Below, piece by piece: positions 1-64,000 of a stretch of DNA of 64,000 bases; position 1 is the stretch's first letter; each line of letters starts with the position of its first letter. Made by a program: the position numbers and the translations under genes. The DNA is from Lachnoclostridium sp. GTDB taxonomy: Bacteria; Bacillota; Clostridia; Lachnospirales; Lachnospiraceae. The notes below the pieces were generated by a model, which worked only from the letters and a program-made list of their open reading frames with translations, ran no database searches and was not told where the DNA came from. The stretch lies in NCBI GenBank assembly GCA_023665475.1, contig JAMPEB010000006.1, positions 30,607-94,606 on the forward strand, given 5' to 3'.

Positions 1-2
1 CC

Positions 3-158
3 ATTATTAAACTGCGGTTCGGATTGGGCAGTATGGACGGACAGGAGATGACCCAGAAGGAAGTGGCGGGTTATCTGGGGATTTCCCAGTCTTATATTTC
101 CCGGTTGGAGAAAAAAATCATGCGTCAGTTAAAAAAAGAAATGAGCCTTCATATTTAG
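3..158 (+). CDS. sigE: Sporulation sigma factor SigE, C-terminal fragment (5' end outside window)
   Basis: Frame-3 translation ...[35 protein letters not shown] matches the sigma-70 region 4 / C-terminus of SigE ([11 protein letters not shown] motif). Confidence 0.7.
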
Positions 159-199
159 GGTTTGCAAAGAAGGGCAAATGGTATTATACTAAATATATT

Positions 200-520
200 A
201 TGATACGGCGAGAAGACATTTTATCAATAGAATATTTGAAGAAAACGGAATATACGGGCTGTCATCAGGGAATGCGTTACAGGTTGGAAACGGAGACGGA
301 CGGGGAAGGCATAAAGAAGCTGAAAGTGACGGTTTGGCCGGAGCCTTTCAACTTCTTTAGGACCCCTGAAGAAGAAAAGCAAAGCGCATATTTTGATTTT
401 GAAGAGGATGGTATTGTGGATGCCATTGCATGGATGAATGACAGATTGTTTGAAGATAAAGAGAAATGGGAGAGTGCCGCCGGGAAATGGGATGCGTATG
501 GCGAAATATATTATAAATGA
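200..520 (+). CDS. Hypothetical small acidic protein (106 aa)
   Basis: ORF with an ATG start. No recognisable motif. Its 3' end overlaps the next gene by about 29 nt. Confidence 0.4.
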   Translation: MIRREDILSIEYLKKTEYTGCHQGMRYRLETETDGEGIKKLKVTVWPEPFNFFRTPEEEKQSAYFDFEEDGIVDAIAWMNDRLFEDKEKWESAAGKWDAYGEIYYK

Positions 521-1046
521 TTTGCGGGAGACACTTCATTATCTGCCCTATGGGTTGATTCTGGGGGTATTGGTAATGTTGGTGCTGAACCTTGTTAACA
601 GTATGCGGGAGCAGAAAGGGAAGAAAACGATTCCCATGCTTTCCTACGGAGCCTTTTTTATGTATGCTGCAATTATACTTTGCATAACCTTTTTGTCAAG
701 GGAAAGCGGCAGCAGGGACGGAATTGATTTGGACCTTTTTTCTACATGGGGAAATAATCCCAGAAATCATGCCTATGTGGTGGAGAATGTGCTTTTGTTC
801 ATTCCTTTAGGTTTTGTGTGCCCTTGGACCTTTAAAGTGTTGCGGAATTTTTTTGCATGCACCCTCTTTGGAGCGGCGGCAAGCACTGCCATAGAATGTC
901 TCCAGCTCCTGACAAAAAGAGGATTTTTCCAGATAGATGATATTCTGACCAATACGCTGGGAATGGCGATTGGGTGTATTTTGTTTTGGATTTTCAAAGG
1001 GTTGGGCAGGCTTTTAGGATTTGGCAGGACCAAAGAAGCATCCTGA
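492..1046 (+). CDS. VanZ-family membrane protein
   Basis: Multi-TM protein with the VanZ-like motif ...NVLLFIPLGF... Start chosen at the internal ATG (MRMAKYII); the ORF track begins at 438. Confidence 0.6.
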   Translation: MRMAKYIINDLRETLHYLPYGLILGVLVMLVLNLVNSMREQKGKKTIPMLSYGAFFMYAAIILCITFLSRESGSRDGIDLDLFSTWGNNPRNHAYVVENVLLFIPLGFVCPWTFKVLRNFFACTLFGAAASTAIECLQLLTKRGFFQIDDILTNTLGMAIGCILFWIFKGLGRLLGFGRTKEAS

Positions 1047-1060
1047 CAGGAGTGGATATT

Positions 1061-1840
1061 TTAAGCTGTCAGATACATGCGCATAATGCGCAGGGCATTT
1101 TTCTCAAGGCGGGAAACCTGAGCCTGTGAGATGCCGATAATGTCAGCTACTTCCATTTGGGTTTTGCCCTCAAAGAAACGCAGGGAGATGATTTCATGTT
1201 CCCTTTCGTTTAATTTTTTCATGGCTTCGCTTAGGGAGAGATGTTCCACCCAATTCTCTTCCTTATTTTTTTTGTCACTAATCTGGTCCATGACATAGAG
1301 CGTATCGCCGCCGTCGGTGAAAATGGGTTCGTAGAGGCTCATGGGATTCTGAATGGCGTCCATGGCATAGACGATATCTTCCTTGGAGATGCCTACTTCC
1401 GTGGCGATTTCTTCTATGGTGGGTTCCTTGGCGTTCTTGCGTGTCAGTGCATCCTTGGCATAGATTGCCTTGTATGCGGTGTCCTTTAGAGAGCGGGACA
1501 CCCGAATGGAATGGTTATCTCTGAGGAAACGCTTGATTTCACCCGAAATCATGGGAACGGCATAAGTAGAAAATTTGACATTTAAGGTGGTATCAAAATT
1601 GTCGATTGCCTTGATAAGTCCGATGCATCCTATCTGAAATAAATCGTCCACATTTTCCGTACTGGTGGCAAATCTTTTAATGACGCTTAAAACCAGACGC
1701 AGATTTCCTTTAATGTATTCTTCCCTGGCTTTTTCGTCCCCGTCTTTAATCCGCTTAAAGAGCGCCTCTTTTTCCGCCGCTTTTAAGAGGGGAAGCTTTG
1801 CCGTATTCATGCCGCAGATTTCAACTTTTCCAAGAGCCAT
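1061..1840 (-). CDS. sigG: Sporulation sigma factor SigG
   Basis: N-terminus MALGKVEICGMNTAKLPLLK... and region 2/4 motifs (LRLVLSVIKRF, GISQAQVSRLEK) are near-identical in pattern to B. subtilis SigG. Confidence 0.9.
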   Translation of the reverse strand: MALGKVEICGMNTAKLPLLKAAEKEALFKRIKDGDEKAREEYIKGNLRLVLSVIKRFATSTENVDDLFQIGCIGLIKAIDNFDTTLNVKFSTYAVPMISGEIKRFLRDNHSIRVSRSLKDTAYKAIYAKDALTRKNAKEPTIEEIATEVGISKEDIVYAMDAIQNPMSLYEPIFTDGGDTLYVMDQISDKKNKEENWVEHLSLSEAMKKLNEREHEIISLRFFEGKTQMEVADIIGISQAQVSRLEKNALRIMRMYLTA

Positions 1841-1955
1841 AGTTTCCTCCTAAAAATTATTTTTGTATTGTCTAGTATGCGCTTTCCGGTGTCAGGATAT
1901 ACCGGACTTTGCATATATTAGTAAGGGAAAAATTGGTATTTGCGGGAGGAGTAAA

Positions 1956-2189
1956 ATGTTATTTTCGGAATTTAAGAATAAGGATGTCATTAATATCAGG
2001 GACTGTAAGAAGCTGGGGCGGGTCTGTGATTTGGAATTTGACGAGTGCAAGGGATGTATTTGCAAGATTATGGTGCCCGGCGCAAGCAAGGTACTGAATT
2101 TTCTGCGCTGCGACCCCGATATTGTGATTCCCTATTGCGATATTAAACAGATTGGTCCGGATATCATTTTAGTTGACATCAATGTTTGA
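1956..2189 (+). CDS. ylmC: YlmC/YmxH-family sporulation protein (PRC-barrel)
   Basis: MLFSEFKNKDVINIRDCKKLGRVCDLEFDE... matches the YlmC/YmxH family. RBS GGGAGGAG lies 5 nt upstream of the ATG at 1956. Confidence 0.75.
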   Translation: MLFSEFKNKDVINIRDCKKLGRVCDLEFDECKGCICKIMVPGASKVLNFLRCDPDIVIPYCDIKQIGPDIILVDINV

Positions 2190-2235
2190 ATAAAATATAA
2201 TGAGGATATACTTTAGGAAAAAGAGGATAAAAGAT

Positions 2236-2685
2236 ATGAAATGCCCTTTTTGCAGTCATGAAAATACCAGAGTAATCGATTCCAGACCTGCGGAGGATAA
2301 TAATTCCATCCGTCGCAGGAGGGTGTGCGATGAGTGTGGGAAGCGTTTTACCACTTATGAGAAAATTGAAACAATTCCCCGCATCATTATTAAAAAGGAT
2401 AACAACAGAGAAACTTATGACCGTTCCAAGATTGAGGCCGGCGTGCTGCGCGCCTGTCACAAGCGTCCCGTCAGTGCGGAGAAAATCACACATCTGGTGG
2501 ACGAAGTGGAGAACGAGATTATCAATATGGAAGAACGGGAAATTTCCAGTGCAGTGGTAGGCGAGCTGGTGATGAATAAGCTAAAGGCTCTGGATGCGGT
2601 GGCTTATGTGCGATTTGCCTCCGTATACAGAGAGTTTAAGGATATCAATACTTTTATGGATGAGCTAAAGAGTGTGCTGCAATAA
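2236..2685 (+). CDS. nrdR: Transcriptional repressor NrdR
   Basis: MKCPFCSHENTRVIDSRP... zinc ribbon plus ATP-cone, the typical NrdR N-terminus. RBS AGAGGA at 2223-2228. Confidence 0.9.
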   Translation: MKCPFCSHENTRVIDSRPAEDNNSIRRRRVCDECGKRFTTYEKIETIPRIIIKKDNNRETYDRSKIEAGVLRACHKRPVSAEKITHLVDEVENEIINMEEREISSAVVGELVMNKLKALDAVAYVRFASVYREFKDINTFMDELKSVLQ

Positions 2686-3034
2686 ACTGCGGAATATAAT
2701 TTTCCATACTATAATGTTTCGCAAGCTTCTGCCGATATAAAAAGTAACAGATACAGTAAGGTTCCTCTTGGAGAGAGGAATACGGAACATTTACATAGCG
2801 GTGACGACACGGATGTCGGTGCCGCTATTTTATTCACCAGTTCTGCCATGCAGAAAGGATTGCACAAACCGCTTTGGGGAGCTTGCTCACAAAAGCGGTT
2901 TGTGCAATCCTTTCTATAGGGCGAACGCCCTATAATGAATAAGCTGCCGTTCTTGTGGCAGCTTATGAATTGCATGGCAGAACCGGTGTCGTGGGAGCCT
3001 GCTCCAAAGAACGGCTTATGAATTGCATGGCAGT

Positions 3035-4402
3035 CTAATGCATGCCCGCGCGTTTCACACTATCCTGTTTATGGAAAAAGAGATACAGGCAAAGCAGATA
3101 CAAAATTCCCTGCATAATCTGACTAAACAGGATACCGTAAAGATAGCCGGAGATGCCAAGTCTGGGAATGGCAAAAAATACAAAGCAAAGCCGCAGGGAT
3201 AAAGCTAACAGGTTCATTACAAAAATGCGCCCTGCCATGCCAAGGCCCTGAAGAATGCTGGAGAGAGTGGTGTCCAGATACAAAAAAGGACATAGAAAGC
3301 TTAAAGTACGGATAAGATACCCTGCAAGAGGGCTGTTAAACAATGTAGTGCCGGCCCAGTTTCCTAAGAGAGCAAAGACACTCAGAAAGAAAAAGCCCAA
3401 AATAAAGCAATATCTTATGGTGCGAAAAGTGGCTTTTTTTACGGCTTTCATGTCTCCTAAGGCGTAGTTTTCGGAAATCATGGGAAGCAAAAGCACGGAA
3501 ATGGAGTTCGTCAGGGCATTGGGAAAAAAGATAAAAGGCATTGCCATGCCGGTGAGTACGCCGTATACGCTTAAAGCGGTAGAATTGTCATAGCCATAAA
3601 GCTTTAGCCTTGCGGGTATGGATACCGACTCAATACTTTGCAAAATATTTAAAACAAGCCGGTTGGCTGTCAGGGGAAGTGCCATATACAGTATATTTTG
3701 CATGTATCCTATATTTTTTTCGATGGGCGGGAAGGCAGAGGTCTTCCTGTTATATATATTTCCCGCATAATAGAGATAAGCAGGAAGGATTGCCGCAAGC
3801 AGGGAAACAAATTCACCGATGGCGAGACCATAGACCGCGACATTGATAGAGGGAATTTGCCCCTCGGAAAAAGCGTAAGCGGACATGGCATAGACGCAGG
3901 CAACTCTGGCAATCTGTTCTATTAACTGCGTGGCAGCAGGCACGCCTGCTTTTTTACAGCCATAAAAATAGCCATTAATACAGGCGTGAATGGAGCTTAA
4001 GGGGATGGAGAAAGCAAGAATGCGCAGCATGGAAGCGGTGCGGGCTTCTAATAGCAATCTGACTGCAATAAAATCGGACAGAGCATAAATAACCAGACCG
4101 CACAGAACGGATAGCGGTGTGGAAATCATGATACCCATAAACATCGGGCGTAGGGAGGGGCGCTTTTCAACTGCTGCGCGCTCCGCTACAAATTTAGAAA
4201 TAGCGGTCTGATAGCCGGCTGCTGTCAAGGAAAAGGACAGGGACAGGACAGGGTTAACCAACTGATAAATGCCCATACCCTCTTCACCAAAAATGCGGGA
4301 CAGATAAATACGATAAAAAAAGCCGATAATGCGGCTTATAAATCCGGTAAGAGTGAGAATGGCAGTACCAATGATAAGGGGATGTATCTTGATTTTCTTC
4401 AA
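3035..4402 (-). CDS. spoVB: Stage V sporulation protein B (MOP/MATE-like polysaccharide flippase family)
   Basis: 455-aa multi-TM protein with the N-terminus MKKIKIHPLIIGTAILTLTGFISRIIGFFYRIYLSRIFGEEGMGIYQ..., characteristic of SpoVB/Wzx-like flippases. Confidence 0.8.
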   Translation of the reverse strand: MKKIKIHPLIIGTAILTLTGFISRIIGFFYRIYLSRIFGEEGMGIYQLVNPVLSLSFSLTAAGYQTAISKFVAERAAVEKRPSLRPMFMGIMISTPLSVLCGLVIYALSDFIAVRLLLEARTASMLRILAFSIPLSSIHACINGYFYGCKKAGVPAATQLIEQIARVACVYAMSAYAFSEGQIPSINVAVYGLAIGEFVSLLAAILPAYLYYAGNIYNRKTSAFPPIEKNIGYMQNILYMALPLTANRLVLNILQSIESVSIPARLKLYGYDNSTALSVYGVLTGMAMPFIFFPNALTNSISVLLLPMISENYALGDMKAVKKATFRTIRYCFILGFFFLSVFALLGNWAGTTLFNSPLAGYLIRTLSFLCPFLYLDTTLSSILQGLGMAGRIFVMNLLALSLRLCFVFFAIPRLGISGYLYGILFSQIMQGILYLLCLYLFFHKQDSVKRAGMH

Positions 4403-4590
4403 GAACGGCCTCGCTGATAGGGAGCTTTTCTATATATATATTCGTTCTTGTGCCTTGACAGAACATAGTTTCAGTGCTATATTATTTTTGTAATTCCTAG
4501 TGTGTCGGTATGTATTGAAGGATATGCGGGAACATTGGGTATTATATAAGAAAATCTCACGGAAAAAGGAAAATAGGAAGAAGGATTCAT

Positions 4591-5772
4591 ATGATTTATT
4601 TGGATAATGCGGCTACCACCAAAACCGCACCGGAAGTGGTGGAGGCAATGCTTCCTTATTTTAGCGAATACTATGGAAATGCCAGCAGTATTTATGCATT
4701 GGGAAGTAAGAGCAAAGAAGCGATTACAAATGAGAGGGAAAGAATAGCTCAGAGTATCGGGGCAAAGCCCGAGGAGATTTATTTTACCGCAGGCGGTTCC
4801 GAATCGGATAATTGGGCGTTAAAGGCAGCGGCAGAGGCATATGCCTCCAAAGGAAAACATATCATTACGACGAAAATAGAACACCATGCTGTTTTGCATA
4901 CCTGCGAATATTTGGAGAAGCAGGGATTTGAGATTACCTATCTGGGGGTTGACAGGGACGGCATTGTTGATTTGGAGGAGTTAAGGGCGGCAATCCGCCC
5001 TGACACGATTCTAATCAGCATCATGTTTGCCAACAATGAAATCGGCACCATTGAACCCATAGAGGAAATCGGAGCTATTGCCAAAGAAAAAGGCGTGCTG
5101 TTCCACACGGATGCGGTGCAGGCTTTTGGGCAGATTCCCATTCAGGTGGATGCGCTTCATATTGATATGCTCAGTGCCAGCGGACACAAGCTGAACGGTC
5201 CCAAAGGCATCGGATTTCTCTATATCCGAAAGGGGCTTAAGCTTCGTTCCTTTATTCACGGAGGCGCACAGGAGAGAAGCAGGAGAGCCGGAACGGAAAA
5301 TGTGCCGGGCATTGTAGGATTGGGCGCAGCGGTAAAGCGCGCCATGGAAAATATGGAGGAAAAAGCGGGAAAAGAGACAGAACTGAGGGATTATCTGATA
5401 CAGCGTATCGAATCGGAGATTCCCCATTGTTGGCTGAACGGGCACAGGACCAAGCGTCTGCCCAATAATGTGAATTTTTCTTTTCTCTTTATAGAAGGGG
5501 AATCTATGTTGATCATGTTGGACAGCAAGGGTATCTGCGCTTCCAGCGGTTCCGCCTGCACATCGGGTTCGCTGGACCCTTCTCATGTGTTGCTTGCCAT
5601 CGGTTTAAAACATGAGGAAGCCCACGGTTCCCTGCGGCTGACTTTGTCCGAGGAGATTACCGGAGAAGAAATTGATACGGTGGTGGAGGAGTTGAAAAAG
5701 ATTGTGGCAAGACTGAGGGATATGTCACCTTTGTATGCGGATTTTTTAAAGTCCGGTGAGAAAGAGAGGTAA
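4591..5772 (+). CDS. iscS: Cysteine desulfurase NifS/IscS
   Basis: [20 protein letters not shown]... with the PLP-lysine region ([12 protein letters not shown]) and the catalytic Cys loop (SSGSACTSG). Confidence 0.9.
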
Positions 5773-5774
5773 TT

Positions 5775-6209
5775 ATGTATAGCGAGAAGGTAATGGATCA
5801 TTTCCAGAATCCCAGAAATGTAGGAGAGATAGAAAATGCCAGCGGTGTGGGCACTGTGGGCAATGCAAAATGCGGGGATATTATGCGGATGTTTTTGGAT
5901 ATTGATGAAAATGGCGTGATACAGGAAGCAAAATTCAAAACCTTCGGCTGCGGAGCGGCGGTTGCCACCAGCTCCATGGCAACGGAGTTAGTTAAGGGAA
6001 AGACCATACAGGAGGCCTTACAGATTACCAACAAAGCGGTGATGGAGGCGTTGGACGGACTTCCTCCCGTGAAGGTACATTGTTCTTTATTGGCTGAGGA
6101 GGCAATTCATGCCGCGCTCTGGGATTATGCACAGAAGCACAATATTACGATTGAAGGGCTGGAAAAGCCTAAGGCGGATATCAGCGAGGGCGAGGAAGAA
6201 GAATACTAG
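5775..6209 (+). CDS. iscU: Fe-S cluster scaffold NifU/IscU
   Basis: MYSEKVMDHFQNPRNVGEIENASGVGTVGNAKCGDIMRMFLDI..., the conserved IscU/NifU N-domain. Confidence 0.9.
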   Translation: MYSEKVMDHFQNPRNVGEIENASGVGTVGNAKCGDIMRMFLDIDENGVIQEAKFKTFGCGAAVATSSMATELVKGKTIQEALQITNKAVMEALDGLPPVKVHCSLLAEEAIHAALWDYAQKHNITIEGLEKPKADISEGEEEEY

Positions 6210-6220
6210 GAGAAAGGCAT

Positions 6221-7515
6221 TGGATAAAAGATCAAGGCAGATTGTGAAAATAGTCAGAAATCATTTGATTTTACTTATAGGCGGGGCATTTGTGGGGCTT
6301 TTGGCGCTTGTTTTAGTATATTGTATTCCCACTGCCCCCATGAAGGAGCATATTTATCAGTCTCTGCCTATGTTAGAGAGGGAATTCGTGTCTTCAGAAT
6401 TGATTGACGGGTATCCCGGCTCCCTGACAGGCAATTTTACGGACTGTCTGATGTTGGAGAATGCCGTGTATCAGTCAGGGGAACATACCATGTTGGAACA
6501 AATTCTCTTTATGTATCGGGGAGAAAGCGGCACGGGTGACGGCTGGGCGCCCGGATACTCTCTGGAGGACTATATCGGAGGAATCCAACAGTCCAGAGAA
6601 GTGGAATATGCCAGATATTGGCATGGTTATCTGGTCGTGTTGAAGCCTCTGCTTTTCTTAACCACATTCAATTCTTTAAGAATCATGTCATCTGCATTTC
6701 AGCTTATTCTGGTGGGTATGATTGTCATGGCTTTCTGTAGGCGGAAAGAGGAATTTCCGGGCATGGCTTTTTTGGTATCCATGCCGTTTCTTTATTATTT
6801 CGGACTCTATGCATCCTTGTCTTTAAGCATCTGTTTTTATCTTATGGCGGGGCTTATGCTGATACAGTTAAAATGGGATGAAGGACTGCGAAAACGGGGA
6901 TGGTATGCTGGATTTTTTCTATTGGCGGGAATGTTTACTTCCTATTTTGATTTCCTGACTTATCCTCTGATTACTCTGGCTTTTCCGCTGTGTGTATGCC
7001 TGTATCTGGATAAAGACGGATCATATAAGAGCTTAAAGAAGCTTGTGGGATATAGTATGGAATGGGGCGTGGGCTATCTTGGCCTATGGGTGTTAAAGTG
7101 GGTACTTACAGATGTTTTGGTTGGAGGAAATGTCATAAATGACGGATGGAACGCGATTCTGGAAAGGACGGATGCCGCTGCCGAAACCACAAGGGCAGCA
7201 GGATTCTTTTCCGTATTAAGGCAGAATATGAGCGCATATTTTAATTGGGGTTTTTATCTGCTGGGATTGGGAATCGCCATCTGGCTTATTGGAACAATCC
7301 TCAAAAACAAAAAGGTAATTACGAAAAAAACTTTCACTGAGGGAACGGTGTTGTTGGCGATAGCCCTCTATCCCTTGATTTGGTTTTTCTTTACCCAAAA
7401 CCATTCGGACGAGCATTGGATATTCACTTTTAAGATTTTGGCGGTGACTGTGTTTGCATGTATTTGCGGAGTAGGAAAAATGTGCAGATGCGGAGAGGAG
7501 AAAAGTAGTATATGA
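6221..7515 (+). CDS. Polytopic membrane protein of unknown function
   Basis: Hydrophobic throughout. Start moved to the TTG at 6221 (RBS AGGAGA 7 nt upstream), because the 6109 start overlaps iscU. Its stop overlaps the start of the next gene (ATGA). Confidence 0.55.
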
Positions 7516-9209
7516 AATTAGACAAAAACAGGTACATTTCTGTAATTTTTACATTAATGGCTGTTTTTTGCGGCATAGTATGGGCATTTACAAATGTAGG
7601 TTATGACAGCGAATATCAGATTGCCATGGCGTATCGTTTGATAAAGGGCGATAAGATGATTTTGGAAATGTGGGAGCCTCATCAGACATCCGCTTTACTT
7701 CCTGCGGTGTTAATGTGGCTCTATTTGAAGCTTTTTCATACAACAACAGGGATTGTGCTCTATCTGCAGATTTGTGGCATACTGATTCGCGGGGGATTGG
7801 CATTCTTATTATATAGGTTACTGAGGGATGCTGCGGGTAAGTCTGCGGCATACGGAATGGCATTGTTTTACTTTATGGTTTCTCCCAAAGACTATGCGCT
7901 TCCGGAATTCAGCAATCTGCAGCTTTGGTTTTCTACGCTGCTGTTGTGCGGTTTATGGAGTTATCTGAAAAGAGGAAAAAGATATCTGCTGCTTTTGGCT
8001 GCGGTATGGCTTTGTCTGGAAGTGCTGGCTTATCCCTCCTGTGCAATTGTGTTGATAAGCGTGATAATCATATTGGTTTTGTATGCTCCTTATAAGTGGA
8101 GGGACATTCTTTCCTTTTCCGGAGTATGCGCCGGTCTGGGACTTGCGGTGGCAGGATATTTTTTGGTGACAATAGGACCGGATACTTTGAAAGAATGCAT
8201 TATGGGTATGTTGAATTTAGAGCCCACTCATGCGACAAGCGGAATTTTGAAAATACAAAGTTATCTTTGGGAAATCTTGGAGATAGGAATAATTCTTTTG
8301 GCAGCAGGGGTCATGGGATGGTTTGTAAGCATAGTTTTACAGGCTGTTTTTAGAAGAAAGGGCGTTGGGACGAGCTTGTGGTTCCTATGTTGCAGTGTGG
8401 TATTGCTGGTCGGATTTTTCCTGAATATTTTAAGCGTGGAGAATCGCAATGCCTATGGTATTATTTTTCTGTTTCTTGTAGGAATCGGATTTTATCATAG
8501 AAATATTTTGGAAGAAAAAGAGAAGAAAGTTTATGTTTGCGGAAGTCTGATAGGGGGGGCAGGATTTCTGGCAACATTGATTTTGACGGATATGGGGTTT
8601 TTAAATTCCGTGCCATATGGAATATTGGCAACTATGATGGCTTTGCTGCCCATTAAAAGATGGGTGGATAAGATGACTTCCCGGCACATCAGAAAAGGTT
8701 CCTATCTGTGTTTCTGGTGTCTGATGGCGCTTTTGGCATTCAGGTGTTTTTATATCAGGATTCCGCTGACGGGGCGTGGGCAGATTGGCACAAGTTTTTC
8801 CGATATGTCTATAGTGCGTTCCGGTCCCGCATTTGGAATTGTTTCCGATGAGGAGGGCGTCTGCATACAGCGGGACAGTTATCCGGAGTGGAAGGAATGG
8901 ATTCGTCCCGGCGATAAAGTGTGGATTGTAGGCGGTGTCGTGGATACATTGGGATATTTGTATGAGGATGTGGAAGTAGCGGGTCCTTCTACCATGTCAA
9001 CACCTTCTTACAGCGAGACGGTTTTAGAGTATTGGAGGCTGAATCCGGATAAGGAGCCGGATGTGGTGGTGGCAGAGGGATACAGGGGAGATTTGGTATA
9101 TGAACTATTGTCCAATCCATGGTTTTTGGAGTGGTTAGAGCAGGAGTACAGACCGGAGTATGTGGCAGAAGGGGAGTATTGGATTTATTATTTCAGAGAG
9201 GCAAGATAA
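7512..9209 (+). CDS. Large polytopic membrane protein with a C-terminal soluble domain (GT-C-type glycosyltransferase-like, inferred)
   Basis: 565 aa, about 12 predicted TM helices then a ~150-aa hydrophilic C-terminus. The architecture resembles ArnT/PMT-like GT-C enzymes. No search was run. Confidence 0.55.
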   Translation: MKLDKNRYISVIFTLMAVFCGIVWAFTNVGYDSEYQIAMAYRLIKGDKMILEMWEPHQTSALLPAVLMWLYLKLFHTTTGIVLYLQICGILIRGGLAFLLYRLLRDAAGKSAAYGMALFYFMVSPKDYALPEFSNLQLWFSTLLLCGLWSYLKRGKRYLLLLAAVWLCLEVLAYPSCAIVLISVIIILVLYAPYKWRDILSFSGVCAGLGLAVAGYFLVTIGPDTLKECIMGMLNLEPTHATSGILKIQSYLWEILEIGIILLAAGVMGWFVSIVLQAVFRRKGVGTSLWFLCCSVVLLVGFFLNILSVENRNAYGIIFLFLVGIGFYHRNILEEKEKKVYVCGSLIGGAGFLATLILTDMGFLNSVPYGILATMMALLPIKRWVDKMTSRHIRKGSYLCFWCLMALLAFRCFYIRIPLTGRGQIGTSFSDMSIVRSGPAFGIVSDEEGVCIQRDSYPEWKEWIRPGDKVWIVGGVVDTLGYLYEDVEVAGPSTMSTPSYSETVLEYWRLNPDKEPDVVVAEGYRGDLVYELLSNPWFLEWLEQEYRPEYVAEGEYWIYYFREAR

Positions 9210-9248
9210 AGGATTGATTTTTATGATTGCAGCGGAATGAGAGGAAAA

Positions 9249-10331
9249 ATGACAGGAAAGAAAAAAGTGGTAGTGGGTATGTCGGGAGGAGTGGATTCTT
9301 CCGTTGCGGCATATCTGCTAAAAGAACAGGGCTATGATGTCATCGGCGTTACCATGCAGATCTGGCAGGATGAAAGCGTGGAGGAGATGTCGGAAAAAGG
9401 CGGCTGCTGCGGTTTATCCGCCGTGGAAGATGCGAGAAGGGTGGCGCAGAAGCTGGACATTCCCCATTATGTCATGAATTTTAAGAAAGAGTTCAAATGC
9501 CATGTGACAGATTACTTTGTGGAGGAATATCTGAAAGGGCATACGCCCAATCCCTGTATTGCCTGCAACCGCTATGTAAAGTGGGAATCTTTGTTAAAGC
9601 GGAGCTTGGAAATAGGGGCGGACTATATCGCTACAGGGCATTATGCCAGAATAGGGAAACTTCCGAACGGAAGATTTGCCATCTGCAATTCCGTAACGGC
9701 GGAAAAAGACCAGACCTATGCATTATATAATTTAACGCAGGAGCAGCTTTCCCATACGCTGATGCCTGTGGGAGAGTATCGGAAAGAAAAAATCAGGCAG
9801 ATTGCCGGGGGAGAGGGACTTCCCGTGGCAGATAAGCCCGACAGTCAGGAAATCTGTTTTGTGCCGGACAATGATTATGCGGCATTTATTGACAGGGCAG
9901 CGGGCAGGCGGGTTCCCCCTGCCGGAAATTTTGTGGATAAGGAAGGAAAAGTTTTAGGACGCCACAAGGGAATCACCCATTATACCGTAGGACAGAGGAA
10001 AGGACTGGAGCTTGCCATGGGGCGCCGGATTTTTGTAACGGAAATTCGTCCTGATACAAACGAGGTTGTTATCGGTGAGAATGAAGATGTGTTTACGGAC
10101 AGGCTGTTCTGCGACAGAGTCAATTTTATGGCGGTGGAGGATTTGGATGCCCCGAAAAGGGTGCTGGCAAAGATTCGCTATAACCACAGCGGAGAATATT
10201 GCATGATAGAGAAGCTGGATAAGGAAAAGGTGCGGTGTATTTTTGAAAAGCCCGTGCGCGCAGTGACTCCGGGGCAGGCAGTGGTTTTCTATGATGGGGA
10301 ATATGTGCTGGGTGGTGGAACGATTTTATGA
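9249..10331 (+). CDS. mnmA: tRNA-specific 2-thiouridylase MnmA
   Basis: [35 protein letters not shown]..., the PP-loop (SGGVDSS) of MnmA. Start chosen at the ATG at 9249; the ORF track begins at 9237. Confidence 0.9.
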
Positions 10332-10503
10332 TAGAGCTTAAAAACAAGTTTCAAAATGATGTTCTCACGCATATATAATATTAAAAATTTGTAAGAAAAT
10401 GGGTATTTTGCCAAAAGTTCCATTATGCTTATAAATGGGAAATCGAGAAAAGGATATTGGCATGGATTTTGGATGGAACCGGAACAGGAAACGAGGGAAT
10501 CAA

Positions 10504-11022
10504 ATGGGTAATTCGGCAAATGATGAATTTATAGGAAAATATCTTTCCATTACAGGCACTATTGTAGAGATGGCGCCCACCAGAATGGGACGGCGTATGG
10601 ATGGATGTACCATTTTTATCACATTGGAGGATGAGACGGAAAACACTGTGAATTTTATTTTGACATCGGACACCTATGTGGTGGATAATGTGACATTATC
10701 CGTGGGAATGTCCGCCATCTTCTGGTATCGGACGGATGTGCCGGTGCCTTTGATTTATCCGCCCCAATATCGGGCTGTAGTGGCGGCGGAAAAAAAGAAT
10801 GACCGCATGATAAATGTGAGTCATTATAATCATGCTCTGGTCAATGAGGAACAGACCCTGCAGTTAAATTTGGACCGTGCCGTGGAGCTGCGCACCACAA
10901 ACAACCAATATTATCAGGCGAATCCGGCAGATAATGACTTGGTGGTAATTTACCAGACATCCACCCGAAGCATTCCTGCCCAGACTACGCCTAAAAAAAT
11001 CGTGGTGCTTTGTGGTGACTAG
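10504..11022 (+). CDS. Hypothetical protein
   Basis: ORF with the RBS GAGGGAA 5 nt upstream of the ATG at 10504. No recognisable domain. Upstream in-frame ATGs (10435, 10462) lack an RBS. Confidence 0.45.
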   Translation: MGNSANDEFIGKYLSITGTIVEMAPTRMGRRMDGCTIFITLEDETENTVNFILTSDTYVVDNVTLSVGMSAIFWYRTDVPVPLIYPPQYRAVVAAEKKNDRMINVSHYNHALVNEEQTLQLNLDRAVELRTTNNQYYQANPADNDLVVIYQTSTRSIPAQTTPKKIVVLCGD

Positions 11023-11045
11023 ATAAGCCTGCTATTCATAAACTG

Positions 11046-11864
11046 CTATAACTTGTGGTATTCGGGAGTGCGCTTTTCAAATATGGCATAATATTTGAAC
11101 CCGCACTCCTTTAATACATCACAGGCACGCTCAAAAGAATCCGCAATGTGCGCGGGGGTGTGGGCATCGGAGCCGATGGTGATGATTTCCCCGCCCAACT
11201 CCCGATAGCGCTTCAGGATTCCGGTGCAGGGGTGCACATCTTCCATTCCCTTTGCAAGTCCTCCGGTATTTAATTCCAGTCCTTTTTCTTTTTCCAATAA
11301 CAGATTAAGGATTTCGTCAAAAATATCTTTATATTTTTCGTAAGAATAATTTTGATCTTTGGATGCCCCATAGCGCACCACATAATCAAGGTGTCCGTAC
11401 ACATCAAAATTAGAAAATTTTTTGATGTTTTCCAAAATGGATTCAAAGTATTCCCTATATGCCTCTTCATCGGTGCGGCCTTCAAAAAAAGAAGGATAAT
11501 AAGGGTCTTGTCCATGGCATAAATGGGAGGAGCCGATGATAAAATCAAAATCATAGGATTTCGCATAGACGGCGTTCCGGCGGACAATATGGGGCTGTAG
11601 TCCCAGCTCCACACCAAAGAGAATGCGGATTTTACCAGCATATTTTTCTTTTAATTTAAGCAAATCATAAAGATAGGAATCCGTGTTTAACAAAAAGGGA
11701 TTGCCGGGTTCCTCCGGTGAATCCGGATATTCAAAATCATTGTGTTCCGTAAAGCACATGGTAGTGAGTCCTTTGGAAATCCCTTGTAAAATCATTTCCT
11801 CCATAGGTGCATCCGAGTCTCCCGAGTGGGAAGTATGAAGATGACAGTCTGCTGTAATCGGCAT
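11046..11864 (-). CDS. PHP-domain phosphoesterase (histidinol-phosphatase HisK family)
   Basis: MPITADCHLHTSHSGDSDAP...FTEHNDFEYP, the metal-binding His/Asp motifs of the PHP / HisJ-HisK family. Confidence 0.7.
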   Translation of the reverse strand: MPITADCHLHTSHSGDSDAPMEEMILQGISKGLTTMCFTEHNDFEYPDSPEEPGNPFLLNTDSYLYDLLKLKEKYAGKIRILFGVELGLQPHIVRRNAVYAKSYDFDFIIGSSHLCHGQDPYYPSFFEGRTDEEAYREYFESILENIKKFSNFDVYGHLDYVVRYGASKDQNYSYEKYKDIFDEILNLLLEKEKGLELNTGGLAKGMEDVHPCTGILKRYRELGGEIITIGSDAHTPAHIADSFERACDVLKECGFKYYAIFEKRTPEYHKL

Positions 11865-11882
11865 GGTTTCGTCCTCCTGTAT

Positions 11883-12767
11883 TTATATACATTGTTCGCA
11901 TTCTTTTAACATACTATCTGCTTCTGCCCGAAGGGGCAGTTTCCCGCCGTAGAAAACAACATATTGCAAGTGTGCCCTTGCACTTTGGTATTCTCCGGCA
12001 GCCATATCAAGCTTGGCTAAATAAAAGTGACAGGTTACCTCGCGCAGGGTATTGCCCGTGCCGGACAGCGATTTATGCAACAGTGTCCGGGCTTCTTTTT
12101 CTTTTTCAGGAGAAAAATTTTCCGGAAAATCCCAAAAAAGTTCCGTTAATCGCAGATGCCGCCCATATTCTTTATGCAGTCTTATGTTGCCTTTCCTGAA
12201 AGAATAGAGATTAGGAAGATTTTCAAACTCCTCTTTTATCCGGGAAAACCATTCTTTGTCCCGATTGTCCCCGGCATAGTCGGCGGCGCATAATAACCGC
12301 ATCTGCTCCAAAATAGGCGTCGGTTTCATAAATTGTATCTGTTTGATAAGAGTAAGACCCTCCTCCTGCCTTTCGGGAATATAATAGCAGACCCGCGCTT
12401 TATATAACAGAAAGAGAGTTGTATTGTCCTTCTTTTTGCCACGCAGTCTGAACATGGAAAGAATGTCGTATAATTTTTCCGGGTCGCAGTCCTTATCCAG
12501 AATATTTACAACCGGCGAAAATTGGAGCTGTATCATGAACAGACAGATGCCGCGGAAAAGAAACCACAGAGGAAAGCCCAAAAGCCAGATATATTTGTAT
12601 TCCTGATAAAGAAGCAGTCTTGTGAACATTAGAACCAAATAAATGAGAGTGAGCAAAATATAGATAAAAGAAATGATTCCCCGGCGCAGTCTGTATTTTT
12701 TCAAGACGGTCTGCGCATCATCCTTATAATAAATACTATGTTGTGTGTCCGATTGGTTTTTATGCAT
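11883..12767 (-). CDS. Hypothetical membrane protein (N-terminal TM helices plus TPR-like C-terminal region)
   Basis: 294-aa ORF with two N-terminal TM helices. No identifiable catalytic motif. Confidence 0.5.
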   Translation of the reverse strand: MHKNQSDTQHSIYYKDDAQTVLKKYRLRRGIISFIYILLTLIYLVLMFTRLLLYQEYKYIWLLGFPLWFLFRGICLFMIQLQFSPVVNILDKDCDPEKLYDILSMFRLRGKKKDNTTLFLLYKARVCYYIPERQEEGLTLIKQIQFMKPTPILEQMRLLCAADYAGDNRDKEWFSRIKEEFENLPNLYSFRKGNIRLHKEYGRHLRLTELFWDFPENFSPEKEKEARTLLHKSLSGTGNTLREVTCHFYLAKLDMAAGEYQSARAHLQYVVFYGGKLPLRAEADSMLKECEQCI

Positions 12768-13023
12768 GGAAGGAACCCTTTCTTTTCCGGTTTATGTTAT
12801 TACTTTAGCATTATTTGTCGCAGGAAACAAGGTTTCAAGACACATTTTACATATATTTCGGAAATATTTTCCAAAATATTTTCTTTTATATCTTGAATTA
12901 TTCCTCTGAATTATGTAAAATATTTTCATTGGGAATATTTTGCAAAATCGGACAGGTTGTATTATACCTGGATGGTTATGTACAAAATATATAAAACTAT
13001 CTATATTTTAGGAGGAAATGAAA

Positions 13024-14037
13024 ATGGCAGTAAGAGTAGCAATTAACGGCTTTGGTCGTATCGGTCGTCTGGCATTCAGACAGATGTTTGAGGCAGAGGG
13101 CTATGATGTAGTGGCAATCAATGACTTGACAAGCCCTAAGATGTTGGCGCATCTGTTGAAGTATGATTCTTCTCAGGGCGTTTACAAGTACGCAAGCTCT
13201 GTGGAAGCAGGCGAGGACAGCATTACCGTAAACGGCAAGACCATCACCATTTATAAAGAGGCTGACGCAAGCAAGCTTCCTTGGGGTGAGCTTAAAGTTG
13301 ATGTAGTTTTGGAGTGTACCGGTTTCTATACCTCTAAAGAGAAAGCATCTGCACATATTACGGCAGGCGCCCGTAAGGTAGTTATCTCTGCTCCTGCAGG
13401 AAACGACCTTCCTACCATCGTTTACAATGTAAACCACAAGACCTTGAAGGCTGAGGACACTGTAATTTCCGCAGCATCCTGCACCACAAACTGTCTGGCT
13501 CCCATGGCTAAGGCTCTGAATGATCTGGCTCCTATCATGAGCGGTATCATGACCACTGTTCATGCATACACAGGCGACCAGATGATTCTGGACGGTCCTC
13601 AGAGAAAGGGAGACTTGAGAAGAAGCCGTGCAGGCGCTTTGAATATCGTTCCCAACTCCACCGGCGCTGCAAAGGCAATCGGTCTGGTTATTCCCGAGCT
13701 GAACGGCAAGCTGATCGGTTCTGCACAGCGTGTACCTACCCCTACCGGTTCTACCACAATTCTGGTAGCAGTTGTAAAGGGCGCAGTTACCAAAGAGCAG
13801 ATTAACGATGCTATGAAGGCAGCAGCTACCGAATCCTTCGGTTATAACACAGATGAAATCGTATCTTCCGATGTCATCGGCAGCACCTTCGGTTCCATCT
13901 TTGATGCAACCCAGACTATGGTAGCTCCCATGGAGGACGGCAATACTCAGGTACAGGTTGTATCATGGTATGACAATGAGAACAGCTACACTTCCCAGAT
14001 GGTTCGCACCATTAAGTATTTCAGTGAGTTAGGCTAA
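13024..14037 (+). CDS. gap: Glyceraldehyde-3-phosphate dehydrogenase
   Basis: [19 protein letters not shown]... with SCTTNCLAP (active-site Cys). RBS AGGAGG lies 8 nt upstream of the ATG at 13024. Confidence 0.95.
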
Positions 14038-14039
14038 AA

Positions 14040-14193
14040 GTGTGAACGGAATGAAGATTTTCTAAGGTTGGAAAGTACCCAACCTAAGAAAATCTAAATC
14101 ATTCCGCGAAGAATCCGCAAGCGGATTCTTCCGAATTTGTACGGATTTATTAGTTGTTTGTGTCTGGTGTGCAGGCATGACGAAAAGTGTGAG
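14040..14193 (+). repeat. Intergenic repeat element A1 (GTGTGAA-bounded, modules a+b+c) between gap and pgk
   Basis: Starts GTGTGAACGGAATGAAGATTTTCTAAGG... with a long hairpin (agattttctaaggttgg / ccaacctaagaaaatct) and a gaagaatccgc-aa-gcggattcttc hairpin. Ends ...GAAAAGTGTGAG. About 90% identical to A2. Confidence 0.8.
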
Positions 14194-14208
14194 AACTAGA
14201 TGACCTAT

Positions 14209-14240
14209 AGGGTCCGGTCTGTTGGACCGGACCTTTTTTA
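14209..14240 (+). terminator. Rho-independent terminator after gap / element A1
   Basis: ggtccggtc-tgtt-ggaccggacc followed by TTTTTTAATC. Confidence 0.7.
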
Positions 14241-14406
14241 ATCATTAGGAAATGGCGACAGTGTAAATCAATTTAAGAAGGTCGCTGCCTAGCGACGATT
14301 TTTTATGCACACGCCGACACAGAGGAATGATGCCGCAAAGGCGGCGCGGCGAGCAGGAGAGAAAAGCTTTCCTGCTCGATTGAAAGAAGAGAAAAGGAGA
14401 TAAAAA

Positions 14407-15630
14407 ATGGGTTTAAACAAAAAATCAGTTGATGACATCAATGCAAAGGGCAAGAGAGTATTGGTAAGATGCGATTTCAATGTGCCCTTAAAAAATGGTG
14501 AAATTACAGATGAAACGCGTATTGTAGCAGCCCTTCCTACCATCCAGAAATTAATTAATGATGGCGGAAAGGTAATTCTCTGTTCCCATTTAGGAAAGGT
14601 AAAGAATGGTCCTAACGAGGGAGAATCCCTTGCGCCTGTTGCAAAAAGACTTTCCGAGAAGCTGGGCAAGGAAGTTGTATTCGTGGCAGATTACAATGTA
14701 ACCGGAGAAGCGGCAGCCAAGGCGGTAGAGGCTATGAAGGAAGGAGATGTGGTTCTGCTTCAGAATACGCGTTTCCGCGGGGCAGAAGAGACCAAGAACG
14801 GCGAAGCATTCAGTCAGGAATTGGCTGATCTGGCCGACTTGTATGTATGTGATGCTTTTGGCTCTTCCCACAGGGCGCACGCTTCCGTTGCGGGCGTTAC
14901 CAAGTGCATTTCCGCAAAAGGCGGCGAGAATGTAGTGGGATATCTGATGCAGAAGGAAATCAATTTCCTCGGCAATGCAGTGGAGAATCCCGTGAGACCT
15001 TTCGTGGCTATCTTGGGCGGCGCAAAGGTGGCTGATAAGCTGAATGTGATTTCTAATCTGTTAGAGAAGTGCGATACCTTAATTATCGGTGGCGGCATGG
15101 CATATACATTTATGAAGGCTCAGGGCTATGAGGTAGGTAAATCTCTGGTAGATAACGAGAAGATTGATTACTGTAAAGAAATGATGGCAAAGGCTGAAAA
15201 GCTTGGCAAGAAGCTTCTGCTTCCCATTGATACCACCATTGCGGCAAGTTTCCCCGACCCTATTGACGGTCCCGTGGAGATTTCCCATGTGGATGCTGAC
15301 AAGATTCCCGCCGATATGGAGGGACTTGATATCGGACCTAAGACTGCGGAATTGTTTGCGGATGCCGTAAAGAGCGCAAAGACCGTAGTTTGGAACGGAC
15401 CTATGGGCGTGTTTGAAAATCCTACCTTGGCAGCAGGAACCATTGCCGTTGCAAAGGCTCTGGCTGAAACCGATGCTACTACTATTATCGGCGGCGGTGA
15501 TTCCGCAGCAGCAGTAAACCAGCTTGGCTTCGGTGACAAGATGAGTCATATTTCCACCGGCGGCGGCGCTTCTCTGGAGTTTTTGGAAGGAAAGGAGCTT
15601 CCCGGTGTCGCAGCAGCGGACGATAAATAA
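14407..15630 (+). CDS. pgk: Phosphoglycerate kinase
   Basis: ...[13 protein letters not shown]...; 407 aa, classic PGK. Confidence 0.95.
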
Positions 15631-15702
15631 AAGAGAACAAGAAAAGTTGCGACACCGTGTGTCGCAGCAGTATAAGTAAAATTAAGAAATGAGGACACTA
15701 AA

Positions 15703-16449
15703 ATGGCAAGAAAAAAGATTATCGCCGGAAACTGGAAGATGAATATGACTCCCAGTCAGGCAGTGGAATTGTGTGCAACCTTAAAGGATTTAGTAAAAAC
15801 CGATAAGGCAGATGTGGTTTATTGTGTGCCTGCCATTGACATTATACCCGTAGTGGAGGCAGTGAAGGGTACTAATGTGGAAGTAGGCGCAGAAAATATG
15901 TACTTCGAAGAAAAGGGTGCATATACCGGAGAAATCTCCGCAGCCATGTTGAAGGATGCCGGTGTAAAGTATGTTATTATCGGACATTCTGAGAGGCGTG
16001 ATTATTTTAAAGAGGATGATGCGCTTCTCAACAAGAAGGTGAAGAAGGCTTTTGAGGCAGGACTTACTCCTATTCTCTGCTGTGGAGAAACCTTGGAGCA
16101 GAGAGAGATGGGCGTTACTATGGATTGGATCCGTCTTCAGATTAAATCTGATTTGGCAGATGTGACCGCCGCTCAGGTGAAGGAGCTTGTCATTGCCTAT
16201 GAACCTATCTGGGCTATCGGCACAGGCAAAACTGCTACCACGGAGCAGGCGCAGGAAGTCTGCAAGGGAATCCGTGACTGCATTGCAGAAATGTATGATG
16301 CGGCTACCGCAGAAGCAGTGCGCATCCAGTACGGCGGTTCCGTAAATGCAGGCAATGCGGCAGAACTGTTTGCACAGCCCGATATCGATGGCGGTCTGGT
16401 AGGCGGCGCTTCCTTGAAGGAAGATTTCGGGAAGATTGTGAATTATTAA
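15703..16449 (+). CDS. tpiA: Triosephosphate isomerase
   Basis: ...IIAGNWKMN..., [18 protein letters not shown] motifs. Confidence 0.95.
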
Positions 16450-16521
16450 TTTGCTTTGCAAATAAATAATTAAGAGTTAGAAATCAGTGGCAATCTATAC
16501 AACAATTTGTTGCACGAATAA

Positions 16522-16578
16522 AAATACCGGATAGGGAGTATAAAACCTCTATATCCGGTATTTTCCTTTCTTTTTTTA
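16522..16578. terminator. Bidirectional terminator between tpiA(+) and the AIM24 gene(-)
   Basis: aaaataccggatag...ctatatccggtatttt hairpin flanked by A-run and T-run. Confidence 0.6.
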
Positions 16579-16603
16579 TCGCATATAAATGTGAGTTTCT
16601 TAT

Positions 16604-17284
16604 TTATTTCCCTGTAGGGATGAAGGGACGGATAGCGCCGGCCAGTTGTGATACAGGCATACTTTGGAGGTAAACTTTTCCGGGACCTGTCAGAACGGTA
16701 TTAAAGAGACCCTCTCCGCCAAAAAGCATATTCTTTACTCCGGGAACGGTCTGGATGTCTACGGAGCAGCTAGCGCTCATGGCAGCCAGATATCCGGTAT
16801 CAATAATCATCTGCTGACCGGGACCAAGCTCATACTCCTTTACATAACCGTCAAATTCTAAAAATACGGTGCCGCTGCCGGACAGCTTCTGCATGATAAA
16901 ACCTTCCCCGCCGAACAGACCGCTTCCGAAGCGTTTCTGGAAAAATATGGATAATTCCACATCTGAGGTAGATGCAAGGAATGCGGATTTCTGGGCTACA
17001 AGGTCAAATCCGGGTTCCACATTAAAAGCGCGGATGGAGCCGGGGAAGCTGGAAGCAAAGGCAATCTGTCCAATGCCGCCCTGAGCGGTATAGCGATTTA
17101 AGAACAGGCTTTCACCGGAAAACGCGCGTCCTATCATTTTGCCGATTCCGCCGCCGGAAGTGGTTTCCATTTTCATATTGGGTGACATCCATGACATGGC
17201 TCCGCTCTCGGTAATCATGGTTTCGCCTGCATCAAGATTACAGATAACAACGGGCAAGGGTTCGCCCTCGATAGAGTAATTCAT
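16604..17284 (-). CDS. AIM24/DUF124 (TIGR00266) family protein
   Basis: 226-aa protein with repeated GGxG-rich beta-strand motifs (SGGGIGKM..., FGGEGFIMQKLSG..., FGGEGLF) typical of the AIM24 family. Confidence 0.7.
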   Translation of the reverse strand: MNYSIEGEPLPVVICNLDAGETMITESGAMSWMSPNMKMETTSGGGIGKMIGRAFSGESLFLNRYTAQGGIGQIAFASSFPGSIRAFNVEPGFDLVAQKSAFLASTSDVELSIFFQKRFGSGLFGGEGFIMQKLSGSGTVFLEFDGYVKEYELGPGQQMIIDTGYLAAMSASCSVDIQTVPGVKNMLFGGEGLFNTVLTGPGKVYLQSMPVSQLAGAIRPFIPTGK

Positions 17285-17458
17285 TCTTTCGTCCCTCCTG
17301 AAATAATTTTTATAATGTAGTAAAGTCGATTACACTATTTATCATATACGAAAAGAGCAGATTTGTAAATCCCCACAAAGCGTTCGGGGTTCCTACAGGA
17401 ATATTGCAGGCAAAAACGGTATAAGCATAGTATAAGAGATTTTGGGAGCATTACATAA

Positions 17459-17914
17459 ATGAAAAAAAGGTTGAAGGCACTTTTTTATGGGATATTAGCG
17501 GCATTTTTGTTGTTTGGCATATATGAGAAGAATAGAAATCCTGCTGTGATAGAGACTTTCAGTGTGGATTCTCTCACAGAGGAGGAAATTACGGATGAAT
17601 TGATAATAGCGCTTTTTATGGAGGAAATTACAAAAGAGGTTACAAATTTTTATAAGGAATTTTACTCGGGAGAACTTATGGTTTATCTTTATGAAACAGA
17701 GATTACGGATATTGCAAAAAAGGAGCCGGGGAAGATTCTGGTTACATTTGGCGTTACACCCCAGATAGGAGCCCACAATCCGCTGGGATATGATGAATTA
17801 TCTTATTCTGTAGACTCCATGGGAAATAAAGAATTGGCGGATTACAGACATCTGAAAAATTATGAAGTGCCGGAGAGATTTCGGAAGTACTTGATAAAAC
17901 CGTTGCAGGATTAA
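17459..17914 (+). CDS. Signal-peptide small protein (DUF3888-like)
   Basis: N-terminal signal or TM segment, then a Tyr-rich soluble domain. Weak family call. Confidence 0.5.
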   Translation: MKKRLKALFYGILAAFLLFGIYEKNRNPAVIETFSVDSLTEEEITDELIIALFMEEITKEVTNFYKEFYSGELMVYLYETEITDIAKKEPGKILVTFGVTPQIGAHNPLGYDELSYSVDSMGNKELADYRHLKNYEVPERFRKYLIKPLQD

Positions 17915-17937
17915 AATGATGCAAGTTTGATGCAAAG

Positions 17938-18010
17938 TTGTGGTATAATGATTCTGCTAACGCAGAATACAAGTCAGCTTGCGCTGCCTTTTCTGCGCTT
18001 GTGGTAGAAT
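17938..18010 (+). promoter_or_regulatory. Family C unit (shortened) plus a promoter for the PdaC-like lipoprotein gene
   Basis: TTGTGGTATAATGATTCTGCTAACGCAGAATACAAGTCAGCTTGCGCTGCC, then TTGCGC-17 nt-TGgTAGAAT (extended -10) ending about 40 nt before the ATG at 18050. Confidence 0.6.
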
Positions 18011-18049
18011 AAAAAGCAAACATGTAACAGTAAATGATAGAGGTGACTA

Positions 18050-20503
18050 ATGATGAAAAGAAGGTTATTGATGAAAAAAGGAATCCTGTTTGCGCTGGCG
18101 GCAGCCGTTGCCTTATCCCTTGCGGGATGTGGGAAGGGCGGAAACTTAAAGGAATCGGGGCAGCAGACAGGCATGGAGAATTCCGATGGAAACTCGCAGG
18201 AGGAGTACCTCGGACTGAGGCAGGCAGAGATTATTCAGGAGGATGAAAATTATTGGTATATTTGCGGGATTTATCGGATTGTGAAGATAGATAAGAATAC
18301 GAAGGAAGAGGAGATTTTGTGGGAGAGGGCCAAGTCCGCCAAGGCAGAGAGGGCATATGTATATTTCGTGGGAAGCGGACTGCTTTTGGGAGATAAGATT
18401 TATTTTATAGAAGAATCTGAGTTAGATTCAATGGAAAAATTTCTTTCCGTTATCTCAACGGACGGAACGGATTATGAGCCGCTTGAGAAGTTTTCAACGC
18501 ACCTTGAACAGGATAAAATGATTTTGAAGGATGGAGCCATCTATATCGATACAGGTGATGAGCTGGTAAGCTATCCCCTGAATGAGGACGGGGAAGCGGA
18601 AATAGCTGCAAATAGGGATGCCGAAAATATCTATGATCTTATCGGCTGTAAGAAATATATATATTTTAATGATAATTATTATCTGACGGAAGATTATACG
18701 GAAGGTCACAAGCTTTATCTGATAGACAGGCAGAGCATGGAAAAAAGAGAATTTGCGGATTTAAGTTCCACTAAGGAGCTAATCACCGTTCCGGCTCCGA
18801 GCTTAGGCGAAACTGCAAGAGTGATTGGCATGGATGAGGAGTATGCTTATCTTGAAAGGTACGCCGGCGATGGTCTGTATCAATACACGAAAATATCCCT
18901 TGAGACAAGGGAGGAGAGCCTTGCTTTTGAACGGAAAAAAGAATGGACATCTACGGTTTCACCTCGTGCTTTAATGGATATAACAGTGAAAGACGGATAT
19001 TTGTATTATGCAGGGGATAAGGATTATAAACTCTATGTGATGAGGCGTAGTCTTGAAAATCCTGCGGAAGAGGAGATTCTGGGGGATGCCTTTTATGATA
19101 CCGGAATCGGAGAAGTGGGGAGCATGACCAGCCATTATGAGGCAGTTTACGGTAATGCAAATCAGGAGATGTGTATTTTTAAATCTGATACAGACCGGAT
19201 TGTAGTGGATGAGCGTTTTGTGGGAGCTGCCAAAATCAATCAGACCTTAAAGGAATGGCAGGAAGGTACTTTGGAAGAGGAAAAGAAAAAGGCAGAAGAG
19301 GCGTTGGCGGAAGAAACGCAGCATTCTATGAATTGGTATTATGACAGCCACCTTTCGGAAGCAGAGGAGATTTATTTTGACCGGCGGTATTTGAGTTTTC
19401 TGCAGGAAGAGTCTTATTATTGGGGCGGAGCTCATGGTATGGAGTATTTTCGTGGCTTTACCTTTGATTTGAGAACAGGGAAGGAGCTTAAGCTTAGGGA
19501 TGTGATAGGAAACAGTGAGGAGGAGCTAAAAGAGATTGTCGTAAAGTATTTCGGCAAAATGATAGATGCAGAGCCGGATAATTTCTGGCCGAATGCCAAG
19601 GAGATCGTCAGGGACAGTATCAATTTGGACTATGATTTTTATTTGACAAAAGAAGGGATTCATTTTGATTTTGAGGCTTATGCCCTTGCCTGCTATGCGG
19701 CAGGAATCCAAGAGGTGGTGATACCCTATGAGGAGTTTGATTTGAAAATTTCTCTGAAAGCGGCTACATCGGGAAAAGGGCTGGCAGAGCCCAAGACGCC
19801 GGAGAAGGTGTTTGCCTCGGAGGACTGGGGACTCGGTTATGGAGAGCCGGGCACAACCCCCAGAGGAAATGCAAGGGAGGAGGATTTGGCATATTATAAT
19901 GCTTATTTTGTGGGAAGCGGCAGTGAAAAAGTGCTTTACCTTACCTTTGACTGCGGCTATGAAAACGGCAATACGGAAGCGATTCTGGAGGCTTTGAAAA
20001 AGCATAATGCACCGGGAACTTTCTTTGTGGTGGGGCATTTTCTGGAAACCGCGCCGGATTTGGTAAAGCGCATGGTGGATGAGGGGCATAAGGTGGGCAA
20101 CCATACCTATCATCATCCGAACATGTCTTCCATTGCCAAAAAAGAAGATTTTCAGAAGGAGCTGGATGATGTGGCGGATTTGTTCAAGGAAATTACGGGG
20201 ACGGAGTTGTCCTTGTATTACAGGCCGCCTCAGGGAAAGTGTAATGTGGAAAATCTGAAGATGGCAAAAGAACTGGGATATGCCACTATTTTTTGGAGTG
20301 TCGCCCATGTGGATTGGATACAGGATAAGCAGCCCAATCATGAAGACGCACTGGAAACGCTGACCTCCAGAGTCCATCCGGGAGCCGTGGTTTTACTTCA
20401 CAACACTTCTCAGACAAACGGAGAGATTCTGGACGAACTGTTAACCAAATGGGAAGAGATGGGGTATAGATTCCTGCCGCTTTCGGACTTAACGGGGCAG
20501 TAA
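18050..20503 (+). CDS. Lipoprotein with N-terminal beta-propeller-like repeats, RsiV-like DUF3298/DUF4163 domain and C-terminal NodB polysaccharide deacetylase (PdaC-like)
   Basis: Lipobox LSLAGC, then a central ...YYWGGAHGMEYFRGFTFDLRTGKELKL... (DUF3298) region. The C-terminus TFDCGYENGNTEA...VGNHTYHHPNMS carries NodB motifs. Confidence 0.8.
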   Translation: MMKRRLLMKKGILFALAAAVALSLAGCGKGGNLKESGQQTGMENSDGNSQEEYLGLRQAEIIQEDENYWYICGIYRIVKIDKNTKEEEILWERAKSAKAERAYVYFVGSGLLLGDKIYFIEESELDSMEKFLSVISTDGTDYEPLEKFSTHLEQDKMILKDGAIYIDTGDELVSYPLNEDGEAEIAANRDAENIYDLIGCKKYIYFNDNYYLTEDYTEGHKLYLIDRQSMEKREFADLSSTKELITVPAPSLGETARVIGMDEEYAYLERYAGDGLYQYTKISLETREESLAFERKKEWTSTVSPRALMDITVKDGYLYYAGDKDYKLYVMRRSLENPAEEEILGDAFYDTGIGEVGSMTSHYEAVYGNANQEMCIFKSDTDRIVVDERFVGAAKINQTLKEWQEGTLEEEKKKAEEALAEETQHSMNWYYDSHLSEAEEIYFDRRYLSFLQEESYYWGGAHGMEYFRGFTFDLRTGKELKLRDVIGNSEEELKEIVVKYFGKMIDAEPDNFWPNAKEIVRDSINLDYDFYLTKEGIHFDFEAYALACYAAGIQEVVIPYEEFDLKISLKAATSGKGLAEPKTPEKVFASEDWGLGYGEPGTTPRGNAREEDLAYYNAYFVGSGSEKVLYLTFDCGYENGNTEAILEALKKHNAPGTFFVVGHFLETAPDLVKRMVDEGHKVGNHTYHHPNMSSIAKKEDFQKELDDVADLFKEITGTELSLYYRPPQGKCNVENLKMAKELGYATIFWSVAHVDWIQDKQPNHEDALETLTSRVHPGAVVLLHNTSQTNGEILDELLTKWEEMGYRFLPLSDLTGQ

Positions 20504-20614
20504 AGCCGGGCGGACCGCAAGGCGGACCGCAAAAACGGATTTGTTGCATCAAAAGAAAATTTGTGGTATTCTTAGTAAGACAAATGGATGAAAGCGGTAC
20601 GGAGGTTAACCATG

Positions 20615-21604
20615 ATTTTTAAATGTAAAAACTGCGGGGGCAATGTGGTATACAGCCCGGAAAAGCATAAAATGTACTGTCCTTTCTGTGAAAGTGAAAG
20701 TAGTGAGGAGCGAAAGGATTTTACGGAAGGAGATATCAAGATATGCCCAAACTGCGGCGGTGAGGTGCCTGTGTCGGAGCATACCTCTGCTACCCAATGC
20801 CCTTATTGTGATAATTATTTGATTTTGAATCCCAGAGTGGAGGGAGAGTATGAACCGCAAATCATGATTCCTTTTCAGCTTGGCAAGGAGAGCTGTAAGC
20901 AGTCTATCCGTGAGAAGTTTAAGAGCCAGATATTTGCTCCCACGGATTTTTTGTCAGAGGTGCGGCTCAACAGTATGCAGGGTATTTATGTGCCGTTCTG
21001 GTTTTATGATTATGCTGTAAACTGCGACTTTCAGGGAGAGGGCACGAAGGTGCACTCCTGGTCCAGCGGAGATATGCGGTATACGGAGACTTCATACTAT
21101 AATGTAGTCCGCAATATGGATATTATTTTTCAAAAAATTCCCGTGGATGCATCCATAGAGATGCCTGATGGCATTATGGACCTTATGGAGCCATACCAAT
21201 ATCAGCAGTTGGAGGCATTTAAACCGGAGTACATGTCAGGATTTTATGCGGAAAAATACAATATGACTGCCGATAATGTGGAAGAGCGGGCCAGAAAAAA
21301 GATGGATGAGGATGCAAGGGCAATGCTTCGCTCCTCTTATCCCGGATATGCAAGCGTCAGGCCGCTCAGGCAAAATATTCAGGTCAGGGACAGTCATATC
21401 CAATATGGTCTGCTGCCTGTGTGGAAATATAATTATCATTACAAAGACAAGGATTATCCTTTTTATGTAAACGGACAGACCGGGAAAATCGTGGGGACGG
21501 CGCCTTTTTCCAAAGCCAAGGTGTGGGCGTATTCCGGGACTTTATGGGCATGTCTTACATTGGGAATGATACTTATAAACGGTATTTTATCATGCCTGTG
21601 GTAA
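20615..21604 (+). CDS. Zinc-ribbon (two CxxC...CxxC pairs) protein with a C-terminal TM anchor
   Basis: MIFKCKNCGG...YCPFCES...ICPNCGG...QCPYCDN. RBS GGAGG 6 nt upstream of the ATG at 20615. Hydrophobic C-terminus. Confidence 0.65.
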   Translation: MFKCKNCGGNVVYSPEKHKMYCPFCESESSEERKDFTEGDIKICPNCGGEVPVSEHTSATQCPYCDNYLILNPRVEGEYEPQIMIPFQLGKESCKQSIREKFKSQIFAPTDFLSEVRLNSMQGIYVPFWFYDYAVNCDFQGEGTKVHSWSSGDMRYTETSYYNVVRNMDIIFQKIPVDASIEMPDGIMDLMEPYQYQQLEAFKPEYMSGFYAEKYNMTADNVEERARKKMDEDARAMLRSSYPGYASVRPLRQNIQVRDSHIQYGLLPVWKYNYHYKDKDYPFYVNGQTGKIVGTAPFSKAKVWAYSGTLWACLTLGMILINGILSCLW

Positions 21605-21628
21605 AGGGAGAGGAAGGAGTAATTACCC

Positions 21629-22513
21629 ATGGAGAAGGAAATTAAGAGGGAAGCCGGAAAGCAGTATGTCCGCTATTTTCGCCTTTGGTTTATCTTTTTA
21701 GGAATTTTGGCAGTGGTATTTATAGGAGCATTTGCCATAAAGGCTTTAAAGCCTGAGAAAGTCCGTACAAATAAGGAAGCGCCCGAAGAGAGGGTATATG
21801 ATATGGCGGATGTGCTCACGGATGCGGAAGAGCAGAAGTTAAGGGAGCATATTGCAGAGCAGGAAAAGCTGTATCATTTTGACATTGTGCTGGTGACCAT
21901 CAATGAGGATGTGGAAAGTCATGGAAATTATACAACGGTCATGACAAATTGGGCGGATGATTTTTATGATGAACTTAAATATGGTTATAATAAAAGCTTT
22001 GAAGGCGACGGCGTGCTGCTGTTGGATAATTGGTATGAGGATAAACGCGGCAGCCAGAAGGGAAATTGTCTTTCCACCAGCGGAAGTGTGTATAAGAAAT
22101 TTGGCAATGATGAAATTAACCGGGTGCAGGATGCGGTAGACAGATATGTTGATACAGACCCCTATAGGGCGTACAAGGCATATGTGGATGAAACCTGCCG
22201 TCTGATGAGTAGGGGACTTTCTTCCATAAGGATTCCCATTATAGCAATTTTGCTGCTCCCCATTGTGGCGGCAGGGTCTTATCTGACATCTAATATGTAT
22301 CAGACTCCTGCGGCGGATACCACTGCGGCAACGGCTTATGTGCCGGGCGGAAGACCGGATATGCGTGTAAAAAATGATGATTTTATCCGAAAGAATGTGG
22401 TGACTACGAGGATTCAGAGCAGCAGTAGCGGCGGCGGAGGCAGCAGCGGATACGGCGGAAGCCATCGCAGCAGCAGCGGTGCAAGACACGGCGGCGGAGT
22501 GAGGAGAAGATAG
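21629..22513 (+). CDS. TPM-domain (YgcG-like) membrane protein with a Gly/Ser-rich tail
   Basis: N-terminal TM helix, a TPM-type motif (ERVYDMADVLTDAEEQKLREHIAEQEKLYHFDIVLVT), a C-terminal TM segment and a GGGGSSGYGG tail. Confidence 0.7.
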   Translation: MEKEIKREAGKQYVRYFRLWFIFLGILAVVFIGAFAIKALKPEKVRTNKEAPEERVYDMADVLTDAEEQKLREHIAEQEKLYHFDIVLVTINEDVESHGNYTTVMTNWADDFYDELKYGYNKSFEGDGVLLLDNWYEDKRGSQKGNCLSTSGSVYKKFGNDEINRVQDAVDRYVDTDPYRAYKAYVDETCRLMSRGLSSIRIPIIAILLLPIVAAGSYLTSNMYQTPAADTTAATAYVPGGRPDMRVKNDDFIRKNVVTTRIQSSSSGGGGSSGYGGSHRSSSGARHGGGVRRR

Positions 22514-22519
22514 AGAAAA

Positions 22520-22562
22520 CAAAAAAAGAGTGCCTGCTGACGGTGCAGGCACTCTTGTATTT
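22520..22562. terminator. Bidirectional terminator between the TPM-domain gene(+) and rpsT(-)
   Basis: aaaaaaagagtgcctgc-tgacggt-gcaggcactcttgtattt, a perfect 11-bp stem with A and T tracts on either side. Confidence 0.7.
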
Positions 22563-22564
22563 CA

Positions 22565-22828
22565 TTAACCCATCTGGTTGACTGCTTTGCTGATACGGGA
22601 AACTTTTCTGGCAGCGTTGTTCTTGTGATAAACACCCTTGCTGGCAGCCATCTCGATAACCTTGGTAGCGGAAGCAAGTTCAGTCTTTGCAGCATTCCGA
22701 TCACCGGATTCGATAGCAGTGAAAACCTTCTTCATAGCGGTCTTCACACCGGATCTGATAGCCTTATTTCTCTCAGCATTCTTGCGGTTTACCAAAATTC
22801 TCTTTTTCGCAGATTTAATATTAGCCAA
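22565..22828 (-). CDS. rpsT: 30S ribosomal protein S20
   Basis: (M)ANIKSAKKRILVNRKNAERNKAIRS... Start placed at a TTG with the RBS GGAGGTG; the ORF track extends further upstream to 22933. Confidence 0.85.
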   Translation of the reverse strand: MANIKSAKKRILVNRKNAERNKAIRSGVKTAMKKVFTAIESGDRNAAKTELASATKVIEMAASKGVYHKNNAARKVSRISKAVNQMG

Positions 22829-23065
22829 GTCGTGCACCTCCATTTGTATACAATAAATAGTGAATTGTCTGAAAATGTTTGCTCCTGACCAAACACGGTA
22901 GTCAAGATAAACACACTCTTGTAGTTTAGCCAATTATTGTAGTTTTGTCAATACATATTTTTAGGATTTTTGCAAAAAATGTGGATATGGCTGAATTGCC
23001 ACAAATCTTATGACGAAAAAGAGCTGCAAACCATGCCATGCAGCGCGGAAATGGAGAAAATTATG

Positions 23066-23983
23066 GGAAATTTCCAGATAAGAACGGATTTGGCGCTGGA
23101 AGCAAGAGAGACCGTCAGCGAAGCGGACGGGGAGATGCGGGGAATCCGAGTGGAGGAATACTATAAGGAGAAAGAAGATATCCGCGTGACAAAAGTGGTA
23201 ATTGATACCAAAAACGCTGCAAAGACTATGGGGAAGCCCATGGGAACCTATGTGACCATGGAGGCGCCTGCAATGGTGGAACCGGACGATGGCTATCATA
23301 AAGAGATATCAGACTGTTTTGCCGAGGAGCTGCTGCGCATGATACCTGACATAGAGAAAGAATTATCCGTGTTGGTGGTGGGGCTCGGAAACAGGGAGGT
23401 GACGGCGGATGCGCTGGGTCCTCAGGTGGTGGACAATCTTTTTATCACCCGCCATGTGGTAAAAGCCTATGGAACTGCGGCCTATAATTGCAGCCGCATG
23501 AATCTGGTCAGCAGCATTGAGCCGGGCGTTATGGCAAAAACCGGTATGGAGACTGCGGAAATTGTAAAGGGAGTGATTGAGCAGACCCTTCCGGATGTGC
23601 TGATTGTAGTGGATGCTCTTGCCGCAAGAAGCACAAAGCGTTTAAACAGAACCATTCAAATCAGCAATACGGGAATCCAGCCCGGTTCCGGAGTGGGAAA
23701 TCATAGAAACGCCCTGACACAGGAAAGTCTTGGAGTACCGGTGATTGCGGTGGGAGTGCCTACTGTGGTGGATGCTGCAACCATAGTGGGAGATGCCTTG
23801 GAAAAAATAACGGGGGATAATCTGAATCTGAACAGCATCCGCTATCATCATGAGATGGCTTTTGCGGAGTTAAACAATATGTATATGACGGGGAAAGATA
23901 TCGATGCGGTGATAAAAAGGGTAAGTTTTACGGTGTCGGAAGGGATAAATATGGCTATGGAGAAATGCGAGAAGAAGTTCTGA
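23066..23983 (+). CDS. gpr: Germination protease (spore SASP endopeptidase) Gpr
   Basis: MGNFQIRTDLALEARE..., the typical Gpr N-terminus. RBS GGAGA. The rpsT-gpr-spoIIP-lepA neighbourhood is conserved in spore formers. Confidence 0.85.
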   Translation, partial: GNFQIRTDLALEARETVSEADGEMRGIRVEEYYKEKEDIRVTKVVIDTKNAAKTMGKPMGTYVTMEAPAMVEPDDGYHKEISDCFAEELLRMIPDIEKELSVLVVGLGNREVTADALGPQVVDNLFITRHVVKAYGTAAYNCSRMNLVSSIEPGVMAKTGMETAEIVKGVIEQTLPDVLIVVDALAARSTKRLNRTIQISNTGIQPGSGVGNHRNALTQESLGVPVIAVGVPTVVDAATIVGDALEKITGDNLNLNSIRYHHEMAFAELNNMYMTGKDIDAVIKRVSFTVSEGINMAMEKCEKKF

Positions 23984-24141
23984 TTAAAAAAATTCTGGCT
24001 GGGACAGTCTATCATGGAATGACCTTGCAAAGCATATACATAGTATGTATTTGAAAGGACGAGGAGTGAGAGACCGTAAAGGGGCGTATTAAAATCGTAA
24101 ATTTTCGGATATGGCTGGCAGGAATTACTGCGGCGGCAATT

Positions 24142-25305
24142 GTGTGCATGCCGGCCCTAAGGGAACTTACCTCGGGGGAAGTTTCCTTTGTAAAACTGTT
24201 TTGGCAAAGTCTGGCGGAAGATATGGCGGAATATCTGTATCACACATTTCTGCCCATGGCGTCTTTCCCGGAAGGACAGATGCCTGCCAATCACTTGCTG
24301 AATCGGCAGATAAATTCCATTATTCCCTTTTATGGCTATACGATAGAGCGGACGCAGGTGTTGTTGGCAGAAGGAAAGGAAGGGGAAGAAACCTATTTAA
24401 TGGAAATACCGGAAGAAAAAGAGGATGCTTCACTGTTAAGCGAGATGCTGCGGACGGAAAATGAAGCCGCCATGAATGCCATGAAGGATTGGGAAAACGG
24501 ACAGGACATACAGGAACATTTTGTTCCCAATCAATTGCAGCAGAGGATAGATATAGAGGATTTTTCCGATTATGAGGCATTGGTCAAGCGTTTTTATACC
24601 ATTGATGCAAATACCATGGCAGGCAGCGATCAATTAAATGCCAAACTCTTAGCCGAAAAGGATATGAGCATAGACAGAAATGTGGAGGGACCTCAGATTC
24701 TTATTTATCATACTCATTCCCAAGAAGGGTTTGCGGATTCCGTTCCCGGAGACGAAAGCACCACCATTATGGGGGTGGGGGAGCATCTTGCGGAAATCCT
24801 TACAGAGAAGTACGGATATCAGGTGCTTCACCATATGGGAAAATATGATGTGACATCCAGAGACGACGCATATTCCGCCGCACTTCCGGATATAGAGAAG
24901 GTGCTTCGGGAAAATCCTACCATACAGGTGGTGATTGATTTGCACCGGGATCAGATACCGGAATCCACTCATCTGGTGATGGATGTGGGAGGCAGACCTA
25001 CGGCAAGGTTCATGTTCTTTAATGGTATGAGCCGGACCAAAAAAACAGGAAATATATCTTATTTGTACAATGAAAATCTGGAAAGCAATCTGGCGTTTTC
25101 TTTTCAGATGCAGATGAAGGCGGAGAGCTATTACCCGGGGCTTGCCAGAAAAATTTATTTGAAAGGATACCGCTATAATATGCATTTATGTCCCAAAAGC
25201 CTGCTGATTGAATTGGGGGGACAGAATAATACCTTAGAGGAAGCTTTGAATGCCTGTGACCCCATTGCGCATTTGTTGGATATGGTGCTGACGGGGGAAG
25301 CGTGA
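24142..25305 (+). CDS. spoIIP: Stage II sporulation protein P (SpoIIP)
   Basis: ...IYHTHSQEGFADS...LHRDQIP... plus the amidase-like C-terminal region of SpoIIP. The start codon is uncertain; the track ORF starts at 24142 with a non-ATG codon. Confidence 0.75.
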   Translation: MCMPALRELTSGEVSFVKLFWQSLAEDMAEYLYHTFLPMASFPEGQMPANHLLNRQINSIIPFYGYTIERTQVLLAEGKEGEETYLMEIPEEKEDASLLSEMLRTENEAAMNAMKDWENGQDIQEHFVPNQLQQRIDIEDFSDYEALVKRFYTIDANTMAGSDQLNAKLLAEKDMSIDRNVEGPQILIYHTHSQEGFADSVPGDESTTIMGVGEHLAEILTEKYGYQVLHHMGKYDVTSRDDAYSAALPDIEKVLRENPTIQVVIDLHRDQIPESTHLVMDVGGRPTARFMFFNGMSRTKKTGNISYLYNENLESNLAFSFQMQMKAESYYPGLARKIYLKGYRYNMHLCPKSLLIELGGQNNTLEEALNACDPIAHLLDMVLTGEA

Positions 25306-25417
25306 GAAGAATTTCTAAAGCTTCACACTGCAATCTGGACAATGGCAGGATTTTCTGTTACAATACATAGCGAAATGCTTATAAAGACAATATTTTCAGG
25401 AAAACAGAGGAATCGAC

Positions 25418-27235
25418 ATGGCATCCATGGATCAGAGTAAAATCCGCAACTTTTGTATTGTTGCTCATATAGACCACGGCAAATCCACGCTGGCGGACCG
25501 CATTATCGAACAGACGGGGCTTCTTACCAGCAGGGAGATGCAGAATCAGATTTTGGACAATATGGATTTGGAGAGGGAGCGGGGCATCACCATCAAGGCG
25601 CAGGCTGTGCGCACCGTTTATAAGGCGAAAAACGGGGAGGAGTATATCTTTAATTTGATTGACACCCCGGGGCATGTGGACTTTAACTATGAGGTCAGCC
25701 GTTCGCTGGCGGCATGCGACGGCGCTATTTTGGTGGTGGATGCGGCGCAGGGCATTGAAGCCCAGACCTTGGCAAATGTTTATCTTGCTCTGGATAACGA
25801 CTTGGAGGTATTTCCCGTTATCAATAAGATTGATCTGCCCAGTGCAGACCCTCAGCGTGTTATTGAAGAGATTGAGGATGTGATCGGGCTGGAAGCGCAG
25901 GATGCCCCTTTGATTTCCGCCAAAAACGGCATCGGCATTGACGAGGTGTTGGAGCAGATTATAAAGAAGGTTCCCGCACCCAAGGGAAGTCCGGATGCGC
26001 CCCTGCAGGCGCTGATTTTCGATTCCCTGTACGATTCCTATAAGGGCGTTATTATCTTCTGCCGCATCATGGAGGGTACGGTGAAAAAGGGCACGGTTAT
26101 CCGCATGATGGCGACGGGGGCTAAAGAGGAGGTCGTTGAGGTGGGTTATTTCGGCGCCGGGCAGTTTATCCCCTGCGAGGAGCTTTCTGCAGGCATGGTG
26201 GGCTATGTTATGGCTTCTATCAAAAATGTAAAGGATACAAGAGTGGGCGATACGGTGACGGATGATAACAACCCCTGCAGTGAACCCTTGCCCGGATATA
26301 AAAAGGTGCAGTCCATGGTGTACTGCGGACTCTATCCTGCGGACGGCGCAAAATATCCCGATTTGCGGGATGCGTTGGAAAAGCTTCAGTTAAATGATGC
26401 GTCGTTAAATTATGAGCCGGAAACCTCCATTGCATTAGGCTTTGGTTTCCGATGCGGTTTCTTGGGACTGCTGCATCTGGAAATTATACAGGAGAGGCTT
26501 GAGAGAGAGTATAATCTGGATTTGGTGACAACGGCGCCGGGCGTAGTTTATAAAGTACATAAGACAAACGGGGAGGTCATTGAACTGACCAATCCTTCCA
26601 ATCTGCCGGACCCTTCGGAGATTGACTATATGGAGGAGCCCATCGTCAGCGCGGAAATCATGGTTACTTCCGAGTTTATCGGTTCCATTATGGAGCTCTG
26701 TCAGGAGAGAAGGGGACGCTATCTGGGAATGGAATATATCGAGGGGACCAGAGCGCTTTTAAAGTATGAGCTCCCCTTAAACGAAATTATTTATGACTTT
26801 TTTGATGCTTTAAAATCCCGTTCCAGAGGCTATGCTTCCTTTGATTATGACATCAAAGGGTACGAGCAGTCGGATTTGGTGAAATTGGATATATTGATTA
26901 ATCGTGAAGAGGTAGATGCTCTTTCGTTCATCGTGTTTTCCGGCTCCGCATATGAGCGTGGCAGAAAGATGTGTGAAAAGTTAAAGGATGAGATTCCGAG
27001 GCATCTGTTTGAGATTCCCATTCAGGCGGCAGTGGGCGGAAAGGTTATCGCAAGGGAAACCGTGAAAGCGATGCGCAAAGATGTGCTTGCAAAATGCTAT
27101 GGCGGAGACATTACCCGTAAAAAGAAGCTGCTTGAGAAACAGAAGGAAGGCAAGAAGCGCATGCGCCAGATAGGCAGCGTGGAAATTCCACAGAAAGCTT
27201 TTATGAGCGTGTTAAAGCTGGATGACAGAAACTGA
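25418..27235 (+). CDS. lepA: Elongation factor 4 (LepA)
   Basis: [20 protein letters not shown]..., a GTPase; 605 aa. Confidence 0.95.
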
Positions 27236-27327
27236 GCGATTATACTCTAAGCGGCGGAAACACTTGTGCCCTAACTCGGTTTACGAAAAATAGAGATTCC
27301 GGAAGTAAGCATGGATGAGAAGATATT

Positions 27328-28479
27328 ATGATATATAAAAAAGAGTTAGAATTATATTTTCATATTCCCTTTTGTGTGCGCAAGTGTTTATACTGTGATT
27401 TTTTGTCCGCGCCGGCGGATGAAGATACTCAAAATGCCTATATGGAGGCGATGCTTGCGGAAATAGAAGGAAGAGCGGACGAGTACCGAAATTACAGGGT
27501 CTCGTCTGTTTTTATCGGTGGCGGAACCCCGTCCATCATAGCAAAAGAATGGGTGGAGAAACTGCTTTTTGCCGTGAGGGAGAGGTTTGCGTTACAAGAA
27601 GACGCCGAGATTACCATGGAAGTGAATCCGGGGACGGTGGATGAAAAAAAGCTGCGCTGCTATAAAAAGGCAGGAATCAACAGATTAAGCATCGGATTAC
27701 AGTCCGCATCGGATGAGGAATTGAAGGTATTGGGGCGGATTCATCATTATGGACAGTTTCTGGAAACCTATGAGGCGGCAAGGCGGGCGGGTTTTGACAA
27801 TGTGAATGTGGATGTGATGAGCGCCCTGCCGGGACAAAGCATGGAGAGCTATGAGGAGACTCTGTACAAGCTGATTCGGCTGCATCCGGAGCATATTTCG
27901 GCCTACAGCCTGATTGTGGAGGAAAAAACTCCTTTTTACGAGATGTGGCAGGCAGGGACTTTGCGGCTGCCGGATGAGGACTGTGACAGGCGGATGTATG
28001 AAAGGACAAAAGAAATCTTAAGAGCGGCAGGATTTGAGCGTTATGAGATATCCAATTATGCAAAAGAGGGATGCGCCTGCAGGCATAATATAGGATATTG
28101 GCAAAGAACGGATTATATCGGTTTCGGTATCGGGGCGGCATCCCTGTTTGAAAACAGGCGGTTTCGCAATGGGGACAGTCTGAAGAACTATCTGGCGGCT
28201 CCTCTTTTGTGCAGGGAGGAGGAATCTCTTTTAAGCGTGGAAGAGCAGATGGCGGAGTTTTTGTTTCTGGGACTCCGCATGACAAAGGGAGTGAGCTATG
28301 AAAGGTTTCAACAGGTTTTTAACAGGGATATGAATCAGATGTACGGTGAGGTGATCGTAAAAAACCGGGAGGACGGACTTTTGCGGGAATATACGGTGGA
28401 TTCTACGAAAGAGCGCTTTCTTGCCCTGACGGACAAGGGAATTGATGTGAGTAACTATGTGATGGCACAGTTTCTATAA
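27328..28479 (+). CDS. hemW: Radical SAM heme chaperone HemW (HemN-like)
   Basis: LYFHIPFCVRKCLYCDF (CxxxCxxC radical SAM motif) within a HemW-like protein. Confidence 0.9.
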   Translation: MIYKKELELYFHIPFCVRKCLYCDFLSAPADEDTQNAYMEAMLAEIEGRADEYRNYRVSSVFIGGGTPSIIAKEWVEKLLFAVRERFALQEDAEITMEVNPGTVDEKKLRCYKKAGINRLSIGLQSASDEELKVLGRIHHYGQFLETYEAARRAGFDNVNVDVMSALPGQSMESYEETLYKLIRLHPEHISAYSLIVEEKTPFYEMWQAGTLRLPDEDCDRRMYERTKEILRAAGFERYEISNYAKEGCACRHNIGYWQRTDYIGFGIGAASLFENRRFRNGDSLKNYLAAPLLCREEESLLSVEEQMAEFLFLGLRMTKGVSYERFQQVFNRDMNQMYGEVIVKNREDGLLREYTVDSTKERFLALTDKGIDVSNYVMAQFL

Positions 28480-28564
28480 TTAGAATTCTTCTCCATGACT
28501 GACAGGCACGAAGGAAGCGGATTTTTCATAAACTATTGTTAAGAATAATCCACGGAGGATATTT

Positions 28565-29200
28565 TTGAAGACCTTTCAAAAACCCCTGACCCAGAGTGAG
28601 GAGACTGAGTATATCCGTCTGTTGAAGGCTGATGATGCCCAGGGGGCAAAACAGGCAAGGGAAGTCCTGATAGAGCGCAATTTGCGGCTGGTTGCGCATA
28701 TCGCAAAAAAATACCAGAACGTGGACGAAGATATGGAAGACCTGATATCGATTGGATGTATCGGACTCATCAAGGCTGTGGATACCTTTGACGCAGGGAA
28801 GGGAAGGCTGGCGACTTATGCCTGCCGCTGTATAGATAACGAATTGCTGATGCTTTTACGAAGCAAAAAGAAAACCTCGAAGGAAGTGTCGCTTTTTGAA
28901 CCCATAGGACAGGATAAAGAGGGCAATGAAATACAACTGGTGGATGTGCTGGAACAGCACCAGCCGGATGTAATCGAAGGAATGGAGCTGGAGCAAAACA
29001 AAAAGAAACTGTTTCGGTTGATGCAGGAGCGTCTCTCGGAAAAAGAGCGGGAAATCCTGATTATGAGATACGGATTAAACGGAAAAAAAGAGGCAACCCA
29101 AAGCGAAATTGGGGCAAAATTAGGGATTTCGAGAAGCTATGTATCACGGATTGAGAAAAAAGCATTGGGAAAACTTAGGGAGAGTTTTGCGGGAAAATAA
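28565..29200 (+). CDS. sigK: Sporulation sigma factor SigK (no pro-sequence, uninterrupted)
   Basis: TTG start with the RBS GGAGGA. ...ERNLRLVAHIAKKY...DLISIGCIGLIKAVDTF...GISRSYVSRIEKKAL aligns with mature SigK. An in-frame TAA lies 12 codons upstream, so no N-terminal pro-peptide is possible. Confidence 0.8.
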   Translation: MKTFQKPLTQSEETEYIRLLKADDAQGAKQAREVLIERNLRLVAHIAKKYQNVDEDMEDLISIGCIGLIKAVDTFDAGKGRLATYACRCIDNELLMLLRSKKKTSKEVSLFEPIGQDKEGNEIQLVDVLEQHQPDVIEGMELEQNKKKLFRLMQERLSEKEREILIMRYGLNGKKEATQSEIGAKLGISRSYVSRIEKKALGKLRESFAGK

Positions 29201-29215
29201 TTTGTGTGTGAGACA

Positions 29216-29244
29216 GCGAGCCGAACCCAACGGGTTCGACTCGC
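29216..29244. terminator. Bidirectional hairpin between sigK(+) and ssrA(-)
   Basis: gcgagccgaaccc-aac-gggttcgactcgc, a 13-bp stem with one mismatch. The 3' arm copies the tmRNA T-arm sequence. Confidence 0.5.
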
Positions 29245-29260
29245 CATCGAATTTCAAAAG

Positions 29261-29657
29261 TGGAGTAGACGGGAGTCGAACCCGTGTCCAAAAGCCCATT
29301 CCCTGTCCTTCTACTATCATAGTCCGTTATCCTGACCGGTCTTGCACCGGTCTGTTCCCGCCTGCAAAAGGAAACGAACAGCCTTTTGCATTTAGTAGCT
29401 TCATGATACGCCTATGCGCGCAAAGCTTAACGCATATCGTTTCTCACATGCTTTGATGCCCGGATTCCGAAGTGTGAGTGCTTCGGAGCGGACAAGCCGC
29501 CTGGGCGGCGTCACCTACAGCTTAGGCTGCAAGTGCGTACTGATAATTGTCTTCAGCGTTTAATTTAATTGCGCGAACATGGTTCGCTTTGCGATTAGCG
29601 TGTCGCAACGGATAGCTTCTCCAGCTGCAAAGCCCCTGTCGAAACCTTGACTACCCC
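29261..29657 (-). ncRNA. ssrA: tmRNA (ssrA)
   Basis: Minus strand: a 5' GGGGTAG pairs with the 3' CTACTCC acceptor strand. T-arm ACGGGTTCGACTCCCGT. Tag ORF ...AAUUAAAC|GCU GAA GAC AAU UAU CAG UAC GCA CUU GCA GCC UAA encodes (A)EDNYQYALAA. Confidence 0.85.
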
Positions 29658-29667
29658 ATATATGTTC

Positions 29668-29696
29668 AGTATATGCAATTTTTCAATTTCTGTCAA
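29668..29696 (-). promoter_or_regulatory. Sigma-A promoter of ssrA
   Basis: Minus strand TTGACA-17 nt-TATACT, ending about 10 nt upstream of the tmRNA 5' G. Confidence 0.55.
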
Positions 29697-29773
29697 CTGC
29701 CATTTATTTCACATTATTATGAAATCTCAGCCCTGTAGTTTTGTATTGCTTTTAGGATAGTAAATATGATAAT

Positions 29774-31555
29774 ATGAACATGAAATTTTGTGAAGATATA
29801 CCGGAATATGCTGACGGGGACGCGGCCTGTAAGGATGGGCGTAAGGAAAGGGTAGCGGAAATGGCAGGAAAGATCAATAGGATATGTCAAAAGCTGGTGA
29901 GGTATCTTGGAATCTTGTTTGTGGGGTATTTGTTTTTGCAGGGTTTATTTACTATGTGCTGTATTCAACGGGTCAATGAAAGGGTGTATTTTATAAGAAA
30001 TCATGCACTGCCGCAGTTGGCGGGCATTGTTTTATTTTTTCTTATGACCCTGTTTTTGGTTAACAGTAAACGCTGTCTTCATTTTTTGGGAAAATACGAA
30101 AATGCGCTGATAGCGGGAGTAGGCATATTGCTGTTGGTTTTTTTGGCATGGTGGATTGCGAACACAAGATTCTGGTATGACAGCGATATGGAAAAAATCT
30201 ATCAGTATGCAGGCTTGATGCTGGGAGGAGATTACAGCGGATGGATGAAGGGCGGATATTTGTATATGTATCCTCATCAAAACGGTCTGCTTCTGTTTGT
30301 GGCATTCCTGCTTTGTTTCTTATCTGTGGACGGGTCGTTTGCAGCGTTATATTATATCAATGTTTTCTTTTATATCATTACGATTATGTCCCTTTGTTTC
30401 TGCCTGAGGACGGTATATGCGGACAAAAGCGCAAGATGCATCCAGAGCATTATGCTGATCTGCTTCCTGCCCTATAGTTTTTTCTGCCTGATGCTATATG
30501 GCAATGTCATCGGATTTGGCTTTGCCTGTGCGGCAATGGCGGCAATGTTCGCCTATTTGAAAAATGCTAAGGCTGGCTGGCTTGGCGTTTCCGCCCTGTG
30601 CATGGCAGCAGCGATAATTTTCAAGCAGAACGAGCTGATTGTTTTTGTGGGATTGGTGATATTGCTGATATTTGAATGTCTTATGTCTGTGGAAAACAGG
30701 AGGAAAAAGGCAGTTTTGTCGTTAGTTTATATGGCAGTGGTGCTTTTGGGGGTCAAAACCCCCGACCTTATCATAAAAGGCATTACGGGAATTGAAGTGG
30801 AAGGGGGGAGCAGCAGATTTTCCCATCTTGCCATGGGGCTGCAATATTCGGACGAGGGAGCGCCGGGATGGTATAACGGTTTTAACGCCAATGTTTTTGA
30901 GGCGGTGGGATATGATACCGAGGCGTCCGCAGAGGTGGCGAAAACTGCTTTGCGGGAGTCTTGGACGGATTTTATGAAAAATCCCCGGAAAGCGTGGAAA
31001 TTTTTTAATGCGAAATTGGCGTCGGAGTGGAATAATCCTACTTTTGAGTGTTTTAATATACAAAATTCGAGGAATACGGGGCTGGAATTGAGCAGTTTTG
31101 TGAAATCCACCATTAACGACGGAGGGAAAGTCAATATTCTGCTCACTTATCTTATGGATGTGGGACAGTCCGTGTTATTGTTCGGCATTCTCATGTATCT
31201 GATTGCGTCGGATAAAATGGATTGGAAGGAGCTTCTGCCGCTTATCCTGTTTATAGGCGGAATGATATTCTTTGCGTTCTGGGAGGCGAAAAGCCAGTAT
31301 GTGCTGCCGTTTTTCCTGCTGTTAGTGCCCTATGCCTTTCCCGGATACCAAAAACTGACTGAAGCGGTAAAACATCCAAAGGCGGGACATAAGAAACTGT
31401 TTGCGGGCATGGCGGTGACGGGGGCATTGATTCTGCTGATCGCAATTTCGGACGGACAGTGGGTACATGACAGTTTTAAAATTGATAAGGATACGGAAAA
31501 GTATTATGAATATATTCACATGTACAATAAAAACTTTGAAAACTTGAGATTCTAG
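29774..31555 (+). CDS. Large polytopic membrane protein with a C-terminal soluble domain (GT-C glycosyltransferase-like, inferred)
   Basis: 593 aa with many TM helices (…YPHQNGLLLFVAFLLCFL…). Architecture similar to the 7512..9209 protein. Start uncertain (alternative ATG near 29861). Confidence 0.55.
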   Translation: MNMKFCEDIPEYADGDAACKDGRKERVAEMAGKINRICQKLVRYLGILFVGYLFLQGLFTMCCIQRVNERVYFIRNHALPQLAGIVLFFLMTLFLVNSKRCLHFLGKYENALIAGVGILLLVFLAWWIANTRFWYDSDMEKIYQYAGLMLGGDYSGWMKGGYLYMYPHQNGLLLFVAFLLCFLSVDGSFAALYYINVFFYIITIMSLCFCLRTVYADKSARCIQSIMLICFLPYSFFCLMLYGNVIGFGFACAAMAAMFAYLKNAKAGWLGVSALCMAAAIIFKQNELIVFVGLVILLIFECLMSVENRRKKAVLSLVYMAVVLLGVKTPDLIIKGITGIEVEGGSSRFSHLAMGLQYSDEGAPGWYNGFNANVFEAVGYDTEASAEVAKTALRESWTDFMKNPRKAWKFFNAKLASEWNNPTFECFNIQNSRNTGLELSSFVKSTINDGGKVNILLTYLMDVGQSVLLFGILMYLIASDKMDWKELLPLILFIGGMIFFAFWEAKSQYVLPFFLLLVPYAFPGYQKLTEAVKHPKAGHKKLFAGMAVTGALILLIAISDGQWVHDSFKIDKDTEKYYEYIHMYNKNFENLRF

Positions 31556-31622
31556 GCAATACAGGAAACGGGGACCGATGCAAAATATTTTGGAAAAGCG
31601 GCCGGGCAAAGGAGGGAGCTGC

Positions 31623-32774
31623 ATGCATAATGGGAATAAAAAATGGCTGTTTGGAGGTATTGCAGCAGCAGTTGTCTGCCTGTGCTCGGTGATATATATT
31701 TATGTAAAAATTTCTGGTTTGGAAGAACAGGACATATCCGATTATCAAAGACCTCAGGAAAACGCATACATACAAGAGCACTTTACAGAGCAGGAAAGCT
31801 CCGGCGTTCAGGCAAGTGACGGCACACAGAAAGACTTGGATATGCAGGAGAGCATCAGCAATCAGGAAAACTCCGAAACACAGGAAAGTCCTGCCGCGCA
31901 GGAAAATCCTGAGGTATTGACAGACCAACAGCTTTCGGAGCCGGAGCAGTCAGACGGCAAGGTGTCGGAGTATGACGACGAGCGCATTGACACAATAACC
32001 CCCATCAGCACGGAAATGATGGATCAAAAGAAAGTCGGCGACTATATCTATTTCAGATATATGATAGAAAGTATTTATAGCCGGCATACTTGTACTTATC
32101 CTGCATTATTCCGCTGTAAAGAGGGAGATACGATTGCGGAGCGTATGACCGAGGACGCCTGTTTTCATTTTGAAGCGGTAGGGGACTGCGTGTATTATGT
32201 AGACTCCTGTGTTCTGGCGTATCCGGACCACGGAATCTTATATCTTATAAATCCGGACGGAAGCGCCCAAATATTGGACGATGAATTGTATGATTTTCAA
32301 ATTGTGGACGAGCAATATATTTATTATACTTATTGTCATGATACGGTTGGAGTGGGGATTGATGGACACGCCCTGCAGAGAATGAATCTGGACGGCAGCG
32401 ATAAAATGATAGCGGCATGGGAAGTAACCTTCTGCGAATCTCCGGGAACCGCTGCCGGCAAAAGCCCAAGCCATTTCAATATTAAAGTGGAAGACGGCTG
32501 GGCGGATTACGGGGATTTCAAAATGGAGCTTGGTGCGCCGGCGGACGGCACTGAAAAACTGGTTTGTAATGAGATAGGGGACAATGATTATATTTATTAT
32601 GTGACGAATCGGCTGATGAAGGCGAGAAGGGACGGTTCGGAAAGAGTGGAATTAGACGGCACATGCGATTATTACTATCAAATAGAAAAGATAGAGGATG
32701 ACTGGATTTATTACAGAAAGGGCGGGATGCCCTATAAAATCCGCACGGACGGCACAGGAAAGACTTCGCAATGA
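31623..32774 (+). CDS. Membrane-anchored protein with DUF5050-like beta-propeller repeats
   Basis: N-terminal TM helix, an acidic low-complexity linker, then repeated DxIYY/YYV motifs (DYIYFRY, CVYYVDS, YIYYTY, DYIYYVTN, DWIYYRKGG). Start chosen at MHNGNKKW. Confidence 0.55.
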   Translation: MHNGNKKWLFGGIAAAVVCLCSVIYIYVKISGLEEQDISDYQRPQENAYIQEHFTEQESSGVQASDGTQKDLDMQESISNQENSETQESPAAQENPEVLTDQQLSEPEQSDGKVSEYDDERIDTITPISTEMMDQKKVGDYIYFRYMIESIYSRHTCTYPALFRCKEGDTIAERMTEDACFHFEAVGDCVYYVDSCVLAYPDHGILYLINPDGSAQILDDELYDFQIVDEQYIYYTYCHDTVGVGIDGHALQRMNLDGSDKMIAAWEVTFCESPGTAAGKSPSHFNIKVEDGWADYGDFKMELGAPADGTEKLVCNEIGDNDYIYYVTNRLMKARRDGSERVELDGTCDYYYQIEKIEDDWIYYRKGGMPYKIRTDGTGKTSQ

Positions 32775-32785
32775 AACTGCCCGCA

Positions 32786-33134
32786 TTGAAATCCGGCGGC
32801 GCGCATGGTATAATAATTCTGCTATCGCAGAATGCAAGTCAGCTAGCGCTGCCTTGCCCTCACAAAGCATAGGGACGCTTTGTGAGGCATTATACGAAAA
32901 TCCACTGCTTGAAAAGTAAATGCCCCTGCGGGGCGCTTCCTTTTCTGCGCTTGTGGTATAATGATTCTGCTATCGCAGAATGCAAGTCAGCTTGCGCTGC
33001 CTTGTCGCCGCGACGCGGCGCATTATACAGGTATCCATGGCTTGAAAATCAAATGTCTGCTGCGCAGCCGCTTGATTTTCCGCGCGCATGGTATAATGAT
33101 TCTGCTATACAGAGTTTGCAAAGGAGATTGGAAA
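32786..33134 (+). repeat. Tandem array of about 2.5 family-C units (each about 135-148 bp), extended -10 promoter followed by a 5' hairpin
   Basis: Unit starts: TTGAAA-17-TGgTATAAT at 32786..32814; TGgTATAAT at 32954..32962 and 33089..33097. Each is followed by ATTCTGC-TATC-GCAGAAT and GCAAGTCAGCTTGCGCTGCC. Units end with a small hairpin plus a T-rich tract. Confidence 0.75.
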
Positions 33135-33704
33135 GTGGAAGAGAGAGAGGAAAGAACTGCGGAGGGCTTTGTCTTTTATACAAAAAAGGATGCGGAACTT
33201 GCTACGCAGGAACAAAAGAAAATAGAATATCTTCAGGCGCGCATGAATTATTCCAATCCTGAGAGTATACTGCGCATTTACGAAAAGGCGCTGGAAGAGA
33301 AACTGTTTAAGACTCCGGTGGGACTCGGATTTTTAAAGGATACGCAGAAATTTCTGGTGCGGAGCGGTACGATAACGCAGGAGGAGATTCCACCCATTTC
33401 CCTCCATGTGTTTTTTGATGACGAAATACGGGAGCAGGCAAATCCGGCAAGGCGCAGGGTGCAGCCTGCGGGACAGGCGGAAGGGAAAAAGTTTCCGGCG
33501 CTTCCCGTTTCCGTTATACTGAATATTGTACTGGTTCTTGCCGTGATTGCCATGTTTTGGATTGCCTTGGGGGCAGGACAGCCCAACATTTTAAATTATG
33601 AGAATGTGCTGGTCAATAAGTATGCGCAGTGGGAGCAGGAACTGACCCAGAGGGAGCAGGCGGTAAGAGAAAAGGAATTGGAGCTTTCCATTGGAACTCC
33701 TTAG
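33135..33704 (+). CDS. Hypothetical protein (soluble N-domain, TM helix, C-terminal coiled coil)
   Basis: GTG start with the RBS AAGGAG 8 nt upstream. The longer track ORF (32961) extends back into the tandem repeat array and is rejected. Confidence 0.5.
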   Translation: MEEREERTAEGFVFYTKKDAELATQEQKKIEYLQARMNYSNPESILRIYEKALEEKLFKTPVGLGFLKDTQKFLVRSGTITQEEIPPISLHVFFDDEIREQANPARRRVQPAGQAEGKKFPALPVSVILNIVLVLAVIAMFWIALGAGQPNILNYENVLVNKYAQWEQELTQREQAVREKELELSIGTP

Positions 33705-33875
33705 TTCCATGGAAATTCTTAGTTCCATTGGAAACTAGAGTTGCAATTTAGGTTCACATAAGTTATCATAAATTAGGTAATTGCGAAACGCATGTTTTTG
33801 TAGAGTGTCGCAAACGCCCGGTTATCATAAATAAGATGGAGGAAAAGACTGAAAAACAGTCCGATAAAAACAATT

Positions 33876-34262
33876 ATGGAAATGATACAACATATGGTGA
33901 TAGCACTTTTTTGTTTTGGACCGCCGCTTATTTTCATATTGGTCATGTTGGCGGCAAGAAGTAAATATAAAAACAAGTCGGGTGCGGGAGCGTTTTTCTT
34001 TGAAAATGACTGTCTTGTGCTGAACACGGGAATGCCCTATGAGATTCCCTTCAGTGAAATAGAATGTGTGGAGCTTCACTATAGTAACTGGGAGTTGGAA
34101 CATCGTTATTCCTATAGCTTAAGGGTAAAAGTGATCAAAAAAAGCGGGCAGACCAAGAGTGTGTTTTATAAAGGTTATAGAACAGCCAAATTGGCGCTGC
34201 CGTCTGATATGGAAGCCGCTTTACAGGAAAACGGAATCCGATGTGTCATGGCAGGGAAGTAA
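33876..34262 (+). CDS. Small membrane protein, hypothetical
   Basis: 128-aa ORF with one TM helix. Weak RBS; the start is uncertain (alternative ATG at 33894). Confidence 0.45.
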   Translation: MEMIQHMVIALFCFGPPLIFILVMLAARSKYKNKSGAGAFFFENDCLVLNTGMPYEIPFSEIECVELHYSNWELEHRYSYSLRVKVIKKSGQTKSVFYKGYRTAKLALPSDMEAALQENGIRCVMAGK

Positions 34263-34396
34263 AATTCCCCGGAAGTAAACTTCCCCGGAAATGAATTTCC
34301 CCATCATAAAAAATTACCCGGTATGAAGGAAAATAGAAATCACGCAAGTTAAGAATATAAAAGAAATTTAAGAAGGACAAGAAAGGATGTGTCGGT

Positions 34397-35482
34397 ATGG
34401 AGTTAAAGATTACCTGTATTCCCGGCGACGGAATCGGACCGGAGATTGTGGCAGAGGCAAAAAAGGTATTGGAGAAGGTTGCCGATGTATACGGACATCA
34501 AATGGTTTTTACGGATATTCTTATGGGAGGCGCTTCCATTGATGTACATGGAGTGCCGCTTACGGAGGAAGCGGTTGAAACAGCAAAAGCGGCGGACGCA
34601 GTGTTGATGGGGTCCATCGGCGGCGATACCACCACTTCCCCATGGTACAAGCTCGCGCCCAATCTGCGCCCCGAGGCGGGACTTTTAGCTATCAGAAAGG
34701 CATTGAATTTATTTGCGAATTTGAGACCGGCAGTTTTGTATGATGAGCTTGCCGGAGCCTGTCCCCTGAAAGAAGAAATCAGCCGCGCAGGTTTTGATAT
34801 GATGATTATGCGGGAACTCACGGGAGGACTTTATTTCGGCGAACGCAAAACAATAGAGGAAAACGGAGTAAAGAAAGCCATTGATACTCTGACCTATGAC
34901 GAGAATGAGATTCGCAGGATTGCCATAAAGGGTTTTGACATTGCCATGAAGCGTAGGAAGAAAGTTACCAGCGTGGACAAAGCGAATGTGCTGGATTCCT
35001 CAAGGCTTTGGAGACAGGTAGTGGAAGAGGTTGCAAAGGATTATCCCGAGGTTACGCTGGAACATATGCTGGTGGATAACTGCGCCATGCAGTTGGTGAA
35101 AAATCCCGCGCAGTTTGATGTGATTCTCACGGAAAATATGTTTGGCGATATTTTGTCCGACGAGGCGAGTATGGTGACGGGTTCCATCGGAATGCTGGCA
35201 AGCGCAAGTTTAAATGACAGCAAATTCGGGTTGTATGAGCCAAGCCACGGTTCGGCTCCCGATATAGCGGGAAAGGATATTGCCAATCCCATTGCCACTG
35301 TTTTGAGCGCATCCATGATGTTACGCTACAGTTTTGATTTGGATAAGGAGGCGGATGCGGTAGAAAGAGCGGTAAAACAGGTGCTAAAGGACGGATACCG
35401 CACCATAGATATCATGTCCGAAGGCTGTACACAGGTGGGATGTTCCCAAATGGGTGATTTACTGGCAGAGCGTATCTGTTGA
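34397..35482 (+). CDS. leuB: 3-isopropylmalate dehydrogenase
   Basis: [18 protein letters not shown]... with [13 protein letters not shown], typical LeuB. Confidence 0.95.
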
Positions 35483-35544
35483 AATAAAAAACAATAACAA
35501 TCAAGAAATAATAGCTAAGATAAGAGAGAAAGAGGGAAAAAACC

Positions 35545-37212
35545 ATGAAAAGTGATTCCGTAAAGGTAGGGGCTGCACAGGCGCCTCACAGAAGTCTTTT
35601 TAATGCATTGGGGTATACGGAGGAGGAACGCCGCCGTCCCATGATAGGTATTGTAAGTTCTTACAATGAGATTGTTCCCGGACATATGAATCTGGACAAA
35701 ATCGTGGAAGCTGTCAAGATGGGCGTTGCCATGGCAGGAGGCATGCCGGTGGTATTTCCCGCCATTGCCGTATGCGACGGCATTGCCATGGGGCATGTGG
35801 GAATGAAGTATTCTCTGGTAACAAGGGATTTGATAGCGGACAGTACGGAGTGTATGGCGGTAGCGCACGGCTTTGACGGTCTGGTATGCGTGCCCAACTG
35901 TGACAAAAATGTTCCCGGACTTTTGATGGCGGCTGCAAGATTAAACATTCCCACTATTTTTGTGTCGGGAGGTCCCATGTTGGCAGGACGGGTACATGGC
36001 CAAAAGAGAAGCCTTTCTTCCATGTTTGAGGCAGTGGGAAGCGTTGCGGCAGGCACTATGACCATGGAGGAGCTTACGGAATTTGAAGAAAAGGTATGTC
36101 CGACCTGCGGTTCCTGTTCAGGCATGTATACTGCCAATTCCATGAACTGCCTGACAGAGGCGATCGGTATGGGACTTAGGGGAAACGGAACGATTCCCGC
36201 CGTTTACTCCGAGCGTATCCGCCTTGCAAAGCATGCAGGCATGAAGATTATGGAGCTTGTGGAAAAAGATATTAAACCGAGGGATATTATGACGCCGGAG
36301 GCGTTTCAGAATGCGCTCACCGTGGACATGGCCCTCGGATGTTCCACCAACTCCATGCTGCATCTTCCGGCGATTGCCAGAGAAGCGGGCGTGGAGCTGA
36401 ATCTGGACATGGCAAATGAACTTTCCGCAAAGACTCCGAACCTGTGCCATCTGGCTCCTGCGGGTCCTACTTACATAGAGGATTTGAACGAGGCGGGAGG
36501 CGTCTATGCGGTGATGAACGAGTTGACAAAGAAGAATTTACTGAATTTGGACTGCATGACGGTTAACGGAACAACTATCGGTGAAAATATCAAGGATTGT
36601 ATCAATAAGAATCCGGAGGTTATCCGCCCCGTGGAGAATCCTTATTCCGAGACCGGCGGCATTGCCATTTTAAGAGGAAATCTGGCGCCGGACAGCGGTG
36701 TGGTGAAGCGTTCCGCAGTGGTGCCTGAAATGCTGGTACATGAGGGTCCTGCGAGAGTATTTGACTGTGAAGAGGACGCTATTGAGGCGATTAAAGGCGG
36801 CAAAATCGTTGCCGGAGATGTGGTGGTCATCCGCTATGAGGGACCGAAAGGCGGTCCGGGTATGAGAGAGATGTTGAATCCCACCTCGGCTATTGCCGGC
36901 ATGGGGCTTGGTTCCAGCGTTGCACTGATTACGGACGGGCGTTTTTCCGGTGCGTCCAGAGGGGCGTCCATCGGACATGTGTCTCCGGAAGCGGCAGTGG
37001 GCGGTCCCATTGCGCTGGTGGAAGAGGGAGATATCATCAGCATCAATATTCCCGAAAACAAGCTGGATGTATTGGTGTCCGATGAAGTTTTGGATGAGAG
37101 ACGCGCAAAATGGCAGCCCAGAGAGCCGCAGATTACCACCGGCTATCTGTCCCGCTACAGGGAGATGGTTACAAGCGGCAATACCGGTGCGGTTCTCGAG
37201 ATAAAGCACTAA
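35545..37212 (+). CDS. ilvD: Dihydroxy-acid dehydratase
   Basis: ...CDKNVPG..., [16 protein letters not shown] (Fe-S ligands) and SGGPM; 555 aa. Confidence 0.95.
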
Positions 37213-37232
37213 GTGATGGGAGGACAAAAACA

Positions 37233-38903
37233 ATGCTTTTGAACGGTTCGGAAATCGTTATAGAGTGTTTGAAAGAGCAGGGCGTGGATACGGTGTTTGG
37301 TTATCCGGGCGGCGCTATTTTGAATATTTATGATGCCCTGTATCAACACAGCAATGAAATCAGACATATCCTGACTTCTCATGAACAGGGTGCAGCCCAT
37401 GCGGCTGACGGCTATGCAAGAGCTACCGGCAGGGTGGGAGTCTGCATGGCAACCAGCGGTCCCGGCGCAACCAATCTGGTAACGGGAATCGCCACCGCCT
37501 ACATGGATTCCGTTCCCATGGTGGCGATTACTGCCAATGTGACGCTGCCCCTGCTGGGCAAGGACAGTTTTCAGGAGGTTGATATTGCGGGAGTGACCAT
37601 GCCCATTACCAAGCATGGATATATCGTAAAAAATGTGGAAGACTTGGCGGATACCCTGCGTAAGGCTTTCCATATCGCAATGAGCGGCAGACCCGGTCCT
37701 GTGCTGGTGGATATCACAAAAGATGTGACCGCAGCTTCCTGTGAATTTACGCCCATGGAGCTTCCCGCAAAAGAGCGTGAGAGCAAATACACACAGGAGG
37801 AAATGGAAAAAATTGTGGAATACATCAGCCGCGCAAAGAAGCCCTTTATTTATCTGGGAGGCGGTGCCATTATTTCCGAGGCAACGAAAGAGGTTGCCGA
37901 GCTTGCGGAGCTGATGGACGCCCCGGTCTGCGATACGCTGATGGGAAAAGGCGGATTTGACGGGCGCAGTTCCCGTTATACGGGCATGATAGGCATGCAT
38001 GGCACCAAGGCGTCTAATCTGGGAGTGAGTCAGTGCGATCTGCTTCTCACGCTGGGGGCAAGATTTTCCGACCGTGTTATCGGCAATCCCAAGAAGTTTG
38101 CGGAAGACGCCGTAATTATCCAATTAGACATCGATGCGGCGGAAATCAATAAAAATATCAGGGTGGATGCTTCTCTGGTGGGAGATTTGAAAAAAACGCT
38201 GTCCGATTTGAACTCCAGACTGAAGCAGCAGAACCACAGTGAATGGATGGCACAGATTCGGGAGTTAAAGGAAAAATATCCTTTAAAATATGGGAAGGAC
38301 TCTTTGTCCTGTCCCTATGTGATAGAGGAAATTGACCGCATTACGGGGGGAGATGCAATTATTACTACGGATGTGGGACAGCATCAGATGTGGGCGGCAC
38401 AGTATTATCGATATACCAAGCCCCGCACCTTTTTGTCCTCCGGGGGCTTAGGCACCATGGGCTATGGTCTGGGAGCCTGCATCGGCGCGCAGGTGGGGCA
38501 GCCGGACAAAATCTGCATCAATATTGCGGGGGACGGATGTTTCCGTATGAATATGAACGAACTGGCAACGGCAAGCCGTTACAATGTTCCTATTATACAG
38601 GTAGTTATCAATAACCATGTGTTGGGCATGGTGAGACAGTGGCAGACCTTGTTTTACGGAAAGCGTTATTCCCAGACTGTGTTAAATGACAAGGTGGATT
38701 ACTGTAAAGTGGCGGAGGCGCTGGGCTGCGCTGCAATCCGCGTGTCCACGAAAGAGGAGGTTGCCCCTGCCATTGAGAGAGCGATTGCCCTGAAGGCTCC
38801 CGTGCTGATTGAATGTGTGATTCCGGAGGATGATAAGGTATTCCCCATGGTTCCCGCAGGCGCGCCCATCAGCGAAGTTTTTGACGGGGATGATTTGAAA
38901 TGA
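37233..38903 (+). CDS. ilvB: Acetolactate synthase large subunit
   Basis: MLLNGSEIVIECLKEQGVDTVFGYPGG... with TPP-binding GDG...N motifs. Start placed at the ATG at 37233 (RBS GGGAGGA); the track ORF begins at 37110 inside ilvD. Confidence 0.9.
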   Translation: MLLNGSEIVIECLKEQGVDTVFGYPGGAILNIYDALYQHSNEIRHILTSHEQGAAHAADGYARATGRVGVCMATSGPGATNLVTGIATAYMDSVPMVAITANVTLPLLGKDSFQEVDIAGVTMPITKHGYIVKNVEDLADTLRKAFHIAMSGRPGPVLVDITKDVTAASCEFTPMELPAKERESKYTQEEMEKIVEYISRAKKPFIYLGGGAIISEATKEVAELAELMDAPVCDTLMGKGGFDGRSSRYTGMIGMHGTKASNLGVSQCDLLLTLGARFSDRVIGNPKKFAEDAVIIQLDIDAAEINKNIRVDASLVGDLKKTLSDLNSRLKQQNHSEWMAQIRELKEKYPLKYGKDSLSCPYVIEEIDRITGGDAIITTDVGQHQMWAAQYYRYTKPRTFLSSGGLGTMGYGLGACIGAQVGQPDKICINIAGDGCFRMNMNELATASRYNVPIIQVVINNHVLGMVRQWQTLFYGKRYSQTVLNDKVDYCKVAEALGCAAIRVSTKEEVAPAIERAIALKAPVLIECVIPEDDKVFPMVPAGAPISEVFDGDDLK

Positions 38904-40309
38904 TAAAAAGAAAACTTATCCTTCTGGCAATTTTAATAGGGATGCTTCTGGGATTTTTAGGTTATTTCCTGCTGGCGTTTTACTATCGCAGGGGATTTGG
39001 CTTAAATACATGGATCAACGGTATTTATTGTACGGGAAAATCCGTAGAGGAAGTGAATTCGGAGCTTTTGCGGCAGACAAAGGCTCCGATTATTCAAATT
39101 ACCGATAAAGACGGTAAAACCTATTCTATTGATTTGAAAGACGCCGGATATGAGGCGGATTACCGAACCGCATTGAACCGTTATATGCAGGAGCAGAATC
39201 CTTATTTATGGACGGATTATATCACTCTGCACAGAAATTATAATCTGCAGCCAAATGAAACCTATGATAAGGATGCTTTAAAAGAGCTTTTCTGTCGTCT
39301 GGAGCCGGTGGCGGAGCAGATGAACAGACCCGTGGAATTTTCCTTAAGCCGGAACGAAGAACAGGGCTGGGTTTTAAAGGATGGTTTTCATGACCGCATA
39401 GATGAAAAAAAGGCTTTTGAGGTATTGGTTGAAAAGGTAAATGCCGGCGAGAGGGAGATTTCTCTGGAGGAGCTGGGCGGCTATTATGATCTTCCCTTGA
39501 CGAAGGAGCATGAAAACCTTCAGGCGCTTTATGAGACAGTGGCGGATTTTCAGAAATGGAATGTGATATATGATATGGGAACGGAAGAATTTTTCTGGAG
39601 TCCGGGACAGATGGCATATTTTATCGAAACCGATCCGGAGGGGCTGCCGCTTCTGGACAAAGACGGACAGGTGGTTTTGGATGAGGATGCCGTAAAAGAG
39701 GCTGTGGAGGCATGGGCGGACACCTATGACACCTATGGAAAACCTCATAAGTTTATGAGTACCCGGGGGAAGGAAATACTGATAGACGGAGGCACTTACG
39801 GGAATCTGCTGAATCGGAAAAAGGAGACGGCTTTTCTGACGGACAACCTTTTGAAGGAAGAGCTGCGCACGGGAGAAACACAGTACCATGTGCCGGAATA
39901 TGATAAAATGGCGAGGGTGCAGGGAAAAAACGATATCGGCGACACCTATGTGGAGGTGGATATGACCCTGCAGAAGCTGTACTATTATGAAGAGGGAGAG
40001 CTTTTGATAGAATGTGATATCGTCACTGGGGATATGGCAAAGAAGAGAAGTACGCCGGAAGGTGTGAGTTTTGTCTACAGCAAGGCGAGAAACTGTGTCC
40101 TGAGGGGACGGGATTATGTCAGCCCGGTAAAATATTGGATGCCCATAGACGGAAATATCGGGCTTCACGATGCGGATTGGAGGAGTGAATTCGGCGGCAG
40201 TATCTATTTGGAGGACGGTTCCCACGGTTGTGTCAATATGCCGGATGACGCCATCAAAGAGCTCTATGAGAAAGCAGAAATCGGGCTGCCGGTAATACTG
40301 TTCTATTGA
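38900..40309 (+). CDS. L,D-transpeptidase (YkuD domain) with an N-terminal TM helix and YoaR/VanW-like domains
   Basis: C-terminal ...GLHDADW...SHGCVNMP..., the YkuD catalytic His/Cys motif. N-terminal TM helix. Overlaps the ilvB stop (ATGA). Confidence 0.8.
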   Translation: MIKRKLILLAILIGMLLGFLGYFLLAFYYRRGFGLNTWINGIYCTGKSVEEVNSELLRQTKAPIIQITDKDGKTYSIDLKDAGYEADYRTALNRYMQEQNPYLWTDYITLHRNYNLQPNETYDKDALKELFCRLEPVAEQMNRPVEFSLSRNEEQGWVLKDGFHDRIDEKKAFEVLVEKVNAGEREISLEELGGYYDLPLTKEHENLQALYETVADFQKWNVIYDMGTEEFFWSPGQMAYFIETDPEGLPLLDKDGQVVLDEDAVKEAVEAWADTYDTYGKPHKFMSTRGKEILIDGGTYGNLLNRKKETAFLTDNLLKEELRTGETQYHVPEYDKMARVQGKNDIGDTYVEVDMTLQKLYYYEEGELLIECDIVTGDMAKKRSTPEGVSFVYSKARNCVLRGRDYVSPVKYWMPIDGNIGLHDADWRSEFGGSIYLEDGSHGCVNMPDDAIKELYEKAEIGLPVILFY

Positions 40310-40354
40310 ACAGGTTCTACTGAACAGGTTCTGCTGAATATTTAAAAAATGCAG

Positions 40355-40383
40355 TTGACGAATGGGGCAGGAAAGATTATTCT
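40355..40383 (+). promoter_or_regulatory. Candidate sigma-A promoter for serC
   Basis: TTGACG-17 nt-TATTCT, about 45 nt upstream of the serC ATG. Preceded by the direct repeat gaacaggttctRctgaa x2. Confidence 0.35.
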
Positions 40384-40430
40384 ATATTTATGGTTAAAAA
40401 AACGGATGCCTAAGAGGAGGAGTTTGAAAA

Positions 40431-41516
40431 ATGTCAAGAGTTTATAACTTTTCTGCGGGTCCTGCGGTTCTTCCGGAGGAAGTGCTTAGGGAAGCGGCAG
40501 ATGAAATGATGGATTACAAGGGAAGCGGCATGTCTGTAATGGAGATGAGCCACCGTTCCAAGACCTATGACAATATTATCAAAGAGGCGGAAGCTGACTT
40601 AAGGGAGCTTATGAATATCCCTGACAATTATAAAGTCCTGTTTCTACAGGGCGGCGCAAGCCAGCAGTTTGCAATGATTCCCATGAACCTGATGAAGAAT
40701 AAGGTTGCGGACTATATCGTGACGGGACAGTGGGCTAAGAAGGCTTATCAGGAGGCGCAGCTTTACGGAAAGGCAAATAAGATTGCCTCTTCCGAAGATA
40801 AAACATTTTCCTATATTCCGGACTGCTCCGACTTACCCATAAGCGAGGATGCGGACTATGTTTATATCTGCGAGAATAACACCATTTACGGCACAAAGTT
40901 TAAGACCCTGCCCAACACCAAAGGAAAGATTCTGGTGTCGGATGTGTCAAGCTGTTTTCTGTCGGAGCCCGTGGATGTGACCAAGTATGGGGTTATCTAT
41001 GGCGGCGTTCAGAAGAATATCGGTCCTGCCGGCGTGGTTATCGTGATTATCAGAGAAGATTTGATTACAGAGGATGTGCTTCCCGGCACACCTACCATGC
41101 TGCGTTATAAGACCCATGCGGACAATGATTCCCTGTACAATACCCCTCCCGCATACGGCATTTATATCTGTGGAAAGGTATTCAAGTGGATTAAGAAAAT
41201 GGGCGGACTTTCCGCAATGAAGGAGCACAACGAAAAGAAGGCGAAGATTCTTTATGATTTCCTTGACGAGAGCAAGCTGTTCAAGGGAACCGTGCGCAAG
41301 GAAGACCGCTCCCTGATGAATGTGCCCTTCGTAACCGGTGATGAGGAGCTGGATGCCAAGTTTGTAAAGGAAGCCACCGCAGCAGGATTTGTGAACTTAA
41401 AGGGACACAGAACCGTGGGCGGCATGCGTGCCAGCATTTACAATGCAATGCCTATCGAGGGTGTTGAAAAGCTGGTTGAGTTTATGAAAAAGTTTGAGGC
41501 AGAGAACGCAAAGTAA
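40431..41516 (+). CDS. serC: Phosphoserine aminotransferase
   Basis: MSRVYNFSAGPAVLPEEVL..., class V aminotransferase of the SerC type. Confidence 0.95.
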   Translation: MSRVYNFSAGPAVLPEEVLREAADEMMDYKGSGMSVMEMSHRSKTYDNIIKEAEADLRELMNIPDNYKVLFLQGGASQQFAMIPMNLMKNKVADYIVTGQWAKKAYQEAQLYGKANKIASSEDKTFSYIPDCSDLPISEDADYVYICENNTIYGTKFKTLPNTKGKILVSDVSSCFLSEPVDVTKYGVIYGGVQKNIGPAGVVIVIIREDLITEDVLPGTPTMLRYKTHADNDSLYNTPPAYGIYICGKVFKWIKKMGGLSAMKEHNEKKAKILYDFLDESKLFKGTVRKEDRSLMNVPFVTGDEELDAKFVKEATAAGFVNLKGHRTVGGMRASIYNAMPIEGVEKLVEFMKKFEAENAK

Positions 41517-41558
41517 ACGGATGACTGTTCGATAAAGACAAGAAAAGGAGAACCGCGG

Positions 41559-42719
41559 ATGTATAAGATAAATTGCTTAAACCCTATTTCACAGGTAGGG
41601 CTTGTCAACCTGACAGAGAATTATCAGTTGACAGAGAATGTAAATGAGGCGGAGGGTATTTTGGTAAGAAGCGCTTCCATGCATGAGATGGAACTGCCGG
41701 ACGGTCTGCTTGCAGTGGCAAGGGCAGGCGCGGGCACCAATAATATCCCTTTGGATAAATGTGCGGAAAAGGGCGTGGTAGTTTTCAATACGCCCGGCGC
41801 GAATGCCAATGGAGTGAAAGAGCTGGTAGTTGCGGGTATGCTGTTGGCTGCCCGGGATATCATGGGCGGTATCGAATGGGTAAAGGATAACAGCAAAGAC
41901 GAAAATATTGCCAAGACGGCAGAGAAAGAGAAAAAGAAATTTGCGGGGACGGAGCTTATGGGAAAGAAGCTGGGCGTTATCGGTTTGGGCGCCATCGGCT
42001 GTAAAATCGCAAATACCGCAATCAGTCTGGGCATGGAAGTATACGGCTATGACCCTTATCTGTCCGTGAATGCGGCATGGAATATCAGCCGCAATGTAAA
42101 GCATGTTCTGAATGTGGAAGAAATTTATGCGGAATGTGATTATATCACCATCCATGTGCCTCTTTTGGATTCTACCAAAGGCATGATTAATAAAGATGCC
42201 ATCGATAAGATGAAAGACGGTGTGGTAATTCTGAATTTTGCGCGGGACCTTCTTGCAAACGAGCAGGATGTTCTGGAAGGCATTCAGAACGGCAGGATTG
42301 CGCGTTATGTGTCTGATTTTCCCAATCCCGTTACGGCAGGGCAGCCGGGCTGCATCGTGATTCCCCATCTGGGAGCCAGCACAGAGGAGTCCGAGGATAA
42401 CTGTGCAAAGATGGCGGTGGAAGAATTGATGGACTATCTGGAAAACGGAAATATCCGGAACAGCGTAAATTATCCCGCCTGCGACATGGGGGTCTGTACA
42501 GTGGCAGGCAGAGTGGCGATTTTCCATAAAAATATGGCAAATATGATTACCAAATTTACTGCGGAATTCGGTGAAAAAGGTATCAACATCAGCAATATGA
42601 CCAACAAATCCAAAGGCGAAGTGGCTTATACCATGCTGGATGTGGAGAACGCACCCACTAAGGAAATAGTGGAAGCCTTGGAGAAGATTGAAGGCGTATT
42701 CAGGGTGAGAGTAGTGTGA
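41559..42719 (+). CDS. serA: D-3-phosphoglycerate dehydrogenase (with C-terminal ACT domain)
   Basis: NAD-binding GxGxxG (GVIGLGAIG), catalytic His/Glu region and a C-terminal ACT domain. The stop codon TGA lies inside the GTGTGAA terminus of repeat element A3. Confidence 0.9.
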   Translation: MYKINCLNPISQVGLVNLTENYQLTENVNEAEGILVRSASMHEMELPDGLLAVARAGAGTNNIPLDKCAEKGVVVFNTPGANANGVKELVVAGMLLAARDIMGGIEWVKDNSKDENIAKTAEKEKKKFAGTELMGKKLGVIGLGAIGCKIANTAISLGMEVYGYDPYLSVNAAWNISRNVKHVLNVEEIYAECDYITIHVPLLDSTKGMINKDAIDKMKDGVVILNFARDLLANEQDVLEGIQNGRIARYVSDFPNPVTAGQPGCIVIPHLGASTEESEDNCAKMAVEELMDYLENGNIRNSVNYPACDMGVCTVAGRVAIFHKNMANMITKFTAEFGEKGINISNMTNKSKGEVAYTMLDVENAPTKEIVEALEKIEGVFRVRVV

Positions 42720-42888
42720 AAAGAATGAAGATTTTCTAAGCAGTCAAAGTACGCCTGCTAAGAAAATCTTATGTCATTCTTCGAAAAACGCCAAAAATGC
42801 GGCGTTTTTCCTTCAGGAGCCGAGAATTTGAGATTCTCGGCGCGGTGTCATTGCAGTAAACTGCTCTGACATGGAGGGTTAGTGTGAA
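42714..42888 (+). repeat. Intergenic repeat element A3 (modules a'' + d + e) between serA and the ygjP-like gene
   Basis: GTGTGAAAAGAATGAAGATTTTCTAAGCAG... hairpin. Then gaaaaacgcc-aaaaatgc-ggcgtttttc (module d, shared with A4), then gccgagaat-ttgag-attctcggc. Ends ...TTAGTGTGAATAAA. Confidence 0.8.
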
Positions 42889-43630
42889 TAAAAAAATCAT
42901 CGCAGAATTAAGGAGCGTCCCTTGTGAAAGAGGGGCGCTTACTTATCAGCTTTCGCGGAAAAAAGTAAAAAACATAAACTTACGGATAAAATCGGATGGG
43001 AGGATTCTGGTATCGGCGAATACAAGGGTTCCGGCGGCATATATCGATGAGTTTGTGCAGAAAAATCAAGAATATATTTTTCGGGTATTGGAAAAATTCC
43101 GGGAGAGACAGCAGACGCATCCCATGACTCCGAAACAGTATGTAAGCGGGGAAGATTTTATGATTCTGGGAAGACATCTGACTCTTCAAGTGAAGGAAAT
43201 AGCGGCGGGGAATGAGGCAGAGTCAGGTGAGAGGGTCTGTATGGAGGGCTCTGTACTTTTTCTTTTGGTGAAGGATAAGGATGATTTTAAGAGAAAAGAA
43301 AAGCTTATGAATAAGTGGCTGCAGAGTCTTCAAAGGGAAGTGTTTGACCGGATTTGTCAGGAAATCTATCCGGCGTTTGAGGGATACGGCATTGCATATC
43401 CGCAGATAAAAATAAGGCGTATGACCTCCCGCTGGGGCTCCTGTCAGCCTGCCCGGGGCATTATTACCTTAAACAGCAGACTGATAGAAGCGCCGAGGGA
43501 AAGTATTGAATATGTGGTTCTCCATGAATTTGCGCATTTTGTCCATCCCAATCACTCAAAAGATTTTTATGCTTTTGTGGCAAAGCTAATGCCGGACTGG
43601 AAAGAGCGCAAGGCGGTTTTGAACTCCTAA
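42884..43630 (+). CDS. YgjP/DUF45-family metal-dependent hydrolase (HExxH)
   Basis: ...YVVLHEFAHFVHPNHSKDFY... GTG start (RBS GGAGGG 5 nt upstream). The start codon lies inside the terminal GTGTGAA of repeat element A3. Confidence 0.75.
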   Translation: MNKKIIAELRSVPCERGALTYQLSRKKVKNINLRIKSDGRILVSANTRVPAAYIDEFVQKNQEYIFRVLEKFRERQQTHPMTPKQYVSGEDFMILGRHLTLQVKEIAAGNEAESGERVCMEGSVLFLLVKDKDDFKRKEKLMNKWLQSLQREVFDRICQEIYPAFEGYGIAYPQIKIRRMTSRWGSCQPARGIITLNSRLIEAPRESIEYVVLHEFAHFVHPNHSKDFYAFVAKLMPDWKERKAVLNS

Positions 43631-44415
43631 TTATCATTGTAATGAAGCTTCTGGCAAAGCAGCGTGAGCCTGCTTTTTACGGGCAGCAGCAAGAGATAAA
43701 GAATGCACCCATAAAAGATTCCCAGCAGGCATATGGGGAAGGTTGCGCCTGCCTGCATGAGAAAGAACTCTAAATTATCCTGCAGGGATATGCTAAAAAC
43801 GGCATAAATAAAACCTTGGGCGGTAACCAAAGCCCCGGCTATAAGAGAGGCGTTACCGGCAAGCTTTATGGCATTGCTGCAGTAAGCTGCCTCCTTTTCG
43901 CTATATTCTTTCCGGATATGAAAGAATATGGAAAAAGCCTGAAAAAAATATTTCCACTGCCTCGATACGCTTAACGCTAAAGTTGCCACAAGCAGTATAA
44001 TCAGAAATGTGGGCAAATCTAACCAGAGTGTGGTAGGCATATCCAGCCCAATGAGCAGGAACAGCATTACGAGGGCGATGATATTCAGTATCAGACTCAG
44101 GATTCTGAATATCAGATTGCTTTTATTTTCTTGCTTGCTTTTTTCTGTTTCATGTATAAGATTCATCATATTTTCCTCCGCTTTCCGGGAATAGCTGTCT
44201 TCCGACAGGTGCTCCCCTGATAAAAGTTCATTTACATTAATCTGTAAAATCTGACAAAGCGGCATCACGGAAGACAGCTCAGGCATACCGTTTCCGGTTT
44301 CCCATTTGGAGATGGTTTTGTCGCTGACGCCGATTTTGTCTGCTAATTGTCTCTGGGTCATCCCCATTCCCTTTCTTATGCTTGCAATAAATTTTCCAAT
44401 TTTAATTTGGTCCAT
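43627..44415 (-). CDS. XRE-family (Cro/C1 HTH) transcriptional regulator with a multi-TM C-terminal domain
   Basis: MDQIKIGKFIASIRKGMGMTQRQLADKIGVSDKTISKWETG..., an HTH_3 domain, followed by four or more TM helices. Confidence 0.8.
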   Translation of the reverse strand: MDQIKIGKFIASIRKGMGMTQRQLADKIGVSDKTISKWETGNGMPELSSVMPLCQILQINVNELLSGEHLSEDSYSRKAEENMMNLIHETEKSKQENKSNLIFRILSLILNIIALVMLFLLIGLDMPTTLWLDLPTFLIILLVATLALSVSRQWKYFFQAFSIFFHIRKEYSEKEAAYCSNAIKLAGNASLIAGALVTAQGFIYAVFSISLQDNLEFFLMQAGATFPICLLGIFYGCILYLLLLPVKSRLTLLCQKLHYNDN

Positions 44416-44533
44416 TTTTTCCTCTCTTTCCGCCGTGCAAACGGCATTTTAATCAGTGGGAACTTTGGGATGCGCAGCATCACAAATTCCGAGATTGAAA
44501 ATTTTTAATTTTCAATCTTTTAACCTCCTTCAT
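44413..44533 (-). repeat. Cassette B copy 1 (RBS, uORF, GC-rich spacer, RBS) immediately 5' of the XRE regulator ATG
   Basis: About 90% identical to 56265..56383 in the same orientation relative to the downstream gene. Contains the palindrome GATTGAAAATT-AAAA-ATTTTCAATC. Confidence 0.7.
44480..44515 (-). CDS. Candidate leader peptide uORF (MKIKNFQSRNL) of cassette B copy 1
   Basis: TTG start 8 nt after AGGAGG, 11 codons, TGA stop. Near-identical uORF in copy 2 (56282..56317). Confidence 0.35.
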   Translation of the reverse strand: MKIKNFQSRNL

Positions 44534-44710
44534 CCTTATTTATGCAGCCTTCCGCTCCTGCATCTGTCATCAATATAGGGGAAAGCTACATAATTGGGAA
44601 CTGTTTTTCCATAGAATTGCCTCCACGAACCGTAGAGGGCGCGGCAGCGGGGCTTCTCTGATTCAGAGAATGCCCGCAGAATCAAGAATAGGGCACGGCC
44701 GCCGTATCCA

Positions 44711-44747
44711 AAATAAGATAAAAAATCGCCGCTTAAAAACGGCGATT
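44711..44747 (-). terminator. Rho-independent terminator (minus strand) after the small gene 44847..45125
   Basis: aaatcgccg-cttaaaaa-cggcgattt, a perfect 9-bp stem, followed on the minus strand by TTTTTTATCTTATTTT. Confidence 0.6.
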
Positions 44748-44846
44748 TCGATTCACCATCACTGATGAGTCTTTTGTCAGATGTCAAAATAAAAAAGTCA
44801 AAATAAACAGTGATTCAAAGCCATATAGGAAAGGACTTCTGTCAGG

Positions 44847-45125
44847 CTATCGGTACAATAAAGGCGAGCCGTCCCCATCATTTAAATCTTTCAGTTCCTC
44901 TCTGAGTTTCTGGTCGGAAAGGCAGGAAGCTTCGCTCTGTAGGTCCATATATAAGATAAAAAAGTCCTCAAGGGTCATCTGCTTTTCCGCAGCAATTTCC
45001 TCCATAATGGGGCGCAGCTTGTCAAGCTGGACGGACACCTGAACCTTCTGTGGGTCGATGTCCCCCATCACCTCTTCGGCGTATTTATTGATTCTATCTA
45101 AGATTTTTCTGTTTTCATCCGTCAT
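44847..45125 (-). CDS. Hypothetical small acidic protein (92 aa)
   Basis: ORF with the RBS AAGGAG. No recognisable motif. Confidence 0.45.
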   Translation of the reverse strand: MTDENRKILDRINKYAEEVMGDIDPQKVQVSVQLDKLRPIMEEIAAEKQMTLEDFFILYMDLQSEASCLSDQKLREELKDLNDGDGSPLLYR

Positions 45126-45165
45126 ATTACTTCCACTCCTTACTGAAAATTTGTACTCAAAATAT

Positions 45166-45210
45166 ATTTTATCACTTGATGCTTGTTATGTATAGTTTTA
45201 TTTGTAAGAA
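45166..45210 (+). repeat. Direct repeat D1 (promoter-like: TTATCA-16 nt-TATAGT)
   Basis: A 45-bp sequence atTttatcacttgatgcttgttatgtatagTtttatttgtAaGaat, repeated at 45552..45596 with 3-4 mismatches. Confidence 0.6.
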
Positions 45211-45551
45211 TTCCAATATTGCGAAAAGATGACGGAAAAGCATTCATTGACAAACAATAGAGGGATTGGTACAATGAAATCGTCCTATATGGACGGGAAG
45301 CACTGCATAGCGGCAGGCGGTTGGCTTACATCCCTCGAAAGGGGGTGTAGCTTATGCGTATTACATTACATATCGGTAAATATATCGTTACGATAATTGT
45401 AAAAAACAACAACCGCCACTCGGCCAAGTGAACGGTTGTCTGATCAATATTAACACCTTACACGGAAGCTAACCGCTTGTCGCAGTGCTTCTCTATGTTT
45501 ATTATATGTGAGGACTTAAAAAAAGTCAACTGTAATGTCAAACCTATACTA

Positions 45552-45596
45552 ATTTTATCACTTGATGCTTGTTATGTATAGCTTTATTTGTTAAAA
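45552..45596 (+). repeat. Direct repeat D2 (copy of D1) upstream of the DUF1015 gene
   Basis: Same 45-bp sequence. The -10 is degenerated to TATAGC. Confidence 0.6.
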
Positions 45597-45658
45597 TATC
45601 TAATAAGAGTATTGTATGAGGTTTGAGAATTATCAAAAATTTTATAAGGAGAATACAT

Positions 45659-46900
45659 ATGGCACAAGTCAGACCTTTTCGGGCATATCGCCCAAAGTAT
45701 GGCCTTGAAAGCAAAATTGCGGCGCTTCCCTATGATGTGTACAGCAGGGAGGAAGCCTGTGAAGTAGTGAAGATGAATCCTTATTCGTTTCTGGGAATAG
45801 ACCGGGCGGAGACGCAGTTTGGACCGGAAGTGGATACTTACGCGCCGGAGGTTTATGAGAAAGCACATAGTATGCTGCAGGAGCAGATAAAGGAAGGCAG
45901 ATTTGTTCAGGAGGAAAGCCCCTGTTATTATCTGTATGAGCAGACCATGCAGGGGAGGAGCCAGACAGGTATTGTTGCCTGTGCATCCATAGACGATTAT
46001 CAGAATCAGGTAATCAAAAAACATGAAAACACCAGAGCGGATAAGGAGCAGGACCGCATCCGGCATGTGGATATTTGCAATATGCAGACGGGACCTATCT
46101 TTCTGGCATACCGTGCCAATCAGACACTGAGGGAAATTGTGGACAGCGAAAAGGAAAAATCCCCCGTATATGATTTTGTGTCGGAGGACGGTGTCGGACA
46201 CAGGGTATGGGTGATTGAGGACAGCAGACAGGTAGAAGCTGTTTCGGAAGCTTTTAAGGCTCTCCCTGCCCTTTATATTGCGGACGGACATCACCGCTGC
46301 GCTTCCGCGGTGAAGGTGGGGCTTAAGAGAAGAGAGGAACATCCGGACTATAGCGGAAAAGAGGAGTACAATTACTTCCTTTCCGTATTGTTTCCGGACG
46401 AGGAGCTGCATATTTTGGATTATAACAGGGTGGTAAAGGATTTGAACGGTCTTTCCGCGGAGGAATTCTTACGAAAAGTGGGCGAAAGTTTTATCATAGA
46501 GAAGGTGGGAAGTACCCCCTATGCCCCTGCAAAAAAGGGAAATTTTGGTATGTATCTGGAAAAAATGTGGTATGCTCTTACTGCGAAGGAAGAAATAAAG
46601 AGTGACGATGTAGTGGCGGGGCTGGATGTATCCCTGCTTCAGGATTATCTGCTGGCTCCCGTTTTGGGAATCGGGGATCCTAAGACGGACAAGCGGATTG
46701 ATTTTGTGGGCGGAATCAGAGGACTGAAAGAATTGGAGAGAAGGGTGGACACGGATATGAAGGTAGCATTTTCCATGTATCCCACTTCTATAGGCGAGCT
46801 GTTTGAGGTGGCGGACGCAGGCAGACTGATGCCTCCCAAATCTACATGGTTTGAGCCGAAGCTGCGGAGCGGTTTGTTCCTTCATGAGTTAGAGGTGTGA
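45659..46900 (+). CDS. DUF1015 domain-containing protein
   Basis: MAQVRPFRAYRPKYGLESKIAALPYDVYSREEA..., the typical DUF1015 N-terminus. RBS AAGGAG 8 nt upstream. The stop TGA lies in the GTGTGAA terminus of element A2. Confidence 0.8.
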   Translation: MAQVRPFRAYRPKYGLESKIAALPYDVYSREEACEVVKMNPYSFLGIDRAETQFGPEVDTYAPEVYEKAHSMLQEQIKEGRFVQEESPCYYLYEQTMQGRSQTGIVACASIDDYQNQVIKKHENTRADKEQDRIRHVDICNMQTGPIFLAYRANQTLREIVDSEKEKSPVYDFVSEDGVGHRVWVIEDSRQVEAVSEAFKALPALYIADGHHRCASAVKVGLKRREEHPDYSGKEEYNYFLSVLFPDEELHILDYNRVVKDLNGLSAEEFLRKVGESFIIEKVGSTPYAPAKKGNFGMYLEKMWYALTAKEEIKSDDVVAGLDVSLLQDYLLAPVLGIGDPKTDKRIDFVGGIRGLKELERRVDTDMKVAFSMYPTSIGELFEVADAGRLMPPKSTWFEPKLRSGLFLHELEV

Positions 46901-47063
46901 ACGGAATGAAGATTTTCTAAGGTCGGAAAGAACCTGACCATAGCGCTGAAGCGCATGGAAAATCTAAATCATTCCGGGAAGAATCCGCAAGCGGATTCTT
47001 CCGAATTTGTACAGATGTACGAATTGTTTGTGTCTGGTGGGCAGGCATGACGGAAAGTGTGAA
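46895..47063 (+). repeat. Intergenic repeat element A2 (modules a' + b + c) between the DUF1015 gene and glgB
   Basis: Starts GTGTGAACGGAATGAAGATTTTCTAAGG. Module b is identical to A1 (gaagaatccgcaagcggattcttc). Ends GGAAAGTGTGAAAAG. Confidence 0.8.
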
Positions 47064-47162
47064 AAGAATTTCATCTTATGTGCCGCCGGCAAAAAGGCAG
47101 CGGAATAGATTCGTTTTGCAAATATTGTGCCTGCGGCTCAAATTCGCAGGTTGCGGAAAGGT

Positions 47163-49481
47163 ATGGTGACTATTATGACAAATAAACTGTATAAGCTGAT
47201 GAATTGGGCAAAGATAGAGGAAATTATGTATTCGGAATGTGATAATCCCCATGAGCTGCTGGGACCTCACAAATCCGGCAGCCAGACTCTTTTGCAGGCA
47301 TATTTTCCCGGCGCTTTAAAGGTTACGGTGCAGTGGGACTTTGAGGAGGATACACAAGACCATAAAGAGGCCAAGATGGAGGTCGCTGAAGAGGAAGGAT
47401 ATTTTGCGGCGTTAATTCCCGTAAAAGAATTAGGATTTTACCGCTATGTGGTGACTTACCCCGAGAAAAAAACATGGGTGACGGGCGACCCCTACCGCCA
47501 TAAAATCCAGATTACGGAAAGCGATGTGGAGAAATTCAAAAACGGAATCCATTATACTGTTTATGAAAAGCTTGGAGCACATCCCATGACCTTGGACGGA
47601 GAATCCGGAACTTATTTTGCGGTCTGGGCTCCGGACGCCATGCGAATCAGCGTGGTAGGCGATTTCAACGGATGGGACGGACGCATTCATCAAATGCGCA
47701 GAATCAAGGATGCGGGTATTTTTGAGCTTTTTGTGCCCTGCGCAAAATGCGGGGATAATTACAAATTTGAAATTAAGTTAAAGACGGGGCTTACTTATTT
47801 AAAGTCAGACCCTTACGGTAACGCGGCTCAAATGAGACCGGAAAACGCCTCCGTAATTGCCGATTTAAACGCTTTTCATTGGGAGGACGCCGGGTTCATC
47901 AAAAATCGGGAGAAATTTCAGACGGGCAATGCGCCCATAAGTGTATATGAAATGTATCTGGGTTCCTTTGTGGAGCCAAAGCAGGGGAAAGCTTATGCCA
48001 ATTATAGGGAAATTGCCCCCAAGGTAATCTCCTATGTAAAAGAGATGGGATATACTCATGTGGAGTTAATGCCGGTGATGGAGCATCCTCTTGACGGTTC
48101 ATGGGGATATCAGGTTATCGGTTATTATGCTCCTACGGCGAGATACGGTTCTCCCGAAGACTTTATGTATTTTGTCAATGAATTGCATAAGGCGGGGATT
48201 GGTGTGATTCTGGATTGGGTTCCGGCACATTTTCCGAGAGATGCTTACGGGCTTTCCAATTTTGACGGAACCTGTCTTTATGAGCATCAGGACCCCAGAC
48301 AGGGCTGTCATCCCCATTGGGGAACATTGATTTACAATTATGGCAGACCGGAGGTATCCAATTATCTGATTGCCAACGGGCTGTTCTGGGTGGAGAAATT
48401 CCATGCGGACGGAATCCGTATGGATGCCGTGGCAAGTATGCTCTATCTGGATTATGGCAAAAACGACGGAGAATGGGTTGCCAATATGTATGGCGGGAAG
48501 GAAAATCTGGAAGCCATTGAGATGATCAGACATTTCAATTCTATTTTAAAGAAGCGTAATCCCGGCGTGTTGTCCATCGCAGAGGAAAGTACGGCGTTCC
48601 CCATGATTACCGGGGATATCAAGGAAGGCGGTCTGGGCTTTGACTTAAAGTGGAATATGGGCTTTATGAACGATTATTTAAGGTATATCCAGTATGACCC
48701 GTATTTCAGAAGCCACCACCACGGAGAATTGACATTCAGCATGATTTATGCTTACAGTGAGAAATTTATATTGGTGTTCTCCCATGACGAGGTGGTGCAC
48801 GGCAAAGCTACCATGGTAGGAAAAATGCCCGGAGAGAGGGAGCAGAAATTTGCAAACTTACGCCTGACCTATGCTTATATGATGACCCATCCCGGCAAAA
48901 AATTGTTGTTTATGGGGCAGGATATCGGTGAGTTTGACGAATGGAACGAAGCCAGAAGAGTGGAATGGGATTTGAGGCAGAATCCCGAGCATGAGGGAAT
49001 TGCCCTTTTGGTAAAGGATTTAAACGGTCTGTACAAAAGTCAGAAAGCGCTGTATGAACTGGACGGGGAGCCGGAAGGCTTTGAATGGATGAACAATATT
49101 TCCGGAGACGACTGTTATTTGTCCTATGTGAGAAACGGTTCCGACCCGGAGGATATGCTTTTAGTGGTGGCAAACTTTGCCGGAGTGGAGCAGGAGATTA
49201 CCACGGGTGTTCCCTATGAGGGCAAATACAAGGAGATTTTCAACACCGATAATATTAAGTATGGCGGAAGCGGCATGGTAAACGAAAGGGTAAAGAAGGC
49301 GCAGGATATCCGCTGGGACGAGAGAATGCAGTCCATCACCGTGAAGCTTGCCCCCCTGTCCCTGAGTATTTTACAGTTTATCCCTTATACGGAAGAGGAG
49401 CTGACAAAGGTCATCGAGCAGAGAATCCGCAAGCATACTCCGGTCAGAAAGACTGCGCCCCGGAAGAGTAAAAAATCGTGA
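47163..49481 (+). CDS. glgB: 1,4-alpha-glucan branching enzyme
   Basis: GH13 branching-enzyme motifs (...GYTHVELMPVMEHP..., GIGVILDWVPAHF, HADGIRMDAV, FSHDEVVHGK). The start is uncertain (47163 or 47175). The track start at 47127 (GTG) lies inside a hairpin. Confidence 0.85.
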   Translation: MVTIMTNKLYKLMNWAKIEEIMYSECDNPHELLGPHKSGSQTLLQAYFPGALKVTVQWDFEEDTQDHKEAKMEVAEEEGYFAALIPVKELGFYRYVVTYPEKKTWVTGDPYRHKIQITESDVEKFKNGIHYTVYEKLGAHPMTLDGESGTYFAVWAPDAMRISVVGDFNGWDGRIHQMRRIKDAGIFELFVPCAKCGDNYKFEIKLKTGLTYLKSDPYGNAAQMRPENASVIADLNAFHWEDAGFIKNREKFQTGNAPISVYEMYLGSFVEPKQGKAYANYREIAPKVISYVKEMGYTHVELMPVMEHPLDGSWGYQVIGYYAPTARYGSPEDFMYFVNELHKAGIGVILDWVPAHFPRDAYGLSNFDGTCLYEHQDPRQGCHPHWGTLIYNYGRPEVSNYLIANGLFWVEKFHADGIRMDAVASMLYLDYGKNDGEWVANMYGGKENLEAIEMIRHFNSILKKRNPGVLSIAEESTAFPMITGDIKEGGLGFDLKWNMGFMNDYLRYIQYDPYFRSHHHGELTFSMIYAYSEKFILVFSHDEVVHGKATMVGKMPGEREQKFANLRLTYAYMMTHPGKKLLFMGQDIGEFDEWNEARRVEWDLRQNPEHEGIALLVKDLNGLYKSQKALYELDGEPEGFEWMNNISGDDCYLSYVRNGSDPEDMLLVVANFAGVEQEITTGVPYEGKYKEIFNTDNIKYGGSGMVNERVKKAQDIRWDERMQSITVKLAPLSLSILQFIPYTEEELTKVIEQRIRKHTPVRKTAPRKSKKS

Positions 49482-49596
49482 AAAAATAATTGTTGACAAA
49501 TGCCCTTTCCATGGGTATAATGAATCAGTGTGCAACATGCAGAGGATGCACAGCATATATGTATGCTGTGCATGTAGCTGTAACATAGGAGCTGAT

Positions 49597-50124
49597 ATGT
49601 TAATCAATTTATCCGATGTCTTAACATTAGAAGGAAAAACAGCGGAATATACCGTGCCGATAGAGCTTGAAAGCTTTAAGAGCAAGTTAGGGGATTTCGC
49701 AGTGACGGACAAGACTCCCATAGCTTTTACTTTTGCCAATATCGGTACGGGAAAAGCCGAGATGGAGGGCAGGGCAAAGATAAGTTTTGCCGCCGAATGT
49801 GACAGGTGCCTTACCCAAACTCCTGTGGACTTGGAGCTTTCCTTTGAGAGAATTGTGATTTCTCCGGATGTGCAAACAGAGGATGAGGAGGAATCGGACA
49901 GCCGTCAGTTTATGGAGGACTTCCAATTAGACACGGAAGCTTTTATGTATCAGGAAATTTTGGAAAACTGGCCTATGAAGATTCTGTGCAGGGAAGACTG
50001 TAAAGGTGTGTGCCCGGTGTGCGGACAGAATCGGAATATGAAAGAATGCGGCTGTGACACTTTTGTGCCGGATCCCCGCATGGCAGTGATAGGTGATATT
50101 TTTAATGCGAATAAGGAGGTGTAA
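49597..50124 (+). CDS. yceD: YceD/DUF177 family protein (23S rRNA accumulation protein)
   Basis: C-terminal ...CREDCKGVCPVCGQNRNMKECGCD..., the Cys cluster typical of DUF177. It sits upstream of rpmF as usual. RBS TAGGAG. Confidence 0.8.
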   Translation: MLINLSDVLTLEGKTAEYTVPIELESFKSKLGDFAVTDKTPIAFTFANIGTGKAEMEGRAKISFAAECDRCLTQTPVDLELSFERIVISPDVQTEDEEESDSRQFMEDFQLDTEAFMYQEILENWPMKILCREDCKGVCPVCGQNRNMKECGCDTFVPDPRMAVIGDIFNANKEV

Positions 50125-50126
50125 AG

Positions 50127-50306
50127 ATGTCTATTTGTCCTAAGAATAAATCTTCCAAGAGCAGAAGAGATAAGAGAAGAGCAAACTGGAAAATGAGTGT
50201 TCCCGCATTGGTAAAGTGCAGTAAATGCGGCGCTTTGATGATGCCTCACAGAGTTTGCAAGGCTTGCGGTTCTTACAACAAGAAGCAGGTCGTAAATGCT
50301 GACTAA
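50127..50306 (+). CDS. rpmF: 50S ribosomal protein L32
   Basis: 59-aa ORF below the track cutoff: MSICPKNKSSKSRRDKRRANWKMSVPALVKCSKCGALMMPHRVCKACGSYNKKQVVNAD. RBS AAGGAGG 7 nt upstream. Confidence 0.85.
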   Translation: MSICPKNKSSKSRRDKRRANWKMSVPALVKCSKCGALMMPHRVCKACGSYNKKQVVNAD

Positions 50307-50322
50307 TATTTTGGCACAACAG

Positions 50323-50370
50323 GACCTTTCCCTATGGGAGAATTTTTCCCTATGGGGGAGGGTCTTTTTT
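50323..50370 (+). terminator. Rho-independent terminator after rpmF
   Basis: gacctttccc...gggggagggtc stem enclosing the direct repeat ttccctatggg x2, followed by TTTTTT. Confidence 0.55.
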
Positions 50371-50455
50371 GTAATTTTTTACTTGATTTTTGCATAGGGG
50401 TCTAGTATATTAAAATAAGGTGTTTGGCTATAGTATTTTGGAAGGGAACGGACAG

Positions 50456-51466
50456 ATGGCTGATTTCGTAAATGTGGCGGTGGACGCCATGGGCGGCGAC
50501 AATGCTCCTGCGGAGATTGTGAAGGGTGCAGTGGAAGCCATAAATGAAGATAAGAGGGTCAAGGTCTTTCTGGTGGGCAAAGAGCCTGCCATCAGGGAAG
50601 AGCTGAATAAGTATACCTATAAGGAAGAACAGCTTGAAATCGTACACGCAGGGGAAGTAATTGAAATGGCGGAGCCTCCGGTTATGGCAATCCGCAAGAA
50701 AAAGGATTCCTCCATTGTAAAAGCCATGTATATGGTGAAAGACGGAAGCTGTGACGCTCTTGTGTCCGCCGGAAGCACCGGTGCGGTGCTGGTAGGCGGT
50801 CAGATTATTGTAGGTCGTATCAAGGGTGTGGAGAGACCGCCCCTTGCTCCGCTGATTCCCACGGCAGACGGTGTGAGTCTGTTGTTGGACTGTGGCGCGA
50901 ATGTGGACGCAAGACCTTCACATCTGGTGCAGTTTGCCAAGATGGGCAGCGTATATATGGAAAATGTCATGGGAGTAAAAAATCCTAAGGTGGGTATTGT
51001 AAACATCGGTGCGGAGGAAGAAAAGGGAAATGCTCTGGTAAAAGAAACATATCCGCTTTTAAAAAATTGTCCAGACATTAATTTTGTGGGAAGCGTCGAG
51101 GCGAGGGATATTCCTGCCGGAGCGGTGGATATTGTGGTATGCGAGGCGTTTGTGGGAAATGTTATCCTGAAAATGTATGAGGGCGTGGGCGGAATCCTGA
51201 TTCAAAAAATAAAGGGAAGCATGATGACCTCCCTGCGCAGCAAGATAGGCGCAATGTTGGTAAAGCCCGCTTTGAAAAAGACATTGAAATCTTTTGATTT
51301 GGAAGAGTACGGCGGCGCGCCTCTGTTGGGCTTGAACGGTCTGGTGGTTAAGACGCACGGAAGCAGCAAGGCGGTTGAAATCAAAAACTCCATTTTGCAG
51401 TGTATTACATTTAAGGAGCAAAAGATTAACGAAAAAATCAAGGAGAAGGTTGTCCTTGAAAATTAA
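50456..51466 (+). CDS. plsX: Phosphate acyltransferase PlsX
   Basis: [22 protein letters not shown]..., typical PlsX. Start at an internal ATG of the track ORF. Confidence 0.9.
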
Positions 51467-51492
51467 ATAAAACAAGAAAGAAGGAACAAAAT

Positions 51493-51723
51493 ATGGAACT
51501 TGAAAAGCTGAAAAAAATCATTGCCGAGGTACTGAATGTAGACCCGGAGGAAATTAGACCGGAGACAACTTTTACAGATGATCTGGGAGCTGATTCTTTA
51601 GATGTATATCAGATTATTATGGGAATCGAAGAAGAGTTTGATATTGAGATTCCGGCAGAGACTGCAGAACAGATTGCTACAGTGGATCAGGCTGTAGAGA
51701 TGATTAAGAAAGCTTTGAACTAA
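51493..51723 (+). CDS. acpP: Acyl carrier protein
   Basis: ...[20 protein letters not shown]..., the phosphopantetheine-attachment Ser motif. Confidence 0.95.
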
Positions 51724-51739
51724 ATCTGAATGTTATGGT

Positions 51740-51788
51740 ATTCCCGGATTGAGTCTATGATTTCTATTCGGGAATATTTTTCGTTTTG
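51740..51788 (+). terminator. Terminator after acpP
   Basis: attcccg...cgggaat stem followed by ATTTTTCGTTTTG. Confidence 0.45.
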
Positions 51789-51850
51789 TCGGAGAATGCC
51801 CGGAATGCGGGTATTTTCATTCGGGTTTGAAAGCGCATATGGAGGTTAAT

Positions 51851-52576
51851 GTGAAAGGCATTATATCAGGAAAATACACATTGGAAGCCTTGGAAGATAA
51901 AATAGGCTATAAATTTAACAATAGGGCTTTTTTAAAGCAGGCGCTGACCCACAGTTCTTTTGCCAATGAACAGAAAATTAACAAAAACGGGAACTATGAG
52001 CGGGTGGAATTTCTGGGGGATGCAGTGCTTGAATTGGTGTCCAGCGAGTTTCTTTTTAAAGAGCATCCCGACATACCGGAAGGAGAGCTTACCAAACTGC
52101 GGGCGTCTATGGTGTGCGAGCCTGCGTTGGCATTCTGCGCCAATGATTTGGAATTGAAAAATTTTATTTTGCTTGGAAGGGGCGAGGAGAGCACCGGCGG
52201 AAGAAACCGGGACAGTATTATTTCCGATGTGATGGAGGCTGTAATTGGCGCCATTTATCTGGACGGGGGAATGGAGCCCGCCAGAAGCTTTATCAGCCGC
52301 TTCATATTGTCCGATTTGGAAGATAAGAGCCTTTTTTATGACAGTAAAAGCAATCTGCAGGAACTGATACAGGGTAAATTAAAAAAAGAATTCCATTACG
52401 AACTTTTAGAGGAAAGCGGACCGGAGCATGACAAGGTATTTCAGGTAGAGCTGTTTATGGAGGGAGAGAGCCTTGGCAGGGGAAGCGGAAAAAGCAAAAA
52501 GGCGGCGGAGCAGCAGGCGGCATATAAAGCGCTCCTGCTATTGAGGGATAGAGGATATGTATTTAAAAAGTATTGA
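51851..52576 (+). CDS. rnc: Ribonuclease III
   Basis: ...ALTHSSFANE...ERVEFLGDAVLEL... plus a C-terminal dsRBD. Start may be the GTG at 51851 (RBS GGAGG) or the upstream ATG at 51827. The 3' end overlaps smc. Confidence 0.9.
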   Translation: MKGIISGKYTLEALEDKIGYKFNNRAFLKQALTHSSFANEQKINKNGNYERVEFLGDAVLELVSSEFLFKEHPDIPEGELTKLRASMVCEPALAFCANDLELKNFILLGRGEESTGGRNRDSIISDVMEAVIGAIYLDGGMEPARSFISRFILSDLEDKSLFYDSKSNLQELIQGKLKKEFHYELLEESGPEHDKVFQVELFMEGESLGRGSGKSKKAAEQQAAYKALLLLRDRGYVFKKY

Positions 52577-55500
52577 AGTACATGGTTTCAAATCATTTGC
52601 AAATAAAATAGTCTTTCAGTTTCACAACGGAATCACAGGTATCGTGGGTCCCAACGGAAGCGGAAAGAGCAATGTTGCGGACGCGGTGCGGTGGGTGCTG
52701 GGAGAGCAGAGAATCAAACAGCTCCGCGGCGCCAGCATGCAGGATGTCATTTTCTCGGGAACAGAAACCAGAAAGCCTTTAAGCTATGCATATGTGGCGA
52801 TTACTCTGGACAATTCCGACCATCAGCTTGCCGTTGATTATGAGGAAGTGACGGTTGCCAGAAGAATTTACCGTTCCGGAGAAAGTGAATATCTGATTAA
52901 CGGTACGCTTTGCCGGCTCAAGGATGTGAATGAGCTTTTTTATGATACCGGAATCGGCAAAGAGGGATATTCTATTATCGGGCAGGGTCAGATTGATAAA
53001 ATCTTGAGCGGAAAACCGGAGGAGAGAAGGGAACTTTTTGACGAGGCGGCAGGCATTGTAAAATTTAAGCGCCGTAAGGCTGCGGCACAGACCAAGCTGG
53101 AGAGTGAGAAGCAGAATCTGGTGCGTGTGACAGATATTTTGGCGGAGCTTGAGAAACAGGTGGAACCCCTTGAGAAGCAGTCGGAGACCGCAAGAATTTA
53201 TCTGCGCAAAAGGGAAGAGTTAAAAAGGCTGGATGTCAATACTTTCCTGCTGGAAAACAAGCGCTTAAGGGAGCAGCTTCAGAGCGTTGAGGAGAAATAT
53301 CAGGTTGCAAGCGGCGACTTGGAAGAAACCACGGAAAAATATGAGGGCATTAAGGAAGAGTATGAGCGGATACAGGAAGAGATAGAGACTCTGGACGAGA
53401 CCATTGAACAGGCGAGAAACAGTCTTACCGACACGGGGCTCCTTAGGGGAAAGCTGGAGGGAGAAATTAATGTCTTAAAGGAGCAGATTAACTCCGCCAA
53501 GGGCAGTGAGACTCATTTAAGCAATCGAAAGCATACGCTGGAGGAAGAGATTGCTGCAGGTAATCAGGAAAAAGAAGCTATTCTCACGGATAAAAAAGAT
53601 GTGGATGAAGATGTGCGGGAGATTACCGATACCGCCGAAAAGATGCGGGCGGAGCTGGAAGCAATTCAGCAAAAAATCGAAGAGTTGAATCAAAGTATAG
53701 AGGACGGTAAAAATACCATTATCGGAGAATTGAACCAGCGTGCTACCGTCAAGTCCCAAATGGGGCGTTTTGACAGCATGACCGAGCAGATCAATATCCG
53801 CAGGGCAGAGTTGAATTCCCGGATTCTCCGCGCCAAATCCGATGAAGTGGCAAGGGAGGAGAGTCTTAGGAATCTGGAAGAAATTTTCCAAAAGGCAAGT
53901 GAGGAACTGACTCTTTTGAACGAGCAGGAGGCTTCCTGCGAAAAAGAATTGGGAGAGATAAAGGGAACCCTTGCGGGAACGGATGCCAAGCTTCGGGAAG
54001 ACCAGAGTTTGTATCATCAGGAAAAGTCGAAACTGGAAGCCCTGACCAATCTGACGGAACGCTATGAGGGATACGGCGGCAGCGTAAAGAAGGTTATGGA
54101 GCAGAAGGATAAGGAAAAAGGCATTGTAGGTGTGGTTGCGGATATTATCAAGGTGGAAAAAAAGTATGAGACCGCCATTGAGACCGCGCTGGGCGGAAAT
54201 ATCCAAAATATTGTCACGGATAATGAGGACACTGCCAAAAAGATGATTGCCTATTTAAAGACGAATCGTCTGGGCAGAGCTACCTTTCTGCCCCTTACCA
54301 GCATTACCCATCCTCAGGAATTTAAAAATCCCGATGCGTTAAAGGAAAAGGGCGTCATCGGCATGGCGGATGAAGTGGTGCAGACAAAGGACAAGTACCG
54401 CAATGTGGCAAAAGCCATGCTGGGGCGCATTGTCGTGGTGGACAATGTGGATAATGCCGTAAAGATTGCCCGTAAATTTGACTATGGCATCCGTATGGTA
54501 ACTTTGGAGGGAGAACTTCTGGTGCCGGGCGGAGCCATCAGCGGCGGCGCTTTTAAAAACAGCAGCAATTTATTGGGGCGAAGGCGCGAGATGGAAGAGC
54601 TTGAAAAAAATGTTAAGGAGCTCTTTGAAGCCATTCAGGAAGGGAATCAAAAGATAAGCGATATCAAAGAGAGAAGAAATCAGCTCAGGGTGGATGTGGA
54701 GACCATAAAGTCTGATATCCAGAAAAAGATTATAGAGCAGAATACCGCAAGGCTGAATATCAGTCAGGCGAGGGAACGAATGGAAGAGGAAGCACAGAGT
54801 GTTCAGTCTTTGAAGAAAGAGGAACAGGAAATCGAGAGCCGGATTCTGGAAATCAAGGAGAGTAAGGCTTCCGTTCAGAAGGAACTGGCGGACAGCGAGG
54901 CATTGGAAAAAAAGACGCAGGAACAGATTCTTGTCTTTCAGGAAGAATTGGAGCAGATGAGAGAACGGGAGGCTCAGGCTGCCGCAAAGGTGTCCCAATG
55001 GGATTTGAAAGTCGGAAAGCTGCGGCAGGAACAGCAGTTTAAGCAGGCTAATGTGGACCGTATCGAGGGAGAACTCAGACAGAGGCAGGCGGAGCTTTCG
55101 GAGATTCTTACAGCACTTTCGGAAAATGCTTCCGAGGTGGAGCGGAAGAAACAAAATATTCTTGAGTTGGAGAAAACCATTACCGCATCCTATGACGAGC
55201 AGAATGAATCGGAGAAACTGTTGAAGGAAAATGTGGTTCGCAAAGAAGAACTCGGCGCAAAGCAGAAGAACTTTTTCCGGAGCAGGGAGCAATTGTCCGA
55301 GCAGATGAATTCTCTGGATAAGGAAGTGTACCGTCTGAATGCCCAGAGGGAGAAATTGCAGGAGTCTGTGGAATCCCAGATTAATTATATGTGGGCGGAA
55401 TATGAGATTACTTTAAGCGATGCGGCGTCCATGCGGGATGAGGAAATGACCGATTTATCCGCGATGAAGAGCGAGATCAGCTCTTTGAGAGAACAGATTA

Positions 55501-56117
55501 AGAAGCTGGGCGATGTGAATGTCAACGCCATTGAGGATTACAAAAACCTGATGGAGAGATATACTTTCATGAAGACCCAGCACGAGGATCTCGTGGAGGC
55601 GGAAAAGACGCTGGAGGGTATTATAGAAGAGCTGGACAGCGCCATGAGAAAGCAGTTTGCGGAAAAATTCGAGGAAATCAACAAAGAGTTTGACAAGGTG
55701 TTCAAGGAATTGTTCGGAGGCGGAAAAGGTACGCTGGAACTCATGGAAGACGAGGATATTCTCGAGGCGGGCATCCGCATTATCGCACAGCCCCCCGGCA
55801 AGAAACTGCAGAATATGATGCAGCTTTCCGGCGGCGAGAAGGCATTGTCGGCAATCGCGCTGTTGTTTGCCATCCAGAACTTAAAACCTTCACCCTTCTG
55901 TCTTTTAGATGAGATTGAGGCGGCACTGGATGACTCCAATGTGGTGCGGTTTGCAAAATATTTACATAAACTGACCAGAAGCACGCAGTTTATTGTGATC
56001 ACTCACCGAAGAGGCACCATGGAACAGGTGGACAGGCTGTATGGCATCACCATGCAGGAAAAGGGCGTATCCACGCTTGTCAGCGTGAATTTGATTGATA
56101 AGGAGTTAGAGGACTAG
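52557..56117 (+). CDS. smc: Chromosome partition protein Smc
   Basis: MYLKSIEVHGFKSFANKIVF...GPNGSGKSN (Walker A), long coiled coils, a hinge, and a C-terminal LSGGEKAL...LDEIEAALD (signature motif and Walker B). 1186 aa. Confidence 0.95.
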   Translation: MYLKSIEVHGFKSFANKIVFQFHNGITGIVGPNGSGKSNVADAVRWVLGEQRIKQLRGASMQDVIFSGTETRKPLSYAYVAITLDNSDHQLAVDYEEVTVARRIYRSGESEYLINGTLCRLKDVNELFYDTGIGKEGYSIIGQGQIDKILSGKPEERRELFDEAAGIVKFKRRKAAAQTKLESEKQNLVRVTDILAELEKQVEPLEKQSETARIYLRKREELKRLDVNTFLLENKRLREQLQSVEEKYQVASGDLEETTEKYEGIKEEYERIQEEIETLDETIEQARNSLTDTGLLRGKLEGEINVLKEQINSAKGSETHLSNRKHTLEEEIAAGNQEKEAILTDKKDVDEDVREITDTAEKMRAELEAIQQKIEELNQSIEDGKNTIIGELNQRATVKSQMGRFDSMTEQINIRRAELNSRILRAKSDEVAREESLRNLEEIFQKASEELTLLNEQEASCEKELGEIKGTLAGTDAKLREDQSLYHQEKSKLEALTNLTERYEGYGGSVKKVMEQKDKEKGIVGVVADIIKVEKKYETAIETALGGNIQNIVTDNEDTAKKMIAYLKTNRLGRATFLPLTSITHPQEFKNPDALKEKGVIGMADEVVQTKDKYRNVAKAMLGRIVVVDNVDNAVKIARKFDYGIRMVTLEGELLVPGGAISGGAFKNSSNLLGRRREMEELEKNVKELFEAIQEGNQKISDIKERRNQLRVDVETIKSDIQKKIIEQNTARLNISQARERMEEEAQSVQSLKKEEQEIESRILEIKESKASVQKELADSEALEKKTQEQILVFQEELEQMREREAQAAAKVSQWDLKVGKLRQEQQFKQANVDRIEGELRQRQAELSEILTALSENASEVERKKQNILELEKTITASYDEQNESEKLLKENVVRKEELGAKQKNFFRSREQLSEQMNSLDKEVYRLNAQREKLQESVESQINYMWAEYEITLSDAASMRDEEMTDLSAMKSEISSLREQIKKLGDVNVNAIEDYKNLMERYTFMKTQHEDLVEAEKTLEGIIEELDSAMRKQFAEKFEEINKEFDKVFKELFGGGKGTLELMEDEDILEAGIRIIAQPPGKKLQNMMQLSGGEKALSAIALLFAIQNLKPSPFCLLDEIEAALDDSNVVRFAKYLHKLTRSTQFIVITHRRGTMEQVDRLYGITMQEKGVSTLVSVNLIDKELED

Positions 56118-56235
56118 TGTGAAAAGTACCTCTAAAGCTCATGCCAAAGGGCATTTCGCTAAGAGGTACTAAATTTCACACCCGAAAAACGCCCAAAATG
56201 CGGCGTTTTTCCTCTTGATTTAAGGTTGGTGTGAA
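56117..56235 (+). repeat. Intergenic repeat element A4 (variant hairpin + module d) between smc and ftsY
   Basis: GTGTGAAAAGTACCTCT...AGAGGTACTAAATTTCACAC hairpin. Module d cgaaaaacgcccaaaatgcggcgtttttcc matches A3. Ends GGTGTGAAAAG. The final G of the smc TAG stop is the first G of the element. Confidence 0.75.
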
Positions 56236-56264
56236 AAGCTGCCAAAGACGGTATGATGGTTAGT

Positions 56265-56383
56265 ATGGAAGGAGGGTAAGATTGAAAATTAAAAATTTTC
56301 AATCTCGGATTTTGTGACGCTGCGCGCCCCAAAATCCTCACTGATTAAAATGCCGCTTGCGCGGCGGAATGAGAGGAAATATG
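56265..56383 (+). repeat. Cassette B copy 2 (RBS, uORF, GC-rich spacer, RBS) immediately 5' of ftsY
   Basis: About 90% identical to the reverse complement of 44413..44533. It ends with the conserved GGCGGAATGAGAGGAAATATG (copy 1 has GGCGGAAAGAGAGGAAAAAATG). Confidence 0.7.
56282..56317 (+). CDS. Candidate leader peptide uORF (MKIKNFQSRIL) of cassette B copy 2
   Basis: TTG start 5 nt after AGGAGGG, 11 codons, TGA stop. The peptide differs from copy 1 by a single residue (N to I). Confidence 0.35.
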   Translation: MKIKNFQSRIL

Positions 56384-57367
56384 AACGGAGAATGGGAAGG
56401 GATGGACAGCCGGGAAGAAGCTTCCAATCCCGAAGAAAACGGGACAACGGAGAAAAAGGGTTTTTTTGCCCGTCTGAAAGCAGGACTTACCAAGACCAGA
56501 GATAATATTGTGAAGGGCATTGATTCCGCATTCAGCGGATTTTCTTCCATTGACGAAGATTTTTATGAAGAGCTGGAAGAAGTCCTGATTATGGGGGATA
56601 TCGGTGTAAATGCCACTACAGCCATAGTGGAGCGCCTGAAAAAACAGGTGAAGGAACAGCATATCAAGGAGCCTTCCGGCTGCAAACAGCTTCTGATTGA
56701 CAGCATAAAGGAGCAGATGCGGGTAGATGAGACGGCTTATGAATTTGAAAAAGAGCAGTCCATTATGATGGTAATCGGCGTAAACGGCGTGGGGAAGACC
56801 ACCACGGTGGGAAAGCTGGCAGGCAAGCTGAAACAAAGCGGCAAGAAAGTTTTGATTGCGGCGGCGGATACTTTCCGGGCGGCAGCGGGAGACCAATTGG
56901 CGGAGTGGGCGAGAAGAGCCGATGTCCCCATGATTGGCGGAACAGAAGGCGCCGACCCTGCAAGCGTGGTGTATGATGCGGTAAGCGCTGCCAAGGCAAG
57001 GGGAGTGGATGTGCTTTTGATTGACACCGCAGGAAGGCTGCATAACAAGAAAAACCTCATGGAAGAACTGAAAAAAATGAACCGTATTATTGACAGGGAA
57101 TATCCCAATGCCCACAGGGAAAATCTGATTGTGTTAGACGGCACCACAGGGCAGAATGCCTTAGTGCAGGCAAGGGAGTTTGGCGAGGTGGCAAAACTCA
57201 CAGGCATTGTGCTGACCAAGATGGACGGAACCGCTAAGGGCGGCATTGCCGTGGCGATTCAATCGGAGTTAGGCGTTCCGGTAAAATATATCGGAGTGGG
57301 CGAGACCATTGAGGACTTGCAGAAATTTAATTCGGACGAGTTTGTAAATGCACTCTTTGAAGTATAG
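56381..57367 (+). CDS. ftsY: Signal recognition particle receptor FtsY
   Basis: Acidic N-region, then the NG domain (...MVIGVNGVGKTTTVGKLA..., DTAGR, TKMDGTAKGG). Start placed at the ATG at 56381, after cassette B; the track TTG start at 56357 lies inside the repeat. Confidence 0.85.
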   Translation: MNGEWEGMDSREEASNPEENGTTEKKGFFARLKAGLTKTRDNIVKGIDSAFSGFSSIDEDFYEELEEVLIMGDIGVNATTAIVERLKKQVKEQHIKEPSGCKQLLIDSIKEQMRVDETAYEFEKEQSIMMVIGVNGVGKTTTVGKLAGKLKQSGKKVLIAAADTFRAAAGDQLAEWARRADVPMIGGTEGADPASVVYDAVSAAKARGVDVLLIDTAGRLHNKKNLMEELKKMNRIIDREYPNAHRENLIVLDGTTGQNALVQAREFGEVAKLTGIVLTKMDGTAKGGIAVAIQSELGVPVKYIGVGETIEDLQKFNSDEFVNALFEV

Positions 57368-57444
57368 CGGTTAAGTCATGCGAATAACTGATAAAAATGT
57401 GTGGCTGAACTGCATTTGATTAAAAAAGAAAGAAGGTTTGAGCA

Positions 57445-58668
57445 ATGGGTGAGGAAATGTTGACATTGGAAAAATTTGAGGAGGCCAGCGAGGCGGTAAA
57501 GAAAGTTACGCTGGAAACAAAGCTGGTTTACAGCGATTATTTCAGTGAGCAGACCGGCAACAAGGTATATTTAAAGCCGGAAAATATGCAGTTTACCGGG
57601 GCATATAAGTTAAGGGGCGCTTATTATAAAATGAGCACCTTAACCGAGGAAGAGCGGCAGAAAGGATTAATCACAGCCTCCGCAGGCAATCATGCGCAGG
57701 GTGTTGCCTATGCGGCGAAATGTTTTGGCGCGAAAGCAACCATTGTCATGCCCACTACCACGCCCTTAATCAAGGTAAACCGTACCAAGAATTATGGTGC
57801 GGAGGTAGTGCTTTGCGGAGATGTCTATGATGAGGCATGCGCAAGGGCATATGAGCTGGCTGAAGAAAAAGGCTATACTTTTATTCATCCCTTTGACGAT
57901 TTGGGCGTGGCTACCGGACAAGGAACCATTGCCATGGAAATCATCAAAGAACTTCCGGTAGTAGATTATATTCTGGTGCCCATCGGCGGCGGCGGTCTTG
58001 CTACAGGCGTTTCCACTCTGGCAAAGCTTTTAAATCCGAAAATCAAGGTGATTGGGGTGGAGCCTGCGGGAGCAAACTGTATGCAGGCTTCTTTGAAAGC
58101 GGGAGAAGTGACGACCCTTCCGGGTGTCAATACCATTGCCGACGGTACGGCGGTAAAAACTCCGGGCAGTCTGCTGTTTCCTTATATTCAGAAAAATCTG
58201 GATGATATCATTACCGTTGAGGACGAAGAACTGGTAGTTGCCTTTTTGGATATGGTGGAAAACCATAAAATGATAGTGGAAAATTCAGGGCTTTTGTCCG
58301 TAGCTGCCCTGAAACACCTGAATGTGAAGGATAAGAAGGTAGTGTCCATCTTAAGCGGGGGTAATATGGATGTGATTACCATGTCCTCCGTAGTGCAGCA
58401 GGGATTGATTTTCCGTGACAGAATCTTCACTGTGTCGGTGCTTCTGCCGGACAAGCCCGGCGAGCTGCACAGGGTATCCGGCATTATCGCGGATGTAAGC
58501 GGTAATGTCATCAAATTGGAGCATAACCAGTTCGTGTCCATCAACAGAAATGCAGCAGTGGAGCTGCGTATTACCTTGGAGGCATTTGGCACGGAACATA
58601 AAAAACAGATTATCGAAGCATTGGAGAAGGAAGGTTACAGACCCAAGCTGGTGCGGACGAATATTTAA
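57445..58668 (+). CDS. ilvA: Threonine ammonia-lyase (threonine dehydratase) with a C-terminal ACT-like domain
   Basis: ...PENMQFTGAYKLRGA... (PLP Lys), SAGNHAQGVA, and a Gly-rich loop GGGGL. 407 aa. Confidence 0.9.
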   Translation: MGEEMLTLEKFEEASEAVKKVTLETKLVYSDYFSEQTGNKVYLKPENMQFTGAYKLRGAYYKMSTLTEEERQKGLITASAGNHAQGVAYAAKCFGAKATIVMPTTTPLIKVNRTKNYGAEVVLCGDVYDEACARAYELAEEKGYTFIHPFDDLGVATGQGTIAMEIIKELPVVDYILVPIGGGGLATGVSTLAKLLNPKIKVIGVEPAGANCMQASLKAGEVTTLPGVNTIADGTAVKTPGSLLFPYIQKNLDDIITVEDEELVVAFLDMVENHKMIVENSGLLSVAALKHLNVKDKKVVSILSGGNMDVITMSSVVQQGLIFRDRIFTVSVLLPDKPGELHRVSGIIADVSGNVIKLEHNQFVSINRNAAVELRITLEAFGTEHKKQIIEALEKEGYRPKLVRTNI

Positions 58669-58770
58669 AAGGATTCCATTTTTCTTTTCCCCAATATACT
58701 TTTGAATGTATAAGAATAATTATTTACCTTCGGCGGCACATTAAATACAAAGGGATAGAAGGGGATTGAT

Positions 58771-59640
58771 ATGGGAAAGAAAAGCTTAAAAAGGAAAATA
58801 ATGGATTATCTTGTGATTACGGCTGCTGCGCTTTTGTACGGAGCAGCATTGAGCCTGTTTCTGGCGCCTAATATGCTGGCGCCGGGAGGAGTGTCCGGAA
58901 TTTCTATTATTTTAAACAGGGTGATTCCCGGTATTCCTACAGGTACTTGGATATTCCTTTTGAACATTCCGATTCTGGCATTGGGAACATGGAAATTCGG
59001 CATAAAATTTATTTTGTCCACCATTTACTGTACCGTGTTGACCTCTTATTTTACAAATCTGCTGGAACCTGTCGGAGCGTTGACAAAAGACCCGTTACTT
59101 GCCGCGCTTGCGGGGAGCAGTCTGATTGCCCTGTCGTTAGGTTCGGTCTTTAAAGCCGGTTCCACCACCGGAGGCATGGATATTATCATTAAGGTAATCC
59201 GGTTAAAACTTCCTCATTTGAAGACAGGTTTTTTGTATCTGGTGGAAGATATTATGATTATAGGCGTGTCCGCTTTGGTGTTCCAAAATATTGACAGGGC
59301 GTTGTATGCGGGGCTTTGCGCGCTGGTGACCTCTTTCCTGCTGGACTTGGTTCTGTATGGCCGCGACGGTGCAAAATTAATTTTTATTATCAGTAATCAT
59401 TCCGAGACCATCGCCCGGCGCGTTTTGGATGAGTTAAATGTAGGAGTGACCTTTATACAGGGTTCGGGCGCATACAGCGGCAAGGACAAGAAGGTAATAC
59501 TTTGCGTTATGAAAAAGCCCCTTTCTCCAAAGGTGGAAGAAATCGTCAAGAAGGAGGACCCTATGGCGTTTATGATTTTCAGCAGCGCAACGGAAATTTA
59601 TGGGGAAGGATATAAAAATATTTTCAGCGAAAAGCTGTAA
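58771..59640 (+). CDS. YitT-family membrane protein (DUF161/DUF2179)
   Basis: Five TM helices with a C-terminal DUF2179-like soluble domain. The N-terminus ...YLVITAAALLYGAALSLFLAPN... matches the YitT pattern. Confidence 0.75.
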   Translation: MGKKSLKRKIMDYLVITAAALLYGAALSLFLAPNMLAPGGVSGISIILNRVIPGIPTGTWIFLLNIPILALGTWKFGIKFILSTIYCTVLTSYFTNLLEPVGALTKDPLLAALAGSSLIALSLGSVFKAGSTTGGMDIIIKVIRLKLPHLKTGFLYLVEDIMIIGVSALVFQNIDRALYAGLCALVTSFLLDLVLYGRDGAKLIFIISNHSETIARRVLDELNVGVTFIQGSGAYSGKDKKVILCVMKKPLSPKVEEIVKKEDPMAFMIFSSATEIYGEGYKNIFSEKL

Positions 59641-59777
59641 AAATCTGGGAAAAGGCAAAATAAACGAAATATCGAACATAATATTCTTGAAAATAAATTG
59701 ACTTTGCATTAAAGGAGTGATATGATCATTTTATAGAAGGCAGCCCAACAATTTTAATAATTGGGAGGAATATAACT

Positions 59778-60365
59778 ATGACAGATCATGAAATGTTAAA
59801 GGAGATACTTTCGGGGGTTCAGGCACTGCAGGCAGAGCAGCAGGAAATGAAAGCGGATATCAGTGGCCTGAAATCAGAAGTCAGTGGCCTGAAATCAGAA
59901 GTCAGTGGCCTGAAATCAGAAGTCGGCAGCCTGAAACCAGAAGTCGGCAGCCTGAAATCAGAAGTCGGCAGCCTGAAATCAGAAGTCGGCAGCCTGAAAT
60001 CAGAAGTCGGCAGCCTGAAACCAGAAGTCGGCAGCCTGAAATCAGAAGTCCATGACCTGAAAGAGGAGATGCAGATGATACAGACCCAGCAGAAGGAAAT
60101 GCGGGCGGAGATCAAGGAGATGAAGTCAGACATAAGGGGTCTGAAATCGGAGAGTCAGGAGCTGAATTGGAAAGTGTCAAAACTCAGTCTGCATGTTGAA
60201 AATGAAACAGACAGGAACATTCAACTGGTTGCCGAGAATTTTATCGACTTAATCAACAAGCTGAATCAGGCGATTCCTGCAGCCGACAAAAATCTTGCCT
60301 ATGAAGTAAAGGTCAATTATCTCATTAACGAAGTTGACAAAGTGAAAGAAAAACTGGCAATGTAA
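59778..60365 (+). CDS. Coiled-coil protein with a nine-fold perfect heptad (GSLKSEV / SGLKSEV) repeat
   Basis: Strong RBS GGGAGGA. 21-bp tandem repeats in frame across 59861..60049. C-terminal alpha-helical region with no recognisable catalytic motif. Confidence 0.6.
   Translation: MTDHEMLKEILSGVQALQAEQQEMKADISGLKSEVSGLKSEVSGLKSEVGSLKPEVGSLKSEVGSLKSEVGSLKSEVGSLKPEVGSLKSEVHDLKEEMQMIQTQQKEMRAEIKEMKSDIRGLKSESQELNWKVSKLSLHVENETDRNIQLVAENFIDLINKLNQAIPAADKNLAYEVKVNYLINEVDKVKEKLAM
59861..60049 (+). repeat. Nine tandem 21-bp repeats (cagtggcctgaaatcagaagt x3, cggcagcctgaaaYcagaagt x6) inside the CDS
   Basis: Read directly: near-perfect 21-mers. In-frame, so copy-number change keeps the frame and adds or removes heptads. 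Confidence 0.9.
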
Positions 60366-60646
60366 TTCCTTGAATAAGGTGCAAAGTCTATGGGAACAAC
60401 GGACTTTGCGCCTTATTTGTCTGTCTGATATTTACTTGAGAAGAAATAAAACCTTGACAAGCCGATTCGGGGGGGTAAAATAAGGGTGTTTGATTTTGTG
60501 AAATCTGCAAACGAATCTTAAAAATGCTGCCAAAATTTTATGAATTTTATGGAAAATTCATAAAAATGATTGCAAGACAACACTATATGTGGTATTGTTA
60601 TACAGAATGAATCAATATAAATTATACACTAGAGAGGATGCGCCGA

Positions 60647-61372
60647 ATGAAGACCGGGGAAAGAATTATCGACATACATACGCACATTCTTCCCGGAATT
60701 GATGACGGTTCGCAGAGTATGGACGAGAGCATACAAATGCTCCGAATTGCCGAGAGAGAGGGAATTACGGATGTAATGGTAACGCCGCATTATAAGGGCG
60801 GAAGACACAATGCCAGTCCGCAGACGGTGTTACGCCTGCTTGACGAACTGCGGGAAAATGCCGCAGAGCTTGGCATTTCCGTATCCATTCACTTGGGCAA
60901 TGAAGTCTTGTATTTCAGCGAAGTCGAAGAGGCATTGGATGAAAAATATATTTTCACCATGAACGGCTCCGATTTTGTGCTGGTGGAATTTCATCCCGGG
61001 GACCGGTACGGTTATATCCGTAATGCTTTGGATCATGTACAGGGTATGGGTTATACGCCGGTGCTGGCACATGTGGAACGATATGCCTGTATGTTGAAGG
61101 ACAAGGACGCGGTAAGGCAGATCCGGGACATGGGGGTCAGGATTCAGGTGAATGCTTCCAGCGTGGAAGGAGCGCTTGGATGGACGGTCAAACATTTTAC
61201 CCATGAAATTCTGCGTAAACATCTGGTGGATTATATTGGGACGGACGCCCACAATTGTGACAGGCGGGCACCGGAAATTCAAAAGTGCGCCAAAATTCTT
61301 TACAAAAAGTTTGGAGACGAATATGCCGACTCTGTGCTTTACGGCAATGCACAAAGAGATTTTGATATATAA
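60647..61372 (+). CDS. cpsB: Protein-tyrosine phosphatase CpsB/YwqE (PHP family)
   Basis: IIDIHTHILPGIDDGSQSMDESIQMLRIAEREGITDVMVTPHY..., the CpsB/Wzh PHP motifs. Confidence 0.85.
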   Translation: MKTGERIIDIHTHILPGIDDGSQSMDESIQMLRIAEREGITDVMVTPHYKGGRHNASPQTVLRLLDELRENAAELGISVSIHLGNEVLYFSEVEEALDEKYIFTMNGSDFVLVEFHPGDRYGYIRNALDHVQGMGYTPVLAHVERYACMLKDKDAVRQIRDMGVRIQVNASSVEGALGWTVKHFTHEILRKHLVDYIGTDAHNCDRRAPEIQKCAKILYKKFGDEYADSVLYGNAQRDFDI

Positions 61373-61390
61373 ATGAAAGAGGATGTATCA

Positions 61391-62230
61391 ATGGACGGTA
61401 AGGTAAGAGACGATGAGATAGAGATAGACCTTCAGGAGATAGTGGGGCTGTTACTCCATTGGGCATGGCTGATTATCGCCTGCGGAGCTGCGGCGGGGAT
61501 TATCGGTCTGATTATCAGCAAATTTATTCTGGTTCCCCAATACCGCTCCACCACCAGCGTCTATATCTTAAGCAAGAGCAGCAACAATGATTCCGTGACA
61601 CTCAGCGACACACAGCTTGCCACCACGCTGACCAAGGACTATGAAAGGCTGATTACCAGCCGGAGCGTGGCGAAACAGGTGCTGCAGGATTTGGAATTGG
61701 AAGATGATTATACTTACGATCAGCTTGTGGACAGGATTACCGTGTCCAATGTCAAGGATACGCGTATCATAAACATTACGGTGCAGGATGAGGACCCGGA
61801 GATGGCGCAGCTAATTGCGAACGCGGTCAGGGAAGTGTCTGCGGAGCGCATTCAGGAGGTTATGAGCATCGAGGCGGTGAATATGGTGGACGAAGCCGAG
61901 CTGCCCACCAAACCTTCGGAGCCCTCCGTGCGCAGCTGGACATTCGGCGCGGCAGCCCTTGGCATGATTCTGGCGGCTCTGTTTGTGCTGGCGCGATTTA
62001 TGCTGGATGATACCATAAGGTCTTCGGAGGATATTGAGAAATATCTGGGACTCAGTACCCTTGCACTGATTCCGGACGCCAATGCGGAGAATGAACAGGG
62101 CAAGAGAAGCGGGAAACGGAACCTAAGGCGGTTCACTTCATTCGGGAGTACAAAGGAAGGGCGTTCCGCATCCTCTTCCCATAATGAGGACGATGTGGAG
62201 ATTATTGATTACAACGAACAGGAAGGCTGA
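61391..62230 (+). CDS. cpsC: Polysaccharide chain-length determinant / tyrosine-kinase modulator CpsC (Wzz-like, YwqC)
   Basis: N-terminal TM helix, a Wzz-type periplasmic domain, and a C-terminal TM helix. RBS AAGAGGA 8 nt upstream of the ATG at 61391. Confidence 0.8.
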   Translation: MDGKVRDDEIEIDLQEIVGLLLHWAWLIIACGAAAGIIGLIISKFILVPQYRSTTSVYILSKSSNNDSVTLSDTQLATTLTKDYERLITSRSVAKQVLQDLELEDDYTYDQLVDRITVSNVKDTRIINITVQDEDPEMAQLIANAVREVSAERIQEVMSIEAVNMVDEAELPTKPSEPSVRSWTFGAAALGMILAALFVLARFMLDDTIRSSEDIEKYLGLSTLALIPDANAENEQGKRSGKRNLRRFTSFGSTKEGRSASSSHNEDDVEIIDYNEQEG

Positions 62231-62237
62231 ATAAACT

Positions 62238-62960
62238 ATGCAGACAATCGAGTTAAAGAAAGAACAGCAGGATTTCAGAACCAAGGAAGCTTTCAAGACC
62301 CTGCGTACCAATATCGAATTTTCGGGGGAGGATATACAGGTGGTCTGTGTGACCAGTTGTACACCCAACGAGGGCAAAAGCAGCATCTCTTATGAACTGG
62401 GTAAAACTTTTGCCATGAGCGGCAAGAAGACCTTACTGATAGATGCGGATTTGCGCAAATCCGTGATGCGTTCCAGACATAAGAAGGGCAAGGTAAGATT
62501 GGGATTGACCAACTGTCTGGTGGGTAAGGTAGCTTTTGAAGAATGTGTCTGTGCTACGGATATCCCCAATTTCTTTGTAGTTTTTGCAGGTCCCGTACCG
62601 CCCAACCCCAGTGAGCTTCTGGGTGGGAAGAGATTCCAGAAAGCAGTGGAGGAGTCCCGTTCGGAGTATGATATCATTATTATCGATACGCCTCCTCTGG
62701 GTAGCGTTATCGATACAGCGGTGGTGTCCAAATGTTGTGACGGCGCCATTATTGTAATCGAGTGCGGAGCCATCAGCTACCGCTTTGCCGCAAAGGTAAA
62801 GGAACAACTGGAAGTTACCGGATGCCGTATTCTGGGCAGTGTGCTGAACAAGGTAGACTTGTCCGGCAAGGGCTACTACGGCAAGTATTATGGCAGATAC
62901 TACGGTAAATACTACGGAAAGTATTATGGTAAGTATTATGGAAAATATGGAGAAGAATAA
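62238..62960 (+). CDS. cpsD: BY-kinase (protein-tyrosine kinase CpsD/YwqD) with a C-terminal Tyr cluster
   Basis: Walker A (TSCTPNEGKSSISYELG), Walker A' and Walker B motifs. C-terminus GKGYYGKYYGRYYGKYYGKYYGKYYGKYG encoded by 15-nt tandem repeats. Confidence 0.85.
   Translation: MQTIELKKEQQDFRTKEAFKTLRTNIEFSGEDIQVVCVTSCTPNEGKSSISYELGKTFAMSGKKTLLIDADLRKSVMRSRHKKGKVRLGLTNCLVGKVAFEECVCATDIPNFFVVFAGPVPPNPSELLGGKRFQKAVEESRSEYDIIIIDTPPLGSVIDTAVVSKCCDGAIIVIECGAISYRFAAKVKEQLEVTGCRILGSVLNKVDLSGKGYYGKYYGRYYGKYYGKYYGKYYGKYGEE
62866..62957 (+). repeat. 15-nt coding tandem repeats (GGNAARTAYTAYGGN x6) encoding the BY-kinase Tyr cluster
   Basis: ggctactacggcaagtattatggcagatactacggtaaatactacggaaagtattatggtaagtattatgg read directly. 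Confidence 0.8.
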
Positions 62961-63786
62961 GCAAAATAATCAAATATGGAAGATTCTGCTTGGCGTATGC
63001 CTGATTGCTGCGGTGATATGCGGCATTGTATTGGGAGTCCGGCAGTATGCACAGTCCAAGGAACAGAAGCGGCTGGAAGAATTGGCAGCAATGACAACCC
63101 AGACGGAGCCGGAACCGAGCAGTGAGCCTGTACAGGAGCCGCCGGGGGAACCGGAAATGCCGGATCCTTTTGAGAAATTGCGGCAGATGGGCATTCCCAT
63201 TCCCGAAAAGGAAGTGGATTTCGAGGCTCTGAAGGAAGAGGTAAACGAGGATATTTACGCATGGCTTTATATCCCGGATTCCACCATTGATTTCCCGGTA
63301 CTGCGCCATCCCACGGATAACAGCTACTATCTGCTGCACAATCTGGACGGCAGCAGTGGGCGTCCCGGATGTATTTATACGGAAAATTACAATAGCATGG
63401 ATTTCACGGACCCCAACACAGTGATGTACGGACATAATATGAGAGTCGGCACCATGTTTGCGGGGCTTCACAATTATGAAGATGAAGAGTTTTTTGCGGA
63501 GCATCCTTATATCTATGTTTATACGCCGGAGAAACTGTTTGTCTACGAGGTTTTTGCCGCATATGAATTCAGTGATTTACATTTGCTGTTAAATTTTGAT
63601 TTTACCAGTGAACAGGTCTTCCAGAAGTTTTTGGACGACATTTATGAAATGCGCTCCATGAATTGCAATACGAAAGAGGATGTGGAAGTAACCGCAAAGA
63701 ACCGTATTTTGACTTTATCTACTTGCGTGACCGGCAAGGACGATAAGCGTTATCTGGTACAGGGAGTGTTGTTGAATGAAGATTAG
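62938..63786 (+). CDS. srtB: Class B sortase
   Basis: N-terminal TM helix, Pro/Glu-rich linker, ...NTVMYGHNM..., ...ILTLSTCV... (TLxTC catalytic Cys) and a downstream Arg (RYLVQG). Start at 62938 or 62947; weak RBS. Confidence 0.7.
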   Translation: MENMEKNKQNNQIWKILLGVCLIAAVICGIVLGVRQYAQSKEQKRLEELAAMTTQTEPEPSSEPVQEPPGEPEMPDPFEKLRQMGIPIPEKEVDFEALKEEVNEDIYAWLYIPDSTIDFPVLRHPTDNSYYLLHNLDGSSGRPGCIYTENYNSMDFTDPNTVMYGHNMRVGTMFAGLHNYEDEEFFAEHPYIYVYTPEKLFVYEVFAAYEFSDLHLLLNFDFTSEQVFQKFLDDIYEMRSMNCNTKEDVEVTAKNRILTLSTCVTGKDDKRYLVQGVLLNED

Positions 63787-64000
63787 CATGAAGCTTTACA
63801 GGATCATTGCTAAGATTATCATGGTATTGGTGGCAGTGGTATTTATCTGCGTCATCGTGTTCATCGGTATGCAGATATCCGGAAAGAACAGGCTGTACGG
63901 ACGCAGCAAGGGCATGGTCCCGGAAATGGGAAGCAGCCCCATACAGAGCACAAGCGAAATCATAGAAGCCTATCAGCCTCTGGACGAAAGCAATTGGAAA
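63775..64000 (+). CDS. Membrane protein, N-terminal fragment (possibly an LCP/CpsA-type protein; 3' end outside window)
   Basis: MKISMKLYRIIAKIIMVLVAVVFICVIVFIG..., a TM helix. Only 75 aa visible. Overlaps the srtB stop. Confidence 0.35.

Follow-up and report, generated by a model that had tools for sequence, protein, structure and literature searches.

The window analysed here, a stretch of 64 kb (64,000 nt) of Lachnoclostridium sp. DNA, holds two full copies of a short repeat, which lie on opposite strands and ahead of two different genes. The genes, the repeats and one further candidate are as follows:

56381..57367, plus strand: ftsY, 328 aa, with Pfam SRP54 (E = 3e-76) and SRP54_N, and an N-terminus conserved in the orthologue of locus L009
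43627..44415, minus strand: gene for an XRE-family HTH protein (HTH_3/XRE), 262 aa, with a hydrophobic C-terminal half
56278..56379, plus strand: element copy 1, 102 nt, subfamily A, within the SD-ATG spacer of ftsY (118.8 bits with model R1)
44418..44519, minus strand: element copy 2, 102 nt, subfamily A, within the SD-ATG spacer of the XRE/HTH membrane-protein gene (127 bits with model R1)
9230..9247, plus strand: probable remnant of the 3' end of the element (CAGCGGAATGAGAGGAAA), 1 nt ahead of the ATG of an mnmA-like gene, matched weakly by model R1 (10.7 bits, E = 2.8)

The two full copies form one inverted pair (44418-44519 / 56278-56379), 90% identical and gapless according to both MAFFT and a repeat finder. 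No third full copy is present in the 64-kb window, where the hairpin-1 pattern and model R1 match these two only, and the expectation by chance is 0 in 100 shuffles. The initial annotation had described a block of ~120 bp occurring twice at ~90% identity; the repeat is real, and its extent is 102 nt. That annotation had also counted an upstream AAGGAGG as part of the block, which does not hold, since the identity ends at AAGATTG, upstream of which the purine run varies from copy to copy. At the other end, both copies close with GAGAGGAAA, 1–2 nt ahead of the ATG of ftsY or the XRE gene. It was thus right that both adjoin a start codon in the orientation of the gene, and that the RBS of the main gene lies inside the conserved block, where it is the SD of the element itself.

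From the displaced SD to the start codon, the following parts can be distinguished, the hairpins being predicted folds:

56269..56276, plus strand: native SD of ftsY (AAGGAGGG), outside the repeat and stranded ~100 nt 5' of the ATG; its flank binds the anti-SD at -15.6 kcal/mol
44524..44530, minus strand: native SD of the XRE gene (AAGGAGG), stranded upstream, recognised by empty-site comparison and anti-SD binding
56279..56305, plus strand: hairpin H1 (AGATTGAAAATT/AATTTTCAATCT), 12 bp with an AAA loop, including the TTG; invariant in subfamily A
56282..56317, plus strand: TTG-initiated 11-codon frame MKIKNFQSRIL plus stop in copy 1, an incidental ORF whose TTG stands at SD distance from the native SD
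44480..44515, minus strand: TTG-initiated 11-codon frame MKIKNFQSRNL plus stop in copy 2, read from the sequence
56307..56338, plus strand: hairpin H2 (GGAUUUUG..GACGC-UGC-GCGCC..CAAAAUCC), with CG replaced by UA at columns 41:49 in three copies
56339..56351, plus strand: single-stranded linker CACTGATTAAAAT, 13 nt, invariant in 9/9 subfamily-A copies from two organisms
56352..56365, plus strand: hairpin H3 (GCCGC-TTGC-GCGGC), with CG replaced by UA at columns 79:84 in the XRE copies
56366..56379, plus strand: replacement SD region of the element (GGAATGAGAGGAAA), 1 nt ahead of the ATG of ftsY; anti-SD binding in 22/22 copies

The termini of the element, AAGATTGAAAA... and ...GAATGAGAGGAAA, are non-complementary, and hence there are no terminal inverted repeats (TIRs). 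Its 5' end carries stop codons in all three frames. Neither a sense-strand promoter (a sigma-70-like site) nor a terminator is predicted inside it, nor any hairpin that would sequester the SD, the main SD being unpaired in all predicted folds. H1 is AT-rich and 11–12 bp long, whereas H3 is GC-rich with 5–6 bp, and their sequences are unrelated. The palindrome previously noted around the start of the upstream ORF (uORF) does exist, but its loop, read at first as AAAA, consists of three nucleotides flanked by 11-nt arms (GATTGAAAATT-AAA-AATTTTCAATC). In both window copies, the frame that starts there reads TTG AAA ATT AAA AAT TTT CAA TCT CGG A(T/A)T TTG TGA, with the native SD now 4–8 nt ahead of the hairpin-1 TTG. 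Searches of Rfam with both subfamilies, at gathering and permissive thresholds, returned no family, the best matches being below threshold and unrelated. The literature yielded analogues only and no description of this element.

A search for further copies in related genomes, as the initial annotation had proposed, was productive. The sister MAG JAMPEY01 contains at least 5 copies, another Lachnospiraceae assembly (ERZ777305) holds shortened ones, and Gallintestinimicrobium propionicum harbors a diverged subfamily (B) with at least 21 copies, at 21 places in 18 Gallintestinimicrobium scaffolds. Altogether, at least three organisms have copies of the family, ahead of ~30 unrelated genes. All 24 full-length copies (24/24) are in sense orientation, 0–4 nt ahead of a start codon, and are followed by a long same-strand ORF. 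The downstream genes—ftsY, dnaB, trxA, fur, carA, and others—share no common functional theme. In the 16 copies measured, GATTG and the ATG are 98–102 nt apart, and the 5' border is sharp at AAGATTG in more than 20 copies, while the purine run preceding it is different in every one and the left junctions share AA only. Shortened copies devoid of the uORF still have their 3' module next to the ATG. A single decayed fragment follows merR rather than preceding a gene. A match inside a Bdellovibrionales coding region (L003) was discarded as chance, and no match was found in the viral contigs scanned with two patterns or in the plasmid collection searched. Exact matching with the window's FtsY and XRE products likewise gave no hit, either because the collection lacks this genome or because the start has been annotated at the ATG inside the element.

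Orthologous sites that lack the element reveal what was there without it. The ftsY orthologue in L009 has a smc-ftsY spacer of 27 nt, and the site reads GAGAGGAGGTAAGTATG; together with L012, it provides empty ftsY sites in which the junction is ambiguous by at most 1 nt. The empty XRE site in L013 reads GGAGGTTAAAAAAATGG, and the outgroups L014 and L015 are also empty. Filled and empty XRE sites differ by exactly 100 nt, with ambiguity only within the A run. At a further locus, presence and absence of 97 nt are polymorphic within a species, with both alleles found on two haplotypes and an 11-nt perfect direct repeat flanking the element. The ATG is already present in the empty ftsY, XRE, and polymorphic sites, and so belongs to the host. 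Empty alleles could in principle come from precise deletion. Across the sites compared, no target duplication of constant length is seen.

The sequence left upstream by the element has the properties of an SD. The 5' flank binds the anti-SD with -8.45 kcal/mol, versus -2.69 kcal/mol for a control segment (16/22 vs 2/22 copies, p = 3e-6). Ahead of dnaB, this native SD is deleted in 5/10 strains, while the element is unchanged. What had been taken for the strong RBS of the uORF, and for a part of the module, is consequently the SD of the target gene itself, left behind upstream when the element inserted. The description as a portable 5' cassette, in turn, proved apt for a discrete dispersed unit that is missing at orthologous sites. 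BLAST and model searches of ~0.5 Mb of loci found neither a transposase nor a longer autonomous relative with the same ends, so that mobility rests on comparative evidence only.

On these sequence data, the block is likely a small (97–102 nt), non-coding, and non-autonomous dispersed element of Lachnospiraceae, inserted into the SD-ATG spacer and bringing a replacement SD. It sits as a discrete insertion in the A-rich spacer that separates a gene's SD from its start codon, and the SD at its 3' end lies at working distance from the host ATG. The element would then be transcribed within the mRNA leader or the intercistronic region, and translation of the gene would be initiated from the element's own SD. 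The displaced native SD, combined with the TTG of H1, generates a short ORF of non-conserved length; as judged from sequence comparison, the "conserved upstream ORF" arises as a side effect of insertion and does not represent a leader peptide. This design is expected to make the insertion non-polar, and thus tolerable even ahead of the essential ftsY and dnaB. A mobile repeat can be borne directly ahead of essential genes if it has stop codons, a replacement SD, and no terminator, and in this respect the element would be a natural counterpart of engineered non-polar cassettes.

Several families of small repeats resemble the element in part. Correia/CREE, ERIC, BOX, and RUP are non-coding multicopy elements of ~100–150 nt, co-transcribed and foldable, some of which alter mRNA stability or expression (PMC3184786). 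Unlike them, with their TIRs, their target duplications (e.g., TA), and their insertion in both orientations at many intergenic places, the element has no TIR and no fixed target-site duplication (TSD), and occupies the SD-ATG spacer in sense orientation only. It is short, non-coding, multicopy, and polymorphic for presence like a classical MITE, but lacks the TIRs and the fixed-length TSD of these elements, a contrast directly visible in a trxA copy that is interrupted by a nested classical MITE with TIR and 8-bp TSD. Closer in location are the mycobacterial MIRUs, apparently mobile short repeats inserted at start codons in one orientation, with a minimal effect on the downstream gene (PMC12548453). 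Insertion at start codons and the single orientation are shared with the element. Nevertheless, in MIRUs the stop of an internal ORF overlaps the gene start (-4 nt coupling), whereas the frame inside the element lacks conservation and in most cases stops well short of the ATG (nt 40 of the element in subfamily A, a variable place in subfamily B). MIRUs often form tandem arrays; the element, on the contrary, occurs in single copies, relies on the SD it carries, and has conserved hairpins.

The closest analogue is REP2 of Neisseria, described along with similar Borrelia IR sequences as a dispersed repeat without TIRs, with internal inverted repeats able to form stem-loops in RNA, located immediately 5' of ORFs and carrying an RBS (PMC3184786). 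All of these traits are found in the element: a position immediately 5' of ORFs, an RBS of its own, no TIRs, and internal hairpins. Whereas REP2 brings a promoter and the ATG, the element has no detectable promoter and uses the ATG of the host. Further differences are its three hairpins instead of two, the lack of any sequence relationship, its Firmicutes hosts, and the native SD that is kept upstream. How DNA is targeted to the few bases between SD and AUG is a question that the element raises, as MIRUs and the REP2 of Neisseria do.

With regard to mobility, elements derived from IS200/IS605 and associated with palindromes, including REP/RAYT, lack TIRs and target duplications, insert in an oriented fashion, and have hairpins near their ends (HUH). 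The element resembles such single-strand (HUH-type) transposon derivatives in its lack of TIR and TSD and in its orientation-specific insertion. It differs from them in that its end hairpins are unrelated, its left end shows AA only instead of a 4–5-nt target, and the window copies lie on opposite replication strands. Moreover, no Y1 transposase was found near the element. Given that the two window copies are on opposite strands while the GC skew is constant, orientation follows the gene rather than the replication fork.

The likeness of the left flank (SD plus A run) to the right end of the element also allows spread without a dedicated transposase, by recombination or template switching guided by SD-like purine microhomology between the flanks of a donor and the SD plus A run of a target. 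This route is possible, although we lean against it. It would account for the restriction to one location, the fixed orientation, and the absence of TIRs and of a fixed TSD, and the element does lie between two SD-like direct repeats, namely the native SD and its own. At the only site polymorphic within a species, the final 11 nt of the element are those of the native SD (AAAGAGGGAAA) instead of the family consensus, and the same tendency is observed in L016 (10 nt), L025 (8 nt), and L028 (7 nt). Against this, the 3' end of a copy resembles its own flank only marginally more than the ends of other copies do (p = 0.06 overall), most copies show the consensus 3' end whatever the native SD, and the microhomologies are short (2–11 nt). 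In addition, the 5' junction is as sharp as that of an enzyme-cut end.

Turning to the fate of the element after insertion, its three hairpins seem to be kept by selection, as suggested by compensatory changes, by sense-strand G·U pairs, and by orthologous copies that surpass the flanking intergenic DNA in conservation. The predicted three-hairpin layout is common to both subfamilies, while the sequences of H2 and H3 differ between them. In H1, a U-A/A-U flip distinguishes the subfamilies and A-U is replaced by C-G in L027, whereas one-sided hairpin changes mostly yield G·U on the sense strand. Between the window and the MAG, the element is identical at 101/102 and 85/88 positions, compared with ~88% for the adjacent intergenic DNA. 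Low divergence within each subfamily makes the covariation statistics weak. For subfamily A, z-scores are better on the antisense strand; the sense strand is favoured by the G·U pattern and by position. A long-range helix proposed by RNAalifold across subfamilies (columns 41–48 with 86–93) depends on a doubtful alignment of non-homologous H2/H3 segments and was dropped, as three local hairpins are preferred when the sequences are folded singly. Another idea, that the 3' arm of H2 might pair with the main SD in the manner of an anti-SD, was likewise rejected, since such pairing is not conserved between copies. From their apparent maintenance by selection it would follow that the hairpins probably act in cis on the transcript, e.g., through stability, processing, or the binding of a protein or RNA.

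A stronger version of this idea puts function first, with the element as an exapted cis-regulatory RNA leader through which a shared trans factor (a protein, sRNA, or metabolite) would exert one post-transcriptional control over ftsY, dnaB, trxA, fur, carA, etc., mobility having only built the regulon. The conservation of orthologous copies beyond their flanks and the persistence of the hairpin architecture despite sequence turnover between subfamilies fit this proposal, as does the 13-nt linker, invariant in all nine subfamily-A copies, and Neisseria REP2 offers a precedent of a repeat upstream of co-regulated genes (PMC3184786). We nonetheless regard it as unlikely, for the target genes lack a functional theme, the invariant linker is missing from subfamily B, and no Rfam family matches. 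The copies also decay from the 5' side until only H3 and the SD are retained, a pattern that fits selection on the SD alone.

Still tentative, and held at little better than an outside chance, is a combination of both ideas for abundant human-gut Lachnospiraceae. The family may home to translation-initiation regions, by SD-like homology of its right end to the target or by a recombinase, a way of moving DNA so far undescribed, and its copies may have been co-opted as a structured leader through which dozens of housekeeping genes (ftsY, dnaB, trxA, fur, carA, and others) come under the same post-transcriptional control. Should the hairpins bind a factor, the result would be a mobile post-transcriptional regulon defined by the family.

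The remaining explanations fare worse than the insertion of a non-autonomous element. The H1 palindrome could be the DNA operator of the XRE regulator encoded next to it, as the initial annotation had suggested with autoregulation in mind, or of another dimeric HTH protein, with the spread of the element creating a regulon. The 11+11 palindrome of H1 is perfect, and no other part of the element is as well conserved, its sequence being the same in six copies of subfamily A and near-identical in subfamily B; one copy does precede the XRE gene. This gene, however, is one of many targets, and its orthologues at 94% and 60% identity have neither the element nor the palindrome, sharing instead a different conserved upstream block. 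The changes in H1 preserve base pairing, and many copies persist with H1 lost or interrupted (L002, L007, L008, L030–L032, and the MITE-interrupted trxA copy). A location downstream of promoters or inside operons is also a poor position for a repressor, and the operator is accordingly improbable.

Even less credible is a leader-peptide attenuator, the favored reading of the initial annotation, in which the downstream gene would be regulated through translation of the 11-codon ORF, by way of ribosome stalling or alternative hairpins. Leader-peptide attenuators, such as those of erm, cat, and amino-acid operons, comprise an SD and a short ORF upstream of the gene, followed by hairpins. In agreement with this arrangement, all six intact subfamily-A copies (6/6) keep an SD-like run 4–8 nt before the TTG together with the frame and its stop, and with the uORF stop placed in the 5' arm of H2, a translating ribosome would open H1 and H2. 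The SD of the uORF, however, belongs to the host and differs at each locus, and it is dispensable, being the one deleted in half of the dnaB alleles. Instead of the synonymous variation sought in a conserved frame, both variable sites of the 11-codon frame are non-synonymous (K4R; I/N/T at codon 10). Nor is the length conserved, for in subfamily B the frame has 8, 12, 15, 19, 29, or 33–41 codons or is fused to the gene, and in L026 and L028 the start itself is lost (TTG to TTC or TTA). The shortened copies that keep the 3' module at the ATG after losing the uORF also speak against an attenuator, as does the lack of a predicted terminator or of an alternative structure sequestering the main SD.

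Finally, the idea of a recent segmental duplication, or of chance similarity, within this genome alone deserves virtually no credence. All that speaks for it is that the 64-kb window contains just two full copies, and it was ruled out by the end of the similarity exactly at the 102-nt borders, the ~30 copies at other loci and in other organisms, and the shuffled controls devoid of matches.

As a small non-autonomous insertion, the element would rewire the translation signals of core genes in Gallintestinimicrobium, a common genus of the human gut. It also has consequences for annotation: gene callers lengthen the products by MRGNM or MRGKM, starting from an in-frame ATG within the element, which will also be flagged repeatedly by uORF and sRNA screens.

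A 102-nt block occurs in the window as a single inverted pair, ungapped and 90% identical, and shuffled controls gave no match comparable to it. The initial annotation had described such a duplicated block before two genes, and both the duplication and the shared frame (TTG AAA ATT AAA AAT TTT CAA TCT CGG A(T/A)T TTG TGA) are borne out. The AAGGAGG that it counted as a component of the block, however, lies outside the repeat, since the similarity ends sharply on its 5' side at AAGATTG. The copies of this element in the window, together with a probable remnant recognized by its sequence, are the following:

56278-56379, plus strand: element copy ending in GAGAGGAAA, 1-2 nt from the ATG of the next gene, encoding FtsY (SRP54 domains)
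44418-44519, minus strand: element copy ending in GAGAGGAAA, 1-2 nt from the ATG of the next gene, encoding an XRE/HTH_3 protein of 262 aa with a hydrophobic C-terminal half
9230-9247: probable 18-nt element remnant (CAGCGGAATGAGAGGAAA), 1 nt before the ATG of an mnmA-like gene

An ATG within the element (GGAATGAGAGGAAAnATG; window 56369-56383) is in frame with the gene start, and gene callers therefore prepend MRGNM or MRGKM to the product, as seen in the called lengths of FtsY (332 aa versus 328; database protein P0001) and, in one protein cluster, of a DUF4387 protein (110 aa versus 106). NCBI lists P0001, which is 100% identical to the FtsY of the window, as part of a "Bacteroidales bacterium" MAG, probably through a mis-binned Lachnospiraceae contig.

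The repeated block is a family rather than a pair, and segmental duplication is excluded as the source of the two copies in the window. The search for further copies proposed in the initial annotation recovered them in three settings, and ~0.5 Mb of related sequence was examined in all. A pattern scan of public genomes found five in the sister genome Lachnoclostridium sp. NALB_7861_22 (hereafter the MAG), which matches the window at 93-97% identity across orthologous DNA. Two are orthologues of the window copies; of the remaining three, one lies before a carA-like gene, one before a VWA-like gene, and one before a gene that follows an rnhB-like gene. In metagenomes, another Lachnospiraceae assembly proved to hold two shortened copies, lying in front of DUF4387 and ACT-domain genes, and inspection revealed a third, more diverged copy on the same contig. 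Finally, BLAST against a phage collection detected 21 occurrences of a second subfamily (B, as opposed to the window/MAG-type subfamily A) on 18 faecal scaffolds deposited as "UNVERIFIED Bacteriophage sp." Exact protein look-ups showed that these human-faeces scaffolds (L016-L034; GenBank MT836138-MT839492) encode proteins identical to DnaB, Fur, and thioredoxin of Gallintestinimicrobium propionicum and, judged by these identities, they are fragments of its chromosome. The genes that follow the copies, among them dnaB, trxA, fur, and genes for a P-type ATPase, a CobW-like GTPase, and an M42-like peptidase, share no common functional theme. Their position is uniform: the distance from GATTG to the ATG is 98-102 nt (n = 16 measured copies), and a long ORF follows on the same strand in 24/24 full-length and 7/8 shortened copies, the exception being a decayed fragment after merR.

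Comparison with orthologous loci demonstrates that the element was inserted. The XRE site reads GGAGGTTAAAA[GATTG...GAGAGGAAA]AAATGG in the window (element in brackets) and GGAGGTTAAAAAAATGG in the orthologue L013 (94% protein identity), and the more distant orthologues L014 and L015 also lack the element. Similarly, the ftsY site reads GGAGGGTAA[GATTG...GAGAGGAAA]TATG in the window and ...GAGAGGAGGTAAGTATG in L009 (96% identity), where the smc-ftsY spacer has 27 nt; the site is also empty in L012. Both loci were therefore ancestrally empty. In G. propionicum, the site before an AP_endonuc_2 gene is polymorphic, with six strains reading GGGGAAAGAGGGAAATAACATGG and three carrying 97 extra bases after GGGAAA. 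The ends of the element are not inverted repeats, and any target duplication at the window loci is limited to an A or AA of ambiguous assignment.

Because insertion takes place 1-4 nt from the ATG, the Shine-Dalgarno sequence (SD) of the gene is left stranded upstream of the element. Anti-SD pairing of the adjacent 18 nt averages -8.45 kcal/mol, versus -2.69 kcal/mol for a control further upstream (22 copies), with pairing in 16/22 flanks and 2/22 controls (p = 3e-6), and every one of these flanks has a different sequence. The start of the element, AAGATTGA, brings a TTG to the former place of the ATG and closes every reading frame with a stop inside 40 nt. The "uORF behind a strong RBS" is thus a native SD stranded 5' of an inserted TTG.

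The initial annotation had interpreted this 11-codon frame as a constrained leader peptide of an attenuator, a reading that finds no support. In subfamily A the frame is intact in six copies, but its variable sites are all non-synonymous (only K4R and I/N/T at codon 10). Its length in subfamily B is erratic (8, 12, 15, 19, 29, or 33-41 codons, or running into the gene), and TTG is replaced by TTC or TTA in two copies. The shortened copies in L002 (the MAG locus), L007, L008, and L030-L032 have lost the uORF but retain the 3' module next to the ATG. The native SD is equally dispensable: before dnaB, the element is present in 10/10 strains, five of which have lost 12 nt with the native SD, leaving the frame there without one. 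As dnaB is essential, its translation in those strains must come from the SD of the element. Frameshifts or stops in further copies, which the initial annotation had named as grounds for refutation, are present.

The other reading offered, in which the palindrome is an operator of the XRE regulator, is likewise unsupported by the comparison of XRE orthologues. A block further upstream of this gene (window 44560-44640, minus strand; CTACGRTTCGTGGRGGCAATTCTAYGGAAAAACAGTTCC ... CCTATATTGAT) is kept in L013, L014, and L015, even at 60% protein identity, and it is a better candidate than the palindrome for the promoter or operator that the regulator itself uses.

Both subfamilies are predicted to form three successive hairpins (H1-H3), followed by ~15-20 unpaired purine-rich nt with the SD. 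H1 is common to both (GATTGAAAA(T/A)T / A(A/T)TTTTCAATC), with a U-A pair flipped to A-U between subfamilies and an A-U pair replaced by C-G in L027, whereas H2 and H3 keep their place and size with unlike sequences. Two pairs in subfamily A have both bases substituted, from C-G to U-A, and the one-sided changes in H2 of subfamily B mostly yield G·U on the sense strand (11 cells versus 3 mismatches), although these statistics are modest owing to the low divergence. A 13-nt linker, CACUGAUUAAAAU, is invariant in 9/9 subfamily-A copies, including those from another organism, and missing from subfamily B. No promoter-like or terminator-like site was found on the sense strand of the element, and no Rfam family matches it.

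The best supported explanation, on this comparative evidence, is that the element is a non-autonomous, dispersed, sense-oriented resident of the SD-AUG spacer. Its build appears non-polar: it opens (5') with stop codons, lacks a terminator, and closes (3') with an SD of its own. It would be co-transcribed with the gene, fold as RNA with hairpins acting in cis, and supply the SD for translation of the downstream gene. The nested series of 5'-shortened copies, all keeping H3 and the SD, fits selection on this SD once the gene depends on it.

Regarding its spread, no mobility enzyme was found in the ~0.5 Mb of related sequence examined. The fixed orientation, the hairpins, and the lack of terminal inverted repeats and target duplications recall HUH-type single-strand elements. 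Against this, the target shows no conserved tetranucleotide, the hairpins at the two ends are unrelated in sequence, and the GC skew stays constant although the two window copies sit on opposite strands. The data also allow a crossover within SD homology or later conversion: the left flank of the target (an SD, then an A run) resembles the right end of the element, whose last 11 nt at the polymorphic AP_endonuc_2 locus are the native SD rather than the consensus, with similar 3' ends in three other copies. This likeness also provides direct repeats for precise loss.

After insertion, the element is more conserved than the adjoining intergenic DNA. Window and MAG differ at 1/102 positions in the XRE copy and at 3/88 in the ftsY copy, compared with ~88% identity just upstream of the XRE copy and 95-96% in flanking coding DNA; the dnaB copy is almost invariant across ten strains. 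Homogenisation is unlikely, since paralogous copies differ by 3-8%. A role as a regulatory RNA leader common to these genes would agree with this conservation.

Neisseria REP2 and Borrelia IR also lack terminal inverted repeats, have internal stem-loops, sit directly in front of genes, and supply an RBS, together with a promoter and an ATG (PMC3184786). MIRUs are described as start-codon insertions whose internal ORF is coupled at -4 nt (PMC12548453). The Lachnospiraceae element carries its own SD with neither promoter nor coupling, has an unrelated sequence, and resides in Clostridia; it therefore belongs to neither family, and represents a different solution to the same problem.

Other repeats occur in the window. 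The smc-ftsY spacer holds a second, unrelated insert (window 56119-56228), absent from L009 and from the MAG (L002), with inverted ends GTGTGAAAAGTACCTCT and AGAGGTACTAAATTTCACAC, then an intrinsic terminator (56184-56211), and GTGTGAAAAG repeated at 56119 and 56229; related pieces lie at L002:3099-3170 and L007:3239-3301. A ~160-nt family (14039-14195, 46894-47065, and 42713-42769; 75-92% identical) starts directly after stop codons and forms a long hairpin (GAATGAAGATTTTCTAAGG... / ...CCTAAGAAAATCTAAATCATTC). A promoter-like block, TGGTATAATGATTCTGCTA.CGCAGAAT..., occurs four times (17938-18021, 32803-32863, 32934-33011, and 33069-33108), three of them within 300 nt, with no tRNA gene near the copies. 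The window also contains a tmRNA gene (29258-29657, minus strand; Rfam 128 bits; tag peptide AEDNYQYALAA) and an ORF (59778-60365) whose nine tandem 21-nt units (59806-60078) encode a heptapeptide repeat protein.

In Gallintestinimicrobium, a classical ~140-nt MITE (terminal inverted repeat GTAACTGTTC, 8-bp target duplication GAAAAATA) is nested in H1 of the trxA copy in 8/8 strains examined (L033:2661-2830; L045-L052 at ~1260-1400). Sub-threshold Rfam matches to Clostridiales-1 RNA (L021:731-809 and L016:1883-2038; 33 and 28 bits versus a gathering score of 48) are intergenic and near element copies. Across L035-L044, the dnaB-merR spacer measures 141, 282, or 396 nt and that between PFL and PFL-activase 221-462 nt, and such strain differences of ~100-140 nt suggest further small mobile repeats.
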